A DNA stretch of 64,000 nucleotides from a virus: positions 10,109 through 74,108 of IMG/VR virus record IMGVR_UViG_3300006175_000004; one strand, given 5' to 3'. Under the pieces are notes generated by a model, which was given only the letters and a program-made list of their open reading frames with translations, was not told the DNA's origin and made no database searches. A program made the position numbers and the translations under genes. Numbering within the stretch: position 1 is the first letter of the stretch; the number at the start of each line of letters is the position of its first letter. Positions 1-64,000 of the stretch are shown piece by piece.

Positions 1-1404
1 TCCCTTCAGGAATCCGTCCTGACGCTGATCTGTTGCGATGATCGGCGGGGCGCGATTGCGGCCAATCAGATCGATGTAGAATTATTCGAACCACCCTACG
101 ATGATATCGCCAAGCGGGCGATCAGCTATCGCAAGCGATTCAAGAAGCCACCCGGCCTTGCTCACCTTGACGATCTGTTCGACCATATCCTTGGCGATCC
201 TAAATCGAAGCGACACCATGTCTACAAGCAGGTGCTTCAGGGGATCAGTGCGCAATCGCAGAACCTGAATGCCGAATATGTTCTGTCTCGGGTTCAGGAT
301 TTCCAAGAGCGGCAAAGCCTGAAGGTCGCTGTCCTTGATGCAGCCGAAGCCTACAAGCGGGGCGGGGATGATCTCGTCACCAATGTCCGCACCATTCTGA
401 ACGACGCGCTGAAGTTTCGGGAAGACACGAACGACAGCGGTATCTTCCTTGGGGATCGGAAGCAGGTGCTTCGCGTGCTGACCAATCCCCGGCGCACGTC
501 CTACAAGCTTGGCATCAAGGAACTGGACCGCCTTGGCTTGGGGCCGACACAGGGCGAAGTGCTCGCCTTCATGGCCCCAAAGGGCGGGGGAAAGACTTGG
601 TTCTGCATCGAGGCCGCTGTCCGATTGCTTCAGCAACAGGCGAAGGTGGTCCACATCAGCTTGGAAATGTCGGAAGAACGGCTGGTGCCCCGCTACATGC
701 AGCGCATGTTCGCCATCTCGAAACGCAACGAGAGCTTTTCTGTTGCCAATCTCGAGATGGATGATCAGGGACGGGTGGTCGCTCTGAAGCAGCGGCGATC
801 CCGCGCTCGCCTTTCCCTATCCGACAAGGACATCTACGAAAAGATCGGGGCGAAGCTTGACCGCTTCGGATCGCGTCTGTCCAAATTGGTGGTCAAGGAA
901 TTCCCGACAAGCACCCTGTCCATCGATCAGGTCGAAGCCTACCTTGATGGACTGGAACTCAGCCACGGCTTCAGCCCGGATGCTTTGATCATCGATTATC
1001 CAAAGCTGATGAAGCTGCCGCGCAATCAGGAATACCGGTTGGCGGTCGGCGGAAACTTTGAGGCACTTCGTGGAATGCTCATCCGGCGCAATCTTGCTGG
1101 CATCTTCCCGATCCAATCCCATCGCGAAGCGGAAAGCGCGAAGCTCATCACCGGGCAGAATATCGGGGAAGACTACAGCATGGGGCAAACCGCCGACATT
1201 CTGATCACTTACAATCAGACCCGCGCGGAGCACGCTGCCGGATTGGCCCGGCTGTATGTCGATAAGGCAAGGAATGAAGAAGACAAGTTCGCGGTTCTGA
1301 TTGCACAGAATTACAAGACCGGCCAATTCTGTCGCGATTCAGCTTGGGTGCCGGGAAACTATTGGCGCAGCCTGAAAGAGCTCACAGGGAAGGGCGAAGA
1401 ATGA
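1..1404 (+). CDS. DnaB/T4 gp41-like replicative helicase (5'-truncated)
   Basis: Frame is open from base 1 (SLQESVLTLICC...) into track ORF 232..1404. Walker A APKGGGKT, HISLEMS, LIIDY and ARLYVDKARN SF4 motifs. Confidence 0.9.
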   Translation, partial: SLQESVLTLICCDDRRGAIAANQIDVELFEPPYDDIAKRAISYRKRFKKPPGLAHLDDLFDHILGDPKSKRHHVYKQVLQGISAQSQNLNAEYVLSRVQDFQERQSLKVAVLDAAEAYKRGGDDLVTNVRTILNDALKFREDTNDSGIFLGDRKQVLRVLTNPRRTSYKLGIKELDRLGLGPTQGEVLAFMAPKGGGKTWFCIEAAVRLLQQQAKVVHISLEMSEERLVPRYMQRMFAISKRNESFSVANLEMDDQGRVVALKQRRSRARLSLSDKDIYEKIGAKLDRFGSRLSKLVVKEFPTSTLSIDQVEAYLDGLELSHGFSPDALIIDYPKLMKLPRNQEYRLAVGGNFEALRGMLIRRNLAGIFPIQSHREAESAKLITGQNIGEDYSMGQTADILITYNQTRAEHAAGLARLYVDKARNEEDKFAVLIAQNYKTGQFCRDSAWVPGNYWRSLKELTGKGEE

Positions 1405-1685
1405 TCAGTAAGGAAACGATGGACGCAGTCTGCTCCGATTGCGCCTTGTATGGTAAAATTATGATGCACCAAGCGGGCGGGGAACCTATTGACCACCTGA
1501 CAATGGTCACCGCAATATTCCTGAAGGCTGCGTGCGCCTTTGCGGTGCTGCGGAATTGGGATGAAGCCCGCACGCTGAAACGGGCACAGGAAATGGTGCG
1601 CGATCATCTGCCCACCGCATACAAGGAAGTCAAAGCGGACTACGAAAACCTGATGAAGCAGCAGGCAGGGGAAGCAAAGCATTGA
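1401..1685 (+). CDS. hypothetical protein
   Basis: ATGA overlap with the helicase stop; MISKETMDAV... Confidence 0.7.
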   Translation: MISKETMDAVCSDCALYGKIMMHQAGGEPIDHLTMVTAIFLKAACAFAVLRNWDEARTLKRAQEMVRDHLPTAYKEVKADYENLMKQQAGEAKH

Positions 1686-1876
1686 TCACAGAAAGACCAG
1701 TCGATCCCGGATGGTATTGGGCGAAGTTCAAGCATGAAGGGGCGAAGCCTGAAATCGTGAAGGTTGAAGGCCCGCTCAGTTGGTCGCCAATGCAGACCAC
1801 CAAGCGGGCGGGGCGGGGCGGGGCCTACTTCCTTGGGGAATTCGATCTCATCCAAAAGATCGACGATCTGACCTGA
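1682..1876 (+). CDS. hypothetical protein
   Basis: Coupled to neighbours on both sides; PGWYWAK motif. Confidence 0.6.
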   Translation: MITERPVDPGWYWAKFKHEGAKPEIVKVEGPLSWSPMQTTKRAGRGGAYFLGEFDLIQKIDDLT

Positions 1877-3441
1877 TGCTGCATCCCCTCGCGATCAAGG
1901 AATTCCTGGCTCGCAAGCATGATGACCATTCGTGGCTGAAGAAGATTCCCGAAAAGGAACTGGACCGACAGCTTCGTGACCTTCGCTTCCACGCGGTGCG
2001 TCGCGACAAGCCCTTGGACATTCACCAGAAGGTGATGATCCTGCTGGGGATTGCCTACCCGCGCTTCGCCTTTTGGGCCGCAATGGGATCAGGCAAGACC
2101 CGCGTGATTCTGGAATTGCTGAACTACTTTTGGCAGCGCAACCAGTTCAGCCGGGGCTTAGTGCTGATCCCATCTGAAAGCGGGGTCTTCTCATGGGTCG
2201 ACCAGATTGAAGAATGGGAAATCGACATCCCCTTCCTGCCGCTCGGCAATGGCGGCACCGATGAAAAGCGCGATCAGATTGAAGACTTCGACGAAGGATT
2301 GATCCTTGCCACCTACAACGGGGCCATGTGGCTGTTTTCCAAGCGGCACAAGAAGGAGCGCCGCAGGATCAATAACATTTACCGGGCGAAGAAGTTCGGT
2401 GCGACGATTGATGCAATTATCCCCGATGAATCGACCAAGCTCGGCAATCAAGATTCCCTGATCTACCGAATCTGCCGGGCAATGATCCGGGCCGAAGATG
2501 GTCCGAAGTTTGTCTGGCCCTTGGCGGGGCGACCATTCGGACGCGATCCTACGATGATGTGGTCGCAGCAGTTCCTAGTCGATGAAGGCGAGAGCCTTGG
2601 CGACACCTTGGGCCTGTTTCGCGCGGCCTTTTTCGATGAGAAAAAGGGCTGGTTCAAAATGTATGACTACAAATTCAAGGAAGAGCTGCGGCCCAAGCTG
2701 ACCGAGTGCATCGGGCACCGCTCGATTTCCTATTCCATCGGTGAGTGCATCACGCTTCCGAAGAAGGTGCCCATCAAGCGACATGTCGAATTGCCGAAGT
2801 CCACCCGATCCTATTACGAAGACGCGGTGAAGGCTCTGTGGCAGGCGCGGGGCGACATGACCAAAGCCGAGAACGCCTTCCTGCGGATGCGGCAATTGTC
2901 GTCGGGCTTCCTTGGTACCAAGGATGACGAGACCGGCGAAAAAGCCGAGCTGACCTTTCCGTCAAATCCGAAGCTCGATCTGTTGATCGACTTGGTGACT
3001 GAAATGCCGGAAGACCGGAAGTTCGTGGTCTTCCATGACTTCACGCACAGCGGTCGAATGATCAGCGCCGCCATGAAGAAGGCGAAGGTGAAGACCGAGT
3101 GGATATGGGGCGGCACCAAAAACACGCAGGATATCCTGCGCCGCTTCAAGCGTGACCCATCGCTCACAGGACTGGTCATCAATTCCCGAATCGGATCGAT
3201 GGTGCTGAATTTGCAGATCGCCAATTACATTTTCTATTTCGAGTCACCGGTCGGTGCGATTGACCGCGACCAGTCGGAAGCGCGGGTGTGGCGCAAGGGT
3301 CAATTGCTGCCCTGCTTCATTTACGATCTGATCTGTCGGGGCACCGCTGATCAGAAGATTCTCGACTTCCATTCCGAAGGGACCGGGCTCCTGAAGGCCC
3401 TGCTTCGCCACCCTGAAATCTTGGGGCGCAGGCCCGCCTGA
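1876..3441 (+). CDS. SNF2-family (SF2) helicase/ATPase
   Basis: TGATG coupling at 1874-1878. Motifs AMGSGKT, IIPDES, GSMVLNLQIAN, QSEARVWRKGQ. Confidence 0.9.
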   Translation: MLHPLAIKEFLARKHDDHSWLKKIPEKELDRQLRDLRFHAVRRDKPLDIHQKVMILLGIAYPRFAFWAAMGSGKTRVILELLNYFWQRNQFSRGLVLIPSESGVFSWVDQIEEWEIDIPFLPLGNGGTDEKRDQIEDFDEGLILATYNGAMWLFSKRHKKERRRINNIYRAKKFGATIDAIIPDESTKLGNQDSLIYRICRAMIRAEDGPKFVWPLAGRPFGRDPTMMWSQQFLVDEGESLGDTLGLFRAAFFDEKKGWFKMYDYKFKEELRPKLTECIGHRSISYSIGECITLPKKVPIKRHVELPKSTRSYYEDAVKALWQARGDMTKAENAFLRMRQLSSGFLGTKDDETGEKAELTFPSNPKLDLLIDLVTEMPEDRKFVVFHDFTHSGRMISAAMKKAKVKTEWIWGGTKNTQDILRRFKRDPSLTGLVINSRIGSMVLNLQIANYIFYFESPVGAIDRDQSEARVWRKGQLLPCFIYDLICRGTADQKILDFHSEGTGLLKALLRHPEILGRRPA

Positions 3442-3530
3442 AGCGGCCCCGGAAGCCAGTAGGCCGGAAATCCCGGCAGACTGCCGAAAATGGCCCCGCA
3501 AGCTCTTAGGAACACTTCGTAATTTAGCTC

Positions 3531-3559
3531 TTGCACGCCAATCGGTAACATTCCATATT
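3531..3559 (+). promoter_or_regulatory. sigma70-type early promoter
   Basis: TTGCAC (3531-3536), 17-bp spacer, CATATT (3554-3559), with AT-richer sequence upstream, at the head of the early operon. Confidence 0.65.
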
Positions 3560-3564
3560 AACTG

Positions 3565-3950
3565 CGCTGAACGGCGGGCATGGAAACCCCGCCCCAAGCA
3601 CAGGGATCAGAAGGCCCCCAAGCAGCCCCGGAATTGGCATCCGCTTTCTGCACCGCGCCTGCCGCGCGATTAGTCGAAAACGGACCAAGCTCAGGCAGGA
3701 CAAGATACCCCGATAAAAGGGCGCGGTCCAAAACCCCGGAAAGGCCGATCAGCAGCGCCGGGAGAAGAACGGAAATCCAGACGGCGAGCAGTGTCCAAGC
3801 GACCGCGAAAGGAATCAGGGAAAGGCCCAAGCGAGCGCCCTGATCAATCGGTAGCCAAAGAGCAGAGATTTCCAGAAATCGAATCACATATCATTTGCGG
3901 ATTCAGCGGGCCGGATTTCCACCCGGCCTGCCCCGCCAATCTTTTGCATT
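3565..3950 (+). ncRNA. putative large structured leader/ncRNA
   Basis: ~400-nt gap with no convincing CDS. Many complementary segments, including 5' CGCTGAA with 3' TTCAGCG, GGAAATC/GATTTCC, ATCAGGG/CCCTGAT and GGACC/GGTCC, joined by A-rich linkers. Confidence 0.5.
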
Positions 3951-3972
3951 TGGAAACATCAAAAGGATCAAA
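3951..3972 (+). repeat. 22-bp leader repeat TGGAAACATCAAAAGGATCAAA, copy 1
   Basis: Identical to 5184-5205; ends just upstream of ATG 3977. Confidence 0.85.
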
Positions 3973-3976
3973 CAAA

Positions 3977-4246
3977 ATGAAACGCACCATGACGCTTACG
4001 CTTTCAATCGAAGTGGAAGATTTGCCTGACAGCGAACTGAAAGAGATCGCGATTGAGCAATTGGGCTGCGACAGTGTCGAAGAAGCCGGGCTTGGATCGG
4101 TCGCGACCTATTCGGCTCGTGAAATTGCTGCGAACATGGTCGACGCCATGAACAACACCGACTGGCAGGCCGAAGGGGTGTGGGCGGGCAGCGAAATGTT
4201 CGCCAAGTTTGGCAAGATCGAATTCACCAAAGTGGAGTGGAACTGA
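3977..4246 (+). CDS. acidic hypothetical early protein
   Basis: AAAGGA RBS then ATG; MKRTMTLTLSIEVED... Confidence 0.75.
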   Translation: MKRTMTLTLSIEVEDLPDSELKEIAIEQLGCDSVEEAGLGSVATYSAREIAANMVDAMNNTDWQAEGVWAGSEMFAKFGKIEFTKVEWN

Positions 4247-4506
4247 TGGCCACGAAGAAACCGACAGCGCGAATGGAATTGATGTACGGACGCTACGTCG
4301 ACCCCCGGCACGAAAAGCGGGCCTTCCGCAAAATGGGAATGTCCGATCTGATCTACCTTGCTCATTGCATGGGGGAAGCTGCGGCGATGCGATCCATTCC
4401 GCGCCACCAGATCAATCCCTTCCCACCCGGCGAGCGGCGCGACGCTTTCGACCGGGGCTTCTTGCAGGCCGACCCGATGGGCGAATGGATGGGGCGCAAC
4501 CAATGA
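4246..4506 (+). CDS. hypothetical early protein
   Basis: TGATG coupling; MATKKPTARM... Confidence 0.7.
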   Translation: MATKKPTARMELMYGRYVDPRHEKRAFRKMGMSDLIYLAHCMGEAAAMRSIPRHQINPFPPGERRDAFDRGFLQADPMGEWMGRNQ

Positions 4507-4700
4507 AGATCACCCTGACCACAAACGACCCGGCTGAAATCCTGAAAGCCCTTGCCGACGAGGCAAGGCGACAGGCCGAAGGTGAATTCAGCTTCGCCCG
4601 GATGGCCCACACGAAGAAGGTTTCAGAAGCCCGAATGAATCGGGGCTTGGCCCTGAAGGACTTTGCTTCCTTCATCGATCAAATCAAAACCGGAGAATGA
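4503..4700 (+). CDS. hypothetical early protein
   Basis: ATGA overlap; MKITLTTNDP... Confidence 0.7.
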   Translation: MKITLTTNDPAEILKALADEARRQAEGEFSFARMAHTKKVSEARMNRGLALKDFASFIDQIKTGE

Positions 4701-4701
4701 C

Positions 4702-4953
4702 ATGAAGAATAAAGCAGCCGCCGACATCGAAGCCGATAGGCTGAAGGTGCTTGCACATGCCACCCGCTTTGCGTCGGTGGCATTTCGCGGTCGCGGCAAA
4801 TACGACCGCGTCGAATCCGATACCCTTGAGCAAGCGCGGGTGGCAGCATCCGAGCTTTATTTTGACCGGCCTGTCACGATCTACGCCATTGCCTACAATT
4901 TGGATGGCGCATCGATCCGGACAGCCCACATCGAAAATTGGAGCCCAAAATGA
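4702..4953 (+). CDS. hypothetical early protein
   Basis: GGAG RBS; MKNKAAADIE... Confidence 0.7.
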   Translation: MKNKAAADIEADRLKVLAHATRFASVAFRGRGKYDRVESDTLEQARVAASELYFDRPVTIYAIAYNLDGASIRTAHIENWSPK

Positions 4954-5174
4954 CCACTTACCTTTTACTTTGCGGTGGATCGGTCGCGGTGCCGCAACTT
5001 TCTGCAACGGTGCATGAATTCATCAGTCAGAAAGACACAATTGCCCACGCCAAGGAAATGTCGAAGGCGATTGCCGGTCCGAACGTCTACCGCTTCAGCC
5101 TGTGGCTGGGCAAAACTTGCGTTGCTGATTGGCGGGTCGATCAAAAGCCGACCGTTATTGATTGCCCGCACTGA
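4950..5174 (+). CDS. hypothetical early protein
   Basis: ATGA overlap; MTTYLLLCGG... Confidence 0.65.
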   Translation: MTTYLLLCGGSVAVPQLSATVHEFISQKDTIAHAKEMSKAIAGPNVYRFSLWLGKTCVADWRVDQKPTVIDCPH

Positions 5175-5183
5175 ATTGAATTC

Positions 5184-5205
5184 TGGAAACATCAAAAGGA
5201 TCAAA
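5184..5205 (+). repeat. 22-bp leader repeat TGGAAACATCAAAAGGATCAAA, copy 2
   Basis: Identical to 3951-3972; upstream of ATG 5210. Confidence 0.85.
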
Positions 5206-5209
5206 TCAA

Positions 5210-6088
5210 ATGTCGACTTTCAATCTGTCTGAGAAAGCGGTGCTTGCGAACTTCACCATTTCCCGGTGGGGCGGTCAGCGTCTCGACGAAACGGTGACCA
5301 AGGACACCAATACCCGGCTCGCCAATGGCAACGATGTCGGATCATACCGGAAGAAGCTTCTGCCACCGAAGGCCACCCTGAAGATTGACACAATCGTTTA
5401 TGCGGCCCGCAATTATCACCGGGCGAAGACGCAGCCGTGGCTGGACGACGGCACGCGGGTGCTTCCTTCGACATTGGCAATGGAATACGCCGCGAAGATT
5501 CACGAATTTCAATCCGACTTTGGTTCAGCGGTGGACGAATTCATCACCCACGATTATCCCGCCCACTTGCGGTCGGCACCCCGCCGCATGGGGTCGATGT
5601 TCAAGAAGGAAGATTATCCCACCCCGGAAAGCCTGCGGAACAGCTACAGCTTCAGGTCACTGATCTTGCCGATTCCAGATGCCCGCGATTTCCGGGTGGG
5701 TGGTATCGACCTGAATGAAGCGAAGAAGGAAATTGAATCGGCTATGGGCCAGATTCACGATCAGATGCTGCAAGATATCGGCCTGCGGATTCAGGATACG
5801 GTCGGCCACATGGCTGAGCGTCTGAAGAAATACAAACCCGCAGCCGGTAACAAGAAGGCGGAGAGCAGCTTCAAGAATTCGCTGGTCGAGAATGTCCGCG
5901 ACTTGGTGGCGCTGTTGCCGCACTTCAACCTTGACGCCGACCCGAAGCTTGCCAAGCTGATTGACAGCATCGGGAAGAACTTGTGCAAGCACGAAGCTGA
6001 AGACTTGCGCTTGGACAGCAGGCTTCGCACCAAGGTCGCCAAGTCGGCGGACGAAGTGCTGAAAGCCATTTCCGACTACATCGCCTAA
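5210..6088 (+). CDS. DUF3150-like protein
   Basis: ISRWGG, PWLDDGTRVLP and EDYPTPESLR resemble the family usually found next to phage MoxR/VWA genes. Confidence 0.6.
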   Translation: MSTFNLSEKAVLANFTISRWGGQRLDETVTKDTNTRLANGNDVGSYRKKLLPPKATLKIDTIVYAARNYHRAKTQPWLDDGTRVLPSTLAMEYAAKIHEFQSDFGSAVDEFITHDYPAHLRSAPRRMGSMFKKEDYPTPESLRNSYSFRSLILPIPDARDFRVGGIDLNEAKKEIESAMGQIHDQMLQDIGLRIQDTVGHMAERLKKYKPAAGNKKAESSFKNSLVENVRDLVALLPHFNLDADPKLAKLIDSIGKNLCKHEAEDLRLDSRLRTKVAKSADEVLKAISDYIA

Positions 6089-6101
6089 CCAAAACAAAAA
6101 C

Positions 6102-6218
6102 ATGCGCTACATTCTGCAATTTGCGGCAATCGCGTTCGCGGCAAAGTGGGTATTTGCTGCTGCGCACCTTTTCCAATCCATTGCCGACGCGATTGCGTCG
6201 GTGAATGGCATTCACTGA
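6102..6218 (+). CDS. 38-aa hydrophobic micro-protein
   Basis: Manual translation MRYILQFAAIAFAAKWVFAAAHLFQSIADAIASVNGIH; fills the gap; A-rich leader without SD. Confidence 0.45.
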   Translation: MRYILQFAAIAFAAKWVFAAAHLFQSIADAIASVNGIH

Positions 6219-6272
6219 TCAACCAAAGCTGGGTTGGAAACCCCGGCTTCGATCTTGAAAGGATCAAATTCA

Positions 6273-7277
6273 ATGTCTGACATGACACTTGCCATCGCGA
6301 CAGAGTGCCTTCTCGCCAATGTCGCGGCGAACATTCCCACAATGCTTTGGTCACCACCGGGCGTCGGAAAATCCGACACCGTCCGCTATGTGGGAAGTCT
6401 GCTCAAATGCTCGGTGATTGACTTCCGGGCAGCCCTTCGCGACCCGGTCGATTTGCGGGGCCTTCCCTTGGTCGATGCCAAGTCAGGCACGACCCGCTGG
6501 CTTCCGCCCGCCGAGCTTCCGCAGGAAGGCCGCGACGGGAAGAAGGGTATTCTGTTCATGGACGAGCTGAATGCAGCATCCCGGATGATGATGGCCGCGT
6601 GCTTTGGATTGGTCCTTGAACGGAAGGTGGGCGAATATGTCCTTCCCGATGGCTGGGCAATCATTGCGGCGGGCAATCGCGTGCTTGACCGGGCCGCAGC
6701 CAATTCCATGCCGACCGCCTTGCGGAATCGGTTCGCCCATCTGACCATCGTGCCCGATTTACAAAGCTGGTGTGAATGGGCCGCACGGGTGGGCTTGCAC
6801 CCATTGGTCACCGCCTTCGTTCGCTTCCGCCCTGAATTGCTGCACAAGATGCCGGAAGGCGAGGAGAACAGCTTCCCGACCCCGCGTGCATGGGAACGGG
6901 TGGCGAAGATTTGCGATGCGAAGGAAGGCATCCGCCAGCATCTGGTATCAGCCCTTGTGGGCGACGGCCCGGCTGCGGAATTCGAGGGCTTCATCCGGGT
7001 ATGGAAGAACCTGCCGTCGATCAACGACATCCTCGCCAATCCCCGGACGGTGCACTGCCCTTCTTACGATGAGCCCGCTCAGTGCTACGCCTTGGCGACA
7101 GGCTTGGCTCGCCGCTGCGACAAATCCAACTTCACAAATGCGGTGGCCTACACGGATCGGTTGCCGCGCGAATTCAGCGTGATGTTCGTGATCGATGCCA
7201 TCAAGAAGAACCCCGATCTGAAGAACACCAAGGCATTCACCGGCTGGTTCGCCCGCAATAGCGACGTCCTGATCTGA
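6273..7277 (+). CDS. MoxR-like AAA+ ATPase
   Basis: Walker A SPPGVGKS, Walker B ILFMDELN, IIAAGNR, ALRNRF, PTPRAWE. Confidence 0.9.
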   Translation: MSDMTLAIATECLLANVAANIPTMLWSPPGVGKSDTVRYVGSLLKCSVIDFRAALRDPVDLRGLPLVDAKSGTTRWLPPAELPQEGRDGKKGILFMDELNAASRMMMAACFGLVLERKVGEYVLPDGWAIIAAGNRVLDRAAANSMPTALRNRFAHLTIVPDLQSWCEWAARVGLHPLVTAFVRFRPELLHKMPEGEENSFPTPRAWERVAKICDAKEGIRQHLVSALVGDGPAAEFEGFIRVWKNLPSINDILANPRTVHCPSYDEPAQCYALATGLARRCDKSNFTNAVAYTDRLPREFSVMFVIDAIKKNPDLKNTKAFTGWFARNSDVLI

Positions 7278-7291
7278 AAGGAGATCAAACA

Positions 7292-7483
7292 ATGTTGTGG
7301 ATGGTTATTCAAAAACCAAAGCATCGATACGTGATGATTCAGAATATCCGATGCACAGTGATCGAAGCTCGATCAGGAAGGGCCGCGATTCACCAAGCCA
7401 AGATAAGAAACTTCATCTGTGACAGAGACTACAGGCAACCTAAAGCAGTTCAGATCACAGCCGATTTGGACCTGTGGTTCTGA
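7292..7483 (+). CDS. hypothetical protein
   Basis: Strong AAAGGAG RBS. Confidence 0.65.
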   Translation: MLWMVIQKPKHRYVMIQNIRCTVIEARSGRAAIHQAKIRNFICDRDYRQPKAVQITADLDLWF

Positions 7484-7494
7484 AAGGATCGACC

Positions 7495-7608
7495 ATGACT
7501 ACTTGGATCATTTCCCACCAAACCGCCTTCTCTTGGTTTTGGTATGGCTTCGCAGCAGCGCAAGTGCTGAACCTTTTCTTCGCACTGATCAAAGGATCAA
7601 GAAGATGA
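7495..7608 (+). CDS. 37-aa single-TM micro-protein
   Basis: AAAGGATC RBS; MTTWIISHQTAFSWFWYGFAAAQVLNLFFALIKGSRR; stop overlaps the next ATG. Confidence 0.6.
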   Translation: MTTWIISHQTAFSWFWYGFAAAQVLNLFFALIKGSRR

Positions 7609-8849
7609 AACCACAAGCAATCGACCCGCGCATGATCAAAGCGCGGACATCGCTGATTCACCGCCACCCATTTTGGGGAAGCTTGGCGTTGCATCTGCAA
7701 ATCGTGGAAGACCCATCGGTGGAGACAATGGCTGTCGATGGGAAGCATTTGTTCTACGCCCCGAAGTTTCTGGACACATTGACGCAGGCGCAAATCGAAG
7801 CGGTGATCGCGCACGAAGTTTGCCACTGCGCTTACAAGCACCATGTCCGCAGGGGCAGCCGCGATTTTGAATTGTGGAACGAAGCTTGCGACCACCCGAT
7901 CAATTTGGACTTACAACGAGCGGGCTTTGATTTGCCGAAGCCCAATCTGTGCGATCCTCAATATGATCGGATGTCGGCTGAAGAAGTCTTCGCCATCATT
8001 GCCAAGAAGCAGGCCGAGCAACAGAAGCAGCAGGGCCAAGGCCAAGGGCAAGGGCAGGGCGCGGCAGGAAGCCCGCAGCCGGGCGGGCAACAGCCGGGGC
8101 AATCCAAGCCCGGCCAAGGGCAAGGACAGCCCGGAAAGGGCACGATTCGCGGCCCTGCGGGCATGGGAAAGGTGCTTGACGCGGCCCCTGAGCATGATCA
8201 GGCGGCAACGGCCAAGGAAGAAGCCGAGTGGGACGTTCTGGTTCGCCAAGCCCTGTCGGTGGAAGCGGGTCGCAATGCCGGAAAGCTGCCCGGCAATTTG
8301 GCCCGCATGGCTGAAGCGGTGAAGCAACGGCCCGTCGATTGGCGGGAAGTATTGCACCGCTTCGTCGATAGCCGAGCATCGTGGGACTATTCTTGGTCCC
8401 ATCCCAACAAGCGCATGTTGGGTGGCGGGATCATTTTCCCCGGCACCGAGCCTGATGGGATCGGCAAGCTTGCGGTGGTCCGCGATACTTCAGGATCGAT
8501 TGACCGTCGATTGGCGGGCCGCTTCAATAACGAACTGCAAGCCATCCTAGACGATGGATCGGTATCTGAAGTGGTGATGATCGATTGCGACGCTTCCGTT
8601 CGCGATGTTCGTCATTTTCAGATGGGCGATCAGATCAGCATGGAAGTCAAAGGCGGCGGTGGCACCCGCTTCTCACCCGCCTTGGAATGGTTGGCACAAA
8701 AGGAAACCGACATTGTTGCGATCATCTATCTGACCGATCTGGATTGTCGCGACTTCGGACCTGAACCGAATGTGCCGACCCTGTGGGCTGCCTATGGTCC
8801 GAAGGCCCGCAACAGTGTGCCCTTCGGGGAAAAGATCATTCTAATATGA
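7605..8849 (+). CDS. DUF2201-type metallopeptidase-VWA protein
   Basis: HEVCH (HExxH), Q/G-rich linker, MIDAS-like DTSGS, GGGGTRF, IYLTD. Confidence 0.9.
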   Translation: MKPQAIDPRMIKARTSLIHRHPFWGSLALHLQIVEDPSVETMAVDGKHLFYAPKFLDTLTQAQIEAVIAHEVCHCAYKHHVRRGSRDFELWNEACDHPINLDLQRAGFDLPKPNLCDPQYDRMSAEEVFAIIAKKQAEQQKQQGQGQGQGQGAAGSPQPGGQQPGQSKPGQGQGQPGKGTIRGPAGMGKVLDAAPEHDQAATAKEEAEWDVLVRQALSVEAGRNAGKLPGNLARMAEAVKQRPVDWREVLHRFVDSRASWDYSWSHPNKRMLGGGIIFPGTEPDGIGKLAVVRDTSGSIDRRLAGRFNNELQAILDDGSVSEVVMIDCDASVRDVRHFQMGDQISMEVKGGGGTRFSPALEWLAQKETDIVAIIYLTDLDCRDFGPEPNVPTLWAAYGPKARNSVPFGEKIILI

Positions 8850-8863
8850 AAGGAAGGTAACCA

Positions 8864-9067
8864 ATGACTATTTTTGAAGCCCACAAAAAGTGGCGGGATG
8901 CTTACGCTGCTTGGGTGGACGAAGCCCACGTTGTGCTTGGTCCAAGTGCCCCGGTGAAAGCAATGCAAGGTGAGCCGGGCACCGAATTGCGTCGTTTGTA
9001 TGATGAGGTTGAGGCGGCAGCCAATGCGTATGACGCTGTCGCTCGTAGCATTCCTTTGTCTGACTGA
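8864..9067 (+). CDS. hypothetical protein
   Basis: RBS AAGGAAGG. Confidence 0.7.
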   Translation: MTIFEAHKKWRDAYAAWVDEAHVVLGPSAPVKAMQGEPGTELRRLYDEVEAAANAYDAVARSIPLSD

Positions 9068-9103
9068 AGTTTGGAAACATCGAAACCAAAAAGAAGGCAC
9101 CCA

Positions 9104-9457
9104 ATGCGTAAAGTTCACGTGACGTTTGAATGCTTGGAGAATGTGCTCGGGCCAATGCTGCTCGATATCACCGAGCGACCAAATACCCGGATCATCCAAA
9201 TGAAGGCGATCAGCGAACGACCGCCGACAGAAAACAAGCCCGCCAAAAACAAAACCGGTCTTTCCACAAGGGAAGTGATCGAAGACCTCGCCATGAAGAA
9301 GAAGGGAAAGGGCTTCACCATATCGGAAGCGAAAGCGGCCTTGGAAAATCATGGCTTCTCCAAGTCCACCGTCTACCCGCTGATCACAGACATGAAGAAG
9401 GCGGGAATAATCGGTGACGGTATCGACAACAACTACATTTCACTGATGGGGAAATAA
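9104..9457 (+). CDS. putative winged-HTH DNA-binding protein
   Basis: C-terminal FTISEAKAALENHGFSKSTVYPLITDMKKAGII; TGGAAACATC motif upstream. Confidence 0.55.
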   Translation: MRKVHVTFECLENVLGPMLLDITERPNTRIIQMKAISERPPTENKPAKNKTGLSTREVIEDLAMKKKGKGFTISEAKAALENHGFSKSTVYPLITDMKKAGIIGDGIDNNYISLMGK

Positions 9458-9700
9458 ATGACACGGAAGATCAACGGCTTTCCGATCTACCGGACCTATT
9501 CCTTCACGGGGCAGGACCCGGCTGTGCGCGAAACGCTGAACTGCGTCAAGGACAAAAAGGATTCATCCAAGAAGTCCGGGGTCGCCCGCAGCACCTACCG
9601 CAATTGGGATACCCGCAAAACCCGCCGCCCGCAATTCGCAACCCTTCAGGCCACCGCCATCGCCAACGGCAAGCGGTGGAAGCTTGGCGATGATGATTGA
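9458..9700 (+). CDS. XRE/Cro-like HTH protein
   Basis: SGVARSTYRNW...RPQFATLQA. Confidence 0.6.
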   Translation: MTRKINGFPIYRTYSFTGQDPAVRETLNCVKDKKDSSKKSGVARSTYRNWDTRKTRRPQFATLQATAIANGKRWKLGDDD

Positions 9701-9713
9701 AAGGATCACGAAC

Positions 9714-9971
9714 ATGGAAACGGAAACCAAAAAAGTGACGATGGAGTTCGGTCGGCACGATCTTGAAACCATCAAGCGGGCTCTGTCGATTGCCAGCACC
9801 AAGATCAGCGCCGACGTCCGGCGCAAGCAGAAGGCCGCGCAAGAATCCAGGCGCAATCTGCGGCCCGGTGCTATCGCATCGTTGGCGATGGAAGGCGGTG
9901 ACTACATAGGGCTGTTTAAGCTGATCGACGCGGTGCTCACCGCCGCATCGAAAAAGGAAGGGGGTGTGTGA
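9714..9971 (+). CDS. hypothetical protein
   Basis: AAAGGATC RBS; METETKKV... Confidence 0.7.
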   Translation: METETKKVTMEFGRHDLETIKRALSIASTKISADVRRKQKAAQESRRNLRPGAIASLAMEGGDYIGLFKLIDAVLTAASKKEGGV

Positions 9972-10288
9972 TGGAACGCAGGCACCCCCGCTGTTCCCCT
10001 GACCATTGGCGCGAATTGCTGGTGGCCATGAATCGGTCCGACGACGAAGTGACTGTCAGCGCGGAAGCCTTCAAGGACGTGGCCAATTGCCACGTCCAGA
10101 AGGGCGGAAGCATCAGCCGTGACATGGTCCTTCAGGCCGGGCGATCCCGAACTGTGCTGCGCCGGAATCAGCTTTGGACTCTGGTTCAGGAGCACGGGAA
10201 GGTTTGTGAAATGAAGGGCGGGTCTGACAAGCCCGCCGACTTCCATACCACCAACGAGCTAATCCGGGCGGGGATCATTAGGCCATGA
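9971..10288 (+). CDS. hypothetical protein
   Basis: TGATG coupling. Confidence 0.65.
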   Translation: MERRHPRCSPDHWRELLVAMNRSDDEVTVSAEAFKDVANCHVQKGGSISRDMVLQAGRSRTVLRRNQLWTLVQEHGKVCEMKGGSDKPADFHTTNELIRAGIIRP

Positions 10289-11157
10289 TGCACGCCCACC
10301 GAGTGATCGAAGCCATGCGGAAGCGAACGCCCGGCACGCATCCGCCGTTGCGGGAATATCTGTCGGAAGAAAAGATCGACACATTTGCCGATCTGATCGA
10401 AGCAGCCGAGAAGTTTGACTTCGGCCCTTTGGTTCTGGAAAGAAAGGACGACACAATCCTGCCGGGCGGGTATGGCTACTCCCTGCCTGATTTCACAGAC
10501 ACCGAATGGGAATTGTGGGGCTTGGGCCTGATCCCGCTTCCTGCCAATCCAAGCTGGTATGAATATCAGCTTGGTACTTCCCGATCCGGGCTGCTTGTTT
10601 ATACCCATGAAGAAAGGTGGTGCGTCGTTCGGGCTGAATTGGCCCCATCGATGTATTGGGATGCGGTCATGGTTTCCATTCCCCGGAAATCAGCAGCCCA
10701 CCAAACTTATACACAATGCGAAATGCACTCCGACTGGATGGCCCCGCAGCAGCTTACTGAAGAACAGAAGCGAACCTTGTGGGGCGATCAAGCCCACATA
10801 TCGATCTATCTGACGCTGATGCTTGGATCGAAGACCACAGAAAAGAAGAATGTGCCTGCCCCGGCCTTCATCAATAAGGCACGAGCCAAGAAGGGGAAGC
10901 CCTTGCTGCCGGAGCATACCGTGGTGCGCATTGTGCCCCATCAATACATCACGGAAAGCCAGCGCGAAGCAGGCCGCACCCATGCAAGCCCACGCTTGCA
11001 TTGGCGTCGGTCCCATTTGCGGGTCTATGATCGGGCCACCCCGGCTTCTACATTCGTGGAAGGGAAGGGATGGTGCGTTGCTATTCCCCGTTGCTTGGTC
11101 GGCGTTGCTGACCAAGGCGAAGTCCACCACGAGTATTTTGTGAGGAATGAGACATGA
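10285..11157 (+). CDS. conserved phage hypothetical protein
   Basis: 290 aa; C-terminal SPRLHWRRSHLR motif typical of a phage family. Confidence 0.7.
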   Translation: MMHAHRVIEAMRKRTPGTHPPLREYLSEEKIDTFADLIEAAEKFDFGPLVLERKDDTILPGGYGYSLPDFTDTEWELWGLGLIPLPANPSWYEYQLGTSRSGLLVYTHEERWCVVRAELAPSMYWDAVMVSIPRKSAAHQTYTQCEMHSDWMAPQQLTEEQKRTLWGDQAHISIYLTLMLGSKTTEKKNVPAPAFINKARAKKGKPLLPEHTVVRIVPHQYITESQREAGRTHASPRLHWRRSHLRVYDRATPASTFVEGKGWCVAIPRCLVGVADQGEVHHEYFVRNET

Positions 11158-11633
11158 CCAAACCCAAGAGCATGGAGAAGTGGCAACCGCTGCGTGAGTC
11201 AGCGGTTGTCGGACCACCACCTGAAGATTTGATCAAGGCGACAATGGACCAATTGAAGATCGACAGAGACGAAGCAATCAAGACCCTCAACGATGACGAA
11301 AAGAATGTGCGATATTTCGTCAATGATCTGTATCAGGTGCAGCTCCGCGTTGCGGATTACCCGTTGCTGCAACTGAACATTCGCCGCAGGGACGGAAAGC
11401 CCATCTTCCGTGATTGGCGGCACTTCCAGCAGATCAAGAATGAAATTGTCGGCCCGGATTGCGAAGCGGTCGAGCTCTATCCTGCAGAAGAGCGCTTGGT
11501 CGATCAGGGGAACAAATATCACCTGTGGGCGGTGGCTGATCCGAAGTTCCGCTTCCCCTTCGGGTGGAAAACACGAACAGTGGATTACAGTTCGTATGAC
11601 TCATCTATAAGCGGACTTCGGCAAAGGGCCTGA
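11154..11633 (+). CDS. conserved phage hypothetical protein
   Basis: DWRHFQQIKNE...AVELYPAEERLVD...YHLW motif. Confidence 0.75.
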   Translation: MTKPKSMEKWQPLRESAVVGPPPEDLIKATMDQLKIDRDEAIKTLNDDEKNVRYFVNDLYQVQLRVADYPLLQLNIRRRDGKPIFRDWRHFQQIKNEIVGPDCEAVELYPAEERLVDQGNKYHLWAVADPKFRFPFGWKTRTVDYSSYDSSISGLRQRA

Positions 11634-11636
11634 CCA

Positions 11637-12287
11637 ATGGCAATCAATTACGACGAAGCCACCATGAAGAAGTTGCATGATGAAATGTTGAAGCAGCCTG
11701 TATCTGAGTCACTTGTAAAAGACATTATCAGCACTGATGTCAATTTTCTGAAGCTTCAAGATCAGATGCAGGAAGAAATAGCGAAGGCGGTGGGTATTCC
11801 CACCGGTATACTGATGGGGGTTGACCCGGCTTCTTCTTCCCCTTCACCGGGAACGATCTACGTCGATCTTGCGGGTGGGCAATTTACAAGACGGTTCCAT
11901 CGCCTGAACGCTGACCTTGATTGGGTACAGGTTGCGTTCGACAAATGGCGTGGTCGATCACCCCGGCCACCCAACAAGCGGAAGCCTACCCTGCGGCAAC
12001 TGGAATTTGTCTACGAGCGCTGCATCCATTCGGACGAATTGGAAAGGCATGGGTTGATTCCGCTGGGTGAACTTCCGTCAGTTTGCTGGTCCAATCGGAC
12101 AAAGCCTTTCCGGTGTAACGGATTCTATTTCGTCCCTTCACGATGGGTCATGTCGGTCCTTCGCAGCCGATATCCCAACCCGCTGCTTTCCGATCTGGAA
12201 ATATGTGCAGCGGCGGTCTTCCCTGAAACGCTACCAAAGGACCTCGGCCCTGTGGACTTTCAAGCTCTCAACGAGGGGCACGGCTGA
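11637..12287 (+). CDS. hypothetical protein
   Basis: 216-aa ORF within the operon. Confidence 0.65.
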   Translation: MAINYDEATMKKLHDEMLKQPVSESLVKDIISTDVNFLKLQDQMQEEIAKAVGIPTGILMGVDPASSSPSPGTIYVDLAGGQFTRRFHRLNADLDWVQVAFDKWRGRSPRPPNKRKPTLRQLEFVYERCIHSDELERHGLIPLGELPSVCWSNRTKPFRCNGFYFVPSRWVMSVLRSRYPNPLLSDLEICAAAVFPETLPKDLGPVDFQALNEGHG

Positions 12288-12484
12288 TGGGCTACGAACC
12301 CGCCTACTTGATATATCGGTGCCCGAATTGCGGGGCCGACGTTGGCGTGCGTTGCACTGGTAAAAGGGTTTGCCAAGACCGACTGGTGCGAGCTGCTTCA
12401 TTGGGCGAAGGCAACGGACAGCCCAAGTGTCTGGATTCAGAAGGAAAGCGCACTGCTGTTGGCGGTCGTCCAAGGAACTACTGA
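12287..12484 (+). CDS. small zinc-finger protein
   Basis: CPNCGA...RC...C; TGATG coupling. Confidence 0.55.
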   Translation: MGYEPAYLIYRCPNCGADVGVRCTGKRVCQDRLVRAASLGEGNGQPKCLDSEGKRTAVGGRPRNY

Positions 12485-12485
12485 C

Positions 12486-13502
12486 ATGGCATTTGATTGG
12501 CCACGCTTTCTTGACGCCAACCGGATCGAATACATCGACCGGGGTCCATCCACAGCGAAGGGCAATGTCTACGTGCATTGCCCTTTCTGTGGTGAAGCTG
12601 ACCAAGGGAATCACATGGGCGTGTCCCTGCTTGGCAAGGGCTGGGGCTGCTGGCGTCAGGACAGCCACCGGGGCATTGCTCCGCACCGATTGATCCAGGC
12701 CCTGATTGGCTGCTCATGGGCTGAAGCGGAAAGGATCGCCGGAAGCCGGAAGCAAGTGACCACAGGCGATGGCGATTTGCTGAATCAGGTGTCCGCCTTG
12801 GTCGGCATTCCCGCAGCAGCCGGGCAATTCGAACCGGCACTGGAACAGCCGGGCAGTCGCATCACCAGCAAATGCCGACCGCTGTGGGAATATCTCCACA
12901 AGCTCCGGGGCTTCCTTGAATACACCGACGAAGTGATCGGGCGATTCAAGCTGACCGGGTCATTGGATGGCCCTTGGCGCTACCGGGTGATCTTCCCTGT
13001 GCAGGATTGGGACCGTTCCCTGATTTCATGGACGGGCCGGTCGGTGGTGACCGGGGCCGAGCCCCGCTACCGTTCCCTGACCGTTGAAGCCGAGAAGGCC
13101 ATAGCGGGTCAGGTCGCCCGGCAGCCGATATCTGACTGTCTGTTGCGCCTTCCTGAATTGGCGAAGGGCGGAAGGCTGCTTGTGATTGCTGAAGGCCCCT
13201 TGGATGCCGCCAAGCTGTCCCTGCATGAAAGGGAAAACGAAGCGGTGGCCACCTGTCTGTTCGGAAAGCGAATCAGCACCGGGCAGCTCGATTTGCTGGC
13301 TCAGCTTCGCAGCCGCTTCGACCACATTGCCTTGCTGCTCGACCCGGACGCGTCGATGGACGCCATTGCGTTGGAATCCGGAGCGAGCTTCTTGGGGATA
13401 TCTTCAGTCAGAATGAGGGGCCATGACGCGGGCGAAATGAAAAGCCCGCAAATCCGGGGCCTCTATTCCCGCATCAATCGACGAATGGAATCTTCCCCTT
13501 AA
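12486..13502 (+). CDS. DnaG-type DNA primase
   Basis: Zn-binding CPFC...H...CW; RVIFPV, SWTGR; TOPRIM EGPLDA and LDPDA. Confidence 0.9.
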   Translation: MAFDWPRFLDANRIEYIDRGPSTAKGNVYVHCPFCGEADQGNHMGVSLLGKGWGCWRQDSHRGIAPHRLIQALIGCSWAEAERIAGSRKQVTTGDGDLLNQVSALVGIPAAAGQFEPALEQPGSRITSKCRPLWEYLHKLRGFLEYTDEVIGRFKLTGSLDGPWRYRVIFPVQDWDRSLISWTGRSVVTGAEPRYRSLTVEAEKAIAGQVARQPISDCLLRLPELAKGGRLLVIAEGPLDAAKLSLHERENEAVATCLFGKRISTGQLDLLAQLRSRFDHIALLLDPDASMDAIALESGASFLGISSVRMRGHDAGEMKSPQIRGLYSRINRRMESSP

Positions 13503-13548
13503 TCTGTGCTTGCTTCAGCCCGCCCACGGGGCTTTGCTTCCCATCCAT

Positions 13549-13654
13549 TTCCAAGTCCGTTGGAAGCCGACGCACGCGAGATCCTTGCGCTGCGGCAGGC
13601 GATGTTTCCACCTATCGTCGGGGTAGGTACGGACGACCCGACACCTTTTTTCTT
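13549..13654 (+). promoter_or_regulatory. attenuator-like structured leader with terminator hairpin
   Basis: GTCGGG...CCCGAC (13617-13642) followed by CCTTTTTTCTT; competing hairpin ACCTATC/GGTAGGT. Confidence 0.45.
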
Positions 13655-13671
13655 GTGGGGGTTTCAATCGA

Positions 13672-14229
13672 ATGCAACGACGTCGCCCGCGCGAATACTT
13701 CGACCGTGGTCTTCAGCTATGGATCATCAAGACCGCCCACGCCCACCATTGGCGGGTGGCTTCTTGGGTCGGCCCGGACGATCTAATTCAGGAAGGGTTC
13801 GTCATTGCCGCGCTGTGCCGCCACCGATATTCCGCAACGGTGCGTTCGAATTCCCACTTCATGTCGCTGGTAAAAGTTTGCTTTCTGAATCGGCTGCACG
13901 ATTTGGCAAAGCAGCGATCCCGCAATCCCGAGCAAATACCCATTTCTCAAATTGTGGAATTCCGGGGCAGGGAAGAAGCGGCGCTGGAATTGCTGGGTGG
14001 TGTGGAGAACGGCGATCAGGAGTTGGTCGCCGCTTTGCGTTCTGCCCCGGCTGAAATCCAAGCCCTGCTCGTTTTGCTGAATGATCCTGTGCTGCGCAGG
14101 AAGGCCCGCCATCCCCGTCGCCGTCCGAATGGCTGCCGGGAAACCCACAGCGAGCAATTCAATCGTCTGCTCAAGCTTCCCATTGACACCGACCTGCCCG
14201 GAAAGCTCCGGGAACTACTGGTCACCTGA
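13672..14229 (+). CDS. sigma70 region-2-like transcription factor
   Basis: PDDLIQEGF...FMSLVKVCFLNRLHDLAK resembles sigma region 2. Confidence 0.6.
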   Translation: MQRRRPREYFDRGLQLWIIKTAHAHHWRVASWVGPDDLIQEGFVIAALCRHRYSATVRSNSHFMSLVKVCFLNRLHDLAKQRSRNPEQIPISQIVEFRGREEAALELLGGVENGDQELVAALRSAPAEIQALLVLLNDPVLRRKARHPRRRPNGCRETHSEQFNRLLKLPIDTDLPGKLRELLVT

Positions 14230-14329
14230 CAGTTCTGTCGATACAGCTATACCTTGCAACGCCAGCACCGGTGCTTTAGTAGCCGGTAGATTTGGCACGA
14301 CCAAATCCTTGCAACCAATGGAGCACCCA

Positions 14330-14929
14330 ATGACCAAAGCATCTGACATCGAAAAAGAATTGACCACCACGCTGAAGATCAAAGCGAAGGTCGGTGAGAA
14401 GCGGCAAGTCTTCCTCAATCGCGTCTACGACGCGGTGCTGAAGTGCGACAAGGATACTTGGGACAATCTGTCCGAAGCGGCGCAGAAATGGCAAGGCAAG
14501 GCGACCGACTGCCGCGACGACGATGAGCCGATGATTGACTTCGATGGATCGGCCCCGGAAGCCCCGGAAGCCAAGGGCAAGGAAGCCGATGGGGCCAAGG
14601 GGAAGGGCAAAGCCCCGGCCAAGGGGAAGCGGGCCGCAGAGAAGGCGGATTCGACGCCTGCAAAGGGCAAAACCAAGGCCGCTGCCAAGGGCGACGGGGA
14701 AGGCCGGGCGGTCGGCCAAAAGGGCATCAGCGCCGGGTGGGTGAAGGTCCTGCGCGATCTCGGCAAGAAGGGCGACGAGGGCCTTTCTCTGGAACAGATG
14801 GAAAGCTTGGGCGAAAAGCACGGGGTCGGCGGTCGGTACTTCGCCCGCTTCATTCGGGCCGGATATATCGCCCGGATCGAGCGCGGCCAATTCAAGCTGA
14901 CGCGGGCCGGTGAAAAAGCAATCGACTAA
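14330..14929 (+). CDS. basic K/A-rich putative DNA-binding protein
   Basis: GGAG RBS; histone-like K/A/G linker and C-terminal wHTH-like GYIARIERGQFKLTRAG. Confidence 0.7.
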   Translation: MTKASDIEKELTTTLKIKAKVGEKRQVFLNRVYDAVLKCDKDTWDNLSEAAQKWQGKATDCRDDDEPMIDFDGSAPEAPEAKGKEADGAKGKGKAPAKGKRAAEKADSTPAKGKTKAAAKGDGEGRAVGQKGISAGWVKVLRDLGKKGDEGLSLEQMESLGEKHGVGGRYFARFIRAGYIARIERGQFKLTRAGEKAID

Positions 14930-14942
14930 GCCATTCAGAACC

Positions 14943-14988
14943 GAAGACAAGGAAAAGGGCGACCTCGCGGTCGCCCTTTTTTGTCTTC
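14943..14988. terminator. bidirectional rho-independent terminator
   Basis: AAAAGGGCGACC-TCGC-GGTCGCCCTTTT(TT), extended by GAAGACAA/TTGTCTTC, at the convergence of the two arms. Confidence 0.9.
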
Positions 14989-15039
14989 TCAATCAAGTGG
15001 GAAATGGCTCAGTGGCCAAGCTTGTCTAACGCATTTGGT

Positions 15040-15190
15040 TGCTCCGAATTGTTCCTATGTTCCACGAATCAACATGGCATCCGGAGCTTGCCGCAAAGGC
15101 GGGCCGTTCGCAATCCCAGCAAGCTGACCCATCAGGGGCACCCGGTCCATCCTGATCAGCTTCGGAAAAAGCGAACGGCCCCCTTCGCCC
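15040..15190 (-). ncRNA. structured 3' RNA element after the lysis cassette
   Basis: GGGCCGTTCGC (15101-11)/GCGAACGGCCC (15171-81) encloses AAGCTGA/TCAGCTT; second hairpin GCTCCG/CGGAGC; G-U pairs favour the minus strand. Confidence 0.45.
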
Positions 15191-15194
15191 ACCG

Positions 15195-15356
15195 CTAGTG
15201 GGCGACCAAAGTCACGAACCACAGGATCGCAGCGACCGTCCACAGAACCCACGCGACCTTGTTTCCCCATGCCGGGGTCTGTGCGCAAACGAACATCGCC
15301 ATGAACCCGACGCCTATGACGAACAGCAATGCGGCGATTGTCAAAATACTGAACAT
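15195..15356 (-). CDS. 53-aa two-TM protein (holin/antiholin candidate)
   Basis: Manual translation MFSILTIAALLFVIGVGFMAMFVCAQTPAWGNKVAWVLWTVAAILWFVTLVAH; AGGGAG RBS. Confidence 0.7.
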   Translation of the reverse strand: MFSILTIAALLFVIGVGFMAMFVCAQTPAWGNKVAWVLWTVAAILWFVTLVAH

Positions 15357-15368
15357 GTGCTTCTCCCT

Positions 15369-15809
15369 TCAGTGATGCAGCAGCCAGTTGGCCACTGCAA
15401 TTGTCAGCCCCACCATCAATGCGGACAGAGCGGCAAGGATCGCTGCGACGACCTTCCACGCACCCTTCGCGTTATTGATTTCAGCCTGAACGACATCAAC
15501 CTTCTGTTCCAGATTGGTGATCTTTTCATTCAGAGCGACAAATGAATTGCGGCGCTGCTCATCCTGCTTATCTAGTCCGCTGGTGATCTGCTGCCGCAAA
15601 GTGGTGCTGGTCTCCCCGATGATATTGAAGGCTTCCTTGTCCGCGATCTGATGCCCGGCCAAGGATGTCTTCAAGGTTGCCACATCAACTAGTACCTGAC
15701 GGGTCAAATCTTCGATCCGCCCAAACGCACGTTCAAGGTCCACGTCGCTCCATTCCCCCTGTCCCTTTGCGGTCCCGTTCCCTGAACCGCTGTATGTTTC
15801 TGGTGACAT
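15369..15809 (-). CDS. coiled-coil protein with C-terminal TM (lysis cassette)
   Basis: MSPETYSG...; C-terminal VVAAILAALSALMVGLTIAVANW. Confidence 0.75.
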   Translation of the reverse strand: MSPETYSGSGNGTAKGQGEWSDVDLERAFGRIEDLTRQVLVDVATLKTSLAGHQIADKEAFNIIGETSTTLRQQITSGLDKQDEQRRNSFVALNEKITNLEQKVDVVQAEINNAKGAWKVVAAILAALSALMVGLTIAVANWLLHH

Positions 15810-16129
15810 TAGTTCCCTTTCGGTGGCCACGAATGAACCAAGTCGCGAATCGTCGTCAACTTGGATCGGCAATCCGCTCCAGCATCGACCGTCTGGTTCA
15901 CCCATAAATCAGCCATCACTTCAGTTGAAAGCATCGCCGGTACCGCCGGTTCGGGTAGGCAATTCAAATCGGCTTCTGGAATATCGGGGTAAATATTTTT
16001 GATCTGGACTTCCGGCACCCTAATGATTTGTGCCGGTGGTGCTTCCGGTGCTGGTTTGGCGGTCGCGCAACCCGCTAAAGAAACGCATAGAAGCAGGGCC
16101 AAGCGGGCGATCTTCCGAAGACAAAGCAT
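15809..16129 (-). CDS. Rz1: o-spanin lipoprotein
   Basis: Lipobox LAGC, Pro-rich, overlaps the 3' end of the i-spanin. Confidence 0.85.
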   Translation of the reverse strand: MLCLRKIARLALLLCVSLAGCATAKPAPEAPPAQIIRVPEVQIKNIYPDIPEADLNCLPEPAVPAMLSTEVMADLWVNQTVDAGADCRSKLTTIRDLVHSWPPKGN

Positions 16130-16517
16130 GATTCAGTTCCGCTGTAAGTTGTGCTGATGTTTTTGCGTGGGCGATCTGCTCGGCTGACAATTTCGATTGC
16201 AGGCCCGCGATGGTGTCCGAATCCTTCCGGGCCTGATCGGCAGCAATAACGTTCGCATCAGCCCGGTCCTTTTCAATCTGCTGCATGGCTGCGTTAATCT
16301 GAGCCGTCAGCGCATTATAACGCGCGACCTGCTTGGAAGTGGCAGCCTGTTCCTTCGCCACATCGGCCTTCAGGCCCGCAATGGTGGGTGCATCAATGAA
16401 GCCCCGTCCGATCACGCCTGATGCTGCCCCGGCTGCGTAAATGGCCCCGGCCACGATTGCGTAGCCGATCCATCCCCCGCCTGCTGTTGTGAACCATTTC
16501 AGAAATACCGCCCACAT
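16020..16517 (-). CDS. Rz: i-spanin
   Basis: N-terminal TM plus Ala/Gln-rich coiled coil, downstream of the endolysin. Confidence 0.8.
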   Translation of the reverse strand: MWAVFLKWFTTAGGGWIGYAIVAGAIYAAGAASGVIGRGFIDAPTIAGLKADVAKEQAATSKQVARYNALTAQINAAMQQIEKDRADANVIAADQARKDSDTIAGLQSKLSAEQIAHAKTSAQLTAELNHALSSEDRPLGPASMRFFSGLRDRQTSTGSTTGTNH

Positions 16518-16518
16518 C

Positions 16519-16800
16519 TCATTTGCTCTCGGTTCTTCGTTTCACTTCGTGCATTCCCTTGGTGATCGTATGAAAGCCAATCGCCCCGACCAACGCTTCC
16601 CAATTGGTGTGCGCGATGTCGCCTGATACCGCTTGGATCGATGCAGCAAAACCGGTCGCTGCAGCGCAAATGGTTGAGCACATGACGCCAACCTTCGACC
16701 AGCTCATTTTGGTGGGCGTAGAGTCTTCCAACAGATCGATGAAATAGAGCGCCCTGATCCGCAGGGATGATCCGGCAGGCGGGGCGACTACATCAGCCAT
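16519..16800 (-). CDS. holin candidate
   Basis: 93 aa, hydrophobic segments, basic C-terminus, adjacent to the endolysin. Confidence 0.5.
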   Translation of the reverse strand: MADVVAPPAGSSLRIRALYFIDLLEDSTPTKMSWSKVGVMCSTICAAATGFAASIQAVSGDIAHTNWEALVGAIGFHTITKGMHEVKRRTESK

Positions 16801-17230
16801 TGCGAATCAACGCTTCGATACGAACCGCCCGGCTACCGACTTCCTGATACCACTTGGTGGTCTTCAGATCGTCGGCAGCTTCTTCGAACTGGTCAGCTTC
16901 CATCATCCCCATAAAGGTATTGAAGCTTGCAAGCCCGGCGACCCCAAGATTGTAAGCCATGTCGGTCAAGGCCCGCTGCCGGGCTTCGGACAATCCTGCC
17001 GCCCAAGGGAAGCGGGCCAACACGGCATCGGCGGTCTTCTTGCTTCGCATCGAAAGCACCACCGCCGATTCTTCTTCGGTCAAAAACGTGAAGCCATATC
17101 CGAAGGTGGCAGTGCCTTCGATGGTATCGCCTTTGACAATCCGCTTCTCGGTTTTGTCATCATAGGGGTATGACTCAAAACCTTCGTCGATCTTCAGATC
17201 AGCATCAAGCTTCTGTAGATCAACGGTCAC
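16793..17230 (-). CDS. endolysin, GH24/T4-lysozyme-like
   Basis: DEGFESYPYDD...TFGYG, MAYNLG, KWYQEVGSRA. Confidence 0.9.
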   Translation of the reverse strand: MTVDLQKLDADLKIDEGFESYPYDDKTEKRIVKGDTIEGTATFGYGFTFLTEEESAVVLSMRSKKTADAVLARFPWAAGLSEARQRALTDMAYNLGVAGLASFNTFMGMMEADQFEEAADDLKTTKWYQEVGSRAVRIEALIRNG

Positions 17231-18246
17231 GACGTGCGTCCGTAAATTTGGATGAATGCGTCAGAAGGATCGGAAGCCTGACCACCTGATCCGCCGCTGT
17301 CACCGAAGTGAATTGTGACCAGTGCATTGACCCCACTGAAGCTGGTACCCATTCCCATCGACCCGGCAGACCCCGGATTGACTCCGTGGCTATTCACCGC
17401 GATGTAGCCGAACGAGTAATTCAATCCATCGTTCATCTGCACGGTATAAATGCCCGTGCCTGTCCGGGCGATTGCCCCGACATTCTGACTATCGGCAACC
17501 ACCACAGCAGCCCCGGACCAATGGAAGCCCGCCCATCCTTTCAAAGCAAGCGGATGGTATAGGAAGTTCGCCGGAGTGACCTGCCGCAACGTATCCGTCA
17601 TCGTTTCCATTTCTGCGGCGGTGGCTGCACCGTTGGTGCGGCTCATCAGAATGAAGACCGACCCGTTGTACATGATTTCAAACAGGCCGGATGTGGGCAA
17701 TTCACCCACCGCCAATGCGCTGCCATCTGCATGTTCAATGACCGTGGCACCGAGCCCGCTGATCGCAACAGTCGGCGTGGTGGTCGCATTTGGGGAAGCG
17801 ATTTTCAGAATGCGAACCGGTGCACCAAGCAGATCAGACAAAGCCACCGGAGCCGGGGTGAGTGCGACCACCAAGGCATCGGCGGTGCCGGTATCCACTC
17901 CATAGTTCGCGGACTGCTGCTGATTGGCATTGTTCAGGGTGGCGATGTAAGCGGCCTGCCCGGCTGTCCATAGCTGGGCCACCACGTCGCCTGCAAGCCA
18001 AGGCAGCGCGGTGGTGCCTTCCTGCGCACGGACGACCGTCAGGGTATCCCCGGATCGCGCGGTGCAGTGCATGATTTCCTTGATCAGCCCGGTCGCCGCA
18101 TCCTTCAGGGTGATCACAAACAAATCAGGGGCCGATGGATTCGGGAACAGCGCCCCGGTGCCTGCAGCCACATTCAGGCTGACCGCCACATTCGTGATCG
18201 ATCCAGCAAGTACGGTCTTTGCATCATTCGCAAACAAGTAGGCCAT
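17227..18246 (-). CDS. tail fibre protein
   Basis: N-terminal FANDAKTVLA...TVVRAQEGT fibre-attachment motif; last gene of the tail module. Confidence 0.75.
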   Translation of the reverse strand: MAYLFANDAKTVLAGSITNVAVSLNVAAGTGALFPNPSAPDLFVITLKDAATGLIKEIMHCTARSGDTLTVVRAQEGTTALPWLAGDVVAQLWTAGQAAYIATLNNANQQQSANYGVDTGTADALVVALTPAPVALSDLLGAPVRILKIASPNATTTPTVAISGLGATVIEHADGSALAVGELPTSGLFEIMYNGSVFILMSRTNGAATAAEMETMTDTLRQVTPANFLYHPLALKGWAGFHWSGAAVVVADSQNVGAIARTGTGIYTVQMNDGLNYSFGYIAVNSHGVNPGSAGSMGMGTSFSGVNALVTIHFGDSGGSGGQASDPSDAFIQIYGRTS

Positions 18247-18258
18247 TTTGGTTTTCCT

Positions 18259-20247
18259 TTATCCGTTGACCACATAAGTGAATTGAAAGGGTAGTTCTAA
18301 CGCGCCGGATTCAATCGCTGCCCGCAACAGCGCAACATTAGGAGTTGGCGGAAGCGGGGTAGATGCAACATTCAGTTCGTCGAGTGCGAATTCATTGAAC
18401 AGGGCTTCATCGAAGATCAGGCCGTTGATGTCGGTTATCAGCCTTGTCGGGAAATTGATGTTGACGATATTCCCCGGCCCCAGCGTCACGCTGATCCCGT
18501 AGGTGTTGTCGATATTAAGCGGGATACCATTGATCCCGTTCAGGAACTGCACAATCCGCAGCTTCAGCCATCGAATGTTGAAAATCTTTCCGTAGCGTCT
18601 TTCGATGTGCCACGTCAGGATGCGACGGAAGATATCGTCCGTCACCAGAACATTGTCCGCGCTGCTGGTCAGGCGAAGACCGTCGAGCTCCAATTCATTG
18701 AACAGGTAGGTATCAAATGGGCCGATCCCGGTGGTGCCCATCCCTGAACCAAGGGCAGGCCGGGCCATCCCGTAAAGCCCTTGCGCCACCCAGTCCAATA
18801 ATGCCCCGCTGATCGGATCGCCGGTATAGACGGGCAAGTGCAGCGAATTGAACCAGTCCAAGAAGGCTTGTGCGTATGTATTGTATGCTGCGACGAATGC
18901 CTGCATGTCATCGTCGTCATTGTATTCCTGATACAAATACGACGGGATGACCGTGCCTGCCGCGACGGGGATCGGGGAATTGAAATTGATCGATCCAGCC
19001 CGCGCCCCTGCGGTGGCCCTTCGCAGCGTGAAGGTAGTCGGTGGCGTCGGCGGCGGATACGTGCCATTCCAAAAGCGCATCCACAACTTCGAGCTGATCG
19101 TGTGGTTGTTCCCCGGCGGTCCCATGTAGCTGCCGAGATAGGTTGGGTGCGTTGAGGTCTCTGACCATGTGCCGTCGACGAATATCGACTGACTGACATC
19201 ATCTGAAACCTGAACACCGCCACCCGATAGATTACCTACGACAGTTAAAACCGCTGTCCCTGCTGTTGTGTCAATGGTGTAAAAATTGGTGCCGCTGGGA
19301 CCATAGTAAAGCGTTCCGTTGACGATATTGGCACGCGGAAGATTGGAAGCGTCTGACTGGTTATTGAAATTGCCAACATGACACGCCCATATCACGGACG
19401 CATCGACAGAACTGAGCTTCACAATGTAGGCTTTATTGGTGACGGACTCGTTCGTTTCACAACTGATCAGAACGTGGCCATCGGTTTGGTCGTAGCCGCA
19501 GCCGATAACGGAACCGAATTTAGTCCACGTCGGATCAACATCAGCCGGATTGAATGTCCCAAGCTTCGCCCATGAGATCACTCCGCTAGTGACAGAAATC
19601 TTATAAAGGCCCGCTGTGTACAGACTGCCGCCAATGTTGGGAACGCCCAAGACGAAAGCGGTGCCCGTTGTCGCAACAGAACCCGGCCCCGCATTCGCGG
19701 AGTGCTCATCGACCTGCCCTAGATAAGTATTGTCATTGCCTGATCCGGGGATCGGCAGAACATTCACTGAGCGACCCGCCGTGATGACCATATAATCAAG
19801 TGGCGTCGGGGTGCCCTGACGCAGCGGTGCCGTATTCGTCGGATTACCGATGTGAGCGTTGCCGGGCGAAGCGATAGAGCGGCTGGGCGATCCGAACGCC
19901 CGATTTAGAGTCAGCGTATCCGCTTTGACTATGTACCACGCGGGCCAATTCGCAGCATCCGCAGTGAATACCAAGTACCCGTTATAACTGAGGTTCAGCG
20001 GTGCCCTGTTAAACAACGCCGTTTCGACATTCGGAATGCCGATAGACGCGCTGCTCTTTTCCAGCAGCTCGGTATCATTCGGCCAATTTCCGTCAAACTT
20101 TGCCCACCCGCTGTCGGTACCGCCGCTGATTCCGCCGTAGCCAATGTAGACAAAGTTATTGACCCAATCGACCAGCAATGGGCCACCGCCACTGGTTGTG
20201 ACGATCTCGCCCGTTCGCTTGTATGCAAGGATGGCCGGTGCTGTCAT
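18259..20247 (-). CDS. baseplate wedge protein with large N-terminal beta-rich extension
   Basis: C-terminal IPSYLYQEYNDD...LLDWVAQGLYG...LELPFQF wedge-like domain, joined by PPPTPPT to ~400 aa of propeller-like sequence. Confidence 0.65.
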   Translation of the reverse strand: MTAPAILAYKRTGEIVTTSGGGPLLVDWVNNFVYIGYGGISGGTDSGWAKFDGNWPNDTELLEKSSASIGIPNVETALFNRAPLNLSYNGYLVFTADAANWPAWYIVKADTLTLNRAFGSPSRSIASPGNAHIGNPTNTAPLRQGTPTPLDYMVITAGRSVNVLPIPGSGNDNTYLGQVDEHSANAGPGSVATTGTAFVLGVPNIGGSLYTAGLYKISVTSGVISWAKLGTFNPADVDPTWTKFGSVIGCGYDQTDGHVLISCETNESVTNKAYIVKLSSVDASVIWACHVGNFNNQSDASNLPRANIVNGTLYYGPSGTNFYTIDTTAGTAVLTVVGNLSGGGVQVSDDVSQSIFVDGTWSETSTHPTYLGSYMGPPGNNHTISSKLWMRFWNGTYPPPTPPTTFTLRRATAGARAGSINFNSPIPVAAGTVIPSYLYQEYNDDDDMQAFVAAYNTYAQAFLDWFNSLHLPVYTGDPISGALLDWVAQGLYGMARPALGSGMGTTGIGPFDTYLFNELELDGLRLTSSADNVLVTDDIFRRILTWHIERRYGKIFNIRWLKLRIVQFLNGINGIPLNIDNTYGISVTLGPGNIVNINFPTRLITDINGLIFDEALFNEFALDELNVASTPLPPTPNVALLRAAIESGALELPFQFTYVVNG

Positions 20248-20251
20248 GGGA

Positions 20252-20713
20252 TTAGGTCAGCGCAAGAATGGATGATCCCGCCGTGTTGGCAGGAAGAAGG
20301 AGCGTCAGCGTATTACTTGAAACGGGGATGATCCCGCCAAAGTTGCCGACATAGGCCGCTCGGTTCGATTTGGTCTTGTTGTAGATCACGCAGCCGGATG
20401 TGCTGAAGGTCGCGGCGACCCACGATGGATTGACCGACCATGACCAAACGCACTCCGATCCTGAAATCGCTGGCGTGATATTCTGAACGTTGGTCCAAAC
20501 AAATCCGCCTGTGACATATCCGCTGCCATTCGGCAGTTCGTCGCTGTTGCCTGTCAGATCGGAATAATTGGTGGTGTCCGGCCCATAGGTGCCAGTTGGG
20601 GCAGCAACCCCCAAAGCAAGGGCAAAAGCATCGCCACCGCTGCTGAAGTCCTGAATCGCTGTCGCGAGCTCAAGCTTCAGGCTGTTTGGAAAGGCTGTGG
20701 TAAATCCGGCCAT
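20252..20713 (-). CDS. putative virion structural protein
   Basis: ELPNGSGYVTGG motif seen in phage tail-associated proteins. Confidence 0.6.
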   Translation of the reverse strand: MAGFTTAFPNSLKLELATAIQDFSSGGDAFALALGVAAPTGTYGPDTTNYSDLTGNSDELPNGSGYVTGGFVWTNVQNITPAISGSECVWSWSVNPSWVAATFSTSGCVIYNKTKSNRAAYVGNFGGIIPVSSNTLTLLLPANTAGSSILALT

Positions 20714-21091
20714 CTAAGTCCCCAAAATGTCAATGTAGCTGCGTGCGTTGCGAAGAAGAACATCCCTGACCGCATCGCGCACGGGCGTAGCGGTGAACAT
20801 GAAGGACCATTCTGTCGACTTCACGATTTCCCAAATGACGTACCACATTTCATCCGCAGCCGGGCCGGGCAGGTCCGTCGATTGCAGGCCCCGGAATTGA
20901 TCCGCCAAGCGCCACGCAATCTGCCGACGCAAGGCCGCAATCAGCATGACCCTCTCCACCTTGGCTTCAGGGGCCGGGCGGACAATCATATCCGTTGTGG
21001 CCTTCGCCCATGCCAACGGATCAGGCTTCCCCGGCGCTGACAGCATCGGGCGAAGAACCCCGGCTCTAGGACCGGCAGACGCGGGCTCCAT
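20714..21091 (-). CDS. hypothetical protein
   Basis: ORF within the tail operon. Confidence 0.6.
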   Translation of the reverse strand: MEPASAGPRAGVLRPMLSAPGKPDPLAWAKATTDMIVRPAPEAKVERVMLIAALRRQIAWRLADQFRGLQSTDLPGPAADEMWYVIWEIVKSTEWSFMFTATPVRDAVRDVLLRNARSYIDILGT

Positions 21092-21098
21092 GCTGATT

Positions 21099-22511
21099 TT
21101 ATCCCTGTGAAACGACGATCTGGCTGGAGTCAGTCAGGAAGAAGCTTTGAGGATCGCCCGGAATGATCGATGTGCCCGCCGTGGGCAGCACGCCCACGCC
21201 ATTGATCGACACGGCGAACAGCAAGCGCGTCAGCAATTGCGGCGGAAGGATATCAGCCACCGCTGCTGAAAAGACGCTTTGCAATTCGAGCACATTGATT
21301 GGCTGCCCCACTGCGATGCCGTTGATGTAAGCCACAATCTCCGGAATCGCCGCTGCCGATATCGCGACCGGTGAAATGAAATTGGTGGCGTTCGTATTCC
21401 AAGTCACCGCAATCGCCACATCCTGCTGCGGCGGATTGACGTAGGTCACCAAATAGGTGTCCGGATAATCGTAGATCGACACGGTGATATTGCGATTGTT
21501 CGGAGTCACAATCCCACCGCCCGTGTATGGGGCATAGGCTGACGTATCAATCCCAATGCTGAAGTGCGTCGAATCGACCACCGTCACCACGAATGTGCCA
21601 TTGTAGCTGGTCACCACGGAATCCGAGATGGTAGCCGATTGCCCGTTCACGAAGCCGTGATCGAGCGAAGTATGGACCACGCCCGGATTGGCAGGCGTGA
21701 CATCAAGCACTTCGTTGATCGATCCGACCAGCGTGGATATGTCGAACAGGGCAATGAAGATCGCGTAGGCCACCTCATTCGGATCGCCACCGCCGCAAAG
21801 GATTGACCATCCGCCTGTGGGTTCCTGAACCACCGATATCAGACGGGCTTGCACGCCGGTCACTTTTGCCAGCAGCGTTTTCAGCATCCGGGCCATACCC
21901 TGCGATGCGACCAAGCCCGCCATCAGCACCCGGCTGCGGTAGGCTTCTTCCGTTTCCGCTGCGCTTCCGGGCGTGCCGGTTTCAGGATTGTCGACCGACA
22001 ATGTGATCGTCGATGGCACAGATGTGATCAAGCCCGTGACGGAATTCGCTGGCACCGCCCATTCGCCGGTCTGATTGGCGATGCAAAACATGGGGGATGA
22101 AATCCCACCCGATCCAACAATCCCGCCATCCTGCACCACATATTGATGGGTGCCATCCGTGACCGTGAAGCCGACGGAAATCACGAAGCCGGGTGTGCCG
22201 CTGAAGACCACGAAGACCGATGTGTTGGTCGACAGATTGGGGATAATCCCGTAGACGCCCGCACCAAGCTGGTTCAGCAGGAATTCATTGGCCCCGAATG
22301 GCGACAGCGAATTGATAAGGTCAATCCGCATCTGGTCCATTTGAGTTATCGCACCGACATCGGTGCTGCTGATGTCTTCGATCAGCGATCCCGGCAGCGC
22401 GGTGTAGCCGGGGCGGACAGCGGCGACCAATGCCAAAAGCCCCGCAAGCCATACGGCGGGCGGTGTGGGTTGCAATCCTGCGGCGGTGAGTGTCGTCGGT
22501 AACGTGACCAT
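21099..22511 (-). CDS. baseplate J-like protein
   Basis: LPGSLIEDISSTD, ETEEAYRSRV; carries an inserted FCCH-like beta domain. Confidence 0.85.
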   Translation of the reverse strand: MVTLPTTLTAAGLQPTPPAVWLAGLLALVAAVRPGYTALPGSLIEDISSTDVGAITQMDQMRIDLINSLSPFGANEFLLNQLGAGVYGIIPNLSTNTSVFVVFSGTPGFVISVGFTVTDGTHQYVVQDGGIVGSGGISSPMFCIANQTGEWAVPANSVTGLITSVPSTITLSVDNPETGTPGSAAETEEAYRSRVLMAGLVASQGMARMLKTLLAKVTGVQARLISVVQEPTGGWSILCGGGDPNEVAYAIFIALFDISTLVGSINEVLDVTPANPGVVHTSLDHGFVNGQSATISDSVVTSYNGTFVVTVVDSTHFSIGIDTSAYAPYTGGGIVTPNNRNITVSIYDYPDTYLVTYVNPPQQDVAIAVTWNTNATNFISPVAISAAAIPEIVAYINGIAVGQPINVLELQSVFSAAVADILPPQLLTRLLFAVSINGVGVLPTAGTSIIPGDPQSFFLTDSSQIVVSQG

Positions 22512-22883
22512 TTAGTACCCCGGTCGTTGCGATAATTCGGACAGCGGAACATCAATTTTGATCTGCTGCCCCTGATGGGTGATGACGGAAACATTGTAAG
22601 TCGGTGTGCGCGATGGCTGCTTGATGATGATCAGGCTCGCGAAGAAGCCCGCAAACAATTGCTGGGTGCGGGTGACATAAAAATCGGGAAAGACCTGTTG
22701 CAGCACTGATGGCTTCGCCGGAATTCCGTAGTTGGCGTAGAAGGGCGATTCGCCAAGGTTCAGCAGAAGCACTTGGATCAGATTGACCAAATAGACCGCG
22801 TCATTCGATCCGTTAGCAGCGGTTTCGACGACCGTCCATTTCTTGTTTCCCATCGGGTCGGTATATCGTCCGAAAATTCTCAC
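22512..22883 (-). CDS. baseplate wedge/sheath initiator (gp25-like position)
   Basis: LNLGESPFYANYGIP; immediately upstream of baseplate J. Confidence 0.7.
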   Translation of the reverse strand: MRIFGRYTDPMGNKKWTVVETAANGSNDAVYLVNLIQVLLLNLGESPFYANYGIPAKPSVLQQVFPDFYVTRTQQLFAGFFASLIIIKQPSRTPTYNVSVITHQGQQIKIDVPLSELSQRPGY

Positions 22884-23995
22884 TGCGACCAGTCCTTTAT
22901 CATGGCGTTGCGACGGTAGAATTCGAGATTGGATTTCATCCGGTCATCGTCCGGTGCCAACTCCACCGCAGCTTCAGCTTGGGTCACCGCGATGGAATGC
23001 AGCCCCAAGTGCCAAGCGGCGATGGATGCAAGGTCGTGCGGCTGCGCACCCCATGACGCAGGATCGTCTGTGTAGAACCCTTCGTGGTTTGTTATCGCAA
23101 GGGCCGACATCGTGGCCCCGAAGCATTCTGCCCAACGAGCCGAATGGTGGGCAAGCATCGCCAAAGCGCACCACGGTTCTCTTGTATGCGGTGCTTCAGC
23201 GGTAGCCCTACGTGCCCACATCAGGGCTTCAGAACGATTCCCCAATTCTTCGTAGCTGCGGGAAATCACCAGCATGGCGTAGCAGACTTCGTGCGGCCAC
23301 GCGGACTTCGGAAGCGCGAGATATTTCTTGTAGGCTTCGATGGCTTCCGTCCATTTGCGGTGGAAGCCAAGTTCACGCGCATAGTAGAAGCAGTTCCGTG
23401 GATCATTGGGTTCTTCCCTGACCGACGCTGCAAGCAGGTCAAGGTATTGGCCCCGGCTTTTGGAATTGTCGGGTTTGTGTTCCATCAGCATTGCGAATGA
23501 ATCCGCCCACACTTCTTCGATGCGATCCGGCACCAAGTATTCGTGGCAGGGATGGTGCCAACGGTGCCCGTGGCGTGAGTGAATTCTGTCAGCCCGGAAG
23601 GTCAGCCCGCCACCGCAATCGAAACCAAAGCGAAGGCGGGTGGTCTGCCCCAACTTCCAAACCCTTTCGATTTCTTCGCGCCATCCCGGCTGCAATACTT
23701 CGTCCAGATCAAGCGCGATGCACACATCGATGTCGCTCGGGATCAAAGCCAAGGCGGCATTACGGGCGACATCAAATCGCCAAGGCGAAATATACACGTC
23801 GTGGACAAAGACTTTTGGATTGCCATCCCCGACCCGAATCGCCGGTTCGTTCGCCCAGCGCCACGCCAAGTCTCTCGTTCCGTCATTTGATCCAGTATCC
23901 GCAATCAGAATCACATCGGCTGCCGCTGCGGAATCAAGGAAGCGGTAGACGAACTGCGATTCATTTTTCGCGATGGCGTAGACAGCGATCTTCAT
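22880..23995 (-). CDS. GT2 glycosyltransferase with TPR repeats
   Basis: IAKNE, DTGSNDGT, FDVARN, DxD motif LDLDE, HE motif; C-terminal TPR helices. Confidence 0.92.
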   Translation of the reverse strand: MKIAVYAIAKNESQFVYRFLDSAAAADVILIADTGSNDGTRDLAWRWANEPAIRVGDGNPKVFVHDVYISPWRFDVARNAALALIPSDIDVCIALDLDEVLQPGWREEIERVWKLGQTTRLRFGFDCGGGLTFRADRIHSRHGHRWHHPCHEYLVPDRIEEVWADSFAMLMEHKPDNSKSRGQYLDLLAASVREEPNDPRNCFYYARELGFHRKWTEAIEAYKKYLALPKSAWPHEVCYAMLVISRSYEELGNRSEALMWARRATAEAPHTREPWCALAMLAHHSARWAECFGATMSALAITNHEGFYTDDPASWGAQPHDLASIAAWHLGLHSIAVTQAEAAVELAPDDDRMKSNLEFYRRNAMIKDWSQ

Positions 23996-24002
23996 GAGGT
24001 GC

Positions 24003-24395
24003 TCACGTTTGGACAAAAACAAATGGCCGCGTCGTCACCGATATAACCGCAAGGATCGGCAGGAAGTGGGCACGCAGGATGGCCGGGCTTTCTAATGACA
24101 TCGGAGCAGCGCGATGTGTAGGTGGCCAATAGAATGCCTGTATCGGGTAGATCATCCGCCGTGCCCGCCGTGCCGGTGGTTCCACATAGGGCGGAAATCG
24201 CATCGGCCTCGGTGTGTACACCGCGACGTTTACAGGAATGTCCGACATCAGGACTTCGCGAGCGCACTGGGCCAACTGAGCCATCGGCGTGCCATCCAGC
24301 AGCACTTCGCGGGCGACCTGCGCGAATTGCGACTTCGGAGTGCCGTCCATCAGGACTTCGCGGCAAACCTGTGCGAAGCGGGCGAACGTCGTCAT
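24003..24395 (-). CDS. small protein with three 17-aa AQxxREVL repeats
   Basis: FAQVCREVLMDGTP / FAQVAREVLLDGTP / LAQCAREVLMSD. Confidence 0.7.
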   Translation of the reverse strand: MTTFARFAQVCREVLMDGTPKSQFAQVAREVLLDGTPMAQLAQCAREVLMSDIPVNVAVYTPRPMRFPPYVEPPARRARRMIYPIQAFYWPPTHRAAPMSLESPAILRAHFLPILAVISVTTRPFVFVQT

Positions 24396-25903
24396 GAGTC
24401 GATCTTGTAGCCAGACGTTGCAGCATTAAGCGTGGTCGAGGTCCACGGAGTCACGCCACCGCTGTCGGTTTCAAACAACGATACGATGTACGACCAGCTT
24501 GTGCCGGGTGCCTGCGCTCCGCCGCTGACGTCCACGCCCAACGATTTCATGTGCAAGCTGACTGTCCGCGCCCCTGCATCTGAATTCTGCACAAGTCCAT
24601 AGACGTTGACGCAATAGATCGAATTCGGCGTCGTCGCGATGGCCGGGAAGCCAAACAGGTCTTCGTGATTGACCACTGAATCCTGATTGTAATTCAGCGA
24701 AGTGTTGGTGCCGTTCAGGTTGCCCGGTGATGGCGGCACCTGATTTTCCTGCGGGTAATTCGCAGCCATCCCGGTCAGGTTGCCGTAGATCGCCCATGAC
24801 GCCAGCGAACCAGTCATCGCAGGGGCGGTGCCCGGTGCTCCGGAGCCGTAGGTATTGGCCGCGCTGAAACCAAGCAGGCTGCTATCGCTCTGGTACAACG
24901 ACACCGAAGTGTCGGTGATGTAACCGATCCAATACGGTGTTCCGCCCGTTAAAGCTTGCGGCGTGACGAGCGCCAAATTGAAGCGCGTGTTCGCTGTGGT
25001 GCCAACAACTTCTGTACCGGACGAAAGCAGCGTGTGTGCCGCCCCACCGCTGTCGTTGTAAATCACGCCCTTGAACTTTGCAGCAGCGCTTGTTGCCTGC
25101 GGAACAATTCCGATGGAATTGATCGTGCAGTTAACCTGCGGCGTGTATTTCCGCAGCACCAATCTGTTCGCGCCGGGTGCGCTGTTTGCATTGTTGTTCG
25201 AGACATCCCACCGACCGAGAACGCCAACCTGAGCGGTGAACTGCACCGCCGAATCCGAGTTCGGGAAATCGGTCTCGATGCGCGGATTCGTCAGCAGCAG
25301 CGTGTTGTTGAACGAGCCGGAATTGTCATTGATGTAAAGGTCATCATAAATGGTGACGCTGCCGGAGCCGCTGTGCAGCGTGAAATTGTCATATGTCGCT
25401 GCGGCCCACGTCAGCCCGGATTGGTTGATCGAGGTGATGAGGCCATTGAGGTAAATCTTGCAGGTGCCGGTGCCGGTGGTGCTGAGTAGAATTTCAATCT
25501 CAAGCACATTGGTTGAGTTCGCCGCGACCGATTGCGCCGAGGTAAAGAGCGTGCCGGACCCGAACGAGTTGCCGGTTCCAACGGTGACATTTCCTGACGT
25601 GTTGAACGCGACCCAACAGATCGCGGTGCTTCCGAGGGTGAACCAAAATCCCGCGTTGCCGCCGTTGTTCTGCGACATGCGACAACCCAACAGGATTTTC
25701 GCAGTCGGCGCTCCGATGGCTTGGGAGCCAAGGGACTGATTGCCCTGAAGCGCCACCGCGAATCCGGTGTTCGACAGCGGCGCAACGAGGGAGCCGACTG
25801 TCGCGCCATTCCACCGCAGCGCGAGGTTGTTGGCGCTGATGGCGTCGTTCACGCCTGACAACTGGCAGTATTTGTCGAAACCGTCAGTGAAGCGATTGGT
25901 CAC
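24392..25903 (-). CDS. beta-rich tail/fibre-associated structural protein
   Basis: 503 aa, rich in S/T/G/N; FTDGFD and YDDLYIND lectin-like fold motifs. Confidence 0.7.
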   Translation of the reverse strand: MTNRFTDGFDKYCQLSGVNDAISANNLALRWNGATVGSLVAPLSNTGFAVALQGNQSLGSQAIGAPTAKILLGCRMSQNNGGNAGFWFTLGSTAICWVAFNTSGNVTVGTGNSFGSGTLFTSAQSVAANSTNVLEIEILLSTTGTGTCKIYLNGLITSINQSGLTWAAATYDNFTLHSGSGSVTIYDDLYINDNSGSFNNTLLLTNPRIETDFPNSDSAVQFTAQVGVLGRWDVSNNNANSAPGANRLVLRKYTPQVNCTINSIGIVPQATSAAAKFKGVIYNDSGGAAHTLLSSGTEVVGTTANTRFNLALVTPQALTGGTPYWIGYITDTSVSLYQSDSSLLGFSAANTYGSGAPGTAPAMTGSLASWAIYGNLTGMAANYPQENQVPPSPGNLNGTNTSLNYNQDSVVNHEDLFGFPAIATTPNSIYCVNVYGLVQNSDAGARTVSLHMKSLGVDVSGGAQAPGTSWSYIVSLFETDSGGVTPWTSTTLNAATSGYKIDS

Positions 25904-25906
25904 GGA

Positions 25907-26380
25907 TCAATCAACTTCTTCAAAGTCCACGCCACCGGAAAGGTGCACTGTTCCAGTCGGAGCGCTGAGCAATTCCCAAACGAAGCCCGCAGCAGCGGCG
26001 ATGTTAAATGGCTGCCTGCCTTGCTGAGCGGAATCGTAACCGTTGTAAACGTGGCAGCCCTGTTCATCGACAATTGCTGCGGTGCCGCCTGTGGTCGCCT
26101 TCGATGTATCGTTAACATGGGCGGTAGCCTGAGCCGCAGCATCGGTTTGTGACGCAATCTTCTGTGGCGTTGGAACCGTTCCGCCTGAACCCTGCGTCAC
26201 CGTCGCAGGAAGCACGCGGGCACGCATCTGAAGCATTTGCGATACCGGCAGCGAAGTGTCGGTCGCCGTCAGCCAATAGCGTAGGATTTTACCCGGCACG
26301 GCTGCGGCGAATTTCAATGAGACCAAATCTTGCGCCGCTGAAACGGCCACGCCTTCAAATGTCACGGTATATTTTGGCAT
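25907..26380 (-). CDS. putative structural protein
   Basis: 157-aa beta-rich ORF in the tail operon. Confidence 0.6.
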   Translation of the reverse strand: MPKYTVTFEGVAVSAAQDLVSLKFAAAVPGKILRYWLTATDTSLPVSQMLQMRARVLPATVTQGSGGTVPTPQKIASQTDAAAQATAHVNDTSKATTGGTAAIVDEQGCHVYNGYDSAQQGRQPFNIAAAAGFVWELLSAPTGTVHLSGGVDFEEVD

Positions 26381-26381
26381 T

Positions 26382-27536
26382 TCATCTTGTCCCTATGAAT
26401 AGAAAGGAAAGCCCGAAGGCCGATCCATCCGCCACAGCCGGGGCGACGAATTTGAACAGATCACCCGTGAAGTTGATGGTCGAAGGAAAAGTGATAACCC
26501 CGGTGGTCAGCCCTGCGGGAACTGTCACCGATCCGATATTGACCGCCCCATTGAGAAAGTTGGCCGTCCAATCCGCAGCGGGCGGACCTTCGAACTCAAC
26601 AATGCTGCCCGGCATTCCCGCCGCGATCTGATACCCAACCTTGGTAGGCAGGGCGAAGACTTCATTGTTGGGCGATGCAAGCGGCAGGTACCACGATCCT
26701 TGGGGCTGCCAAGCATTGACAGAAGTGGCGATTGCGGTCGCCACGCCGCCGATGATCCGAATGGTGACCCCGTCACCCATAACGATTCCGAATTGCGCGT
26801 CGTCGCCAAGCTGCACAGCCGGGGCCGCATTCGCCCGCATGTATTGTGTGCCGCTGCCATTGATCGCAATCGGCCCCGCAAGGGCTGTAGGATTGCCCGG
26901 CTGCGGGCCACCGCCACCCCCGCCCCAATTGACCGAGAAGACACCCCCAATGCTTGTGATCGACGAATTGTCAGGCGAAGCCAAGCCAAGCAAGCCCGGC
27001 AGGGCGAAGGGCGACCCATTGATGATGACTTCCCCCGTCATCCCAATCGTAGGGGCCGTGGCTTGCACGCCAGCATTGTTCACAAGCAGGGATGACCCAC
27101 CGCCTATCGTCCGGAGCAAGGCCCCGTCCGGGCCGTAAATCACGACCTGATCGGGGCTGTCCGCCACCGTCCAGTTCTTGTTGGCCAGCGGCATGAAGAA
27201 CAGCGTCGACAGATTGGCAGCCGGGGCCAAGCTTGCTGTCCCTACCCCAAGCCCTGTCTGACCGCCCAAGCGGGCATCCACAGCGACCACTGTGCCCTTA
27301 TCGCCGGGCCTGATGGGATACCGGATATACTCCGGGCCGAACATCGGAACCGTGACATTCGGCAGCGTGAATGGCGTGTTCGTCAGTTCGAACTTCACCG
27401 TCACAATTGATCCGTCGACCGACACCACAGATGCGGGCAGGGATTTTCCAAGGTTCTGAATCGCGTTCGCTGCCTTCTTCGCAGCGAATTGGTTCATCGA
27501 AACTTGGAACGGGGTCTTTTGTGCATTGTTCGCCAT
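26382..27536 (-). CDS. baseplate central spike (gpV/Gp138-like) with C-terminal extension
   Basis: N-terminal OB-like LPASVVSVDG...YIRYPIRPGDKG; Gly-rich linker and extra C-terminal domain. Confidence 0.75.
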   Translation of the reverse strand: MANNAQKTPFQVSMNQFAAKKAANAIQNLGKSLPASVVSVDGSIVTVKFELTNTPFTLPNVTVPMFGPEYIRYPIRPGDKGTVVAVDARLGGQTGLGVGTASLAPAANLSTLFFMPLANKNWTVADSPDQVVIYGPDGALLRTIGGGSSLLVNNAGVQATAPTIGMTGEVIINGSPFALPGLLGLASPDNSSITSIGGVFSVNWGGGGGGPQPGNPTALAGPIAINGSGTQYMRANAAPAVQLGDDAQFGIVMGDGVTIRIIGGVATAIATSVNAWQPQGSWYLPLASPNNEVFALPTKVGYQIAAGMPGSIVEFEGPPAADWTANFLNGAVNIGSVTVPAGLTTGVITFPSTINFTGDLFKFVAPAVADGSAFGLSFLFIGTR

Positions 27537-27542
27537 TGCTGG

Positions 27543-28538
27543 CTACCCGGTCTTTTGGGCGGAAGCGTCGATCACGGTCACCCAACTATCAGCGTCAGGC
27601 TGCCGGAAGTTTCCGACATGGCGAACCTGCTGCACCAAGAATGATCCCTGAAACGCGGTCTTCAGATCGACTTGCCCGGATTCCGCTGCCTGCGTCGTGG
27701 TGGCGAATATCCCCTGTGGCATTTTGACAATGTCGCTCAATTTGATGTCGGCCCGCATAGGGCACTTGAACTGTATAAGGTTCGGCCCGATCCATGTTGG
27801 CTGCCCGATCAAATCCTTGAACAAGATATTCGTGGGTATCTGATTCACTGTCCCATCGAAGACCGAGAAGACCTTTTCCGTCAGCGCGATTCTGACCCCG
27901 CTATAAGCCCCGCCGATCAGATCGGCAGACATGCCCTGAATGTATGTCGCGTATTCTTCGATGGTTTGGTAGTAGCCGGTATCCGCAACATCCTGCGTGA
28001 AGACCAGATCAGGCGATATCTCGATGTCGGCGGTATATCCGGGGAAGGCTGTCGAAAGCGTTTGAGCGATTGCATCCTTGAGCAGCGTGCCCTTGGCCCA
28101 TGAATGGACGATGTTCTTGGGCTTCGCAATTGTGCCAGCATCGACATTCAGGATCAGATCGAGCGACATTTCTGTGCCGATCCAGTTGCCGAAAGCCTGA
28201 AAGACAAAACCCGAAAACAGCAGCCCGGACAGCAGCGGATTGGCGAGCGGCAAGCCCTTCTGCATTCCGCCATAGACCGCAACCTGAAACCCGTTCAGAT
28301 CATGCGCCTGACTGATTTCCTGAAGACTGATTCCATGTATCTTGATGAATGACCCGCCCGCAGGCGTGCCGAATGAGGACACGATGATGTCCATTTCAAC
28401 ATTCAGTGCGCCGGGCAGCGTCTTCCCGGCCACGAAGCTGGTATACGAAGTATCAAACGCCTGAAGCCTTGCGAGCGACTGCGGGATGAATATCTGCCCG
28501 GTCGCCGTGTTGGTAAGCCTGATCGAATAGTACCGCAT
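27543..28538 (-). CDS. baseplate hub protein
   Basis: DLIGQPTWI, VRHVGNFRQPD..SWVTV; synteny. Confidence 0.75.
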   Translation of the reverse strand: MRYYSIRLTNTATGQIFIPQSLARLQAFDTSYTSFVAGKTLPGALNVEMDIIVSSFGTPAGGSFIKIHGISLQEISQAHDLNGFQVAVYGGMQKGLPLANPLLSGLLFSGFVFQAFGNWIGTEMSLDLILNVDAGTIAKPKNIVHSWAKGTLLKDAIAQTLSTAFPGYTADIEISPDLVFTQDVADTGYYQTIEEYATYIQGMSADLIGGAYSGVRIALTEKVFSVFDGTVNQIPTNILFKDLIGQPTWIGPNLIQFKCPMRADIKLSDIVKMPQGIFATTTQAAESGQVDLKTAFQGSFLVQQVRHVGNFRQPDADSWVTVIDASAQKTG

Positions 28539-29915
28539 TCATGGCAGCCCAAAGCCGGTGCGTAATTTCTTGACTTGCGAGTAAAGGTTGTCGAATTGCG
28601 CAGCGGTCAAAGCAAAATCCCACCCGGCTGAAAATGCGAAGCGACCGTCAAGCGTGAAGGGCTGCGTTGCATCGCCGGTGCCAAGCACGGTGTCGGACGG
28701 GTTGCTGTCGGTATCCCCAAGGAAGATACCGGCAGAAGTTTGGTTCAGCCCATTCACGAAGAAGGTCGACACCCCTGAACTCTGATTGATCGATGCGCCG
28801 ACGAAATACCAACCGGGCGGGGTCGGGGTGGTTGAAGTCAGATACCACTCAACTCCGGCCTGATAATCATCGGCCCCGGCCAGCAGGAATTTGTCCGCTT
28901 GGAAATGCCCGGTGTAGTAATTCACCCCACCGGAGAATTGCAGCCAGCTATAGAATGCGACCGCGATGCCTTCATGCTGAAGCGTCGTGGTGGTATTGAA
29001 GATCGACATCCACCGGAAATCAGAAGCACCCGGCGCTGCATGACCCGGAAAATAGATCAGGCCCGCGCAACTGAAGCTCGCGTTCGACTGGTGGATTGCT
29101 TCTACCCACGCCGGATTGGCTTCGGCAATGCTGAGGAAATCGGTGCCGTCGCTGCTGAAGTATTCGTTGGCAGACAGCCCGCCCGATTGCCCGTGGAATG
29201 TCATGGCGTTCTTATTGAAGTTCAACCCATTGCCCGTCAGATCGGTGACCGTGCCACCGCTGCCCGGATAACTCGCGCTCGATCCTGCATCGATCACAAA
29301 CTTCGCGGGCGGAATGCCTGCCGCTGAGATGATGAAATTGAAGTTCTGATTCGTGGGAAGCCCGCCACCGCCACCGGTATTGGTATTGACTACCCCACCA
29401 GTCGGCGTCGCTGTCAGAATTTTGATGTCGCTGACTTCGAACTGCTGGCTTGATTCGCGGAAGACCAGTGACGTGCTCGAGAAATATCCGGCTGTTATAT
29501 TGATGTTGTAATTCACGATGCCGAGCTTCGTCGGATCGCCGGGGTCCGCATTCAAGGGGAATTGGAATTCGTTCTGCCCGGTGATCAATGCCTGCGTGGT
29601 GCCATTGTAGGCATCCGGGGCCATGCCCGACAGGGTCAGTTCTACCGTATCGTGCAGGATATATCCGTGTGGCTGTTCTGTGACCACAGTCACAAAGCCA
29701 TTCGCCCACGATGCGGACTGCACCGGGATCGCGTCCACCGATCCGATCACAGGCAGGGTCAGGATGCGAATTCCGTTCAGCGCGAACAAGCTGATGTAAT
29801 ATCGCCGTCCCACCATGTTCCATGTGACGACAGCGGTGTATTGTTGCCCGTCCAAGGTGGGCGTGAATTGGAAGGCCGCAGTCGCCGTCGGCAGAAAGTG
29901 GGTATATGTCGTCAT
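28539..29915 (-). CDS. baseplate protein with FCCH-like insert and C-terminal LamG/ConA-like domain
   Basis: N-terminal FTPTLDGQQY...WNMVGRRYY; C-terminal DAGSSASYPGSG...GWYFVG...FFVNG. Confidence 0.7.
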   Translation of the reverse strand: MTTYTHFLPTATAAFQFTPTLDGQQYTAVVTWNMVGRRYYISLFALNGIRILTLPVIGSVDAIPVQSASWANGFVTVVTEQPHGYILHDTVELTLSGMAPDAYNGTTQALITGQNEFQFPLNADPGDPTKLGIVNYNINITAGYFSSTSLVFRESSQQFEVSDIKILTATPTGGVVNTNTGGGGGLPTNQNFNFIISAAGIPPAKFVIDAGSSASYPGSGGTVTDLTGNGLNFNKNAMTFHGQSGGLSANEYFSSDGTDFLSIAEANPAWVEAIHQSNASFSCAGLIYFPGHAAPGASDFRWMSIFNTTTTLQHEGIAVAFYSWLQFSGGVNYYTGHFQADKFLLAGADDYQAGVEWYLTSTTPTPPGWYFVGASINQSSGVSTFFVNGLNQTSAGIFLGDTDSNPSDTVLGTGDATQPFTLDGRFAFSAGWDFALTAAQFDNLYSQVKKLRTGFGLP

Positions 29916-30676
29916 GGACTGACCGGGGAAGGCGGTTGCGGCACTGATGTATTCGATGCGTTGCCAGCTTGCGCTGCCGGGATCACAGATGATCCTGCGA
30001 GCGTCGGCGGGAAGCCCAAGGTATTCTCAACGCTTGACCACGCGGGTGGCCCGTTGAAAGCTGTGCCGTTGGTGGCCTTCTGCATGAAGCTGCTCAAAGC
30101 CTGTTCCGCCTGTTCTTCGGTCAGCAGCGGTATCTCAAAGTCCAATTGCCACGCCCAATTCGCCTGCTTGCTTTCCCCACTTGATACATCGCGGAAGGAG
30201 AGCATCAGCGCGTTTGCATAAATGAAAGACGGAGTGGCAAGCGTATATGTGCCGCCCGACTGGTTGTGCTGGTCAAGCGACGCTTTCAACGCGGTAATAA
30301 TTGCGGGCTTGTTGCCATATCCGCCCGGCTCGCGCACAGGGCAAACCATCCGGAAGGAGACCTTCAACGGGCTTTGAATGACCGCGTTTGCAGCCACCGC
30401 CTGATTGGCGAAGGGGTAGTGGCCCACATCCTGATTGATCAATTCGGAACCGGGCAGCGGAATGTATTGGGCGAAGAAGTCGTTCAGATCGATGTTGGTA
30501 TCCGCATTTTCCAAAATGCCATTGTTGCCGAAGACCGGGTTCCCAAAGGATGCAGCATCGGTCAGCGAAATGATCGGCAGTATCCCACCCGGAAGATTTG
30601 TGGCGATGCCGTTGGTCAAGATGATGGGGCTGACCTGATAGGCCAACTGAAAGCGGGAGATTCCTGGGCTGACCAT
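29912..30676 (-). CDS. tail tube initiator/Dit-like protein
   Basis: YPFANQAVAANA, WQLDFEIPL; follows the tape measure gene. Confidence 0.65.
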   Translation of the reverse strand: MVSPGISRFQLAYQVSPIILTNGIATNLPGGILPIISLTDAASFGNPVFGNNGILENADTNIDLNDFFAQYIPLPGSELINQDVGHYPFANQAVAANAVIQSPLKVSFRMVCPVREPGGYGNKPAIITALKASLDQHNQSGGTYTLATPSFIYANALMLSFRDVSSGESKQANWAWQLDFEIPLLTEEQAEQALSSFMQKATNGTAFNGPPAWSSVENTLGFPPTLAGSSVIPAAQAGNASNTSVPQPPSPVSP

Positions 30677-30677
30677 G

Positions 30678-32453
30678 TCAGTGTGGGAGTTGGGAAGAAG
30701 CGACCACTGCGCTTCCGCCTGTGTTGTTCAGAATGTTGATGATCACTTCCTTTGAGAACCCCGCGTTCGCTCTTCGATTTTCCTGCAACGCCATCGCTGA
30801 CAGGATTGAGGCCAATTGGTCCTTGTTGGCTGGATCAAGCGGATCGTTCGCACCGATCTTCGTGCGTTCCGCCACGGCCTTGATGTAACCTGCGGTATCG
30901 TTTTCGTTTGGCGGGGCAAACTTTGTGATGATCCCCGCAATGGTGTTCAGCTTGTCGCGATTTTCGTACAATTGCAATTGATGAGCCGCAGCCTTCACGC
31001 CTTCGGCATCCGATCCAAAGGTTTGAAATGCGGTCGTCGATCCGGGCACCCGAAGGTTGAACGGATTGTGCCTGCCGCCACCCGCGCTTGCGAATGGAAT
31101 TCCGCTCGAGCGCACACCGCCACCGCCACCGCCGCTACCACCGAAGAAATAACGAAGCAATTGAGCGCCGGGCTCCATGACCATGTTTGATCCGTGGCCC
31201 GCTGCGGATGCTTCCCGCTGCTTCTCGAAGCTGTAGCCAAAGCCTGCCCCGGCAACCGCGCCAACCGGCCCACCGACAGCGAAACCGCCGACAGCCCCGC
31301 CACCCGCCGCTGCTGAAGCCTTCAGGCCCGTGCTGGTGACGAGCCAATGGATTGCCCCGGCCAATGCACCGACGTCTTCTGTGAAGCCTTTGACCTTCGC
31401 CTTGAAATCGGACCCGCCCAAATAGGTGGCCCACTCACCCAGTGTCTTACCGAAGTCCTTGATGGCTTCCTTGAGCTTTGGGGTCTCAAGAAATGCCTTG
31501 ACCGTATCGGCAGCCGATTCGGAAAGGTCGCCAAGCTTGTCAGCCACATCGGTCAGATCATCGACCAAAACATTTTCGATGCGATCCCCGGCCCGCTCGA
31601 GTTTGATCAGAAAGTTCTGCCACTTTTCCTGCGTGTCACCGCCAAGATCGAATGACTTGACATCCTTCCCATATTGCCCGGCGACGGTATTAAATGTGCC
31701 CGCACCCGTGCCCCTGATCCGGTTGGCTTCCTGAATTCCGATACCAAAATTCTCAAGGCCCAAGGCTCCGATGCGATTGCCGAGCTGTGCTTGCGGAATG
31801 CTGTCAAGCAGGGGCTTCAGCTTCTGGAACAGCAGCGGAGCCACATCACCCGTCGTCTTCCCAGCGATATCGGATTCAGTCAGCCCGGCATTATAAAGGA
31901 ACCGCCGCTTGGACACATCGCTCAGAGACTCGTTCACGCCCGACAGGAAGCTGTTGGGATCGACGTAGCGGCTGTAATTCAGGCCGAAGGCTTGCCGCTG
32001 CCCGTATGTCGCATTCAGCCCCAGCGAAGCCCTGCGGCCCGATGACACGGTCTGAGCAAGGCGGTCAAGCCCGAACAGCGATCCCCCGCCAATCAGCCCG
32101 GTGGCAAGCGTCCCAAGGCCCGTCCATTTGGCGATGGTCCGCAGATTTTCACCAACGCTACGGGCTGCTTCCTTGGTGTATCGCGCGATGTTCTTCCACG
32201 CGGTTTCGGTCTTCTTGATCTCCTTGGTCTGATTTTCCTCAGACTTGGCGAGCTGCTTTGATATCGCATTCCACGTATACAGGGCCTTCACAATGTCGGT
32301 GAAGGTATCGCTTTGCGCGTCGACCTGACCGCCGATCTTCTTCCACGCGTCGCCCTGCTTCTTGAGAGCTTCAGTGTACTTTTGGAACAGCGCGTGAAAC
32401 CGTTTGAATTCGGCGTCATTGACGTCGATATCGATGACAGATTTGACGGTCAT
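30678..32453 (-). CDS. tape measure protein with C-terminal lysozyme-like domain
   Basis: Helical A/G-rich body; HNPFNLR...FAPPNENDTAGY. Confidence 0.8.
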   Translation of the reverse strand: MTVKSVIDIDVNDAEFKRFHALFQKYTEALKKQGDAWKKIGGQVDAQSDTFTDIVKALYTWNAISKQLAKSEENQTKEIKKTETAWKNIARYTKEAARSVGENLRTIAKWTGLGTLATGLIGGGSLFGLDRLAQTVSSGRRASLGLNATYGQRQAFGLNYSRYVDPNSFLSGVNESLSDVSKRRFLYNAGLTESDIAGKTTGDVAPLLFQKLKPLLDSIPQAQLGNRIGALGLENFGIGIQEANRIRGTGAGTFNTVAGQYGKDVKSFDLGGDTQEKWQNFLIKLERAGDRIENVLVDDLTDVADKLGDLSESAADTVKAFLETPKLKEAIKDFGKTLGEWATYLGGSDFKAKVKGFTEDVGALAGAIHWLVTSTGLKASAAAGGGAVGGFAVGGPVGAVAGAGFGYSFEKQREASAAGHGSNMVMEPGAQLLRYFFGGSGGGGGGVRSSGIPFASAGGGRHNPFNLRVPGSTTAFQTFGSDAEGVKAAAHQLQLYENRDKLNTIAGIITKFAPPNENDTAGYIKAVAERTKIGANDPLDPANKDQLASILSAMALQENRRANAGFSKEVIINILNNTGGSAVVASSQLPH

Positions 32454-32755
32454 GATTGCCCCAAGCCCCGCAAGTAGCGGTGGCGAAAGTCCTGCGCGTC
32501 TGCGAAGTCAAGGCCGGGCATTTTCTGCGCGGCGATCAATTCCGCGAAGCCTTCAGTGACGACCCATTCCAAAACTTCGTGCACTACTGTGCTGCCTTCT
32601 TGGTAATATCTTCGTCCTTGGTCGGTGTCCGCAAGGAAGCTGCGAATTCCGTAGAGTTCGATGACACGATTCGCGCTTCCCATAGATCGCAGGCCATCCC
32701 AAGCACCCCCGGCAGTTGGGTCTTTCGGTGCATGAGCGAGACTACAGTAAAAAAA
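32450..32755 (-). CDS. -1 frameshift extension of the tail assembly chaperone (gpGT-like)
   Basis: -1 frame is open from the T7 run at 32749-32755 to the stop at 32450, which overlaps the TMP start. Confidence 0.6.
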   Translation of the reverse strand, partial: FFYCSLAHAPKDPTAGGAWDGLRSMGSANRVIELYGIRSFLADTDQGRRYYQEGSTVVHEVLEWVVTEGFAELIAAQKMPGLDFADAQDFRHRYLRGLGQS

Positions 32756-33153
32756 GCCAGTGCGTTTTCGACCTCGCTGGCTTCGTCCTGATCTAACATG
32801 TTTTTGCGGAGCGCTTCATCGAAGGGGATCGCTTCCCAACCTTGCTCGGTCAGAAGGATCGCAGACGTCAGGCGATGGATTTCTCCCACAAGCCCGTGCT
32901 GCACTTCGGCAACATATTCGTCGCCACCCATCTTCTTGGCTTCCTGCTTCAGAAGCAGGGCAGCGACAGCGGGTCCGCTGCTGACCCCCAAACCTTCCCC
33001 GTAGATCGCGGCGAAGGTTTTGGCGATGACCATGAAATAGGCGTCGAATACCACCCGATTGATTGGCGTCGAATGGATATGGATGGTCTGTCCATTGTCG
33101 CGCGGCAATGGTATGACCAGATTCAACTTTCGATTGATGTGAATTGCTTGCAT
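32584..33153 (-). CDS. tail assembly chaperone
   Basis: Between tube and tape measure; contains GCT TTT TTT slippery site. Confidence 0.8.
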   Translation of the reverse strand: MQAIHINRKLNLVIPLPRDNGQTIHIHSTPINRVVFDAYFMVIAKTFAAIYGEGLGVSSGPAVAALLLKQEAKKMGGDEYVAEVQHGLVGEIHRLTSAILLTEQGWEAIPFDEALRKNMLDQDEASEVENALAFFTVVSLMHRKTQLPGVLGMACDLWEARIVSSNSTEFAASLRTPTKDEDITKKAAQ

Positions 33154-33196
33154 TGGTGGGTGCCTCTGCAATGGTGGAAGGGATCAGGCCAAGCTC

Positions 33197-33640
33197 TTAT
33201 TCACTCCACAGATCGTTGTTGATCAAATAGTAACCGCCGATGGTTATCCGATATCCCGCGTCCTTCCCGTTCATCGCAAGCGGGGCCACCGATTGAATGG
33301 CCGTGTTGATGAACTGGTAGGGCGGGAATGAACGCGTATCAGGCCGCACCGTTATCGTGCCGATCCGGGCGTCCGCTTCCATTTGCTCCTTGTACAAGCT
33401 CGACAGGAACTGCGATTTGAGCAAATGAATGGTGACCTGCACCGGCATATAAGGCTCCGGCGAAGTCACCGCCCCGGTCAGTGTTGGAATGAACAGCACC
33501 GCGTCGCCTTGCAAAGCGACCCCGATTCCGTCTTCCCCAAGGAAGCCAGCGGTGACATTCAGTTCGGGAAAGTCGGGGATCACAACAGACGCAATCAGCC
33601 TGTTGAGCGTGCCCTGATCAATAAGCGGGTTTCCTGCCAC
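33197..33640 (-). CDS. tail tube protein
   Basis: 147 aa after the sheath; NPLIDQGTLNRL, PTLTGAVTSPEPY. Confidence 0.8.
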   Translation of the reverse strand: MAGNPLIDQGTLNRLIASVVIPDFPELNVTAGFLGEDGIGVALQGDAVLFIPTLTGAVTSPEPYMPVQVTIHLLKSQFLSSLYKEQMEADARIGTITVRPDTRSFPPYQFINTAIQSVAPLAMNGKDAGYRITIGGYYLINNDLWSE

Positions 33641-33678
33641 GGTCTATCTCCAATCTGGAAGTAAAAGGTTTCGGTATT

Positions 33679-35295
33679 TTACAGGGCGACGAAGTTGCTG
33701 ACGTTGATGTTGAAGACGATCTGCGTGAAGCCCCGCGCGGGCACATAGGCGACTGTCAGACCGGCATACCTGCCAATCTTGTAGTCGCCCGGATTGGCAA
33801 GGCTGTAGGGAATGAAAGGCACAGCGTTGATGACCGTCTTCCCGGCGTATTTCCCGCTGTCCAAAGCTTGCTGGAATGCGACGGCGTCAAGCTGCGTCTG
33901 AACGATGTCGCCAAGCACAAGGCCGAAGGAAACGCCGTCAGTCATCAGATTGACCACAACCGCTTGCAGGCGATTGATTCCATCCTGATTGTAATACAGC
34001 GGGTTCTGCGGGTTGTTCGATCCATTGATTATGGCGTTGGCAATCCGCAGGTCGCCATTGATCTGCACCCAATCCACCGAGTACCAAAAGGTGAAGTCGT
34101 TGCCGTCCTTGGTGGTGCCCCAAAAGATCACGGCGTTGCTGATCCCGCCTTCAGCACCGGTGCCAACCCAGTTCGTGAAGGATGCCTTCAGGGCCGCGAG
34201 CAGAACATTGTTGCCCACGATGGGATATGGGGTAACCCCGAACAGATAGCTGAAGGCGAAGGGCGTGACCTTATTGGTCGATGATGGGGAATAATTCAGC
34301 GCCACCCAAAAGTCTGCGGCAAGACTGAATTCCGTGACCGGAATGCCCGGTGCTTCCACCGCCACGATGGCGCACTTCATCAGGTCGGTGAAGCTGGTGT
34401 AATTCGATGTGGTGGCCGTGATCCAGAAGTAGGTCTTGGCGGTCAGGGATTCATACCCGGCCATGAATGACAAGAATGTGCTTTCAGCAGCCCATGACCT
34501 CGGCACCAAATATCCGTAGAAGAATTGCGGGCTCGCTGCGATAAAGGCACCAAGCTCGGTCACGCCTTGCGCCGGAGTGCCCGGCCCCAATTCAAGCACG
34601 TAGACCGCTTGCTGCGATCCCATCCCGAAGAAGGTGGTCGCCATCGCCACGAGTTCGGACGAATTGCCCGGCGTATATTTGATGGTGCCAGTAGCCGGAC
34701 TGGTCAGCGTGGATGGAATTGTATACGTGAATGTGCTCGCGGATGCTACGGTCGCCAAGAATGTGCCGTTGTATCCGGCAGGCGTAGCTCCGCTGATGGT
34801 GGTCAGGAATGAGCCGGAAGCGGGCATGTTGTCCAATTGGACATCTGCCGTTGCAATGGTCATGGTCAGCGAAGTGGCGACGGTATAGATCAGCGTGCCG
34901 CCCGTCGATCCTGCTTCGGCAGTGAATGTGCCGTCAATCGAAGCGAAGCTGCCTGTTCCCGTTGCCCCGGACACAGTAACCACTTGGCCCGGAAGAATTC
35001 CGATGTTGGCGGTCAAAGTCAGCGTGACTTCTCCCGTCAAAGTGTCATAGCTGCCTGCCGATATGGTGGTCGAAGGCAACGTCGCCGTCGCTGTGGTGCC
35101 TGAAGAAGTCAGGCTCGCCAGCGTGATCGCGGTAGCCAATTGTGCCGTCAGATCGGCAAGCTGCGTCAGCAAAGCCGTTGCACCAACCGCAAGCTTGGTG
35201 CCGCCTTGGCTGATCAATGCCCCTGTCTTCTGAAGTGTCGACGGGGTAGGGGCCACCGTCTCCGTGACATTGGTAATGACAATGTTATTGGTCAT
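33679..35295 (-). CDS. tail sheath protein (DUF3383-like)
   Basis: WYSVDWVQIN, PLYYNQDGINRLQ, YVPARGF; two inserted beta domains. Confidence 0.85.
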   Translation of the reverse strand: MTNNIVITNVTETVAPTPSTLQKTGALISQGGTKLAVGATALLTQLADLTAQLATAITLASLTSSGTTATATLPSTTISAGSYDTLTGEVTLTLTANIGILPGQVVTVSGATGTGSFASIDGTFTAEAGSTGGTLIYTVATSLTMTIATADVQLDNMPASGSFLTTISGATPAGYNGTFLATVASASTFTYTIPSTLTSPATGTIKYTPGNSSELVAMATTFFGMGSQQAVYVLELGPGTPAQGVTELGAFIAASPQFFYGYLVPRSWAAESTFLSFMAGYESLTAKTYFWITATTSNYTSFTDLMKCAIVAVEAPGIPVTEFSLAADFWVALNYSPSSTNKVTPFAFSYLFGVTPYPIVGNNVLLAALKASFTNWVGTGAEGGISNAVIFWGTTKDGNDFTFWYSVDWVQINGDLRIANAIINGSNNPQNPLYYNQDGINRLQAVVVNLMTDGVSFGLVLGDIVQTQLDAVAFQQALDSGKYAGKTVINAVPFIPYSLANPGDYKIGRYAGLTVAYVPARGFTQIVFNINVSNFVAL

Positions 35296-35308
35296 CGATT
35301 TGATTCCC

Positions 35309-35497
35309 TCAAGGATAATCGGTGCATGGTTCGAACAGATCGTCAGCCGGTGGCCAAGGCCGCATCCGCCCAACCGCCGTCCTGATTTTCTTTACCAGAT
35401 CAGGACGGCGTTCGCTTTCCAGCAGCTCGATCAGAAACGCTGCCTCATCCCGCGATAGCTGGATGTAAGCGACCGGGGGTTGATAACAGCGCGACAT
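35309..35497 (-). CDS. hypothetical protein
   Basis: 62-aa ORF filling the gap. Confidence 0.5.
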   Translation of the reverse strand: MSRCYQPPVAYIQLSRDEAAFLIELLESERRPDLVKKIRTAVGRMRPWPPADDLFEPCTDYP

Positions 35498-35503
35498 CTG
35501 ATC

Positions 35504-35800
35504 TTACGGACCAGTTGGCCCAGTCGCTCCGGTTGCTCCGGTTGCTCCGGTTGGCCCGGTAGGTCCGGTCGCTCCGGTTGCTCCGGTTGCTCCGGTTGGC
35601 CCGGTAGGTCCGGTCGGCCCCGCTACTCCGGCACCGGTCTGGTGCCAAGCTCCGGCCCGCCAAACGTAGGAAGCATAAGGCGTGGTGTCGATATTGTAGT
35701 AAATCTGCCCGATGGACAGCGCCACTCCGGGCGTGGAAACTCCAGTCGGTGCGCCATGCCCGAACAAAGGCTGTGGTGTCCAGATGGGATTCTGCGGCAT
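35504..35800 (-). CDS. collagen-like (GXT) mini-protein
   Basis: AGGAG RBS; N-terminal GHGAP...GQIYYN domain, then GPT/GAT triplets up to the stop. Confidence 0.85.
35523..35612. repeat. 45-bp tandem duplication in the collagen region
   Basis: GTCGCTCCGGTTGCTCCGGTTGCTCCGGTTGGCCCGGTAGGTCCG x2. Confidence 0.9.
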
Positions 35801-35811
35801 TGAATTTTCTC

Positions 35812-36846
35812 CTATGGGTCTGGTACAGCGTAATTGATGATGACCGTCTTGATCAATTGCCGGGCGATATCCCGCGCAACACTCTGGTAGTAAGACACTT
35901 CAAAGTCGACCGACTTGCGCTGTGCAAGTATTCCGAATTCGACCTGCGGCCTTTTATCATCCCTGATCACAGGCATGTTCAGCAGGCCGATGCTGTCGTA
36001 ATTGACGCTGAACTGATTGACGAAGTCCATGAAAGTCAGTGCCGCGTCGTTGTCGATCCCGTACATCACCACCCGCACAAGGTCTTTGCATAGCTGTGTG
36101 TGACCGTAAGTTCGATCTAGTCGCGGCGCTGACCCAATCGCCACAGTCCCCGTTGGTTCGATGTGAATCGTAGCAAACGGTGGCACTTCGTTCTGTGGCG
36201 AAAGGAATGACGGAAACAGCGGGAAGGTATCGTTGGAAAAGACTTCCCACGGCTGCGCTTTATAGTTGTTCATCGACAACCAAATCGGCAGCGAATTGGA
36301 TACGATCAGCCGGTTGCGAAGCTGCTCCGGATCGTCGATCAATTGCGAGGCCATGATCGAATAAATGGCCCGCCCCACATAGTGGTATATGTCGGCCTGA
36401 CGGTAGAAGCTGCCCCGGCTGCCGAAGGCGAACTTGATTCCGTCGAAGGTGCCCACATACATCAGGCTGGGATTGACCTCATTCAAATCCTTCACTTCGT
36501 TTTCGGACGTGAAGATCACCCGGTTGGACACGAAGGTTTCCGACTGATCCTGCGACAGATCGCTGATGTAATGCAGGCTTCCCTTCACCCTGATGAATTG
36601 CGCCGGGGTATCCACGGACGCCAACTGGTCCAATTGGGCGGTATCGAACGGCGACGTATTGAACAGGGCGGACGGAGAAAGCTGATCGGCCTTCACCCAA
36701 AAGACGAAGCCATCAAGCGGAAGGACCACCCGCTTGTAGAGCGTAAAGTCGACTTCCTGCACATAGGATAACGTCTCGATCCCGGCAGCGAGCGCTGCAT
36801 TCAGGAACGAGTTGTCGGTGCCGGTTGATTCCGCTGCGTTCGCCAT
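35812..36846 (-). CDS. neck/tail-completion protein
   Basis: [15 protein letters not shown]; position between head and sheath genes. Confidence 0.65.
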
Positions 36847-37211
36847 CACTCATCCCTTGGCGGAAAGTCGCCTTGGTCATAATCCGCAAGCTTGATAAAG
36901 ACGTGCCATCCACATCCGGGCGGATGGTGGTATTTCTTTCCCTTGTGGGTGAATTCCGCTTCCTTGGAATCGAAGAAGCTTTGTGTCACCCGACCATCTG
37001 CGTGAACATGGTGCAGACCGATCCCGGTTGTGATCCCGCACTTGCATCGCACCAAGGGCTTTAACTGCTTGCCCGCCATATCCTGAACAGGAAACCAGCC
37101 CGGCGCTGTGGTTTTGTCGTACCCATCCAACTTGGGTATCAGGATGGGGTTGTTCGCATCACAGCGGTCGATCCCGCTCACAAGCGACATTGGGTGCGGT
37201 TGGAAAGCCAT
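36846..37211 (-). CDS. Cys/His-rich hypothetical protein (DUF6527-like)
   Basis: RCKCG...H...GCGWHVFI putative metal ligands; coupled on both sides. Confidence 0.55.
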   Translation of the reverse strand: MAFQPHPMSLVSGIDRCDANNPILIPKLDGYDKTTAPGWFPVQDMAGKQLKPLVRCKCGITTGIGLHHVHADGRVTQSFFDSKEAEFTHKGKKYHHPPGCGWHVFIKLADYDQGDFPPRDE

Positions 37212-37681
37212 CAGTCAACCCACGCCTTGAATGCTGCCTGATATTGTCCGGTGTCGATGAAGGAAGGCCGACGCTTGTTGGCCTTCGCATAAGGATGCAG
37301 CAGGCGATGGTTCACACCCGCCAATGCAGCAGCGGTTGGCACACCGGGGTAGCCGATCTTTTCCGGCCCGCCCATTGACAGCCATTGCTTGAAACGGTCA
37401 CCGATATCATCGCCCGCCGATGCAAACGGATCGCCTGAAGCCGGTGCGCCTTGCAGCAAGTCTTCCAGCGCACCCGCCAAGCCCTGCTCGAGCGACCGCA
37501 GCACGAACAATTTGTCGATCTCGAAGAAGTTCTGCATGACGTGGTATTTGGCTTCCAAGATTTCAGCCACGTCATAGGTGCTGATCGACGGCACCGACTT
37601 CCGGGGCTTCCGCTTGCCCTTGCGCGGGGCGGGCTGTGGATAGGCGTAGGGATGGTCGATTACCCCGAGATGCAGCTTCAT
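37211..37681 (-). CDS. neck protein
   Basis: MKLHLGVIDHPY, RPSFIDTGQY. Confidence 0.7.
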   Translation of the reverse strand: MKLHLGVIDHPYAYPQPAPRKGKRKPRKSVPSISTYDVAEILEAKYHVMQNFFEIDKLFVLRSLEQGLAGALEDLLQGAPASGDPFASAGDDIGDRFKQWLSMGGPEKIGYPGVPTAAALAGVNHRLLHPYAKANKRRPSFIDTGQYQAAFKAWVD

Positions 37682-37790
37682 TTTTAAGCCTTGAGGGGCC
37701 GCAGGCCGGGCTTCCAAGGGGCCGGAAGGGCCGGAAGCCGAGGTATGCGGCCAGAATCGCCGGAATTCACGCCTGCCAATGGCCCCGGCT

Positions 37791-38285
37791 TCATGGGGTT
37801 AGGCCCCAAATGGACGTGCCATAGTCCTGCGCGAATGCAAGATATTGACGGCCCCACGGCGTCTTCAGGTTTTGCAGGTTCGCCATCGTGAAGTCCTTGG
37901 CCGCTTCGATGTTCAGATAGCTGCTGCTCGTCCCTTCATCGCTTGCCGATTGGATCACGCCCGGAATGAACTTCAGGCAATTGTACTGGTTGCGTGAGTA
38001 TTTGAAGAAGGGTGCAGGCGGATCGCTTCCGGGGATGGTCGCAGCGCCGGGAAGATCGGCGGCGTAATTGATGAGATTATCACCGCCGAGATTGTAAACC
38101 GCCAAGACGTAAATGTCAGGAATGACATTCAGGGTAAGGTTCACAATGTCGACCGAGATTTGCAGCGCAAACGGGATCGCCGGGGAATTGTCCGGCAGCA
38201 CGGTGGTGTCGATCCCCATGTTCAGGCGAATGAAGTTGGTAAAGCCTGCAACAGACACGGGTTGGATTGTGAAGAACTTACCCAT
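37791..38285 (-). CDS. head-tail adaptor (DUF4054-like)
   Basis: GVIQSASDEGTS, LKTPWGRQYLA. Confidence 0.7.
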   Translation of the reverse strand: MGKFFTIQPVSVAGFTNFIRLNMGIDTTVLPDNSPAIPFALQISVDIVNLTLNVIPDIYVLAVYNLGGDNLINYAADLPGAATIPGSDPPAPFFKYSRNQYNCLKFIPGVIQSASDEGTSSSYLNIEAAKDFTMANLQNLKTPWGRQYLAFAQDYGTSIWGLTP

Positions 38286-38290
38286 CGAGG

Positions 38291-38824
38291 TCAGCCCTTG
38301 CGGTTGCGCTTGCGGGGCGGTGGCGGGGCTTGCCCGTCAATCTGCTTATTGGTCACCCGGATGCCTTCAGCCACCATGTCGACATTTTCCTGATTGGGCT
38401 TCTCTTCCTGCACGACCGACATCTCGAGCGTTTCAAGCGTCGAAGGGTTGTTCGCCTCGGCAAGATGGTGATCAATCAGATTGCTGGCGCTGACCGCTGC
38501 CTGCTTGCGGAATTCCTTTCCGCGCTCGACCAAAATACGGGTGTTGCGGTCCATTGCGAGCATGATGTTGTCAATGCTGATCGGGCGGTCGACCGAATAG
38601 CACAGCCCGGTGAAGGTGCGAATGTTCTTCACTTCCGATACGGGGATCAATCCGTACTTCTTGTGCTGCTTGACAATGGCGTCAATGTCCGGGGTATTCA
38701 GATCGCCCGCGACCTGGATTTGTCTGCCGATCCCGATCCGTTGAATACGCATGGACACCTCTTCAGGCACGCGGTAGGGCAATTCGATGTTCTGCTTCGT
38801 CAAGTTTGCGATGTAAAGTTTCAT
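38291..38824 (-). CDS. head-associated hypothetical protein
   Basis: MKLYIANLTKQ...; follows the MCP. Confidence 0.7.
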   Translation of the reverse strand: MKLYIANLTKQNIELPYRVPEEVSMRIQRIGIGRQIQVAGDLNTPDIDAIVKQHKKYGLIPVSEVKNIRTFTGLCYSVDRPISIDNIMLAMDRNTRILVERGKEFRKQAAVSASNLIDHHLAEANNPSTLETLEMSVVQEEKPNQENVDMVAEGIRVTNKQIDGQAPPPPRKRNRKG

Positions 38825-39015
38825 GAGAATTCTCCCAAGGGTCAAAAGGTGGTGTCCGCTACTTTCCCGGACTGGTCACAGTGCGATTTTATTCTCCTGT
38901 TTTCCTGATGACCCTTGGGTTGGATATCCGTCGGGGGGTATGGCTTCGACGGTTCAAGAAACGGGGTGGGGATCGCTTTGTTACATCCCCACATCGGAAG
39001 CGGATAGTCTTCCGA
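38825..39015 (-). promoter_or_regulatory. four-hairpin intergenic RNA element after the MCP
   Basis: TCGGAAG/CTTCCGA, GTGGGGAT/ATCCCCAC, CCGTCG/CGACGG, and 11-bp CCCAAGGGTCA/TGACCCTTGGG overlapping the downstream SD. Confidence 0.6.
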
Positions 39016-40038
39016 TTACTGATACTGCATCGAGACTCCGGTGATTGCTTCCGGACGAACGCCCCAACCCGATGTCGAACGAAGTTCGCTGACAATATCA
39101 ATCGCGCCACCGGGGATCGGTGTCGGGATTTCTTTTGGCGCAGCCATGTCGTTCAATTGCAGCGTGCAAGCTTCCAAGCCCGGCGACAGCTTGGCGAACT
39201 CGTTGGTATTGATCTTCCCGCCTGCGGGCTTCTGCACTTCAGGCATGACGATGAGGACCAAATCGGTGTTGCCGCCGAGTCCCTGATTGATCAGGGTATC
39301 GTCATAGCACCACAAGATTTCATCCTTGTTGTCGCTTGCCACGGATTTGACCACGCCTGCGGTCGAAGTCGTGCCTGCGCCGGGCCGCTGGAATTGCACA
39401 AGCTGAACCACGTTGTATTCGAACGTGCCAAGCGTGCGCTGCGGTCCAAGGATGGTGAACTTCCTGCCGATCCCCAATTGATTGGTGCGGGATTTGATCT
39501 GCTGGATCTGCGACAAAATGAACAACGCCATTTGCCCGTTGTCATAGGTGACGACGGTATCGTTGTTGTTCGAATCAGGCGGCAGCGGGATTGCCGTCGA
39601 ACCATTGGTATTGACAATGCCTTCGCCGTTCGCGGGGTTCATCCCGTAAAGCAGCATATTCCGAAGAAGCTGGAAGTGGCCTTGGCGCATACCCAACCGC
39701 TGGGCTTCGACGATGGAAACATTCCACCGGCTCATCGCAGCGGTATCATGGTGGTCGTATTCAGCCCGGACCCGAAGCAAGTAGGACGCGGTGCTGATCA
39801 TCGACATCGCAATGCCGACCGATGGCAGTTCATTGTAAGCCGATTGCCCGCCCGCCATCTTCGTGCGGATATCCGCGCGGCGGATGTAAGCAACCAAATC
39901 ACCTTCGCCCAAGCGGGTCAGCGGTTCGCCACCCCCAAGAAGATCGAAAGCCCCGGAAGCCTGCGAGTAAGGCAGCAGGATTTCCGGCATTGTGTATGAC
40001 GGGTTGAGCGTCACATAAGCCGGGGCAATGTTACCCAT
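39016..40038 (-). CDS. major capsid protein
   Basis: 340 aa, strong AAAGGA RBS, follows protease and decoration genes; C-terminal RSTSGWGVRPEA. Confidence 0.85.
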   Translation of the reverse strand: MGNIAPAYVTLNPSYTMPEILLPYSQASGAFDLLGGGEPLTRLGEGDLVAYIRRADIRTKMAGGQSAYNELPSVGIAMSMISTASYLLRVRAEYDHHDTAAMSRWNVSIVEAQRLGMRQGHFQLLRNMLLYGMNPANGEGIVNTNGSTAIPLPPDSNNNDTVVTYDNGQMALFILSQIQQIKSRTNQLGIGRKFTILGPQRTLGTFEYNVVQLVQFQRPGAGTTSTAGVVKSVASDNKDEILWCYDDTLINQGLGGNTDLVLIVMPEVQKPAGGKINTNEFAKLSPGLEACTLQLNDMAAPKEIPTPIPGGAIDIVSELRSTSGWGVRPEAITGVSMQYQ

Positions 40039-40083
40039 TTAGAAAATTCCTTTCTGTCAGTGATTGATTGGACGCCCAATCGG

Positions 40084-40992
40084 TCAGATTTGAACGAGTG
40101 CGCAGGAACCGGAACGGTTCCATGTGGCGAAGCCGGTGACCGGGTCGTAGCTGACCACCATGCTGTTGCCGATCTGCACGTTCAGAATTTTGACCGGCAG
40201 AATGGCAGCGGCTGCACCGCCAACAAGCAGCGATCCACCAGTGATGGTGGAAGCACCAAGCCCGGACCCGGCATTGTAGACCACTGTCGATCCGGTCGTC
40301 CCTGCCAAGGCGGTGAATGTGCCGTTCAGGGAAGCGAATGCCCCGGTGCCGGTCAGCGATGACACCGTGACCGAGTCGCCCGGCCCGAATGTGATCGGGG
40401 CGGACATGGTCAGTGTGACCACACCCGTGCCGTCAACATAAGTGCCGGATGAAATGGTCAGCGCAGAAGCGATGTAGGGCACCAACCGCTGATTGGTGAA
40501 GTCCCATGACACCGCTTGCGTGATGATATTCCCCTCAAGATCGACCAGTGCAGGATCGATGGCCAGCGCAATGCGGGCGTTCGATCCAAGACGGTAGAAA
40601 TTGACGGTCATGCCGGAAGCGGCAAGTGGGACCGGCGATTGCGGCGTATTGATCATGGAATGGTCCTGATCAAACACCGAGAAGCCGGTCAGATCGCCAG
40701 CGTCGCCACCGTCAGGCGGGTTCTCCGTATCGGCAATCTGCGTAGCGCGGGTGATCTTCCCGCCATTGACGCCGTTTGCCGATCCGCCAGAATATGGCGA
40801 AGTGGTTTCACTGATTGCGACACCGCCCCACATGGGAATGGTCTCGCTGTCAGCAAGTACGCCACCGGCCAACCGATAGCGGGCCGAAGGATCGTCCATC
40901 GCCTGACCCTGAATGTAGCCATCCGACTGGACATTGAATGAACCCGCACCATTGGTGGTAACAAGCGGGTTGAAGGCAATTTGAGCAGACAT
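40084..40992 (-). CDS. capsid decoration/cement protein with inserted beta domain
   Basis: Between scaffold and MCP; PMWGGVAISE, FYRLGSNARI. Confidence 0.75.
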   Translation of the reverse strand: MSAQIAFNPLVTTNGAGSFNVQSDGYIQGQAMDDPSARYRLAGGVLADSETIPMWGGVAISETTSPYSGGSANGVNGGKITRATQIADTENPPDGGDAGDLTGFSVFDQDHSMINTPQSPVPLAASGMTVNFYRLGSNARIALAIDPALVDLEGNIITQAVSWDFTNQRLVPYIASALTISSGTYVDGTGVVTLTMSAPITFGPGDSVTVSSLTGTGAFASLNGTFTALAGTTGSTVVYNAGSGLGASTITGGSLLVGGAAAAILPVKILNVQIGNSMVVSYDPVTGFATWNRSGSCALVQI

Positions 40993-41066
40993 TGTTTCTA
41001 GTTCCTTTCCGCCGGTTCATTCAATGCCCCGGCTGATGATGCGAAAGTGAATTGACCCCTGATCGA

Positions 41067-42008
41067 TCAGCGGCCCTGTTGTGCCGATGGCGTCAGGAAA
41101 CCGCCTTTGTCCCAATCCACCTTCTGCACCGGGGCTTTGAAGTCGCGCACGAAGCTGTGCTTGCCGACAAAGCTGATCGTGCGCTGACCGGTCGCATGGT
41201 CAGTGCGGGTAATCTGACGAAGCTCGTCTTCCGGCAGATCGACAGGATTGTCCGCAGCCTTGAACGCGTCTGCGTAAATCTGCCCTTCAGCCACATCGAA
41301 GGCCGCGTCCGCAATTGCGGCGACATCAACCTTCGACCATGCAGGCGAATGGACCTTCAGCGCGGTAGCCAACCGGCGCTTGTAGGCTTCCAACGTTTCC
41401 CCATCCAAGGGGCGCGGCGCTGAATCACCAAAGGCTTGGAAGACCGTGTCCGCCTTCGCCTGCACTTCTGCCCGCTTGCGGAAATCCGCATCGGACATCT
41501 GCAACGGCATCCGGCGTTTCAGATCGGCAATTTCGCGCTTCATGGCTTTGACATCGACGCTGTCCTTGCGGGCATCATCGTCATCATCGTCGTCCTTCTT
41601 CGCGTCCTTGCGACCCTTCTTTTTGTCGGCAACGGCGACCTTTTTGTCTTCTTCTTCGTCTTCGTCATCGTCGTCGTCATCGTCGTCGTCTTTTTTGTCT
41701 TCCTTCTTCCCCTTCATGTCTTCAGGGAAGTCGTCCTTCTTGGCCGCATCCTTTTTGTCGGCCTTTTTGTCTTCCTTCTTTTCTTCTTCTTCGTCGTCGT
41801 CATCGTCGTCGGCCTTCTTGGCTTCGAACGCATCCATGCGCGACGACATTGAATCGACCTTCGCTGCGTACTCGTCAAAACGCTGACGATCATCGGCCCG
41901 GCCTTTCGCCAAGCTGTCAAGACCCGTCAGGATTTTGTCGAGTTTGTCTCCACCTTCCGCATCTGCTCGCACCTTCGCTTCTGCGGCCTTTCTTTCTTCA
42001 TCCGTCAC
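41067..42008 (-). CDS. nested in-frame scaffold protein (internal start)
   Basis: AAAGGAGA 7 nt upstream of in-frame GTG at 42008 (VTDEERKAAE...). Confidence 0.6.
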   Translation of the reverse strand: MTDEERKAAEAKVRADAEGGDKLDKILTGLDSLAKGRADDRQRFDEYAAKVDSMSSRMDAFEAKKADDDDDDEEEEKKEDKKADKKDAAKKDDFPEDMKGKKEDKKDDDDDDDDDEDEEEDKKVAVADKKKGRKDAKKDDDDDDDARKDSVDVKAMKREIADLKRRMPLQMSDADFRKRAEVQAKADTVFQAFGDSAPRPLDGETLEAYKRRLATALKVHSPAWSKVDVAAIADAAFDVAEGQIYADAFKAADNPVDLPEDELRQITRTDHATGQRTISFVGKHSFVRDFKAPVQKVDWDKGGFLTPSAQQGR

Positions 42009-43010
42009 TGTACTGTCTCCTTTCACGAGAGTAGCCACACCGGCTGGATCGCCACCTTTGTCCCAAACACCCTTCTCGCAGATGGCGATATGATCGAGCA
42101 GAGAAGGTTTACCTTCAATCAGTAATTGTTCACCTGTATCCAATTCCACTTTCGTATTGACGCTTGGATCGCGGAACACCACCGCAGGCGACGTGGAAAG
42201 CTGTGTGTTCCGCATTTCCTTGATTGCATCTGCATCGTAGATTTTAGCGATGCCCCAAACTTCGCTCGCTTCCGGCTTCAGGTACGGCAGGAAGACTGAT
42301 CCAACAACGCGGTCGTTGAATTCCTTGCTGTTCAACATCGCGCTTTTGGGATGCTCGAAGATTACCGACAAGCCCATGCACCGCTGCACGAAGTCTTCAT
42401 TCATGTACAGCGATGGATCGCGCCACACATATTCGTTGTGCTTGTGGCGATAGGCCATTCCGGTGCCGGTAATGCGGATATTGAACAGCCACATGTTGTC
42501 ATAGGGCTGCGGGCTGACCAGAAGCCCGGACATCATCGCGCGGGCGACAGCGAGTTCGTCCATGCCAAGGCGGTCGAGCGCAATCTGACAGCCGGGGTGC
42601 ATCGGCTGCGGTGGCTGATCGATGGGTGCCCAAGCCCATCCGACATGTTCGCCATTGACCGTAGGCGTGAATTCTTCCTTCACCCGCTGAATGAATGTGG
42701 TGAAGTCGACTTCTTCCCCCGGCGCTGCTTCGCCCGGTAGCAAGGCAACGCTGCCATTCAGAGGTGCAGGGGCAAGCGGGGTTGGATCACGGGGCCTGAT
42801 TTGCCGCGTCCATTCGGCCCGTGGCCCTGCGGGTATCTTGCCACATTCTTCGATGGCTTCGCGCTCAGCTGCTTCCAGCTCGGTCTCGTCGCCTTCGATA
42901 TGGCCACCGGGGAAGCACCAGAAGCCGGGGTAATCACCGCCCGGCCCGCGCTTCAGATACAGGGCCTTGCGATCCTGCGTGATGAAAAGAATTCCGGCAG
43001 CGCGGATCAT
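41067..43010 (-). CDS. NUDIX hydrolase - DUF2213 prohead protease - scaffold fusion
   Basis: Nudix box GGHIEGDETELEAAEREAIEECG; protease-like EHP...LSTSP...DHIAICEKG; K/D-rich scaffold region. Confidence 0.85.
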   Translation of the reverse strand: MIRAAGILFITQDRKALYLKRGPGGDYPGFWCFPGGHIEGDETELEAAEREAIEECGKIPAGPRAEWTRQIRPRDPTPLAPAPLNGSVALLPGEAAPGEEVDFTTFIQRVKEEFTPTVNGEHVGWAWAPIDQPPQPMHPGCQIALDRLGMDELAVARAMMSGLLVSPQPYDNMWLFNIRITGTGMAYRHKHNEYVWRDPSLYMNEDFVQRCMGLSVIFEHPKSAMLNSKEFNDRVVGSVFLPYLKPEASEVWGIAKIYDADAIKEMRNTQLSTSPAVVFRDPSVNTKVELDTGEQLLIEGKPSLLDHIAICEKGVWDKGGDPAGVATLVKGDSTVTDEERKAAEAKVRADAEGGDKLDKILTGLDSLAKGRADDRQRFDEYAAKVDSMSSRMDAFEAKKADDDDDDEEEEKKEDKKADKKDAAKKDDFPEDMKGKKEDKKDDDDDDDDDEDEEEDKKVAVADKKKGRKDAKKDDDDDDDARKDSVDVKAMKREIADLKRRMPLQMSDADFRKRAEVQAKADTVFQAFGDSAPRPLDGETLEAYKRRLATALKVHSPAWSKVDVAAIADAAFDVAEGQIYADAFKAADNPVDLPEDELRQITRTDHATGQRTISFVGKHSFVRDFKAPVQKVDWDKGGFLTPSAQQGR

Positions 43011-44299
43011 CAGGATACCACTTTCACTTTGCCTTCGGGGATCATGTAGTTGGTATTTTCAGATGGGGCCGATTGGATTTGCAGGTGGCCGTCGCGGGCA
43101 GACAGAACCCGACCGGTTTCGCCGTGGCCACGAATGCCCGGCGCATTGATCTTCACCTGCTTGCCGATCATCGGGTGCTTGTCAGCATCGGTCCTCGTCT
43201 TTGACCTAGGCGGAACAACCGTCACTGATTTGACGTTGCTCTGCGCCTTCATTTCCTTCTCCATGTGACGAGCTTCACTTTCGTGAGTGTAAACATAGGT
43301 GTCAAAGTCACCGGTCTTCCAATAGACTTTGACTTCCCAATAGCTGGAAGCATCACCACGAACGGCCTTCTTCTTGTCAGGGCCTTCCATCATCTTCGCG
43401 ATGTCGCGGTCGATGTCGTCGATCTTCGCAGCCAATTCCCCGGCCTTGGCAGGATTGCCTTCCGATTTTATCAAGCGGTCAAGCTGGCTCTGAAGCTCGG
43501 TACGCAAGGCCCGCAGGCGAACCAGTTCACCTGCTGTGCTGTCGGCCTTTATTTCGCTGACATATATTCCGGTGCAATCCGGGTGCTTTCGGTGGGCAAT
43601 CTTCGCCGCTTCATCTTTGGTAGCTGCCTTGATGTCCAAATCGGCCACGTGCTTTGACGATTGCGGGGTCTTGAATACTTGTACGTGCCATTCCCGCTCG
43701 GCTGCATCAGCCTTCGTGCCCTGATTGGGTTCACGATATGATGCAGCAATGGAATCGATCTTCACCATTGCTTCATCCATCAGGCACGCGTCCATCTTGG
43801 CGCAGATCGCGTCAAGCATCGATGAAGCGGGCGATACCGCGCTGTCGCTGCGCGGTTCCCACTCAAGGGCACCTTCGTCGTTTTCGACATAGGCCCCTTT
43901 GGTCTGTTTGGCCTTGGCGACCGCTTCCTTGAAGCTGTCGATCTGCCCGGAGATTTTACGGCCGTCTTTCACGACGAAGAAGGTCTCCGGCACATTCTGC
44001 TCAATGCGTGAGTCGGCCCGATTTGCCCCTTCCAATTCCTTGGTCAGATCACGGACGTTCTGCTCGAGCTTTTCCTTGCTCGGGATATTGATGGTGTTGA
44101 ACCGACCGCCCGCCAGCAACTTCTTGGCTTCGGCAAGTTCTTGTTGGATCGCTTCACGTGGCCTGCCTGCATCCGCCCGATCCACGCCCGATATCTTCCC
44201 GGCATTCTTGGAAGCGTAGAAGACTTGCTTCCCCTTGTCGCCACCGTATTCCTTTTCCATCGCGGCAAGGATTTCCTCACCTTTTGCTGTCAACGGCAT
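43010..44299 (-). CDS. modular head-associated protein, putative polyprotein
   Basis: ~55-aa modules separated by RADA/RADS/RSDS/KADA/KADS/RGDA/RTDA; TGATG-coupled to the protease gene. Confidence 0.75.
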   Translation of the reverse strand: MPLTAKGEEILAAMEKEYGGDKGKQVFYASKNAGKISGVDRADAGRPREAIQQELAEAKKLLAGGRFNTINIPSKEKLEQNVRDLTKELEGANRADSRIEQNVPETFFVVKDGRKISGQIDSFKEAVAKAKQTKGAYVENDEGALEWEPRSDSAVSPASSMLDAICAKMDACLMDEAMVKIDSIAASYREPNQGTKADAAEREWHVQVFKTPQSSKHVADLDIKAATKDEAAKIAHRKHPDCTGIYVSEIKADSTAGELVRLRALRTELQSQLDRLIKSEGNPAKAGELAAKIDDIDRDIAKMMEGPDKKKAVRGDASSYWEVKVYWKTGDFDTYVYTHESEARHMEKEMKAQSNVKSVTVVPPRSKTRTDADKHPMIGKQVKINAPGIRGHGETGRVLSARDGHLQIQSAPSENTNYMIPEGKVKVVS

Positions 44300-44311
44300 T
44301 TGCGTAACCCC

Positions 44312-44650
44312 TTATTGCAGGATGATCGCGTTGTTGATGACAGCGGTGCTGCCGGAAGCATTGGCAAGCTTGATCTTGAACCACCCGAACAGCTTCCCGT
44401 CCGCGATGGCCTTGTTGGTCAGGGTATTGGCGCTGATCGCCTGCGTGGTTTCTTGCACAAGAATATCCCCGGCAGGATCGGCGTATTGATCGATGGTCAG
44501 CGTCAGGTCGTGGGTGGCCTTCGCCCAAACCGAAATGTTCGCGCCGTGGCTGATTATGATACCGGAGTCATAGGTGACACCGGTAAGAATTTGTGCCGGG
44601 AATGGATTGAGCGGCGGAACCGGGCCTGCAGCATTCGGGTACGGAACCAT
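44312..44650 (-). CDS. hypothetical beta-rich protein
   Basis: AAGGGA RBS, 112 aa. Confidence 0.7.
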   Translation of the reverse strand: MVPYPNAAGPVPPLNPFPAQILTGVTYDSGIIISHGANISVWAKATHDLTLTIDQYADPAGDILVQETTQAISANTLTNKAIADGKLFGWFKIKLANASGSTAVINNAIILQ

Positions 44651-44662
44651 TGGTTGTCCCTT

Positions 44663-45055
44663 CTATTGAATGGGCGGAAATTTCAGGCGAAGGCGAATTA
44701 TGTTGACCTGATCCTTCAGGGCCTGGATCGTTTTCTGCTCTGTCTTGTTCGGCCTTGGCCCTGCGTCCGCTTGCGCCTGCTGCAACTGGAACTGGTACCA
44801 TTCCAAGTCGCGCTGATCGCTGCGGTTTTCGGCTGCATCCAAACGCTGAAGAATTCGGTCGTTATTCTGCTGAAGTGTTTGTAGCTGCTTGCCAAGCTGC
44901 ACCAAGGCAATTTCGCCGGGGATTGGCAGCGGGCCGCTCTGAATGATCCCGTCCACAATTGGTGCAGCCCATGACACCACAGTAACACCCATCATCAGCC
45001 CGCCACCGACAGCAGCGACCCACTTTGCCAACCGGATGATCTGAATTCTGTCCAT
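44663..45055 (-). CDS. membrane-anchored coiled-coil protein
   Basis: N-terminal TM followed by Q-rich coiled coil. Confidence 0.65.
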   Translation of the reverse strand: MDRIQIIRLAKWVAAVGGGLMMGVTVVSWAAPIVDGIIQSGPLPIPGEIALVQLGKQLQTLQQNNDRILQRLDAAENRSDQRDLEWYQFQLQQAQADAGPRPNKTEQKTIQALKDQVNIIRLRLKFPPIQ

Positions 45056-45081
45056 GACTGCACCAATCGCTTTAGGATGAT

Positions 45082-45345
45082 TTATTTCTTCCCGGCCTTC
45101 TTCGCCTTCCATGCCTTCTGTTTGGCGATGGCTGCGTCGCCTGCCGGATGACCCGCAGGAGCGTGCTCGTAGATCGTCAGCGATCTACCATCTGACATTG
45201 CCAGTTGGTAGGCGTCGATGATCCCTTCCTGATCGGTCATCAGCATGTTGGTGCCGTGAGCAATCGATTCCTGCAGCTTGTCCAAATCCAAGCTGCCGTC
45301 CGGCGCGTGCGGGTCGTGATTCCATGTGGTAGGTTTATGTGCCAT
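45082..45345 (-). CDS. hypothetical protein
   Basis: AAAGGAG RBS. Confidence 0.7.
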   Translation of the reverse strand: MAHKPTTWNHDPHAPDGSLDLDKLQESIAHGTNMLMTDQEGIIDAYQLAMSDGRSLTIYEHAPAGHPAGDAAIAKQKAWKAKKAGKK

Positions 45346-45634
45346 TGGGTGCTCCTTTGCTTTGATCGCCGGTTTCCAATTCGGTGGGCGATATCACCGG
45401 TTCCATTCCATTGCGGACCCATTCCAAGGCTGCATCCCGCGCGGCGATTGCGTGGGTCACCTCTTCCTTGAAATGCTGCACGCTATTGATCGCCGGGTGC
45501 CTGACGAACAGCAGCATCACAAGAGTGCCTACCCGCTCACCAAAGCCTTTGTGGATTGCACCTTCGTAGTAAGCGATCCGCCTGATTTTCAACTCGCGCT
45601 GTGCCGCAGCGGCAAGGTCTTCAGAAGCCGTCAC
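45335..45634 (-). CDS. hypothetical protein
   Basis: Overlap-coupled ORF. Confidence 0.6.
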   Translation of the reverse strand: MTASEDLAAAAQRELKIRRIAYYEGAIHKGFGERVGTLVMLLFVRHPAINSVQHFKEEVTHAIAARDAALEWVRNGMEPVISPTELETGDQSKGAPNGT

Positions 45635-46485
45635 AATCCAGCCACCATTTCGCGCACCTTGGCCTGCGCTTCCTTCAGGCTCTTCTCGCCTTTCGCGGTC
45701 AGCATCGACTTCGGCAGATCGCGCACATGGTAGACATATTGGCCGTAGCAGCGACAGAATGGTTCTTCAGCGGGCTGCGTGATCTTGTCGAGAAACCCCG
45801 CGTTGCCTTGCCGCATCAATCCCTGCTCGAGAGCCCAGTTGCCCCGAATGGTATAGACCAGCATGTCGCGCTCCTTGTGGTCTTCGCGATAATTGTAGCC
45901 CGGCTGCCGCCAATGGCTGTGCCAGATCATCGCAAGCGCGTTGTTGTCTTTCGCCACGATGTCATTGATTGCCGATGTCAGCTTGTGGCCCTGATCAATC
46001 AGCACGCGGCGTTCTTCAAATTTGGTCCGCGCCAGCGACTTGCGTATATCCTGCTTGGCTGCGGGCTTCTGACCGGCCACTTTCGTTCCGCCCTTGGGGA
46101 TCGATGTGGCCCAACCACTGAAGCGTTGCAGCGTCTTCTCGATGGATTGCTGACGGTTCAATCTGATGAGATTGGCCGATGCCAGTATCCGGCGATCCAA
46201 TTCCGCCCGAAGATGAGGCCGCAACCGTTCAATGGTAAATCTTCCGACCCCGGCATGATACCGAGCGATGCCGCCCTTCTCGACCATGCGGGTATAAATC
46301 GCGATCAACCCGCCCCGCAGCATGGCCTCGAGCACATGGGGCTGGGTGAATTCCTTTTCGGCTGCTTCCTTGATCTTCTTTTCCCACATCACCAATCGTT
46401 CAACGGTGTCGAAGCCGTGGGTGAGCAAGTCATCCACGGCTTCAGTGACAACGTCGTAGAAGGAATTACCCTTCTGTGATGGCAT
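45631..46485 (-). CDS. MuF/SPP1 gp7-like head morphogenesis protein
   Basis: IDQGHKL, WHSHWR...REDHKERD, PAEEPFCRC. Confidence 0.85.
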   Translation of the reverse strand: MPSQKGNSFYDVVTEAVDDLLTHGFDTVERLVMWEKKIKEAAEKEFTQPHVLEAMLRGGLIAIYTRMVEKGGIARYHAGVGRFTIERLRPHLRAELDRRILASANLIRLNRQQSIEKTLQRFSGWATSIPKGGTKVAGQKPAAKQDIRKSLARTKFEERRVLIDQGHKLTSAINDIVAKDNNALAMIWHSHWRQPGYNYREDHKERDMLVYTIRGNWALEQGLMRQGNAGFLDKITQPAEEPFCRCYGQYVYHVRDLPKSMLTAKGEKSLKEAQAKVREMVAGL

Positions 46486-46847
46486 TAGGGTGCAGGGGCT
46501 GCCGGGGTATTCGCAGTGACCGCTGCCGCAAGCGAAGTATCATTCGCGGCAAGCGTGGTTTGCAAATCGGTCAGCGATTGAAGCTGAGCCGGGGTGGCTC
46601 CTGCCGCTTGTGCTGCGGCAACTGCATCCGCGATCATTTTCGGGATGCCATTCAGCAGGGCGACAGCCGATTCTTCGACGGTGGTTTCGTTGGCGACTTC
46701 AGCGGTAAGCGCGGCAATCTTGTCGTCAAGTACTGACATCTTCACTTCCTCTTGTTTCAGGGTGCGTAGGATTTGGCCGAGCAGTCTTTCGATGCGATCA
46801 AGTCGGCCTTGGCAATGATCGCAAATACAACAATCAAATCTGTTCAC
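46485..46847 (-). CDS. coiled-coil hypothetical protein
   Basis: Ala-rich helical C-terminus ending ANTP; start may be internal (MSVLDD). Confidence 0.65.
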   Translation of the reverse strand: MNRFDCCICDHCQGRLDRIERLLGQILRTLKQEEVKMSVLDDKIAALTAEVANETTVEESAVALLNGIPKMIADAVAAAQAAGATPAQLQSLTDLQTTLAANDTSLAAAVTANTPAAPAP

Positions 46848-47058
46848 GGCGTCCCCTTCTGCACATGTGCATAACTAGGGTTTCAGGATCGGCTCCGAAC
46901 TTCTTCGCCACGGCTTCCTTCAGCGATTTGAAGGCCCGCTGGGCAGCCGCTTCCTTGGCTTGGCGGGCCTTGGCCGCTGCTTCCCGCTCAGCCCGCTGCC
47001 GGGCCGTAAACGACGCCTGCTTGGCCCTATTTGAAGCGATGGCGGGCATCAGGGCCAC
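46834..47058 (-). CDS. basic hypothetical protein
   Basis: ORF track; overlap-coupled. Confidence 0.55.
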   Translation of the reverse strand: MALMPAIASNRAKQASFTARQRAEREAAAKARQAKEAAAQRAFKSLKEAVAKKFGADPETLVMHMCRRGRREQI

Positions 47059-47279
47059 CTAATCGGGCCGGGCTTGGCCCTGCGGGCAAGCTTCGCGGCC
47101 TTCCGGCGCTCGTGGCGGTTCTGCGGAAGCTGATCTTCAGGTGTGGTTGCCATTACTTCAAACCCATAAATGACCGGTCCTTGATCCAAGTAGCTATCCA
47201 CCGAAGACGCGGTTTGATCGCTGCTCGTCAGATAGGAACAGCAGCCTGATGTATTGGTCCTTGATAAGCCGGGCACCAT

Positions 47280-47411
47280 TCAGCGACCCCAAATCCATAC
47301 GGGGGTCAGGATTACCAACATGACCAGCGTCAAGAAGGCCCCAGCGATAATCAAGGCACCGACGAAGGCTTGCGCGATCTGACCGGCGATCTGAAACGAT
47401 GCCGATATCAT
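47280..47411 (-). CDS. 43-aa TM micro-protein
   Basis: Manual translation MISASFQIAGQIAQAFVGALIIAGAFLTLVMLVILTPVWIWGR; TGATG coupling. Confidence 0.55.
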   Translation of the reverse strand: MISASFQIAGQIAQAFVGALIIAGAFLTLVMLVILTPVWIWGR

Positions 47412-47602
47412 CAGGACGGGTCCACTTGGACGACTTCGCCATTCGACAACGTCACGATTGCCCCGGCAGGATAATCCCGCGAATTCAGCGTGACCACCGC
47501 TGTGCCCTTCTTGGGGTGAATGAGGATCATTTGCTGCGTCAGCGCCGCTGCCCCAGCGGTGTGCATTAGATATCCACGAAGCCGCTTCTTCATCAGTCCC
47601 AC
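47411..47602 (-). CDS. hypothetical protein
   Basis: ORF track. Confidence 0.5.
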   Translation of the reverse strand: MGLMKKRLRGYLMHTAGAAALTQQMILIHPKKGTAVVTLNSRDYPAGAIVTLSNGEVVQVDPS

Positions 47603-47617
47603 CGCCCGTTCTTCACT

Positions 47618-47806
47618 TCATTTGCTGAAGTCAGCGCGAAAGTCGCAGCCTTCCCATGTGGCGTTGACATTGTATTTCGATTTGCACCTGACCTTGATAT
47701 CGGCAGGCACAAAGACAGTTTGCCTACCGCTTTTCGCGGTCAGGTAATCAGCCACAATCTGTTTCAGTTCAGCAGCATCGATGCTGCCGGAAATTACGAT
47801 TGACAT
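47618..47806 (-). CDS. hypothetical protein
   Basis: ORF after the portal gene with GGGG RBS. Confidence 0.6.
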   Translation of the reverse strand: MSIVISGSIDAAELKQIVADYLTAKSGRQTVFVPADIKVRCKSKYNVNATWEGCDFRADFSK

Positions 47807-47818
47807 AATCAGCCCCGT

Positions 47819-49402
47819 CTAGGCAGCGCGATCCATTTTCTTGCTTTGACGCAGCAACTTGGTCAACACATTGACCATTGCAGAGTCAGCCCTTGGCAGC
47901 TTCGGCTGATGCTCTTTCGGTGCCGCCTGCTTGCCCGGCTGCTTGTCGCCGTCTTCTTCGTCATCGCCTTCGCCGTCATCTTCGTCGTCGCTCTGATCAT
48001 TCCCGCCACCGCCACCGTTCTGCATCATTGCGGCCTGCGGGTCGAAGTTCTCCAAGGCGTCGAAGTCGAGCATCAATTCGTTCGGGAACAGCAGCTTCAA
48101 TTCGTTGAAGTTGTCCGCCAGCCATTGAATGATGATGTTGCGATTGTCGGGATCGACCGCAGGAAGCAGGACTTCGACCGCTTCGATCATCGCATCCAAT
48201 CGGGTCTTGTCGACCTTCTGCTGTTCCGATGGCGGTTCGGTCAGCAGCGAAGGCCATTCAAACGCGAACGTGTTCACCCAATCGTAGAAGGCTTCGGTAT
48301 AGGATTTGGTTTCGTATTCAGGGAAGTCAGCCTTCAGCGTTTCGTAGAATTCCGGGGTCCACGCCTTGTACATGCAGACCTTGTCACAGAACTGATACAG
48401 GGGCCGCAGCCATGTGCGAACCCCGTCAATGTATTTGGCGATGTTCTTGGCGTCTTCGGTGCCTTCCGCCATCCCGCCGACCATTGTCTCATTTTCCAGA
48501 AGCTTCGCGGGCATGTCAGCAGCGGTCGCGATGTTCTTCAGGATATTGGTGCGCACCACCTGATAGGGGCCGTCGAGATTGCGGAAGTTCAGGCTTTCGA
48601 TTGCATCGTCCGGGCCGATAGAAATGACCCCGCCCGTCGATGCTTCCCTGATCATTCCGCGCTTCTGGCCCCACACCAGTTGCATCATGTTGTTGATGAT
48701 CGACCCCGGTGCTTTGATCTTGGCAATCAGAACGCCGACCTTCACCGTGACCAAGTCATCGGTCAGAAGCGTTTGCAGAAACGACTTCAGCGGGAACAGC
48801 GCTCGCTGGTAGACGCTTCTGCCGACGAAGCCGAAGGCCGATTGTGTGAACGCGATATAGATCGGCTCTTCGTTCAGCACCACAACGCTTCGGCTGCGAT
48901 GGAATGCGCTGCCCTGAACGCTGACCTGATCGGGTTTCATAAAGTCGATTGACAGCGGGTTCTGGTTCAGCACCAGCGATCCGGCTGTATTCAATGGATC
49001 GTAGACGTTGAAGCTGGTCTTCAGCTTCGACAGCTCTTTGTAATCGAGCGGCCTGCCGGGTGGCACGCCTTCCGCCATCAGGGTCAGCGTGGCGATCCCG
49101 TAGACGCGCGACAGGGATGCGACATTCTTGATTGCGCCATCGCAGCCAAGCTTGGTCCACATTTCCTCAAAGGCATTCTTCACGCGGTCTTGCGGCGATT
49201 TGCTGACCACAATTTCGCGCTTCTGCGATTGGGCCATTTTGATCGGGGCTTCCGCCATCTTGGCCCCAAGCGGGTGGTACAGGTAGATCGTCTTGCAAAG
49301 CTGATACGACGGATCGTCGCCCGGCTGTATATCTTCGGCCTGCAACAGATCGGACAACTGGTTGCCCAGCGACGATCCATTGATGCTGATGCTTGCTGGC
49401 AT
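47819..49402 (-). CDS. portal protein (DUF1073-like)
   Basis: 527 aa after TerL; SRVYG, FHRSR, GFVGRSV, IATAADMPAKLL. Confidence 0.9.
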   Translation of the reverse strand: MPASISINGSSLGNQLSDLLQAEDIQPGDDPSYQLCKTIYLYHPLGAKMAEAPIKMAQSQKREIVVSKSPQDRVKNAFEEMWTKLGCDGAIKNVASLSRVYGIATLTLMAEGVPPGRPLDYKELSKLKTSFNVYDPLNTAGSLVLNQNPLSIDFMKPDQVSVQGSAFHRSRSVVVLNEEPIYIAFTQSAFGFVGRSVYQRALFPLKSFLQTLLTDDLVTVKVGVLIAKIKAPGSIINNMMQLVWGQKRGMIREASTGGVISIGPDDAIESLNFRNLDGPYQVVRTNILKNIATAADMPAKLLENETMVGGMAEGTEDAKNIAKYIDGVRTWLRPLYQFCDKVCMYKAWTPEFYETLKADFPEYETKSYTEAFYDWVNTFAFEWPSLLTEPPSEQQKVDKTRLDAMIEAVEVLLPAVDPDNRNIIIQWLADNFNELKLLFPNELMLDFDALENFDPQAAMMQNGGGGGNDQSDDEDDGEGDDEEDGDKQPGKQAAPKEHQPKLPRADSAMVNVLTKLLRQSKKMDRAA

Positions 49403-49507
49403 TTTCTACCTTCCCTGAATGCGGCGGGGTGGCGGGGGTTCACTCGCCACCACCCCTATCGCCTGCGGTCTTCCGGTGAACTCGGATCGCGGGCGAATGA
49501 GAATTGA

Positions 49508-49633
49508 TCAGCCCGTCCAGTCCGTCCAAGGCGGGTCCTTCGGCAACATGCGATACCGGCTCAGCGCCCATGCCAAGTGGCAGAACCAACCCGATCCGAA
49601 GGCTGCGATCAGCGACCAGTAAAGGTGGTTCAT
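49508..49633 (-). CDS. 41-aa hydrophobic micro-protein
   Basis: MNHLYWSLIAAFGSGWFCHLAW...; ATGA overlap. Confidence 0.5.
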   Translation of the reverse strand: MNHLYWSLIAAFGSGWFCHLAWALSRYRMLPKDPPWTDWTG

Positions 49634-49869
49634 GGGGCTGCCGCGTGGTGAATGTCGTTCAGCTTCGCGCGAATGGCAGCGGCATCCGATTCCGACATTC
49701 CTTCTTCCGGCCTTGGCTGATGCCCGGCCTGATGATCCATCAGCCAATCAAGGTGCAACGCCGCAAAGGCTTTGTGGGCAGCATTGTCCAAGGTAGCGAA
49801 GTATGCGTCGCCTGCTTCGGTCATTTTCTTCAGCCGTAGATCGGCAGCGGCCTTCTTGATATCCATCAA
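49630..49869 (-). CDS. hypothetical protein
   Basis: GGAG RBS. Confidence 0.6.
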   Translation of the reverse strand: MMDIKKAAADLRLKKMTEAGDAYFATLDNAAHKAFAALHLDWLMDHQAGHQPRPEEGMSESDAAAIRAKLNDIHHAAAP

Positions 49870-49883
49870 CCATTCTCCATTGG

Positions 49884-51206
49884 TCAGTATCCCGACGAGT
49901 CACCCAACGCCAACGATATGCCATAGCAGAAGCAATCCAACAGATCGTCGGCCCGCTTGTTCGCATCCGGATCGGCAACCCTGAAGCCCAATATCTGCGA
50001 CATCATTTGATTGCGGGTGCTGCCCTTGAACGTGGTCACCTTGTCATAGGCTTGCTCGGTCACCTTGACCAAACCCTGATAGACATAACCGCTGACATTG
50101 ATCGCCCGCTCGTCCTTGCCCTTGCTCACCAGCTCGGTGTCAATGGCTTGGGCTTTCCATCCCCGCTTCACCGCTTGCTGAAGCAGGATCGTGCCGCTGT
50201 TTGTATCTTCGATGAATGCACCCAACGATCCAGCGCGGGCCTCGTATTCCTTTGCGAAGGATTCCAGCAGCCGGAACACATTGGGCAGCCATGCTTCAAG
50301 GCTTGCGCCTTCGATCTGTACAAGGTCCCAATCCAGAATGTAGAGTGTGTTCCCCTTCGATTTGGTGAAACCGAAATAGATCACGCCGGTGCCGTCATTC
50401 TCCTTTCCGGTCTTGATGGCCGTATCAATGACCGCGAAGACGCTGTCGATCCGCTTGGGACAGACCGCAGGCTTCCCATTGATGAGCAGCTTGTCCTTGC
50501 CGAAGAAGGCGATACCCGACCAGTCGACGAATTCGGCCAAGTATTCCTGCTGATAAACCAACGGGTGGTTTTCAGCTTCCAGCTCCTTGAAAATGACTTC
50601 CCTGCGGGCCAGCCACTCGGCTTCGGTCTCATGGGGATCGCGGATCGGGATGAGGGGATTGTCGAACGTGGGCGCGTGGAATTCTACAAAGCCCAGCTTC
50701 TTCTCATTGCAAATCTTGTAAAGGAAATTGTCGGGATCGTTTCCGTTGGTGTTCGACAGAACAATCGCGCTGCCCTGATAATCCAACAGCGTGGGCCTGA
50801 TCGATTTCTCCCAAATCCCCAACATATTGTTCTTGGTGAATGCACCTTCGTCGATGATCACCTTGTGATAGTGCCGGGATCGCCCGGCTGACTCGTTGTC
50901 CAATGTCCAGAAATCAATCCGGCCACCGCCTATGGTACGAATGACCCCTTCGACCTTGCTGCTACTGGTCCGGATCGGCAGAAGCATGGCAGCCAGATCG
51001 TTGAAGGCTTCCGATGATTTCTTGTAATCAGGGGCGAACCATCCGATGCATTCCTGATTGATTGCGCCATCAGCGGCAATCACTTCACCGAATGTGGTCT
51101 TCCCCCATCGCCTTCCGCACCTGATGGCTTTGAAGCGGGCCGGGTAATCGAATGCTGATACCTGCCCGTCATGCAGGGTCGGCAGTGACACATGGACATC
51201 AGGCAT
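49884..51206 (-). CDS. terL: terminase large subunit
   Basis: CGRRWGKT, VIIDEGAF, QQEYLAEF, RNase H-like IDTA...DDLLD. Confidence 0.95.
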   Translation of the reverse strand: MPDVHVSLPTLHDGQVSAFDYPARFKAIRCGRRWGKTTFGEVIAADGAINQECIGWFAPDYKKSSEAFNDLAAMLLPIRTSSSKVEGVIRTIGGGRIDFWTLDNESAGRSRHYHKVIIDEGAFTKNNMLGIWEKSIRPTLLDYQGSAIVLSNTNGNDPDNFLYKICNEKKLGFVEFHAPTFDNPLIPIRDPHETEAEWLARREVIFKELEAENHPLVYQQEYLAEFVDWSGIAFFGKDKLLINGKPAVCPKRIDSVFAVIDTAIKTGKENDGTGVIYFGFTKSKGNTLYILDWDLVQIEGASLEAWLPNVFRLLESFAKEYEARAGSLGAFIEDTNSGTILLQQAVKRGWKAQAIDTELVSKGKDERAINVSGYVYQGLVKVTEQAYDKVTTFKGSTRNQMMSQILGFRVADPDANKRADDLLDCFCYGISLALGDSSGY

Positions 51207-51387
51207 GGGGATTTGCCTGAACCCACGCCCGCATGGCCCCGCGCAAATCGCAGTATCCGCAGAATTCCCGAATGGTCTTACCGCGCATATCGCACCGCGT
51301 CAGAACAGCCACCGCATCGCGGGCAAGTGTGAAGGCGGTACAACCATATAATCGGGCACCGCACAGGAAGCATTTTCTGTCAGGCAT
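51199..51387 (-). CDS. small CxxC...CxxC zinc protein
   Basis: MPDRKCFLC...FCGYC; TGATG coupling. Confidence 0.6.
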   Translation of the reverse strand: MPDRKCFLCGARLYGCTAFTLARDAVAVLTRCDMRGKTIREFCGYCDLRGAMRAWVQANPHA

Positions 51388-51479
51388 CAGCGAGGCGAAT
51401 TGCAGAACCAGCAATCCCATGAACTGTCGTTATTTCGCCCGCCGCAGAACGAGCATAGCCACTTGCAGATCGCACGCAT
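51387..51479 (-). CDS. 30-aa RanBP2-type zinc-finger micro-protein
   Basis: MRAICKWLCSFCGGRNNDSSWDCWFCNSPR matches W-x-C-x2-C-x3-N-x6-C-x2-C. Confidence 0.7.
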   Translation of the reverse strand: MRAICKWLCSFCGGRNNDSSWDCWFCNSPR

Positions 51480-51499
51480 CGATTGGGGTCCATATTGGG

Positions 51500-51551
51500 G
51501 AAAAGGATCAGGGGCAGCCGTTGTTGGCCTAACGGATTTCCGCCCCTGATC
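51500..51551 (-). terminator. hairpin/possible weak terminator between terS and terL
   Basis: GATCAGGGGC/GCCCCTGATC 10-bp stem with inner CCGTT/AACGG; CTTTT follows on the minus strand. Confidence 0.45.
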
Positions 51552-51553
51552 AG

Positions 51554-51745
51554 TTATCCCGTCCGGGCTCGGGTGAGTACCGGACGGTGAGGAGTCTGAT
51601 TGGTGATCTCGGTCAAAGCATCGTCCCGCATGACATGTGCATTCTCTGTGGGCGATCCATTAGGCCCGAAGCAAAGCTGCCCGGCGACAGCCCCGCAATA
51701 GGGACAAGGGATTTGGTAAAGCATTCTGCCGGTCTTCTGTGTCAT
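51554..51745 (-). CDS. small zinc-finger protein
   Basis: CPYCGA..GQLC...H..R. Confidence 0.65.
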   Translation of the reverse strand: MTQKTGRMLYQIPCPYCGAVAGQLCFGPNGSPTENAHVMRDDALTEITNQTPHRPVLTRARTG

Positions 51746-51834
51746 CGCCTGATCTTCACATAGACATGACAGCCAAGCACCACGATCCAGAAGCCAATGA
51801 TCCCGCCCGCAATGCCTTCAAGGAAACAGACCAT
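51742..51834 (-). CDS. 30-aa TM micro-protein
   Basis: MVCFLEGIAGGIIGFWIVVLGCHVYVKIRR; overlaps the terS stop and the next start. Confidence 0.55.
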   Translation of the reverse strand: MVCFLEGIAGGIIGFWIVVLGCHVYVKIRR

Positions 51835-52319
51835 CAATGCACCGTGGTTATCCCGGTCGGCGCTGGGGCCGGTAATGCAGGCCTGCGACGTGGAAGCCCG
51901 CCTTCGACAATGATGCGGGTATCCCGATTGTCGGGCACATCGGCTTCCCTTGGTATCTCACGCCAACCCGCACGGCATTTCAGGTAGAAGCAAATGGCCC
52001 AAGGCTGCCCCTTCTTCAGTGCATCATAAAGCTTTCCCACCGCCATTCCTGTGAAGCTGTTGACCGCCTGATCGAGCTCGAATGCAAAGTGGTCCTGAAG
52101 GGTGGTCAGGCTCATGTGATAATACGAGGCAATTTCTGTCTGCTTGACGCCTGCTACGACCAATGCCCTGACACCCGCTTTCAATTCCGCTGTCGGTTTG
52201 AATGTCGGCCTGCCGGTCTTCTTCCATTTCTTGTTCGGATCGATGGATTTGTTGACCAATCCTTTGGTCGTCAGGACCGGCTTCTTGGTTCTGCTTGGCT
52301 TTGGTTTCTTGCGGGGCAT
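51834..52319 (-). CDS. terS: terminase small subunit
   Basis: GRPTFKP, HTH, AICFYLKCRAGWRE; upstream of terL. Confidence 0.8.
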   Translation of the reverse strand: MPRKKPKPSRTKKPVLTTKGLVNKSIDPNKKWKKTGRPTFKPTAELKAGVRALVVAGVKQTEIASYYHMSLTTLQDHFAFELDQAVNSFTGMAVGKLYDALKKGQPWAICFYLKCRAGWREIPREADVPDNRDTRIIVEGGLPRRRPALPAPAPTGITTVH

Positions 52320-52355
52320 CGTTTCTCTTTGTGTTATGGTATCGGGTACTTTGGA

Positions 52356-52787
52356 TTATGCGGCCTTTTGCTGGGTACCGCTGAAGACCACGCGCTCATG
52401 GTAAGCGCACCACGGGTTGTCGATGCCGCTGGTCTTATGGCCGCACATTCTGAAGTTGTGCTTGGCCGGGTCATCGCGGGTATATTTGCACCGCGCTCCG
52501 GACGGAAAATCGTTCAGCGGGCCGATGGGTGCTGGCTCAACTGTGGGGATTGGCTCTTGTGATTTCATGGGTTGGGATTTCTTCACAGGCTTGGTGGTGA
52601 AGTAGCTTTTCACCTTTTGCCCGGATCGCTTTAATCCCATGCGATCTATAATTCCGCCTACCGCATTGCGCGACAGATCGACCTTGAATGCTGATTGTAA
52701 AAGCACCGAGATGGATTTGGGCGAATAACCTTCTTCGAACTTCGCCTTGATAAATTCGCGGTGCTTGTCAGAATGAGGACTTGGCAT
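52356..52787 (-). CDS. gcrA: GcrA-family transcription regulator
   Basis: SRNAVGGIIDRMGL HTH; C-terminal CKY..DDP...FRMCG...PWCAYH. Confidence 0.85.
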   Translation of the reverse strand: MPSPHSDKHREFIKAKFEEGYSPKSISVLLQSAFKVDLSRNAVGGIIDRMGLKRSGQKVKSYFTTKPVKKSQPMKSQEPIPTVEPAPIGPLNDFPSGARCKYTRDDPAKHNFRMCGHKTSGIDNPWCAYHERVVFSGTQQKAA

Positions 52788-52866
52788 GGTATTCTAATAC
52801 CCCCCGGTATAATCGCGATGTTTGGATTGGTGCGCGGTAGTGACAGTTCTGGCGCGATTTGGGGAA

Positions 52867-53199
52867 CTAATGTGATTCGGGGTCTTCGGCAAGAGGGTCT
52901 GAAGGCTTCAGGTTGGGGATAATCTCGCCCTGCCGGGCGGACAGCCAATCGACCATTCTATGCACACAATCCATTGCCTCATTGATTTTCCTGATGTCTG
53001 GCGCGGGTTTGTGCTTTCCAATCTGAGAAGCTGTCATCACGCAGTGGATTGCCTGTTGAGAATTTCCCATCCGGGCATGAGCCCAAGCCAGTACCAGTAA
53101 ATGAGCGGACTCGTCGCGGGCAAGCAGCACAAACATGGGTTCGTCGGGCTCGGCTTTGCTGTAGCAGTCCCATTCACCGGGATTGTTCTTGGTGCTCAT
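52867..53199 (-). CDS. conserved phage hypothetical protein
   Basis: KNNPGEWDCY..AEPDEPMFVLLARD. Confidence 0.7.
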   Translation of the reverse strand: MSTKNNPGEWDCYSKAEPDEPMFVLLARDESAHLLVLAWAHARMGNSQQAIHCVMTASQIGKHKPAPDIRKINEAMDCVHRMVDWLSARQGEIIPNLKPSDPLAEDPESH

Positions 53200-53353
53200 T
53201 TGCTAATACCTTTTCACGTTCAAGAAGGTGGTTGTCGGCATGGGCTTTGATAACTTCGTAGGCTTCCACGCACATGGCATATTTCACATTGTTGCTCGCC
53301 AGTGGGATCGGAGACCACACGATCCAAATCGCGATTGCGGTTTCGAGATCCAT
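53174..53353 (-). CDS. hypothetical protein (59 aa)
   Basis: Manual translation MDLETAIAIW...; TGATG coupling. Confidence 0.5.
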   Translation of the reverse strand: MDLETAIAIWIVWSPIPLASNNVKYAMCVEAYEVIKAHADNHLLEREKVLANEHQEQSR

Positions 53354-53520
53354 CAGCGTAACTTCCTTTCTGTAAACTTCTTCATGGCATCATGCAGCTT
53401 CATCCACAGGTCGCGGTCGCACATTTCCTGCGGTACATAGTTCATCAGATCAATCAACCGCTGCAATTCCCTGCGATACAATCGAAGGTTGATTTGCTGC
53501 CCCTGCACCGGCCCCAGCAT
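53353..53520 (-). CDS. hypothetical protein (55 aa)
   Basis: Manual translation MLGPVQGQQINL...; coupled on both sides. Confidence 0.55.
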   Translation of the reverse strand: MLGPVQGQQINLRLYRRELQRLIDLMNYVPQEMCDRDLWMKLHDAMKKFTERKLR

Positions 53521-53810
53521 CAGTGGATCTCGCTCTGCTTCAGGATGGCGTCGATCTTTTCGTCGACCTTGCCGATTTCCGCGATCACATAATCTTCGAG
53601 CACCCTGATCCGCTGCTCAGCCCGCTCATATTCTTCGTCATATTCTTCTTCGGGCGGGCACAGCTCTTCCCTTTCGAGCATCAGGCCGTCCCTGTTGCAT
53701 TTCAGGGTATGGCGTTCCTTGATCAAATCGATCAGCGTGCGGTCTTCGGGCAGCGCTTCTTCTGATTTGCGCTTCAACAAATCGGCTATGTGCTTGGTGG
53801 TAGTCGTCAT
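53520..53810 (-). CDS. coiled-coil hypothetical protein
   Basis: ORF track, coupled. Confidence 0.65.
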   Translation of the reverse strand: MTTTTKHIADLLKRKSEEALPEDRTLIDLIKERHTLKCNRDGLMLEREELCPPEEEYDEEYERAEQRIRVLEDYVIAEIGKVDEKIDAILKQSEIH

Positions 53811-54382
53811 TTGGATTTCCCTTTGCTGAACTTGCTGGTTTCGTCACCCATGCAATCCCACCGGGGCCATTTCTGACGGGCGAACATTTCCAGATACGGA
53901 CCGGGTACCAATGCTTCCACGCGCTTGTAGATTTCATCAGGCTTTCTGCTGTGCTCGCGCCTTGAGCTTCTGATCATTTGCGGCACCGCTGCGGACAATC
54001 GCTTGGGCTTGCCCCGCGTGAACATGTAGACTTGCTCGGCCTGCTTGCGCGACCAGAAGCCCATTCCGATTCGGTCGCCCTTGTCCCAAATGAAGGCAAC
54101 GGTCTTGTATTCAAAGCCCCAATGCTCGGCCAAGTTCATGCCCTGTTTCAGATTGGCGTCGGGTATCCAAAGGAACAGTGCGCAATCACGGGCAGCCCAT
54201 TCGAACACCGGCAACAGCATCAGATCGACAAGGGACATCGCTTTATAGGGCTGCTCAGCCTTCCTCGTGGCGATTGCGTCGGGCCGAGCATAGCTTCTGA
54301 AGGCCCACGGCGGGTCGCACAGGATTGCCCCATATTTCCCCCGTGCCGGGCGGGCTTGGGCCTTGGGCTTGCGTCTAATCAT
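53807..54382 (-). CDS. MT-A70 family N6-adenine methyltransferase
   Basis: ILCDPPW, LFLW, WGFEYKT, HSRKP, LEMFAR. Confidence 0.92.
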   Translation of the reverse strand: MIRRKPKAQARPARGKYGAILCDPPWAFRSYARPDAIATRKAEQPYKAMSLVDLMLLPVFEWAARDCALFLWIPDANLKQGMNLAEHWGFEYKTVAFIWDKGDRIGMGFWSRKQAEQVYMFTRGKPKRLSAAVPQMIRSSRREHSRKPDEIYKRVEALVPGPYLEMFARQKWPRWDCMGDETSKFSKGKSK

Positions 54383-54576
54383 CGCTGCGTGCGCCTGAAG
54401 ACAATTTCCTTCACATCGACATTGATAATCCATCCACCGCAAAACATCGGGCTGTCGATTTCCCGCACGACTTTGGGAAAGCGGTTATCCCCGTGGGGCA
54501 TCAATATCGTTGTGCAAATGACAACCGATCTTCCATCCTTGTATGTGCAGACAAGTTCCCATTCTTCAGGCGTCAT
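54379..54576 (-). CDS. hypothetical protein
   Basis: MTPEEWELV...; AAAGGA RBS. Confidence 0.6.
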   Translation of the reverse strand: MTPEEWELVCTYKDGRSVVICTTILMPHGDNRFPKVVREIDSPMFCGGWIINVDVKEIVFRRTQR

Positions 54577-55076
54577 GGTCTGAATTCCTTTCGCGGACTG
54601 AATTCGATGAGGGGCTGATTGGCTGCGATATAGAGCGGATGACGGGGCGCACCAAGCTTGGTAACCCCAAGGCAAAATACGTGCTCCTTCTTCGACCGGA
54701 TTTGTCTCATCAAACCCGACACATGATCGCGGGCAGACAAATGCGCGCCCCACGCACAAATCACAATGTCAGCCCGATCCAGTGCCCGGCCTATCACTCC
54801 CTCATTCCTTGGGCCAACAGGGTCACCTATTTGATAGATCGCAATCGGATCGCTCGATCTGACCGCGAAGATATTGACCACCTCAAATGATCCGTAGCTG
54901 TGATGCTGACACCATCGAATAAGGGCTTTGATTGTGGGATCATCGATCTTGTCATCCGCTGTCGATGGGTTCAGCATGATGAACAATGCGCGGGGCAAGC
55001 CTTCAGCCCATAGTCGCCGCAACAAATAGCGATATCTGCCGCAGTCTGAAATGATCGCGGTTCGGTCAATCAGCAT
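54573..55076 (-). CDS. DUF1643 family protein
   Basis: SDCGRYRY, MLNPSTAD...DDPT, AWG, PRHPLY. Confidence 0.88.
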   Translation of the reverse strand: MLIDRTAIISDCGRYRYLLRRLWAEGLPRALFIMLNPSTADDKIDDPTIKALIRWCQHHSYGSFEVVNIFAVRSSDPIAIYQIGDPVGPRNEGVIGRALDRADIVICAWGAHLSARDHVSGLMRQIRSKKEHVFCLGVTKLGAPRHPLYIAANQPLIEFSPRKEFRP

Positions 55077-55243
55077 TCTGTAAACTTTCTCAAGTACTCT
55101 GCCCTTCGGTCCATCGCTTCAGCCTTGGTTTCCAATTTGCAGTCGGGCAATTCGCAAGCCATGTATTCCCCATATCCGGCACCACAAAGGGCACAGTAAT
55201 AAGGTTCGCCCAAAAGCCACGGCTCATCATCTACTATACCCAT
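55070..55243 (-). CDS. small zinc-binding protein (57 aa)
   Basis: Manual translation MGIVDDEPW...YCALC...CELPDC. Confidence 0.5.
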   Translation of the reverse strand: MGIVDDEPWLLGEPYYCALCGAGYGEYMACELPDCKLETKAEAMDRRAEYLRKFTEC

Positions 55244-57039
55244 TGCATTTCGACTCCCTTGCTAGATTTTTCCACCACCAATGTTTTGTCGAAGTCGCCC
55301 TTGTCCAAGGAATGATGATCGACGAAGAATATCGCCCGCTTCAATTCCAAGGCCCGTTCGCGCAAGTGACCAATCAGATCGTCGATCCCTTCGGGCGATA
55401 ATCCACGCGTCGGCTCGTCAAGGATTTCAATGTTGGGCTGCAATCCCGCCCGCGACAGCAACACTTCAGACAGGGCAAAGGCGACGGCCAATTGCCAACG
55501 CTGTGATTCCCCGCCGCTATAGCTTTTCCACCGCACTGGCTCATTCTGATCGGGCGGATATAGCAGCACCGAGAAAGATGGCGTCACATTCCCGCCCTTG
55601 CTTTCCTTTTCGGTATCGAACTTCACGCCCCAATCTTCGAGGCCAAGCATGGCAGCGTGCCGGGCTGCCGACATTTCCAGTTCAAGCAGCACATTGTCGA
55701 TGATCGACAAGCGGATTTCACGGAACCCTTCCTGCCAGAATTTGTATTGCTCAGCCTGCTCGCGGAATCTGCCGATCACTTCGTCCTTGACTGATATCAG
55801 TTTCCGCAATTTGGCGCGGCGATTGATCTGCACTTCCCTTTCATCATCAAAGTGGTCGGTCAGCTTCTTGACCCTTTCAATATCATCGCGGTGACCTTTG
55901 ATCTGACTGTTCAGGCTTTTCACTTCGATTTCCTGAAATGACCACTCACGCATTCGGTCGCCCCAATCCTGAAGCTTGTCATTCAAGGCAGCGTGCCGAT
56001 CAGCCGCTGCCTTTGACTCGGCTTCCTGATCACGGTGTAATTCCATCTCGGCCTTGTAATCCCTTTCAATCTGCCGGTGCTCATCAAGCAGATGCTTGCG
56101 CGTTACCGGCTGACCACAGGCCGGGCATTTGGCGCTGTCTGATTTCAGGGCCTTGCTCAATGCCTTCGTTCGACCAAGCAAATGTTCGAGATCGGCGTTA
56201 CTCGCCGCAGCATCTTTGATACAGGCGTCAAGGTCTTCGCGGGCTGCAGCCAATTGCTTCAACAGCTTCTTGTGCAAATCAGGGTCAGGCTTCTTCAGGA
56301 CAGGCAGCCCGGCCAATTTGTCTTTCGCGGATCGCAACAGCTTCCTGATGGCTGCAAGCTGCTGATCGCGGTCGGCTTCAAATGATTCGCGCCTTTCCTT
56401 GATTCGCTGCAAGGCGGATTCCACTTCGACCAATGCGGCGCTGTGTGCGACCTTTTCCGCTTCTTCGGCAGCAATAGCCTTGTCGCATTCCTTTACCGCT
56501 TCAGTGGCTCGCCCGGCTGCATCGATGCACCAATCCAAATTCAGGGCATCCGTGAACATCTTCGCCTGCGGCTCAGCATCAAGGTCAAGGAACAGCGAGC
56601 CAAACTGCGCAAGCAAAATGGTGCGCCGGAACAATTCTTCAGACATGCCGATCAGCGCCGGGATTTGATCCTGCGTGACTTCCTTGGGGCCTTCGCCCTT
56701 CCTTTCATGCTGAAGCACATTCGGGTTTCTTGCCCGCGTGATGAACTGGTTCACACCGTCGCGGGTGAAGGCCAAGCGCACCTGCGTATATTCCTTCGAT
56801 CCCCACGGCTGAATGGCGGCAGCCGGGCGAGCATCGCGGCCCGTCTTCCCCCACAGCACCCACATCAGGCAGTCCCAAATGGTCGACTTGCCCACGCCAT
56901 TCGCACCAAGTTCAGGATCAATCTTATTGACCCCGGTCACGTAGTACAGGCCGGGATGCGGATCGAGCTTGATGATGTGCTTACCAACAAGGGCTTTGAA
57001 ATCCTTGACCCACATTGTGTGGAATTGCAGACCGCTCAT
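55234..57039 (-). CDS. Rad50/SbcC/gp46-like ABC ATPase
   Basis: GANGVGKS, zinc hook CPAC, SGGESQR, ILDEP. Confidence 0.93.
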   Translation of the reverse strand: MSGLQFHTMWVKDFKALVGKHIIKLDPHPGLYYVTGVNKIDPELGANGVGKSTIWDCLMWVLWGKTGRDARPAAAIQPWGSKEYTQVRLAFTRDGVNQFITRARNPNVLQHERKGEGPKEVTQDQIPALIGMSEELFRRTILLAQFGSLFLDLDAEPQAKMFTDALNLDWCIDAAGRATEAVKECDKAIAAEEAEKVAHSAALVEVESALQRIKERRESFEADRDQQLAAIRKLLRSAKDKLAGLPVLKKPDPDLHKKLLKQLAAAREDLDACIKDAAASNADLEHLLGRTKALSKALKSDSAKCPACGQPVTRKHLLDEHRQIERDYKAEMELHRDQEAESKAAADRHAALNDKLQDWGDRMREWSFQEIEVKSLNSQIKGHRDDIERVKKLTDHFDDEREVQINRRAKLRKLISVKDEVIGRFREQAEQYKFWQEGFREIRLSIIDNVLLELEMSAARHAAMLGLEDWGVKFDTEKESKGGNVTPSFSVLLYPPDQNEPVRWKSYSGGESQRWQLAVAFALSEVLLSRAGLQPNIEILDEPTRGLSPEGIDDLIGHLRERALELKRAIFFVDHHSLDKGDFDKTLVVEKSSKGVEMQWV

Positions 57040-57377
57040 TGTGCTACCTTTCGTTTACTATCGGCAGCCGGAATCAAATTTGCTTCTACCAATAATTCGC
57101 ACATAAGTTCCCCCGGACGAGTCAACTTCGCATAGTTGTGACCCGGCGGTGCCGTGCTGGAACAAGCGGCGGCATCAATCCACACCAATCCCCGTCGATG
57201 CAGCGCGGATAGGACCGTCGTTTCAATAAAGTGGCTTCCGCTTCGAACAAGTGACAGACCTTCGATCATGTTTCGTGAAAGCGAAATTTGGAAAGCAACG
57301 CTTTGCACATGAGCGGCAAAAATTGCCCGCGCTTCCGATTCCCGATGCTTTTTTAATTTGTCAGAAAAATCGCTCAT
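57036..57377 (-). CDS. hypothetical protein
   Basis: Coupled ORF. Confidence 0.6.
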   Translation of the reverse strand: MSDFSDKLKKHRESEARAIFAAHVQSVAFQISLSRNMIEGLSLVRSGSHFIETTVLSALHRRGLVWIDAAACSSTAPPGHNYAKLTRPGELMCELLVEANLIPAADSKRKVAQ

Positions 57378-57580
57378 TGTTCGTGCACCTTGTCATGTTC
57401 CAAACGACATTCCTTCTTGCCACAGATGTGAACGGTTTTATTGCCACCACTATCAATGGCACAATCTGAACACGCCAAGGCTGTCGGATCACCACAAACC
57501 GAACATGGGTAGGAAGTTTGTGGGCATCTGATCGAACCGTAGTGGGTTCCGCCGCAATGCGGGCAATCCTTGATGGTCAT
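57374..57580 (-). CDS. Cys-rich zinc-finger protein
   Basis: CPHC, CSVC, CSDC, C...C..H. Confidence 0.65.
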   Translation of the reverse strand: MTIKDCPHCGGTHYGSIRCPQTSYPCSVCGDPTALACSDCAIDSGGNKTVHICGKKECRLEHDKVHEQ

Positions 57581-57825
57581 CGTGGCCACCGCCTGCTGAT
57601 CATATTGGGCTTCGCTTCGCGCACAGCAGCAATGAATTCTTCGCGGTCTTCCTTGCTGGTGAAATACAGGCACAGCGGAACCGAGTCGCCCAACTTCTCA
57701 TCAGCAGCCCGGCCAATTTCAGAAACCACAAAAGCCATCAGATCGTCCACCGGCGATCCCTGCCGCAGCATCGCATCCCGCGACATGTCTTGGTATTGCT
57801 TTTTGCATCGGTCGCGAAGTGTCAT
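57577..57825 (-). CDS. hypothetical protein
   Basis: Coupled ORF. Confidence 0.65.
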   Translation of the reverse strand: MTLRDRCKKQYQDMSRDAMLRQGSPVDDLMAFVVSEIGRAADEKLGDSVPLCLYFTSKEDREEFIAAVREAKPNMISRRWPR

Positions 57826-58022
57826 CAGTATCCCTCATCCGTCGCACGGGCGATCTGTGCCTGAATCATCAATTCGATGGTCTTTTCTTCGTCCGGCTCA
57901 AGCGGCCCGTTCGCCTTTGTCCATTCAGCGGCCCGTTCAATCTTGTCGGTGATATCTTCAAGACCGCTGATCAATGTCCACCCGCTGACAATTTCCCTGA
58001 ATGCGTCTCTCATTGTGGGCAC
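57825..58022 (-). CDS. hypothetical protein
   Basis: Coupled ORF. Confidence 0.6.
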   Translation of the reverse strand: MPTMRDAFREIVSGWTLISGLEDITDKIERAAEWTKANGPLEPDEEKTIELMIQAQIARATDEGY

Positions 58023-58372
58023 GGCTTTCCGGTAACGCGTTGATAAAGCGAAGCGGCATTCAGTCGCTCGCCTTCAAAGTTGCTGTTCTTCGCGATGTTG
58101 ATCAGCCGGTTCAGAAACTCCGGGGTGGTCTGCTTCGATACCGCCGCTTGCTCGCCATACAATCGTTCAAGCACGACAATCGCCAATTGTGCATCGGCGT
58201 CACTGATTTCAATTCGCTTACCGCCGCGTCGCTTTTCGTCGACCCCGGCTTCGATGTAGCAGACAGCGAAAGTGGTTTGATCATGGAACTTCTCAATCAG
58301 CAGCCACGGCCCCGGATGCCTTCGCTTCGGTGGGATGGCGGGCTTCGGTGGTGGCGCGGTCACATCAGTCAT
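58010..58372 (-). CDS. hypothetical protein
   Basis: AAAGGAG RBS. Confidence 0.65.
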   Translation of the reverse strand: MTDVTAPPPKPAIPPKRRHPGPWLLIEKFHDQTTFAVCYIEAGVDEKRRGGKRIEISDADAQLAIVVLERLYGEQAAVSKQTTPEFLNRLINIAKNSNFEGERLNAASLYQRVTGKPCPQ

Positions 58373-58373
58373 T

Positions 58374-59393
58374 TCAATCTCCTTTCAGTAGGGCTTGCCC
58401 GGCCTTCAACAGCGCCGGGGAAAGCTTCTTCGATTTGGCATAGGCCGCTAGGGCTTCCATCGGCTGAATCGCCGCTCCTGCCCCGGATTCGACGCCTGCA
58501 TTGGCCTTTTTAGGGGCCAAATCCGGGGCAGCTATCATTTCAGGGCCGAACAGCTCGATATCGGCCCCGGCTGCCAATCGGGCGACGTTGGCCCGGATTG
58601 CTTTCCACTCGTGGAACTGGCTTCGCTTCAGATGGACGCGCACCTTCACCTGATCATGCGGATCGATCCCCTGCTGATCGCAAGACAAGTCGAATTCCTT
58701 TTCGATGTTCACGCCCTGCAAATCGACCACGTGCTTCTGCTTGGTGCGGAAGTGCAGGTCTTTCGTCGCGCCCCGATCATCAATCAGCAGCACACGCGGC
58801 TCGAAGTCATCCCCGAAGCGCACGCGATAGGGCGCACCGACATAGGTAATCTTTTTGCTGACATCCTGCGGGGCATGGACATCCCCCGAATAGACATGAC
58901 CAAGAATGCGGGCGAAGAATGACGGCGGTATTCCTTCCAAGCGGAAACCGGTTTCGCTTTTTGCCCCATCGAATGTTTGGTGACAGAAGATCAGGTCCGG
59001 TTTGTCGAAGTTGATCCCCTTCCACGCTTCCTCATAATTCCGGGTATTCGGCAGAAACATGCACTGGTCCAATTCCATCGGCCCGATCAGAAAGGTCAGG
59101 TTTTGAATTTCATTCACGAAGCCGAAGAAGGGTTCAGCTTCATCAATGTAATCGTGATTGCCCCGCAAGATTACCACCGGCGCTGCCTGCCCCACGGCTG
59201 CGGTTTCATTCACGAAGCGATTGACAAGCTTGGATGGGTGGCGATCTTTTGAGTTGGTGATATCCCCGCCTAAGACGATCATGTGGGCTTTGTATTTCTT
59301 CGCCTGCTTGATCAGCCAAGGGAACAGCCCGAAGCGGTGTTCATCTTCGGGCTTATCGGTCAGGTGCAAATCGGCGGTGAACAGGATGCTCAT
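58374..59393 (-). CDS. Mre11/SbcD/gp47-like nuclease
   Basis: ADLH, GGDI, GNHD, CHQ, SGDVH metallophosphoesterase motifs. Confidence 0.92.
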   Translation of the reverse strand: MSILFTADLHLTDKPEDEHRFGLFPWLIKQAKKYKAHMIVLGGDITNSKDRHPSKLVNRFVNETAAVGQAAPVVILRGNHDYIDEAEPFFGFVNEIQNLTFLIGPMELDQCMFLPNTRNYEEAWKGINFDKPDLIFCHQTFDGAKSETGFRLEGIPPSFFARILGHVYSGDVHAPQDVSKKITYVGAPYRVRFGDDFEPRVLLIDDRGATKDLHFRTKQKHVVDLQGVNIEKEFDLSCDQQGIDPHDQVKVRVHLKRSQFHEWKAIRANVARLAAGADIELFGPEMIAAPDLAPKKANAGVESGAGAAIQPMEALAAYAKSKKLSPALLKAGQALLKGD

Positions 59394-59572
59394 TTGGGTT
59401 TCTTACTCCCATCACAAAGGTGGAGTGCGTTCTTGTGGTAGATACCGCAGCCCGGACAGCGATCTTCCTGCTTAATGGGTTCCGATTTAGGCTTGCGAAC
59501 GCGGCTACCACCGGGGCCTAAATGATCCCGTTGGTGCTTATAAAGACCAGTCAAATTCCAACGCCGTGTCAT
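59390..59572 (-). CDS. small zinc-finger-like protein
   Basis: CPGCG..H....H.C. Confidence 0.55.
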   Translation of the reverse strand: MTRRWNLTGLYKHQRDHLGPGGSRVRKPKSEPIKQEDRCPGCGIYHKNALHLCDGSKKPK

Positions 59573-60117
59573 CGGCGGGTACCGTAGCCGATGCAGCGCT
59601 CGAAGTCGAATACCGCAGCCTTCAGCTTGAAGCTGTCGAGCAGCGGAAGACTGCCCACTTTGTATTTTTCATGCAGCAAAAGATGCCCTTTCCATTCCAT
59701 CAGAAGCAGCGTGCGCGTGCGGTTTTCCCTTGCGATCATCATGGGGTGCTTCTTGTGCCGGATCGCATCCCGGCAGGTCCGCTTCCAAAAGGCAGCCAAT
59801 CGCCCGGTGCCCGCAAGCAGCCCACCCTGAATGTCCAAGCTTTTGTAGAACTTGCATTCGATCAGGAAGCGGTCAGCCAGCCAATTGCCTGCGGGATGAA
59901 TGGCGCAAATGTCACCGGCCATGCTGGAATCGCCTTTCTTCATCTGCCGGTGACGAATGGTAGCCCGCCCGCCTGATGATGCAGATCGCCAAAAGACAGT
60001 CTCGTCCGATCCGGGCAAGACCATGCGGGAAAGCTTCTTGCATACATCCCGCTCGAATTGACCACCCTTTTGGGCACCGCGACTACCTTTCTTCTTCCTA
60101 GTTCGCTTGGTCGCCAT
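59569..60117 (-). CDS. Hjc-type Holliday junction resolvase
   Basis: KGGQFER, RSASSGG, GDI, IECK (PD-(D/E)xK). Confidence 0.8.
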   Translation of the reverse strand: MATKRTRKKKGSRGAQKGGQFERDVCKKLSRMVLPGSDETVFWRSASSGGRATIRHRQMKKGDSSMAGDICAIHPAGNWLADRFLIECKFYKSLDIQGGLLAGTGRLAAFWKRTCRDAIRHKKHPMMIARENRTRTLLLMEWKGHLLLHEKYKVGSLPLLDSFKLKAAVFDFERCIGYGTRR

Positions 60118-61156
60118 CGTCTTCCTCATATTTGCGACGGGTGGGCAACAGATCGGTTTGCACCGAAGCCCACGCTTTCCGCAGGCCGGGCTCCAATTCC
60201 CGCCGCTTCTGATTCAGCTTGGTTGTGGTCCAATCAATCGAAGCATCAAGCAGGTCTTCAGCCTTCGCCGTAGAAAGCCCGGCGACCTTTGTGCGCTTCG
60301 CCTTCAGCAACCATTCGAGCGCGGCCTGATAATCTTCCACGCCATACCCGAACCTGATGACAAATTCGCAATCACGGAAAGCCTGCCCGATCTTGTTCTT
60401 GATGCACTTGGCCTTAATGCGGATTGCAACCGCTGCCTTGATCCCGCCCACGGTTCGAGTGATGGTTTTCAGATGCGACAACATCACCCGCTGTGACGAA
60501 TAGAATTCCAAAGCCTTCCCGCCACCGACTGACACCTTTTCACCGAACCGCGCCCCGATCTTGGTGCGGACTTGCGATACGATCATCAGGTGCACGTCGC
60601 TATATTCGACATCGGTAATCAGCCGTCGAAACAGCTCACCCAGCTTCTTCTGCTTTTCCATGCCATAGGTTTCTTCGTCGATCTTCCGACGCAGCTCGGC
60701 TTCAGATGGCAAGGCATCAAGCGAATCAACTATGTACAGGCCCGGAGCACAATCGCCCTTCGCCTGCTTCAAGCAATCAGACAGATCATCGAACATGTCT
60801 TCGATGGTCCGCACTTTCCGTCGCTTGGTCTTCTTGTCGATCCCGAAGTCCACCCGGTGCAGCGGCATTCCCAACGCCTGCGCGTAAGCAGGATCAAATG
60901 CAGCTTCTGCTTCCCTATACCAAATCGGTCCCATGTATGTTCGAGCGAAATTGGTGCAAGCTTCGATTGCGACCAATGTCTTGCCCGTGCTTTTGTCACC
61001 GATGATGTTTGAGACCCTGCCCAAGGGCCAACCGCCTGATACTACCAAGTCCAGTAGCAGGCAGCCGGAAGATATGAAACGGTAGCTGGTGGTGGGCGAA
61101 GCAAAGTACAGCCCACCACCATTTGCTTCCGATTTCGGGCGAGCCCGTTCAATCAC
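60098..61156 (-). CDS. RecA/UvsX-like recombinase
   Basis: SSGCLLLD, GDKSTGKT, IVDSL, SQVR, GGKALEFYSS, KNKI. Confidence 0.93.
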   Translation of the reverse strand: MIERARPKSEANGGGLYFASPTTSYRFISSGCLLLDLVVSGGWPLGRVSNIIGDKSTGKTLVAIEACTNFARTYMGPIWYREAEAAFDPAYAQALGMPLHRVDFGIDKKTKRRKVRTIEDMFDDLSDCLKQAKGDCAPGLYIVDSLDALPSEAELRRKIDEETYGMEKQKKLGELFRRLITDVEYSDVHLMIVSQVRTKIGARFGEKVSVGGGKALEFYSSQRVMLSHLKTITRTVGGIKAAVAIRIKAKCIKNKIGQAFRDCEFVIRFGYGVEDYQAALEWLLKAKRTKVAGLSTAKAEDLLDASIDWTTTKLNQKRRELEPGLRKAWASVQTDLLPTRRKYEEDDGDQAN

Positions 61157-62636
61157 GCGCTTTGCCTTTCATCTTTTCCAAAGCCTTCCGTGCCCGCGCT
61201 GTTGGCGGCTCCTTGTCGTCGTCGTCATCGTCGTCTTTCGCCGGGGCGCGACGCTTCCCTTTGTCAAAAGGGATTTCATCGTCATCGTCGTCGGCGGGCT
61301 TCTTCTTGCGACGGGAAGACCGGTCATCGTCGTCGTCATCCGTTCGGTCCCGATCCGCAGACGAGGCACCCCCACTTCGTGGCTTCCGGCGCTCCGCAGA
61401 CCCCGCACGTGAAGGGCGGTCGTCATCTTCTTCTTCCTCTTCGTTGCGCCGACCGCGCTTGGGCTTCCGATCATCGTCATCGTCGTCATCGTCAGCCTTC
61501 TTTTTCTTTCGGGTACTGCGATCATCGTCGTCATCGTCGTCATCCCGTGCGGGCTTCCGGCGCGTGGTACGATCATCATCGTCGTCCTCGTCTTCCTTGG
61601 GCTTCCTACGCTTCGGGCGATCATCACCATCGTCGTCTTCGTCTTCCTTGGGCTTGCGCTTGCGGGGCTGATCGTCGTCATCGTCGTCGTCCTTGGGCTT
61701 CTTCGGACGGCGACGGGTATCAGCATCGTCGTCATCCGCTTCAGCCTTGCGCGATCTGCGACCCGATGATCTATCGTCATCGTCGTCGTCCTCGTCTTCC
61801 TTGGGCTTCCGCCTACGGGAAGACCGATCATCGTCGTCGTCTTCTTCTTCAGCCTTGGCCCGCTTACCACGGGTTGGGCGGTCGTCTTCTTCTTCTTCTT
61901 CGTCCTTGTCCTTCTTGCTTCCAGCCGTACCCATGAAGATTTTTTCCAGATATTTACCATCGTGGAAGATCAGCAAGTCGGGGATCGGACTTTCGCTGAT
62001 GAAGTCAAGCCACGCTTCCTGACGCGATTCCTTTTCAGACAGCGGGCTTGGCGACCGGTCAATGTCCACCGCTTTGTATTCGGTGTTTTCCATTGTGGTG
62101 CCGACCCTGCGGAAGCTGATGTCGTATCCTTGTTCTGGATCATCGATCAGCAGCATCTCGCCGGTCTTCTGATCTTCCGACCGCATTTGCAAATCGGTTT
62201 CGATCTTCACACCCAATCGCCAAATCTGCGGCCCGGCCTTTTCATCCTTGCGATTGATGACAAAAGCCAACCGCTGCGATTGCGCACGCAGCTTCTTCTT
62301 CGCCTTTTCGTCTTCTTCCTGTGCGTAGGCATCGCAAATCGGGCACCAGTCATCCTCTGCGTGCTTCCACTTCGGGTAATGCTTCGCCATCGATGCAGGG
62401 CACAGGTAGGACGAATTGTCCGGGCCGACACCGCGATGGATATATACCGTCAAGGCCCAATTGTCGCCCCACAGCTTCTTGTCCCATGAATAGGGCATGA
62501 TGCGAAGGGACATGTGACCTTCTGGTATCTTCAGCTTCGGAGCCTTGTCTGACAGGAAGCTGTCAAAGTCACCCGATTGCTGCTGCCGGGATTTGACAGT
62601 TTCGTCAGATCGCCCGCCGTACTTGAACTTGCTCAT
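61149..62636 (-). CDS. gp32-like ssDNA-binding protein with very long charged tail
   Basis: LRIMP, CPIC, DPEQGYDISF...TEY; next to UvsX/UvsY-like genes. Confidence 0.8.
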   Translation of the reverse strand: MSKFKYGGRSDETVKSRQQQSGDFDSFLSDKAPKLKIPEGHMSLRIMPYSWDKKLWGDNWALTVYIHRGVGPDNSSYLCPASMAKHYPKWKHAEDDWCPICDAYAQEEDEKAKKKLRAQSQRLAFVINRKDEKAGPQIWRLGVKIETDLQMRSEDQKTGEMLLIDDPEQGYDISFRRVGTTMENTEYKAVDIDRSPSPLSEKESRQEAWLDFISESPIPDLLIFHDGKYLEKIFMGTAGSKKDKDEEEEEDDRPTRGKRAKAEEEDDDDDRSSRRRKPKEDEDDDDDDRSSGRRSRKAEADDDDADTRRRPKKPKDDDDDDDQPRKRKPKEDEDDDGDDRPKRRKPKEDEDDDDDRTTRRKPARDDDDDDDDRSTRKKKKADDDDDDDDRKPKRGRRNEEEEEDDDRPSRAGSAERRKPRSGGASSADRDRTDDDDDDRSSRRKKKPADDDDDEIPFDKGKRRAPAKDDDDDDDKEPPTARARKALEKMKGKARD

Positions 62637-62815
62637 GCTGCTTCATCTCCATTTCCGTTGAAAAAATCTGCTTCATTCAAGTCAATGCTTGCCACCCGCT
62701 TCAAATGCTCTTCACGCTCACGGAAGTACCGCCGGGAAGCGAACCCTACCCAAATGTACGCACCCGATCCCAAAAGGATCAGAAGTAAGATCACGGCAAT
62801 TCCGTCAATCCACAT
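62633..62815 (-). CDS. small single-TM protein
   Basis: N-terminal hydrophobic helix; AAAGGA RBS. Confidence 0.65.
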   Translation of the reverse strand: MWIDGIAVILLLILLGSGAYIWVGFASRRYFREREEHLKRVASIDLNEADFFNGNGDEAA

Positions 62816-62832
62816 GACACAATTCCTTTCTT

Positions 62833-63375
62833 TTACCGCCGACGCGGTCGGCTTTCTTCGCGCTCAGAATCAGGGCGACGATCCCGCATCGCTTCGGATC
62901 GTCTGTCCCTGATCCTGTCGGCTTCGGCTTCCGAATGCTTTTTCTGTGACGATCCCATCATCGACTTGCTCCAATAGCCTGCGACGAAGCTTTGAATCAG
63001 ATCACGGATCATCCATCCCCGCTGTGAGTATTCTTCGCGCAGGGCACCCCACATTCCGACCGACAGATTGGCAGCGATTAGCTGCTTTTTCAGATCGACG
63101 ATCTTGGGGGTGATTTCAATTTCCCGATCCACCGATTTGTCAGTGGCCTTTTCCCCGGCCTTGGCAGCATCCGACCGATATTGTCCATCAAGTTCTGCAA
63201 TGGTCTGTTCGATCTTCAACTTCAATTCATCGCGGCGGGATTTTTCCAATTCTGACCGCTCGGCAACTGCCAAGGAATAGGTCAGTTGTCGCTCGGCCAT
63301 TTCGGTGTCGAGATCGTGCTTGTCGATCTTCAACCGCTCCTTGTAAAGCTTCAGGTCATTCGTTTCATTTACCAT
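62833..63375 (-). CDS. UvsY-like recombination mediator
   Basis: LKIDKHDLD helical protein, K.TDK.V motif; upstream of SSB and recombinase. Confidence 0.6.
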   Translation of the reverse strand: MVNETNDLKLYKERLKIDKHDLDTEMAERQLTYSLAVAERSELEKSRRDELKLKIEQTIAELDGQYRSDAAKAGEKATDKSVDREIEITPKIVDLKKQLIAANLSVGMWGALREEYSQRGWMIRDLIQSFVAGYWSKSMMGSSQKKHSEAEADRIRDRRSEAMRDRRPDSEREESRPRRR

Positions 63376-63423
63376 TTGGGTGCCTTTCCTTTCTTGCCTC
63401 ACTTCAACATACGATGGGTATTT

Positions 63424-63999
63424 TCAGCCATGCACTAGCTTGCCTACAGCCAACAAAACCGGGGCTATTCCGTTGCTCGAATGGAAAGGCACCGAAAAGG
63501 CATCCAATACCGCAAGTAACGATGCCTGATTCTTTGATTTGGGATTCAGCAGCACCGCGGTAACATAAGCCTGCACCGTATGCCGGATCGATTCGGGATT
63601 TTCGCCCTTCAGCCCGCCGATCAATTCAACAAGCATGGCCCAGGGCTGCCGATTGACCAAAGCCTTTGCCAGATCGATAGCGGCGGGAACTTCCACCACC
63701 CCTGATTTAAGCAGGCTGCGGGCTTCTTCCCGATTCTTGGCGGCATGGCATATCCCCAAGTTGACAAGGCCCACGCGCGGGCTTCCCAACGCGGCCTTGG
63801 CGCATACATCAAGGATGGATTCCCACTCATCGTTGCCCCGGCCCCACTTTTCAAGCTTGGCTACCTTTTCCAGCAGCCCGAATATCAGCCCTTGATCGAC
63901 AGGCGAGACACCGTAGCGGGTGCAGCGGGATTGAATGTTCGCCGGAACCTTCGCCTGATCAGTCGTGCAAAGGAAAATGTAAATCCACGGCGGTGGCTC
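63424..63999 (-). CDS. DnaX (gamma/tau)-like clamp loader subunit (5'-truncated)
   Basis: Manual translation EPPPWIYIFLCTTDQAKVPANIQSRC...GSPR (SRC motif, sensor 2); frame runs off the window. Confidence 0.85.
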   Translation of the reverse strand, partial: EPPPWIYIFLCTTDQAKVPANIQSRCTRYGVSPVDQGLIFGLLEKVAKLEKWGRGNDEWESILDVCAKAALGSPRVGLVNLGICHAAKNREEARSLLKSGVVEVPAAIDLAKALVNRQPWAMLVELIGGLKGENPESIRHTVQAYVTAVLLNPKSKNQASLLAVLDAFSVPFHSSNGIAPVLLAVGKLVHG

Positions 64000-64000
64000 T

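Follow-up and report, generated by a model that had tools for sequence, protein, structure and literature searches.

The polyprotein gene and its neighbours

The 64,000 nt stretch analysed here (the window) belongs to an uncultured metagenomic virus record, IMGVR_UViG_3300006175_000004 of IMG/VR, and the protein that concerns us, here called the polyprotein, is known here from its sequence alone. It is encoded by an uninterrupted ORF with an AAGGGG ribosome-binding site 9 nt upstream of its ATG (Table 1). The stop codon TGA (43012-43010) shares one base with the ATG (43010-43008) of the downstream gene for a 647 aa protein, so that the TGATG coupling of the two genes reported in a preliminary description of this DNA was confirmed on the sequence.

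The 647 aa protein combines a NUDIX domain (E 3e-15), a head maturation protease region (phrog_530, E 8e-5) and an acidic scaffold. The preliminary description had placed a DUF2213 protease beside the polyprotein. Comparison with a DUF2213 alignment that included TLS gp33 bore this out with an hhalign probability of 99.4 % (E 4.5e-21), with only 78 columns matched, whereas the Pfam DUF2213 model itself gave no score even at E up to 1. Homologues of the protease at 44-51 % identity carry PF09979, and P0026 and P0031 are among the PF09979 relatives. On these profile comparisons, the window protease is a divergent relative of DUF2213.

Nine [RK]xD[AS] sites were found in the polyprotein, at aa 41, 94, 150, 168, 180, 196, 251, 314 and 369, exactly the positions that had been listed before. 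In 20,000 composition-preserving shuffles of the polyprotein the mean count was 0.94 and nine was never reached, in agreement with the earlier estimate of about one chance occurrence. Two of the sites, K-M-D-A and K-I-D-S, have a hydrophobic residue at x, and both lie inside unit 4. Gaps of 53, 56, 46, 55, 63 and 55 aa separate the seven sites whose x residue is small, which form the junctions; when seven sites are placed at random, all gaps come within 46-63 about five times per million (P about 1e-5), so the periodic spacing claimed for the joints is unlikely to be accidental. Of the 36 motifs in the window, 16 lie within the polyprotein and the adjacent protease-scaffold protein, which together make up 5 % of the coding residues. 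The earlier observation on the polyprotein is confirmed.

Table 1. Features of the polyprotein locus and related motif-bearing regions (coordinates are positions in the window)
Feature	Coordinates	Strand	Remark
Polyprotein CDS, 429 aa	43010..44299	minus	uninterrupted ORF
Unit 1 (aa 1-40), conserved viral N-domain: two-helix hairpin and conserved extended tail ending G-V-D	44180..44299	minus	pLDDT >92
Junction 1, R-A-D-A (aa 41-44)	44168..44179	minus	at unit 1 border
Unit 2 (aa 44-96), helical hairpin	44012..44170	minus	AlphaFold
Junction 2, R-A-D-S (aa 94-97)	44009..44020	minus	inside predicted helix 75-102
Unit 3 (aa 97-152), small alpha/beta unit	43844..44011	minus	low to moderate pLDDT
Junction 3, R-S-D-S (aa 150-153)	43841..43852	minus	pLDDT <50 at 153-155
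Unit 4 (aa 153-198), long helix resembling scaffold helix	43706..43843	minus	
Junction 4, K-A-D-A (aa 196-199)	43703..43714	minus	pLDDT <50 at 188-198
Unit 5 (aa 199-253), beta-beta-alpha-beta mini-domain	43541..43705	minus	pLDDT 84-92
Junction 5, K-A-D-S (aa 251-254)	43538..43549	minus	between strand 244-249 and helix 255-278
Unit 6 (aa 254-316), helical hairpin	43352..43540	minus	pLDDT ~95
Junction 6, R-G-D-A (aa 314-317)	43349..43360	minus	pLDDT <50 at 310-317
Unit 7 (aa 317-371), beta-beta-alpha-beta mini-domain	43187..43351	minus	pLDDT 86-93
Junction 7, R-T-D-A (aa 369-372)	43184..43195	minus	pLDDT <50 at 367-372
Unit 8 (aa 372-429), five-stranded KOW/SH3-like barrel	43013..43186	minus	Foldseek
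647 aa NUDIX, DUF2213-like capsid-maturation protease and acidic scaffold protein	41067..43010	minus	
Scaffold-linker of the protease protein (aa 330-484)	41559..42023	minus	all seven [RK]xD[AS] motifs of the protein, and scaffold helix
R-A-D-S motif of the portal protein (portal CDS 47819-49402)	47882..47893	minus	24 aa before the C-terminus

Units, joints and module exchange

The AlphaFold model of the whole polyprotein had a pLDDT of 78 and a pTM of 0.33, values that indicate eight confident units without a fixed mutual arrangement. Of the seven junctions, four fall in segments with pLDDT <50 and two at unit borders; junction 2 is the only one placed inside a helix. With that exception, the models agree with the earlier picture of a chain of separate units bordered by the motifs, and they support the view that the polyprotein is modular and that the motifs are its joints.

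The character that had been ascribed to units 4 and 8 was upheld. Unit 8, described as KOW/SH3-like, matched KOW5 of Spt5 (8p4e_Z) by Foldseek with a TM score of 0.88 by target and an rmsd of 1.5 Å over 55 columns; further matches included 2e70 and NdhS (6khi_S), E-values across the matches were 1e-3 to 5e-2, and Pfam, including its KOW model, gave no match at E up to 10. The likeness of unit 4 to a scaffold helix was upheld by comparison with the protease family, in which such helices lie in the scaffold region, and similar helices occur in many N-domain proteins. Unit 1 is not the basic domain that had been proposed, having 6 K/R against 6 D/E. The statement that the units are unlike each other stands only in part: units 5 and 7 are both beta-beta-alpha-beta folds, and units 2 and 6 are both helical hairpins.

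Searches of Pfam, PHROGs and NCBIfam with the whole polyprotein and with each unit recovered no family. PDB sequence searches with the polyprotein and with an N-domain profile gave chance-level rows only, and Foldseek against viral models returned only uncharacterised small phage proteins. A VIA-align structure search with the model of residues 199-371 produced generic hairpin matches only, dominated by the unit 6 hairpin, so that its outcome bears on unit 6 and not on units 5 and 7.

Sequence comparison shows that a highly conserved viral domain, not described before, occupies residues 1-40; the preliminary description had missed it. About 900 protein clusters match the polyprotein query, nearly all through this N-domain, which is 70-85 % identical across otherwise unrelated proteins. 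No match was found in Pfam, PHROG, NCBIfam or PDB, and the ESM Atlas held unnamed viral clusters only. The N-domain also occurs as a free ORF of 44-60 aa, which ends just past the point matching the junction, and fused to the N-terminus of DUF2213 proteases; in one T7-like genome the free ORF adjoins the portal gene. A DUF2213 protease was not detectable in 27 of the 57 informative loci that carry the domain, and together with the T7-like free ORF this removes a role as a DUF2213-specific propeptide or inhibitor. The domain frequently stands alone without cargo, which likewise disposes of a mere targeting leader.

Behind the N-domain, the units are reshuffled between proteins. Module-by-module BLAST found units 3, 4, 5, 6 and 8 again in P0001, P0002, P0042, P0044 and P0046, and no relative of units 2 and 7. 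Each recurring unit starts directly after xD, and alignments that reach the unit end stop at the next xD (an arrow marks the presumed cut position). The counterpart of unit 3 in P0046 (66 % identity) starts directly after K-A-D and is flanked by KAD↓ and RGD↓, and that of unit 5 in P0044 (65 %) has KAD↓ at both ends. Unit 4 occurs in P0001 (74 %) and P0002, directly after GVD↓ or RAD↓; unit 6 in P0001 (94 %) and P0002 (63 %), directly after KAD↓; and unit 8 in P0001 (95 %) and P0042 (60 %), directly after KAD↓ or KED↓. The unit order is 1-4-X-6-8-Y in P0001 and 1-4-6-Z-W-Y in P0002. The predicted swapping of modules with conserved linkers is thus seen among related proteins, which exchange units and retain the joints. 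With residues 44-429 as query, a word-index search matched P0001 alone and an IMG/VR scan found no relative. An unbiased pattern scan of 137 non-redundant tails of N-domain proteins gave RxDA as the most enriched frequent pattern, with 119 observed against 14.5 expected (8x), and small-x sites in the tails lie a median of 56 aa apart. These comparisons suggest that the units are independent and exchangeable, and that cassette content varies even between close relatives.

Since modules are swapped exactly at the motif, we considered whether it could be a recombination joint acting at the DNA level to allow shuffling, with no role in the protein. The codons vary between the nine sites (e.g. CGG GCG GAT GCA, AAG GCC GAC AGC and AGG ACC GAT GCT), so the junctions share no DNA word and the constraint acts on the protein rather than on the DNA. 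We rejected a DNA-level recombination signal at the junctions as scarcely credible.

The motif and the capsid cleavage site of DUF2213 phages

The occurrence of the motif followed that of the protease. The tails of the N-domain proteins contained 27 motifs in 2859 residues at the 26 loci that have a DUF2213-like protease in the vicinity, where all proteins were >80 aa; at the 27 loci that have none, 1709 residues contained no motif and 18 proteins were ≤80 aa. The Fisher p for length was 1e-7 and the chance of all 27 motifs falling in one group was 3e-6, for loci that are not phylogenetically independent and include several near-duplicates.

We then compared the junctions with capsid processing points in phages that have a protease of the same family as the window phage, namely T1-like coliphages (TLS gp33/gp36) and PB1/E217-like Pseudomonas phages. 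The N-terminus of the mature TLS capsid protein was determined by Edman degradation as ASDMGIW (PMC11447400). In the translated TLS capsid gene this sequence is preceded by K-N-D27, giving KND↓ASDMGIW with residue 28 as the first residue of the mature protein; the Edman sequence therefore maps to residue 28, contrary to the removal of 45 aa inferred in the same paper (PMC11447400). The cryo-EM model of the T1 capsid begins at residue 27, and T1-like Sfin-1 reads K-Q-D26↓A27. The E217 capsid protein is visible by cryo-EM from residue 66, and PB1 reads A-M-D64↓S65. Other capsid proteins read K-A-D↓A (JK06), K-L-D↓A (Snook) and K-A-D↓G (NBD2). The capsid site of DUF2213 phages accordingly has a basic residue or Ala at P3, Asp at P1 and Ala, Ser or Gly at P1', and the seven [RK]-small-D-[AS] junctions of the polyprotein fit it. 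Processing of the capsid protein after sites of this kind in phages with a DUF2213 protease is upheld by the TLS Edman result, with which the T1-like and PB1/E217 data agree. A cleavage rule for the DUF2213 protease is not stated in PMC11447400, PMC11945409 or PMC10329688. Xanthomonas phage Xop411 and P1 were set aside as comparisons, their proteases belonging to other families.

In T1-like and PB1/E217-like phages, the Asp↓small-residue site is found both at the mature capsid N-terminus and throughout the scaffold half of the protease. TLS gp33 (DUF2213, E 4e-23) has at least eight KxD[ASG] sites in that half, and in PB1 the A-x-D↓S form is used in the capsid protein and the protease-scaffold alike. 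Where polyproteins have T-K-D joints, the DUF2213 protease-scaffold of those phages has a matching T-K-D↓A/S site. The capsid protein of the window phage contains no [RK]xD[AS] site, so an internal positive control is lacking.

An alternative is that the polyprotein stays uncut as a flexible internal head or scaffold-associated protein, built like beads on a string, with [RK]xD[AS] as a favoured linker or helix cap. Asp-Ala/Ser can cap helices and several junctions precede helices, and cleavage of the polyprotein is a prediction by comparison only. However, a mere linker sits poorly with the lack of the motif in N-domain proteins of phages without the DUF2213 protease, with its fit to the capsid processing points of TLS, T1 and PB1/E217, with the parallel change of dialect in the linkers and in the protease-scaffold site of a given phage, and with the end point of the free unit 1 ORF. 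We regard an uncut chain as quite unlikely, and the reading of the polyprotein motifs as cleavage sites as well supported by these sequence comparisons.

Proposed capsid loading and comparison with known systems

We estimate the probability that the polyprotein is a substrate of the DUF2213-type capsid-maturation protease which the phage itself encodes at roughly 60 %. Because the junction site matches the capsid cut sites of DUF2213-family phages, the chain probably enters the capsid and is processed into a swappable set of mini-proteins. The polyprotein would be translated together with the protease-scaffold from the overlapping genes, and would probably be drawn into the procapsid through pairing of the scaffold-like helix of unit 4 with the scaffold. 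At every [RK]-small-D↓[AS] junction the protease would then cut on the C-terminal side of the Asp, freeing eight mini-proteins of 40-63 aa: the N-domain, two helical hairpins, the scaffold-like helix, three small alpha/beta units and the KOW-like barrel. The locus would be a cassette of independent, exchangeable units. Against this proposal stand the predicted position of junction 2 within a helix, and the divergence of the window protease with its short hhalign match.

Processing might instead take place in the cytoplasm, with the products never packaged and one ORF giving equal amounts of several small late proteins. That unit 1 can be made without processing is indicated by its free ORFs in phages that lack the DUF2213 protease. 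However, the polyprotein gene is part of the head module, shows translational coupling to that of the protease-scaffold and encodes a scaffold-like helix, and prohead proteases of the HK97 and T4 types turn active inside the assembled procapsid. We consider cytoplasmic processing very improbable.

It is also conceivable that the chain is cut and that its pieces serve assembly only, as an accessory scaffold or core filler whose fragments exit with the scaffold peptides when DNA enters, with no delivery. Unit 4 copies the scaffold helix, the motif density resembles that of the scaffold region and no module matches an effector family, all of which would suit such a role. However, proteins reshuffle the units and yet conserve each of them as a folded domain (60-95 % identity), which points to selection on each unit rather than on bulk. 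Cultured relatives also build heads without the polyprotein: it is absent from the protease relatives Shewanella QDWS, Pantoea PdC23 and Klebsiella Chronis, and is therefore dispensable for assembly. Moreover, weak Rmf-like modules are present in relatives, which load enzymes by this route too; NUDIX, topoisomerase IB or ADP-ribosyltransferase domains are found in their DUF2213 proteins. A purely structural role for the pieces appears unlikely.

Loading into the capsid, as proposed here, has a close model in the prohead core of T4. There, the non-essential internal proteins IPI-III and Alt enter the procapsid with the scaffold, are trimmed by gp21 and are delivered with the DNA, and IPI* is an anti-restriction protein. 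The proposal shares with T4 the loading of proteins with the scaffold, their cutting by the head protease at a short motif and their delivery with the DNA. The two systems differ in the protease, gp21 being a Peptidase S77 and the window protease DUF2213-like, with no match to an S77 (gp21-like) protease in Pfam or PHROG. They also differ in the site, as T4 cuts after Glu in [LI]-x-E and the predicted cut here is after Asp in [RK]-x-D↓[AS]. The T4 proteins are encoded by separate genes with capsid-targeting leaders of ~10 aa, whereas the polyprotein is an eight-unit chain that begins with a 40 aa domain ending G-V-D rather than with a T4-like leader ending [LI]-x-E.

Reports on phiKZ gp175 and SPN3US gp245 describe several internal cuts in inner-body and ejection proteins at a short consensus, with fragments that remain in the head (PMC5694885, PMC10052503, PMC7411985). 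Multiple internal cuts by the head protease and retention of the fragments are also part of our proposal, but phiKZ and SPN3US are giant phages whose T4-type proteases cut at Glu-specific sites, and the proteins concerned are large rather than chains of 40-63 aa units. For polyvalent proteins, which combine many unrelated domains in one polypeptide beside head genes, packaging, processing and injection have been predicted (Iyer et al. 2017, PMC5512222). The polyprotein resembles them in lying in the head module and in forming a chain of several units. Polyvalent proteins are nevertheless large, with enzymatic domains and usually a peptidase of their own, whereas the polyprotein consists of mini-domains without a family and would depend on the capsid protease in trans; no domain of the polyvalent repertoire was detected in it by Pfam, PHROG or NCBIfam, whole or unit by unit. 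T1-like and PB1/E217-like phages have neither a polyprotein nor an N-domain, and the N-domain/polyprotein query matched only one of 50,697 phage records. That the polyprotein is cleaved and packaged, and that its pieces are retained, injected and perhaps directed against the host or its defences, is inferred. The earlier interpretation of the polyprotein is partly supported.

More broadly, we speculate that phages with DUF2213 proteases carry a hypervariable cassette from which the capsid protease frees interchangeable mini-proteins and, in relatives, also enzymes, all packed in the head, to be injected ahead of the DNA as a host-takeover or anti-defence set. The joints would have lineage-specific, Asp-ending dialects, and the 40 aa N-domain would be the constant member, with a conserved target. 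This wider picture is possible but doubtful at present.

The DUF2213 family of capsid-maturation proteases is very large, has been little studied and includes those of T1-like coliphages and of therapeutic Pseudomonas phages of the PB1/E217 type. If our reading is true, proteases of this family cleave between Asp and a small residue, the residue at P3 depends on the lineage, and mature virion proteins and packaged cargo would be predictable from sequence alone. It would also mean that a tailed dsDNA phage employs a polyprotein strategy, in which one ORF yields eight small proteins in equal amounts. The ~900 protein clusters, most of which share the N-domain, would be likely virion-delivered factors and candidates for host takeover or counter-defence. 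The scaffold-like helix and cut site could also provide a tag-and-release handle with which to load foreign proteins into capsids.

Predicted architecture of the polyprotein

All nine [RK]xD[AS] positions that the preliminary description listed in the 429-aa polyprotein were recovered, and their excess over about one chance occurrence held (0.94 expected; nine never reached in 20 000 shuffles). At seven of the nine sites x is a small residue; these seven lie 46–63 aa apart, a regularity that random placement achieves approximately five times per million. The polyprotein and the neighbouring 647-aa NUDIX-protease-scaffold protein together contain 16 of the 36 motifs in the whole window, and all seven in the protease-scaffold protein fall past the protease domain, in the linker and scaffold region. 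The codons at the motif sites are not the same, and the constraint therefore acts on the protein.

AlphaFold2 (mean pLDDT 78, pTM 0.33) predicted eight confident units whose mutual arrangement is not fixed: the two-helix N-domain (unit 1, aa 1–40), a helical hairpin (unit 2), a small alpha/beta unit (unit 3), one long helix (unit 4), a beta-beta-alpha-beta unit (unit 5), a second helical hairpin (unit 6), a second beta-beta-alpha-beta unit (unit 7) and a five-stranded barrel (unit 8). Of the seven junctions, four lie in segments of pLDDT <50 and two at unit borders, and one (aa 94–97) is placed within a helix. The C-terminal unit had been proposed to be SH3/KOW-like, and unit 8 indeed superposes on Spt5 KOW domains and NdhS (TM 0.88 by target, rmsd 1.5 Å). 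Likewise, a helix similar to unit 4, which had been likened to the scaffold helix, is present in the scaffold region of protease proteins. No unit matched Pfam, PHROG or NCBIfam models or PDB sequences.

Genomic context, module exchange and the N-domain

The window is taken from the 74-kb record of an uncultured virus; the record is complete and has terminal repeats. The minus strand of the window carries a standard head module. The suggested TGATG coupling is present as a one-base overlap between the polyprotein stop codon and the protease start codon. In the cultured relatives PdC23 and QDWS, the MuF gene is directly followed by the protease gene; judged by this gene order, the four small ORFs and the polyprotein together look like one inserted block. 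The 149-aa ORF of this block contains a hydrophobic segment. The R-A-D-S motif near the C-terminus of the portal makes the tail of this protein another possible target of trimming by the protease.

Locations of features in the window and at related loci (L-numbers; L085, phage TLS)
Feature	Location	Strand	Remark
Large terminase	window 49884-51206	-	
Portal	window 47819-49402	-	
R-A-D-S in portal	window 47882-47893	-	24 aa before C-terminus, after acidic low-complexity stretch
MuF-like head-morphogenesis protein	window 45631-46485	-	
Four small ORFs	window 44312-45634	-	112, 149, 87, 99 aa; between MuF-like gene and polyprotein
Polyprotein	window 43010-44299	-	429 aa
N-domain	window 44180-44299	-	first 40 aa of polyprotein
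NUDIX + protease + acidic scaffold	window 41067-43010	-	647 aa
Protein of unknown function, phrog_6268		-	302 aa; listed between protease-scaffold and major capsid genes
Major capsid protein	window 39016-40038	-	
DUF2213 + topoisomerase IB + ADP-ribosyltransferase	L043 8469-11528		1020 aa
NUDIX + ADP-ribosyltransferase	L009 8429-11062		878 aa; DUF2213-type protease protein
T-K-D dialect loci	L091 3941-7033, 7126-8556; L092 693-3314, 8735-10531		
N-domain with low-complexity chain	L051 8001-13886		1962 aa
TLS capsid gene	L085 15087-16061		

At an E-value cutoff of 1e-3, sequence searches with the polyprotein returned ~900 clusters, which with few exceptions matched through residues 1–42 only; the later units are common to only a few proteins. 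In module-by-module BLAST, every recurring unit begins immediately past an xD, and alignments reaching the unit end finish at the next xD. Among related proteins, unit 3 recurs in P0046, unit 5 in P0044, units 4 and 6 in both P0001 and P0002, and unit 8 in P0001 and P0042. The order is 1-4-X-6-8-Y in P0001, despite 74–95% identity to the target in shared units, and 1-4-6-Z-W-Y in P0002. The anticipated swapping of modules between conserved linkers is borne out in related proteins: modules move and joints stay. In phages sharing the 647-aa protease protein (46–58% identical), the N-domain proteins are 147, 204 and 321 aa long, and no similarity to the target could be detected in their tails (the residues after the N-domain). 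Such different tails beside the same protease protein indicate a locus that is, by sequence comparison, hypervariable through exchange of whole modules.

An approximately 30-aa helical segment ending E-P-E-H-K-x-D recurs in P0042, P0046 and P0124 and at L006 and L011, with a new module or the protease domain directly after it, and often sits right behind the N-domain. A further module, resembling Rmf/CrpP, occurs in P0072 (residues 256–293) and as the middle module of P0002, with R-G-D joints on both sides; its match to NCBIfam PRK14563 (ribosome modulation factor / CrpP) is weak, with an E value of 2e-4 under the curated cutoff.

Identity across the N-domain is 70–85% in otherwise unrelated phages; 14 positions are invariant in 24 sequences, and the domain is very widespread in viruses, matching at least 574 IMG/VR stretches. 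It is almost missing from cultured phages (1 of 50 697 deposited phage genomes), and searches of Pfam, PHROGs, NCBIfam, PDB and the named Atlas clusters gave no hit. It occurs as a free 44–60 aa ORF adjoining portal genes (one case in a T7-like genome), heading variable tails, as an N-terminal fusion to DUF2213 proteases with or without NUDIX, and internally in polyproteins. Its end is almost always G-V-D, most often followed by Ser or Ala. The N-domain behaves as a self-contained unit, not a leader peptide. In the L051 protein it precedes an extremely Gly/Cys/Ala-rich low-complexity chain; this protein lacks R-x-D-A and gave no hit in Pfam.

Association of the motif with the DUF2213 protease

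In a scan of 137 non-redundant tails of N-domain proteins without a prior pattern, RxDA was the top enriched frequent gapped pattern (119 observed, 14.5 expected), with x small or hydrophobic. Small-x sites are linker sites (median spacing 56 aa); hydrophobic-x sites lie within a helix that the protease proteins also have in their scaffold region. Covariation was examined in 80 IMG/VR loci obtained by N-domain profile. In 26 loci a DUF2213-like protease lay close by; their N-domain proteins are all >80 aa and have 27 motifs in 2859 tail residues. The 27 loci lacking such a protease had none in 1709 residues, with 18 proteins ≤80 aa. The probabilities (Fisher p=1e-7 for length; 3e-6 for finding every one of the 27 motifs in the same group) overstate the evidence somewhat, because the loci are not phylogenetically independent. 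As far as these tails and loci indicate, the motif characterises the family as a whole and goes together with the protease.

Other polyproteins (P0037, P0151, P0098, L091), up to 1030 aa long and with the N-domain internal, use a second joint dialect, T-K-D or (S)K-T-K-D. In the adjacent DUF2213 protease-scaffold on the same contigs, T-K-D before A/S occurs only once, at the border of the acidic region and C-domain. A short recurring tag, in which a glycine run comes after E-x-(E/D)-H-P-R...G-x-F, lies ahead of cargo segments in the L043 protein (twice), P0027, P0029, P0019 and P0036, and is absent from the target.

Capsid processing in cultured phages and a proposed mechanism

Mature TLS capsid protein has the Edman sequence ASDMGIW, and the same paper infers removal of 45 aa (PMC11447400). 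In the translated gene this sequence comes straight after K-N-D27, the Edman start being residue 28 of the deposited gene. Because the paper's own sequence maps there, 27 aa, not 45, are removed, after K-N-D. The scaffold half of the TLS DUF2213 protein, gp33 (E 4e-23), contains eight or more KxD[ASG] sites. The T1 cryo-EM model begins at capsid residue 27 of 319 (PMC11945409); the T1-like phage Sfin-1 has K-Q-D26/A27, and K-x-D/[AG] is kept at the same position in other Drexlerviridae. The E217 capsid protein is seen from residue 66, with cleavage suggested by the authors (PMC10329688); its PB1 orthologue has A-M-D64/S65, and the PB1 DUF2213 protein contains A-x-D/S sites. In three DUF2213 lineages, therefore, the capsid protein is, or appears to be, processed between an Asp and the small residue that follows it. 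The window protease matched this family with 99.4% profile-profile probability, conserved His and Ser included, and was not detected as DUF2213 by Pfam alone.

We propose that the polyprotein would be made along with the protease-scaffold, would enter the procapsid, most plausibly through unit 4 mimicking the scaffold helix, and would be cut after every junction Asp into eight mini-proteins. Cleavage at the junctions is the best-supported step, with a probability of roughly 0.7. Prohead proteases act inside procapsids, and from this general rule, the gene position, the translational coupling and the scaffold-like helix, we infer that the polyprotein is packaged.

The proposed scheme parallels T4 and phiKZ, where head proteins are scaffold-loaded, protease-trimmed and delivered with the DNA; it also resembles the polyvalent-protein idea. 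It differs from all of these in protease family, Asp rule, one-chain mini-domain design and N-domain, and we found no description of these features in the literature. The conservation of units as folds while they are shuffled, the weak Rmf-like module in one relative's polyprotein, and the NUDIX, topoisomerase IB and ADP-ribosyltransferase domains carried by related DUF2213 proteins hint that the units may have host-directed roles.
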